From positions 1 through 8,030 of the forward strand of contig JAWBON010000051.1 of the NCBI GenBank assembly GCA_038826135.1: 8,030 nucleotides of DNA, given 5' to 3'. Every line of letters starts with the position of its first letter. Positions within the stretch are counted from its first letter, which is position 1. Both the position numbers and the translations under genes were made by a program. This document shows positions 1 through 8,030 of this stretch, piece after piece. Origin of the DNA: Candidatus Odinarchaeota archaeon (lineage in GTDB: Archaea > Asgardarchaeota > Odinarchaeia > Odinarchaeales > Odinarchaeaceae). The notes below the pieces were generated by a model. That model saw nothing but the letters and a program-made list of their open reading frames with translations. It searched no databases and had not been told where the DNA came from.

Positions 1-204
1 GAGTGGAGAACGTTCAAACCTATTGTAGATCATAATAAGTGTACTCGATGCATGCAATGTGTTATATTTTGCCCTGATGTTTCTATAAAATATAAGCCTG
101 ACGTGAACATGATAGAAATAGACTTAGATCATTGTAAAGGTTGCGGTATATGCGCTGAAGAGTGCCCTGTCCACGCGATAACAATGGTTAAGGAGAAAGA
201 GTAG
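1..204 (+). CDS. porD: Pyruvate/2-oxoacid:ferredoxin oxidoreductase delta subunit (2x[4Fe-4S]), 5'-truncated
   Basis: Not in the ORF track. Frame 1 from base 1 reads EWRTFKPIVDHNKCTRCMQCVIFCPDVSIKYKPDVNMIEIDLDHCKGCGICAEECPVHAITMVKEKE* (TAG 202-204). It has two CxxCxxCxxxCP motifs and the WRTFKP PorD signature, and lies directly upstream of porA. Confidence 0.95.
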   Translation, partial: EWRTFKPIVDHNKCTRCMQCVIFCPDVSIKYKPDVNMIEIDLDHCKGCGICAEECPVHAITMVKEKE

Positions 205-208
205 GAGG
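204..208 (+). promoter_or_regulatory. Ribosome-binding site of porA
   Basis: GGAGG overlapping the porD stop, 8 nt before ATG 217. Confidence 0.75.
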
Positions 209-216
209 CGTATGAA

Positions 217-1521
217 ATGTCGAAGCCGGTTAAACAAGAAATGATGGGTATGAACGGGGATACTGCATCCGCTTACGCGGTTAAACAATGCAACCCTGAA
301 GTGGTAGCAGCCTATCCGATAACACCTCAAACAATTATAGTTGAAGTGTTCTCAGAGTATGTGGCGAACGGTGAAGTGACAACCGAATTCATACCCGTGG
401 AGTCCGAGCATAGCGCTATGTCAACATCTATAGGCGCTGCAGCGGCTGGTGCTAGAGCCTACACTGCTAGCGCTTCCCAAGGCCTAGCGTTAATGTATGA
501 GATGATGTACATCGCCTCAGGGTTAAGGCTTCCCATCGTTATGACGTGTGTTAATAGAGCTTTAAGCGCTCCTATAAATATTCACGGAGACCACTCTGAC
601 GCTATGGGCGCCAGGGATAGTGGTTGGATACAATTATATTGTGAGAACGGTCAGGAAGCTTATGATACTATCATCCAAGCGTGGAGGATAGCCGAGCATA
701 AAGATGTGCTGCTCCCTGTAATGGTTAACATCGACGGTTTCATTTTAAGCCACACACTTGAAAATGTATCAGTGCTACCGGATGACGCTGTTAAAAAATT
801 CATAGGAGAGAAGAAAATCCCTGTTGTTAGAAAACCTAACGGTGAACTTGCACCTTATATTTTATTCCCAGACTATCCTGTCTCGATGGGTGCTATAGAT
901 TTACAAGACTATTATTTTGAACATAAGCGACAGCAGGATGAAGCTATGAGAAACGCGCTTAAAGTAATCAAAGATATCGGCATAGAATACGGGGAGCTTA
1001 CAGGTAGAAAATACGGTTTAATAGACCCATATATGATGGATGACGCTGAAATCGCTATTATCGTTATGGGTTCAACAGCGGGTACAGCTAAATATGCAGT
1101 TGACATTATGAGAGAGAAAGGTGTGAAGGCTGGTGTTTTACGGGTGAGATCTTTCAGACCTTTCCCGAAGGATGAAATTACTAAAATACTTTCCAAAGTT
1201 AAAGCCTGTGCTGTGCTTGATAGAAGTATAAGCTTCGGCGCATACGGTGGGCCATTATTCAGTGAAATAAGGTCATCATTCTGCTACGAGTGTCAGAAGC
1301 CTATTATAATCAATTATTATTATGGATTAGGAGGCAGGGATACACCTCCGGATCTTATAGAAAACGTGTTCAAAGAATTGAAGAAAATCGCAGACACAGG
1401 GAAAGCCGGTGAGGAAATAAGATATCTAGGTCTTAGAGATGATTTGAAGAAGGCCAGCAACTATCAGGCGGAGCTTATCAGTTTTAAAGATTTAAATACT
1501 GGTAAAATTGGAGGTAAATGA
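217..1521 (+). CDS. porA: Pyruvate/2-oxoacid:ferredoxin oxidoreductase alpha subunit
   Basis: Motifs YPITPQT, VESEHSAMS, TASASQGL, NRALSAPINIHGDHSD, MGSTAGT and YGLGGRD. Lies between porD and porB. Confidence 0.96.
   Translation: MSKPVKQEMMGMNGDTASAYAVKQCNPEVVAAYPITPQTIIVEVFSEYVANGEVTTEFIPVESEHSAMSTSIGAAAAGARAYTASASQGLALMYEMMYIASGLRLPIVMTCVNRALSAPINIHGDHSDAMGARDSGWIQLYCENGQEAYDTIIQAWRIAEHKDVLLPVMVNIDGFILSHTLENVSVLPDDAVKKFIGEKKIPVVRKPNGELAPYILFPDYPVSMGAIDLQDYYFEHKRQQDEAMRNALKVIKDIGIEYGELTGRKYGLIDPYMMDDAEIAIIVMGSTAGTAKYAVDIMREKGVKAGVLRVRSFRPFPKDEITKILSKVKACAVLDRSISFGAYGGPLFSEIRSSFCYECQKPIIINYYYGLGGRDTPPDLIENVFKELKKIADTGKAGEEIRYLGLRDDLKKASNYQAELISFKDLNTGKIGGK
1510..1515 (+). promoter_or_regulatory. 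Ribosome-binding site of porB
   Basis: GGAGGT, 2 nt before ATG 1518 and 8 nt before in-frame ATG 1524. Spacing favours 1524. Confidence 0.7.
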
Positions 1522-2492
1522 AAATGTCAATAGTGAAACCTAAAGATTTAGCGCTTACAGAAGAAAGACTGGCCCCCGGTCATAGACTATGCCCTGGTTG
1601 CGCTGAGCCTACAACTGTTAAACTAGTATTAAAAGCGAGCGAGGAACCGGTTATAGTTTGCAGTGCAACCGGGTGTCTTGAAGTATCCACTTCAATATAT
1701 CCGTATACTTCTTGGAATGTGCCTTGGATACACAGCGCTTTCGAAAACGCTGCTGCAACAGCATCCGGTGTGGAAGCTGCTATAAAAGCTTTGAAAAGAA
1801 ACGGCGTGTACAAGTATGATAAAGTTAATGTGTTAGCGGTTGCAGGGGACGGTGGTACATTCGATATAGGTTTCCAAGCTCTCTCAGGGGCTTTTGAAAG
1901 ATATCATAGGATAGTATACTTACTATTAGATAATGAAGCCTATATGAACACAGGTATCCAGCGAAGTGGTGGTACACCAAGCTACGCTTCAACGACAACA
2001 AGCCCTGATGGTAAAATAATACCAGGTAAATTGCAGACGAAAAAACAGATTGGTCGCATAATGGTTGAACATGAACCATCTTATGTAGCAACTATTGCAG
2101 CTGCTTTCTGGCAGGATCTCATTCAGAAAGCGAAGAAGGCTTTTGCAGCAGACGGGCCTGCGTTCCTTCACTCTATAGCACCCTGCCCACGCGGGTGGAG
2201 GCACACTGACAATCTTGCAATAGAATTATGCAAACTGGCAGTTCAAACCTGTATATTCCCGTTATGGGAGGCTGAGAAAATAGAGGGTAAAATGGTGTAC
2301 AGGTTATCGCCGCCGAGTAAACAAATAGCTAAGAACCCTGATAAGAAGAAGCCTGTAGTAGAATATCTTAAACTCCAGGGCAGATACAGACACTTATTTA
2401 AGCCGGAGGAGAAAACGGATCTGCTTAAAACGATACAGGATTGGGTGGACACTGAGTGGAATATTATATTAGAGAGGTGCGGGGAAAAGTAA
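1518..2492 (+). CDS. porB: Pyruvate/2-oxoacid:ferredoxin oxidoreductase beta subunit (TPP-binding); true start may be 1524
   Basis: HRLCPGC, TGCLEV and PCPRGW cluster ligands, and the TPP motif GDGGTFDIGFQALSG...DNEAYMNTGIQRS. ATGA overlap with the porA stop. Confidence 0.96.
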   Translation: MKMSIVKPKDLALTEERLAPGHRLCPGCAEPTTVKLVLKASEEPVIVCSATGCLEVSTSIYPYTSWNVPWIHSAFENAAATASGVEAAIKALKRNGVYKYDKVNVLAVAGDGGTFDIGFQALSGAFERYHRIVYLLLDNEAYMNTGIQRSGGTPSYASTTTSPDGKIIPGKLQTKKQIGRIMVEHEPSYVATIAAAFWQDLIQKAKKAFAADGPAFLHSIAPCPRGWRHTDNLAIELCKLAVQTCIFPLWEAEKIEGKMVYRLSPPSKQIAKNPDKKKPVVEYLKLQGRYRHLFKPEEKTDLLKTIQDWVDTEWNIILERCGEK

Positions 2493-2499
2493 GATTTAT

Positions 2500-3012
2500 T
2501 CATCGAGTGAAAGTTAAAGCAGCCGCCATTTCTATGAAAATTTTATCTATGTTCTGCCCGGTCTTGGACGAGATCGGGTAGAATTCTTTTAAACTATATT
2601 TTCTAACTAATTCTTTTATTTGATTAGCATACGGGTTATCTGTAATTAGATCGGATTTAGAGCCTGCGAGAATGATTGGTATAGAGTCCGTGTTTTCCTT
2701 AACAAGTTCCAACCATTCCGGTAATGCTAGAAAAGTCGAGTAACGGCTTTGATCGAATACTACAATAGCCCCTTGAGCTCCTCTACAGAAAGAGGGAAGA
2801 AGTGTTCTGAAACGCTCCTCCCCTCCTAAATCCCATATCTGCATTTTCACCGTTAGCCCCTGTAGGTTTACAGTTGCTATTGCAAAAGAGACGCCGATGG
2901 TGGTTTTACTGTGAGTGAACTGGCCGGTCATGTACCTTTTTATAAGTGTGGTTTTTCCCACACCGCCCTCTCCAACGATTATGACTTTGTAGAGTTTTGG
3001 GTAGAAGCTCAT
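2500..3012 (-). CDS. Rab-like small GTPase (Ras superfamily, Asgard type), no lipidation tail
   Basis: G1 GEGGVGKT, G2 TTIG, G3 WDLGG, G4 GSKSD, G5 SSKT. RabF-like motifs IGVSF, KMQIW, RFRTL, FCRGA, VVFD. GGAG RBS (ctcc 3020-3023). Confidence 0.93.
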   Translation of the reverse strand: MSFYPKLYKVIIVGEGGVGKTTLIKRYMTGQFTHSKTTIGVSFAIATVNLQGLTVKMQIWDLGGEERFRTLLPSFCRGAQGAIVVFDQSRYSTFLALPEWLELVKENTDSIPIILAGSKSDLITDNPYANQIKELVRKYSLKEFYPISSKTGQNIDKIFIEMAAALTFTR

Positions 3013-3056
3013 TGTTAGACTCCAATTAAGTAGTATAACTACAAAATATATTAAAA

Positions 3057-3064
3057 TTTATAAA
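3057..3064 (-). promoter_or_regulatory. Candidate TATA box for the GTPase gene
   Basis: TTTATAAA about 45 nt upstream of the ATG in a 75-nt AT-rich gap. No clear BRE. Confidence 0.45.
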
Positions 3065-3087
3065 CCTATCGAACACCAGTATTAAAC

Positions 3088-4392
3088 CTAAACAGTAATT
3101 AACTTTTCGAAGCCCGCTACATTTAATGGAGCGAACTCGTAGCTAACATTAACAATCGGCGAATCGTCTTTAAGCATAGATTTAAGATCAGCCGGCGTCG
3201 CGGACACTATCACATCGAATACAGCCCCCTTAATAGTGCGGAGAAAATCTCTTCTCTGCGCATCATTATACCCCACCGCGGGTACAACATTCCCTATATG
3301 CGGATAAATCCTGTAAATATCTTTAAGAAAACCTTTAGCGTAAGGCCTCGGATCAACCACAACACCACCATGTTCAATAGCGTAAGAGTAAGCCGCTCCG
3401 AAGCTTAACCCACCGTGAGTTATTGAAGGCCCGTCTTCAACCGCCAGCACCTTTTTACCCTTCAAATCAAGCGGGGGTGAACCTTTCTTCTTTAAAACAC
3501 CTTGGATAATTTCAGCTCCAGGATTTAAAGCCTTAGCATAGCTATATATCCGCTCCACATTCTCCTTAGGCGATATATCAGTCTTAGTCACCACTATAAT
3601 ATTCGCTCTCCTAAAATTAACCTCACCAGGGTAGTATTCGACAATATGATCCGGTCTTAAACCATCCACAACTACAATATTCAGATCAGTCTCATAAAAC
3701 GGGAAGTCATTATTACCGCCATCCCAGATTATAACATCACCCTCACTCTCCGCAGCGTTAAGAATCCTCCCGTAATCAACACCAGCATAAACCACTGAAC
3801 CGGCTCTAATATGCGGCTCTATATCCTCCCGCTCCTCAACTGTGCAATTATTAATATCTAAATCCTCCAGCGACGTGAAACGCTGCACAACCGCCTTAGA
3901 AAGATCCCCGTAAGGCATAGGATGCCTAATAATAACAGGTTTATAACCCCGCTTTTTTAAAAGACCTGCCACATAACGGGTTACAGGGGATTTACCAACA
4001 CCCGTGCGCACACCACAAACAGATATAGATTTAACTGTGGGCTTCAGCATAGTCGACTGCGGGGATAATAAAACAAAGTCACAGCCAACTGATTGAACTA
4101 AAGCGGCTTTTGAAAGCAGCTCCTTGTAAGAAACATCACTGTAAGAGAAGAAGACTTTTTTAACATTATATTTGGCAATTAACTCAGTCAGCATGCTTTC
4201 ATTATATATTGGTATGCCTTCAGGGTAACCGCGTCCGCTTAACTCAGGCGGATAAATTCTTTCATCCACTCCAGGTATCTGACCTGATGTGAAAGCTACA
4301 ACATTGTAAAGCGGATTCTCCTTAAAATAAACATTAAAGTTGTGGAAATCCCTGCCAGCAGCCCCCATTATTATAATGTTCACAGCCTTCAT
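3088..4392 (-). CDS. COG2403 P-loop protein: arginine synthetase (ArcE)-like / cyclic 2,3-diphosphoglycerate synthetase family
   Basis: N-terminal IIIMGAAGRDFHNFN, Walker A GVRTGVGKS, RHPMPYGDL, YAGVDY, WDGGNNDFPF, EDGPSITHGG, DPRPYA. GAGG RBS (cctc 4399-4402) 6 nt upstream. Subfamily assignment is from recalled sequences. Confidence 0.85.
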   Translation of the reverse strand: MKAVNIIIMGAAGRDFHNFNVYFKENPLYNVVAFTSGQIPGVDERIYPPELSGRGYPEGIPIYNESMLTELIAKYNVKKVFFSYSDVSYKELLSKAALVQSVGCDFVLLSPQSTMLKPTVKSISVCGVRTGVGKSPVTRYVAGLLKKRGYKPVIIRHPMPYGDLSKAVVQRFTSLEDLDINNCTVEEREDIEPHIRAGSVVYAGVDYGRILNAAESEGDVIIWDGGNNDFPFYETDLNIVVVDGLRPDHIVEYYPGEVNFRRANIIVVTKTDISPKENVERIYSYAKALNPGAEIIQGVLKKKGSPPLDLKGKKVLAVEDGPSITHGGLSFGAAYSYAIEHGGVVVDPRPYAKGFLKDIYRIYPHIGNVVPAVGYNDAQRRDFLRTIKGAVFDVIVSATPADLKSMLKDDSPIVNVSYEFAPLNVAGFEKLITV

Positions 4393-4418
4393 AGACGTCC
4401 TCTCTTAAAAAATATGTT

Positions 4419-4946
4419 TCACTCTGTCTGAGAGCGCATCTTCGTGAAAAGCTGTTTAAGCTCAGTGTTAAGAGCTTGTCTAATATTTATAGGATTAATA
4501 GGTCTAGGCGGCTGCGGCTCCTGGGTTTGAGGGGCAACTGCCGGCGCAGCGTATGCAGCTGGTTGAGTAGGATAAGCCGCTCTAGCCTGCTGTGAAACCT
4601 GCGGAGGGGTGTAAACAGGCTCCTCAGGCGGAAGAGACTCCTCCTCAACTGGCTCCTCTCTTATAACTGGTTTTCTACTCGGAGCTGGCGCGCTTTGAAC
4701 AACCGGTTTAACAGCCTGCGGTGTAACACCGCCCCCAGCGATTCTGTTAACTCTCTGTTCAAGCATAGAGAGCCTCTGGTTAATAGAACTGCTTAAATTG
4801 TTAAGATTCTGTTCAAGCATATCCACAGCGTTAATCACGATTTCAAGCGTTCTAGTTAAGATCATCGCTAACTCTTGAACTTGTTTATTAACAGACTGCC
4901 CGGATATGTGAGAGAGTAAATCTGACAGGTCGTCGCTCATTTTCAT
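4419..4946 (-). CDS. Hypothetical protein: N-terminal coiled coil, Pro/Ala/Gln/Glu-rich linker, C-terminal amphipathic helix; true start may be 4940
   Basis: 175-codon ORF filling the gap between two same-strand genes. AGGTG RBS (cacct 4948-4952) 7 nt before Met3. Clear heptad pattern over residues about 23-69, and 20 Pro in residues 76-152. Confidence 0.85.
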   Translation of the reverse strand: MKMSDDLSDLLSHISGQSVNKQVQELAMILTRTLEIVINAVDMLEQNLNNLSSSINQRLSMLEQRVNRIAGGGVTPQAVKPVVQSAPAPSRKPVIREEPVEEESLPPEEPVYTPPQVSQQARAAYPTQPAAYAAPAVAPQTQEPQPPRPINPINIRQALNTELKQLFTKMRSQTE

Positions 4947-5039
4947 ACACCTTATTTTAATAAAACCAGCTAGTGAATAATATTAAATTTGAAACGGCTG
5001 GTTGAATATTTAATTTTATGAGTACTAATAACTCCAAAC

Positions 5040-5051
5040 TTAAATATTTAA
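5040..5051 (-). promoter_or_regulatory. Candidate TATA box (perfect 12-bp palindrome TTAAATATTTAA) for the 175-aa gene
   Basis: TTAAATA core within a self-complementary 12-mer in the 123-nt intergenic gap. Confidence 0.4.
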
Positions 5052-5069
5052 CTGTAGTCGTGCTATAAC

Positions 5070-5828
5070 TTATTGTTCATTAACAGGTTCACCGTTAACA
5101 CTTTCCAGCTTATTTTCACCCGCATCATTCTCCTTTCTTTTATTCAAAACAACAGACCAGTCGATCTTCAATATAAAGTAAATAAGCAGTATTGTTCCTA
5201 TTATAGCCAGCACTGTTCCTATAGTCCCTCCCCCTGTAAAAATTAATTCAACAAAACCCCAGCCTAGGCGACCGCCGAAAGCTAGTAAAGAGCATAACAG
5301 TATTTTACCAAATATGCAGGCTATAAGGGCCTTAGCTAAATTATATCTTAACACACCTAAAGGTATAAGAAGCGTGTCATCAGGTAAAGGTGTAGCAGCG
5401 AAGAGAACAATCGCCCAAAAACCGTATCTTTCAATCAACGCTCCAACAGACTTCAAGTTTTTCTCATATTTTCTTTCTATAAACTTTCTTCCACCTAAAC
5501 CTATAAGATAAGCTGAAACCTCACCTATACCGGATCCTAAACCGCAGATGAGGGCTAATAGCAGCGGGTTTATGAATGGTTGAGCTCCCAGTAGAAAAAT
5601 AGCTAAAGCATATGGAACAGGTAAAAAAACTGTGAAATTACTGAAGGTTGATATGATAAAAGCACCGAAATAAGCGGAAACCGGATTATTAACTACAAAA
5701 TCATACATTACAGTTGACAGGCCGTCGAAAAAAGCCATTATCCCCGGGGATGAAAAAACAATATATAAGACTATTCCGGCTACGATAACAGCTGTAATCA
5801 TATAAATATTTGAACGCTTTAACCGCAT
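5070..5828 (-). CDS. DedA/VTT-domain (SNARE-associated Golgi protein family) membrane protein
   Basis: Re-entrant-helix-like segments ISTFSNFTVFLPVPY and LFAATPLPDD, the GLGSGIGEVSAYLIG helix, YGFWAIVLF, and several hydrophobic spans. Start uncertain (5828 or Met10 at 5801). Confidence 0.85.
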   Translation of the reverse strand: MRLKRSNIYMITAVIVAGIVLYIVFSSPGIMAFFDGLSTVMYDFVVNNPVSAYFGAFIISTFSNFTVFLPVPYALAIFLLGAQPFINPLLLALICGLGSGIGEVSAYLIGLGGRKFIERKYEKNLKSVGALIERYGFWAIVLFAATPLPDDTLLIPLGVLRYNLAKALIACIFGKILLCSLLAFGGRLGWGFVELIFTGGGTIGTVLAIIGTILLIYFILKIDWSVVLNKRKENDAGENKLESVNGEPVNEQ

Positions 5829-5991
5829 AACCTCACCGAGGATAATATAAACATAATTTTTGAAGCACCGCTGTCAGGAACTTGTCAAACCATATTTATT
5901 TTGACGAGATTAATAAATGATATTTTATTACAAGCAAATTTATTTTATTAAAGTTTAGCACGCTGTATTTATAGGTTGCTATCCTTTTAAC

Positions 5992-6008
5992 CGGCAAAGT
6001 TTAAAATA
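5992..6008 (+). promoter_or_regulatory. Candidate BRE-TATA promoter of the DGGGP synthase gene
   Basis: CGGCAAAG-TTTAAAATA matches the archaeal BRE+TATA layout. An alternative TATA, TTATAAAT, is at 6015-6022. Confidence 0.45.
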
Positions 6009-6064
6009 TGACTCTTATAAATAGATTGTAGCACTTGTTTTTAAAATAAGTAACAGGGATATGG

Positions 6065-6991
6065 ATGGTGGCGAGTTTGGAAAAGATTAAAGCGATCATT
6101 GAGATTATGAGACCGGCTAATGTTATTGTAGGGAGTGTAACCACCACGATATCTGTTTTAACTGTTAATGAAATACTGCGCGTTGAGGCTTCTATCAGCC
6201 TTCAACCATTAATGCTAGCGGTTTTTTTAGTGTTATCTTATTTCACATATTTCAGCATAGCTGTTGCGGGTAATATAGTTAACGATATATTCGATATTGA
6301 AGTGGATCGGGTTAACAGACCTAGTAGACCTTTACCAAGTGGCAGACTCACAGTTAATGAAGCTAAAGGCCTAACCGTATTATTCTGGGCCACTGGAGTG
6401 ATATTAGCGTTTTTAACAAATATTATAGGAGGAATCATAGCAATCCTTTTCTCAATAGTGGGATTCACATACGCTTCTAAAGGTAAGGTAATGGGTATAA
6501 TAGGAAATTTCATGGTGTCTTTTTCATTCGCTTTCGGATTAATATATGGGGCTATAATCGTTTACTTTCAGCTTCTCGGATTAATAGGTATACCCTCAAT
6601 CATATGGCTTTATTTTATAACCTCTTTCATGGTTTTACAGGGGCGGGAGATTATAAAAGGGATGGAGGATGTTGAAGGAGATGCGCTGCGAGGGGTTCAA
6701 ACAATAGCACGAAGATACGGTGTTTTATCAGCCTCAAAGATTGCAGTGATATCGAATATAATAGGGATGATCGCGTTCACATTAGCGCTGACTCTATCTC
6801 TTACCGGTTTCACGCCGCTGCCGAGAATATTATTTTCGATACTGTATATTCCAGGTATGATAAGCGTTGGTGCATCAACTGTTTTTATAAAATTAGGTCA
6901 TAGCGATAAGGAGAAGCAGAGAAAAGCAAGCTTCCTAGATAAGATAGGGGCTTTTATAGGATTATTCGCTTTTCTAATAGGTGTATTCTAA
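6065..6991 (+). CDS. UbiA-family prenyltransferase, likely digeranylgeranylglyceryl phosphate (DGGGP) synthase
   Basis: MRPAN, NDIFDIEVDRVNRPSRPLPSG (first Asp-rich motif), GREIIKGMEDVEGD (second motif), GNFMVS, and multiple hydrophobic spans. Confidence 0.88.
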   Translation: MVASLEKIKAIIEIMRPANVIVGSVTTTISVLTVNEILRVEASISLQPLMLAVFLVLSYFTYFSIAVAGNIVNDIFDIEVDRVNRPSRPLPSGRLTVNEAKGLTVLFWATGVILAFLTNIIGGIIAILFSIVGFTYASKGKVMGIIGNFMVSFSFAFGLIYGAIIVYFQLLGLIGIPSIIWLYFITSFMVLQGREIIKGMEDVEGDALRGVQTIARRYGVLSASKIAVISNIIGMIAFTLALTLSLTGFTPLPRILFSILYIPGMISVGASTVFIKLGHSDKEKQRKASFLDKIGAFIGLFAFLIGVF

Positions 6992-7010
6992 AAAAGAAGG
7001 GAGAGAGAGG
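6990..7010 (-). terminator. Candidate pyrimidine-tract/oligo-T terminator of the MFS gene
   Basis: Minus strand reads CCTCTCTCTCCCTTCTTTTTT just after the MFS stop, in the 22-nt convergent gap. Confidence 0.45.
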
Positions 7011-7013
7011 TAA

Positions 7014-8030
7014 TTATTTAACCGGTGTTTTCGGTTTAGGCGGTTTTATAATCAGTGTCAGAGCGGTGGATGCGAATGACATTATTCCCATTGTGATGAA
7101 CAGGATTAGGTAGCTACCGAAGAATGCGTAGAAGGTTGGCACCATTGTAGCTCCTATAAAGCCTGCTATGCCGTAAGCTGAGAAAACAACTCCGTAATTA
7201 GCACCTATATTTTTTAACCCGAATAAATCTGTAGTCGCTGTTGGGAACAGTGAGAAGTTACCTCCAAAGCAGAAGTAGATTAAACATGTTAAAGCCATGA
7301 AAGCGGGTATGCTTATATTAGTAAAGAAGTAAACGATCATTAATACCCCTTGAATGGTGAACATCATCAACATTGTTTTCTTATACGAGGTCATATCCGC
7401 GATTTTACCCCATGCAATTCTGCCTAAACCGTTGAATAACGCTGCTATACCGCCTAGTAGAACAAAATCTGTTCCGGAGATAACATAAAGTGGCGTATCG
7501 AATGCATCTGTAAGCTTGGCAAAGGCTGCGAATGATCCGATGACAAGTAGACCGGATATTGCTGATAGAGTGAACATTAACCATAGTAGCCAGAACGCCC
7601 TAGTTTTAACGGTTTCATTTCTTGTTAAATCTATACCTGAAGATACTCCTGCTGTCGGAGGGGGAGGCGTCCATCCGGGCGGTCGATATCCGGCTGGTGG
7701 TAGTTTTAATGTGAAAGCACCGCCTAAAATCATAACCGAGTATATTACACCCAGTATTATGAACATTAACGGTATGCTTAACACTGCTAGAGCTGATATA
7801 ACATAGTTGAATATGAACGCTCCTGCGCCGAAACCAGCTACAGCTATACCGCTGATAAGTCCCTTCTTATCAGGGTACCATTTCTGAGCGGTTGCAATCG
7901 GACAAACATAGCATATACCGATGCCTATACCGAATAAAAGACCGTATGTTATAACAAGACCTATAAGAGTTGTCATAGCTGCTGAGGACATAACCCCTAT
8001 AGCCAGTATTATGCCACCTATTATAATGGC
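7014..8030 (-). CDS. MFS transporter, OFA/monocarboxylate-transporter-like family, 5'-truncated
   Basis: WYPDKKGLISGIAVAGFGAGA, the PPAGYRPPGW loop, FNGLGRIAWGKIAD, FCFGGNFSLFP and ANYG. The frame stays open from 7991 to the window edge (AIIIGGIILAIGV before the listed Met), so the real start lies outside the window. Confidence 0.92.
   Translation of the reverse strand, partial: AIIIGGIILAIGVMSSAAMTTLIGLVITYGLLFGIGIGICYVCPIATAQKWYPDKKGLISGIAVAGFGAGAFIFNYVISALAVLSIPLMFIILGVIYSVMILGGAFTLKLPPAGYRPPGWTPPPPTAGVSSGIDLTRNETVKTRAFWLLWLMFTLSAISGLLVIGSFAAFAKLTDAFDTPLYVISGTDFVLLGGIAALFNGLGRIAWGKIADMTSYKKTMLMMFTIQGVLMIVYFFTNISIPAFMALTCLIYFCFGGNFSLFPTATTDLFGLKNIGANYGVVFSAYGIAGFIGATMVPTFYAFFGSYLILFITMGIMSFASTALTLIIKPPKPKTPVK

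Follow-up and report, generated by a model that had tools for sequence, protein, structure and literature searches.

The window analysed here, the whole stretch of 8,030 nucleotides (positions 1 to 8,030 of contig JAWBON010000051.1, assembly GCA_038826135.1), derives from a Candidatus Odinarchaeota archaeon and carries on its minus strand an open reading frame of 175 codons plus stop. At default thresholds, searches of Pfam and NCBIfam returned no significant match for its product. This protein represents, in Odinarchaeia, a family of putative small modular adaptors that extends across the Asgard archaea, and the features of the gene, of the protein it encodes, and of the surrounding genes are as follows:

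4419..4946, minus strand: coding sequence of the family member, 175 aa plus stop (likely true start at Met3, base 4940, giving 173 aa)
4737..4940, minus strand: residues 3-70, long N-terminal amphipathic helix, presumed oligomerising coil, with a stutter at 55-59 (AlphaFold2 and heptad check)
4815..4874, minus strand: residues 25-44, the family-defining N-terminal core (alignments across the family)
4509..4736, minus strand: residues 71-146, disordered tether rich in Pro, Gln, and Ala (pLDDT, alignments, Pro count)
4422..4508, minus strand: residues 147-175, nearly invariant C-terminal peptide with an amphipathic helix at 152-174
5070..5828, minus strand: DedA/VTT-domain membrane protein, directly upstream of the family gene (Pfam PF09335)
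3088..4392, minus strand: 434-aa P-loop protein, 26 bp downstream of the family gene (no significant Pfam family)
2500..3012, minus strand: Ras/Rab-like small GTPase, third gene of the Odinarchaeum-type (f1) arrangement (Pfam PF00071, E 7e-37)
6065..6991, plus strand: UbiA-family prenyltransferase, divergent from the DedA gene (gene-context comparison)

The second methionine, Met3, is probably the true start of the protein because Asgard orthologues, which begin M-S/G-[DE]-[DE]-F, align with it and because a GGTG lies 7 nt ahead of the second ATG. Residues are numbered here along the 175-aa minus-strand translation, with which the numbering of the original prediction for this DNA agrees. Across Odinarchaeia the gene order is a divergent UbiA gene, DedA/VTT, the family gene, and the gene for the 434-aa P-loop protein, followed by the Ras-like GTPase in GTDB family f1 only. 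The family gene and the P-loop gene are probably co-transcribed; their pairing is conserved only in Odinarchaeia, while the block formed by UbiA, DedA, and the family gene is common to Odinarchaeia and Freyarchaeia-type contigs.

An AlphaFold2 model of the 175-aa protein, built on 11 homologues, comprises a helix over residues 3-70 (pLDDT above 90 for residues 21-60), a disordered stretch over residues 73-143 (pLDDT below 50), and a C-terminal helix over residues 152-174 (pLDDT 78-89). The order of coil, Pro-rich tether, and terminal helix that had been proposed from the sequence is thus real as judged by AlphaFold2, the proline count, and the heptad check, and the particulars on which it was based were recovered: all of the heptad residues named (L30, L34, V37, V41, L44, L48, L51, I55, L59, L62, V66, and I69) lie at their positions, exactly 20 prolines occur in the 77 residues 76-152, the strings LPPEEPVYTPP and PQPPRP are both found in the translation, and a terminal helix is modelled. 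The GGG proposed as a hinge is present at residues 71-73 but is not conserved, even inside Odinarchaeia. Within residues 26-56, strongly hydrophobic residues fill eight of nine a/d positions, a count reached by 319 of 20,000 shuffles, and the heptad pattern stutters between I55 and L59. The proline content of the tether compares with 4.1% Pro in the long open reading frames of the genome (P = 4e-11), and the longest proline run in the protein is two residues. The chain ends ...ELKQLFTKMRSQTE, and its last 29 residues carry a net charge of +3.

A family with two conserved segments

A first search recovered 11 proteins, all from Odinarchaeia where a source was named. An exhaustive single-sequence search of 1.8 billion representatives gave 10 matches and added distant members with the same layout; a repetitive protein of 1591 aa among these matches was set aside as a low-complexity artefact. 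A profile search extended the set to 52 database proteins, for which every named source is Asgard (Odin-, Frey-, Jord-, Hel-, Loki-, and Hodarchaeota). A six-frame search of 301 Asgard genomes detected the family in 151 of them and in 42 of the 70 genera. It is nearly universal in the GTDB families f9 (64/68) and f12 (18/19) and weak or missing in f4, f14, f17, and f27, where it should be noted that a missing match in such divergent families may reflect limited search sensitivity. A 207-aa paralogue with identical layout is encoded on another contig of the same genome; when that genome was scanned for further genes encoding the C-terminal peptide, only the one at 4419..4946 was returned. No longer or fused forms of the family were found, which is weak evidence. 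In the ESM Atlas, the clusters closest to the family consist of Asgard hypothetical proteins, and a search with residues 1-72 found no named cluster. A description of the family was not found in the literature searched, including papers on ESCRT and actin. A survey of ESCRT gene neighbourhoods covered five genes on each side of the ESCRT genes (PMC11188069), and in Odinarchaeum LCB_4 the family gene lies farther away than this and therefore outside the range of the survey.

Alignments of the family bear out the expectation that both terminal helices are strongly conserved over Asgard orthologues. In the N-terminal core (residues 25-44), E25, I29, I36, V37, A40, D42, and L44 are invariant or nearly so across the phylum. 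This segment is hydrophobic on a second face as well, at heptad positions c/g (I29, I36, and A40) in addition to a/d, and since this second seam is itself conserved, the core probably contacts more than one helix. The C-terminal consensus, of about 25 residues, reads P-x-[SN]-P-x-[SN]-[AI]-R-x-A-[LI]-[NQ]-x-E-L-K-x-[LA]-F-x-[KR]-x-[KR], with R156, A/Q158, L/I159, N/Q160, E162, L163, K164, L/A166, and F167 kept. The helix varies only at residues 157, 161, 165, and 168, that is, at every fourth position, so that about three of its four faces appear to be constrained, a pattern that suggests burial in a protein interface. Outside these two segments the sequence shows free variation, in the coil as in the linker, and the tether differs by lineage in both sequence and length (roughly 60-100 residues).

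Comparisons with WAVE/WASH, WH2, and ESCRT-III

The original prediction had likened this protein to components of the WAVE and WASH complexes. The likeness in format is genuine: WAVE/WASH factors share the module order of assembly coil, Pro-rich region, and terminal helix, and the heptads of the family resemble a short trimer-type coil. No test conducted here supports kinship with WAVE, WASH, BRK1, HSBP1, CCDC53, or WH2, however, and profile searches with the family gave only sub-threshold or generic coiled-coil matches with inconsistent registers, an outcome that the original prediction had itself listed as speaking against it. When 12 members were scanned leniently against Pfam, matches to HSBP1 and to CCDC53 were the most frequent, in 5 members each; the best scores were 16.5 bits against a cut-off of 28.6 for HSBP1 (PF06825) and 15.5 bits against a cut-off of 24.6 for CCDC53/WASHC3 (PF10152). 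The HSBP1 matches begin at offsets of 28, 21, 28, 1, and 10 residues in the five members, and the CCDC53 matches span the last part of the coil together with the low-complexity linker, likewise at shifting offsets. Registers thus differ among members, often by whole heptads, as is the case for generic coiled-coil similarity. The best matches of the HSBP1 model in the genome studied here fall in other genes, and the model also gives matches in 13 of 14 control genomes. Profile searches of the PDB listed Dad2, designed coils, reovirus sigma-1, HA2, cavin, and gp41 peptides, mostly trimeric coils, and no BRK1, WAVE, or HSBP1 chain was among the matches listed (3 matches in one search, the best 60 of 148 at E<=10 in another). 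The segment RLSMLEQRVNRI, which the original prediction had compared with the WAVE coil, shows no conservation beyond Odinarchaeia, and the residues of that coil are unlike those that are invariant in the family; in the WAVE string quoted there, the family-invariant I36 aligns with N.

The suggestion that the terminal helix is WH2-like fared no better. The Pfam WH2 model (PF02205) matched neither this gene nor any other part of the genome at E<=10, and it was also absent from the lenient scan of 12 members. Asgard gelsolins carry a version of the WH2 motif that reads LKDV (bioRxiv 10.1101/2025.11.30.690169). Neither this nor a motif of the LKK[TV] type (LKKV) is present in the sequence, and members of the family end F-x-[KR]-x-[KR] instead. 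The absence of Trp and of an acidic C-terminal segment, already noted as a departure from an Arp2/3-activating VCA region, was confirmed, the last 29 residues being net positive. The family therefore differs from WASP-family factors in the absent WH2 consensus, Trp, and acidic segment and in having no genomic link to actin.

[quoted passage not shown] Asgard ESCRT-III carries MIM1-like tails (Lu et al., PMC7240154), and in the protein described here AlphaFold2 places helix 152-174 at the very end of 175 residues, after the disordered Pro-rich tether. Asgard proteins of the Vps2/24/46 class end ...LP.P...ELEK[DE]I.KLK followed by 2-5 residues, and members of the family end ...P..P...ELK.LF.[KR].[KR] followed by 0-7 residues, such that the spacing E-L-x3-hydrophobic-x-[KR]-hydrophobic-[KR] is common to both. 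The helix of the family differs in being more hydrophobic (the L-F pair) and in lacking the acidic positions of Asgard MIM1. With a 13-mer position-weight matrix built from 21 Asgard ESCRT-III tails, the C-terminus of the 175-aa protein ranked 60th of 2330 open reading frame ends of its own genome (-5.7 bits), which is not significant, and 128th when Odinarchaeial sequences were left out of the training set; the 207-aa paralogue ranked 8-9th. Homology to the ESCRT-III core was rejected, as hhalign returned probabilities of 13.8% against the Asgard Vps2/24/46 class and 4.3% against the Vps20/32/60 class, the best local alignment with the latter being a non-significant one that pairs the two C-terminal helices, and neither the 175-aa protein nor any of the 12 members scanned matched Snf7 in Pfam (PF03357). 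Because neither the matrix rank nor the profile-profile comparison was significant, the 175-aa protein is not an ESCRT-III relative, and its likeness to MIM1 is taken as a lead only. A modelled complex of the Vps4 MIT domain with residues 131-175 (score 0.02, mark 0.32) weighs neither way.

Gene context across Asgard lineages

In five GTDB families, the family gene lies 5-10 kb from Vps4/ESCRT genes. On contigs that carry both genes, the distance to Vps4 is 8.0, 7.9, 9.1, and 8.9 kb in four genomes of Odinarchaeia (f1 and f2), 5.0 and 5.0 kb in two genomes of f15, 5.3 and 5.4 kb in two genera of Atabeyarchaeia (f13), and 10.3 kb in f5. In f2 the family gene sits between the two ESCRT-III genes, and in the Freyarchaeia genome G038 it lies 18 kb from an ESCRT-III pair. 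In Atabeyarchaeia the two Snf7 (ESCRT-III) genes are 210 kb from Vps4, and there the family gene therefore goes with Vps4. The genes between the family gene and Vps4 differ in each lineage and, thus, the linkage is not one frozen block; immediate adjacency of the two genes was never found, since unrelated genes always intervene. Under random placement, linkage in at least 4 of 10 lineages has a probability of P = 6e-7, and if the independent events are taken to number only two, in 8 lineages, the value is P = 1.4e-3, figures that should be read with the 10.3-kb threshold having been picked after inspection of the data and with related genomes in the counts not being independent. Linkage to Vps4/ESCRT was not found in f7, f9, f16, f20, and f23, nor was linkage to Vps4 found in f19; in all, six lineages, Freyarchaeia among them, are without Vps4 linkage, and in unlinked lineages the genes are 167-771 kb apart or on different contigs. 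Families f4, f14, f17, and f27 carry Vps4, with the family member undetected or represented by weak matches only.

A constant operon partner was sought across the phylum and not found, as the neighbours change by lineage. The DedA/VTT gene is the immediate upstream neighbour in Odinarchaeia and on one Frey-type contig; in f12 it stands two genes upstream. At one Freyarchaeia locus (L006) it has decayed to a remnant of 37 residues beside an intact family gene, and at another (L057) no DedA match was found. Among the GTDB families sampled, f9 is the largest, and there the product of the gene immediately upstream is a 207-aa protein that is modelled as three long helices (pLDDT 86). Arfaptin was among the top Foldseek rows for this model (TM 0.64-0.68) and was matched in VIA with a Z of 13.4 over 186 residues, a value that is only borderline for helical bundles; BAR domains made up 10 of the 11 top VIA rows. 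A search for a named ESM Atlas cluster for this protein found none, and by its best structural matches the modelled neighbour is BAR-like. Other neighbours that vary by lineage include Elf1, a tRNA intron endonuclease, and Pelota.

Genes of the actin system are situated differently. In five closed genomes the actin gene is 170-740 kb from the family gene, and no gelsolin match above the cut-off occurs within 170 kb; the nearest gelsolin-family match, at 80 kb in G038, is weak and below the cut-off. Profilin is encoded near the family gene (17 kb) only in Odinarchaeum (G001) and is distant from it in Freyarchaeia and Atabeyarchaeia. The gene context points to membrane remodelling, in the form of Vps4/ESCRT, DedA, and the BAR-like gene, rather than to actin.

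Possible functions of the family

Anatomy, conservation, and gene context are together consistent with an oligomer that acts as a tether and binds a membrane-remodelling partner, possibly Vps4, through its end helix. This is the reading we tentatively prefer, as a possible rather than a probable account of the family. The N-terminal helix would bundle into a homo-oligomer, which might be a trimer, given the likeness of its heptads to trimeric coils. Every chain in it would hold out its C-terminal helix on a flexible arm of roughly 60-100 residues, and that helix would insert into a partner protein's groove and not just lie on the membrane. Judging from gene context, the partner would most likely belong to the membrane-remodelling machinery, with the Vps4/ESCRT system as first candidate. 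As the end helix is placed like the MIT-interacting motifs of ESCRT-III, the protein could bring Vps4 or an ESCRT component to membrane sites that DedA- or BAR-type proteins mark, or keep it there. Against this reading count the unrelated genes that always separate the family gene from Vps4, the lineages that show no linkage, the families that have Vps4 with no family member or only weak matches to it, and the non-significant MIM1 and ESCRT-III comparisons. This proposal and the alternatives considered below (attachment to lipid, regulation of actin, a closed bundle, and GTPase binding) are not all mutually exclusive.

It is unlikely, if somewhat less so than the other alternatives, that the protein is instead a peripheral membrane tether, in which the basic amphipathic C-terminal helix would anchor the oligomeric coil to acidic lipids and act with DedA/VTT or BAR-like neighbours in lipid or curvature homeostasis. 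MinD and FtsA have tethered C-terminal membrane-targeting helices of this kind. As in those proteins, the helix of the family is basic, amphipathic, and carried on a flexible linker; its end is basic (net +3 over the last 29 residues here), and ends of the RRKK or KRRR type occur in many lineages. Furthermore, DedA/VTT is adjacent or near in three lineages, a gene of the UbiA lipid-synthesis type lies beside it, and f9 has the BAR-like neighbour. Yet the residues N/Q160, E162, K164, and R156 are polar and invariant phylum-wide with only one face of the helix varying, which is unusual for a lipid-binding helix. The family also departs from the MinD/FtsA type in this phylum-invariant polar face and in having a putative oligomerising helix in place of an ATPase or actin-like body. 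The DedA partner, moreover, is reduced to the 37-residue remnant at L006 and has no match at L057.

Regulation of actin, the direction in which the original prediction pointed, is improbable. Here, an oligomeric coil would present the C-terminal helix to the hydrophobic groove of lokiactin, in the manner of WH2, VASP, or arcadin-2, and the Pro-rich tether would recruit profilin-actin. The layout does fit that of nucleation-promoting and elongation factors, runs of six to nine prolines (P6-P9) occur in some family members, and profilin is encoded 17 kb away in Odinarchaeum. BAR-domain proteins were also recovered in a lokiactin co-immunoprecipitation, below significance (bioRxiv 10.1101/2025.11.30.690169). 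An archaeal precedent is arcadin-2 of Pyrobaculum (PDB 5LY3), likewise a small archaeal protein with a conserved C-terminal helix, whose working part is that helix docking in a groove of its partner: the last 17 residues form a helix in the hydrophobic groove of crenactin, with a Kd of 31 nM (PMC5173319). Arcadin-2, however, is encoded in the arcade cluster beside crenactin and its binding needs a Trp, whereas members of the family lack Trp and their genes are remote from those for actin. The remaining evidence against such a role includes the failure of the Pfam WH2 model to match, the absence of an LKKV or LKDV motif and of an acidic tail, the distances of 170-740 kb to actin in five closed genomes, the lack of above-threshold gelsolin matches within 170 kb, and the remoteness of profilin in Freyarchaeia and Atabeyarchaeia. 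Recruitment of profilin by the linker is disfavoured in particular because the profilins of Odin and Loki reportedly do not bind VASP polyproline (PMC8410842), and in the 175-aa protein prolines never occur more than two in a row. More doubtful still is an extension of this proposal in which the family would be the missing tethered actin-assembly factor or actin-membrane linker, an oligomeric hub that, with its end helix on lokiactin in the manner of arcadin-2 or WH2 helices and with BAR-, DedA-, and ESCRT-type membrane proteins beside it, would couple actin to membrane remodelling. Were it true, the family would be a functional forerunner of WAVE/WASH- or VASP-type factors, not their homologue.

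There is only a slim chance that no external partner is involved and that the C-terminal helix packs on the N-terminal core, in cis or across subunits, to form a self-contained bundle resembling a trimer of hairpins. The two conserved segments are of similar length (about 20 residues each) and always co-occur, the core has its second conserved hydrophobic seam at c/g (I29, I36, A40), and the PDB profile matches are mostly trimeric coils that accept outer helices (HA2, gp41 N-peptide, coronavirus HR1). Those matches are weak and generic, however, and 60-100 disordered residues would be unusually long for a simple intramolecular clasp. It is equally hard to credit that the coiled coil is a Rab/Arf-effector-like surface for the downstream small GTPase and P-loop protein: the tight three-gene arrangement of Odinarchaeum-type genomes (spacers of 26 and 75 bp here), the Roadblock-like genes beside the family in Helarchaeota-type loci, and the fact that small GTPases are bound by BAR domains of the arfaptin type, which the f9 neighbour matches best in structure, would agree with it, but conservation of the P-loop neighbour stops at Odinarchaeia and that of the GTPase at f1, and small GTPases are so numerous in Asgard genomes that chance adjacency is likely.

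The analysis newly contributes the linkage to ESCRT/Vps4, the finding of a BAR-like gene next to the family gene in f9, and a set of explicit tests in which the WAVE/WASH/WH2 reading gained no support. The locus brings to light a compact, phylum-wide family with two nearly invariant putative interaction modules that has so far been without annotation. The 29-residue C-terminal peptide offers a cheap and direct reagent for finding its partner. If the family binds actin, it would supply a factor that has so far been missing; if it is an accessory of Vps4/ESCRT, as in the reading tentatively preferred here, it would be an Asgard-specific addition to a machine thought to be well catalogued.

Genes adjoining the family gene

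The gene immediately downstream of the 175-aa family gene starts 26 bp past its stop codon:

Window 3088-4392, minus strand: 434-aa P-loop protein

No significant family was found for this protein, which shows at most weak similarity to LpxK, CobW and HypB, and its pairing with the family gene is kept in Odinarchaeia only. On the upstream side, where Odinarchaeia carry a DedA/VTT membrane-protein gene, two other Asgard lineages have the following:

L006 6574-6681: DedA/VTT remnant of 37 residues, Freyarchaeia locus
L049 6243-6866, plus strand: 207-aa protein without a Pfam family (equivalents in L050, L064 and L065)

At the first of these loci the family gene is intact and the upstream DedA/VTT gene is reduced to the remnant; no DedA match was found at a second Freyarchaeia locus (L057). 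The second protein is encoded directly upstream of the family gene at four loci of f9, a GTDB family that carries the family gene in 64 of 68 genomes. Its predicted model consists of three long helices, and the top structural matches of that model are BAR domains (arfaptin, SNX1/5, Lsp1, ACAP and APPL), suggesting a BAR-like fold.

Additional family members

Further copies include a paralogue in the source genome of the window and tandem pairs elsewhere:

L068 2907-3530, minus strand: 207-aa paralogue, contig C92
L015 5598-6441: tandem pair
L061 6597-7432: tandem pair

The paralogue has the coil, Pro-rich linker and C-terminal helix of the family gene, and its C-terminus outscores that of the family gene with the Asgard MIM1 matrix, ranking 8-9 of 2330 ORF ends. 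Both tandem pairs adjoin Roadblock-like, V4R and large SNAP/AAA_16-type genes, and five or six family matches per genome occur in some genomes (G239 and G296).

Actin, Vps4 and ESCRT-III genes

G001 C1 534630-535773: actin match in two pieces, Odinarchaeum-type closed genome
L003 1471-3126: Vps4 gene, 551 aa, source genome of the window, contig C57
G012 C1, about 319-325 kb versus 532 kb: Vps4 with a 235-aa gene next to it versus two ESCRT-III genes, Atabeyarchaeia-1

One actin piece spans positions 5-376 of the model and the other 370-408; they fall in different open frames with 13 nt between them, and the break may reflect a frameshift or a small intron. Vps4 of the source genome is longer than the 383-aa protein of Odinarchaeum LCB_4; the extra ~170 residues begin with Cys immediately past the Walker A motif (GPPGCGK) and end in SHN, and both boundaries appear intein-like. 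In the closed Atabeyarchaeia genome the ESCRT cluster is split, since 210 kb separate Vps4 and the 235-aa gene from both ESCRT-III genes, and in this arrangement the family gene keeps company with Vps4 rather than with the ESCRT-III pair.
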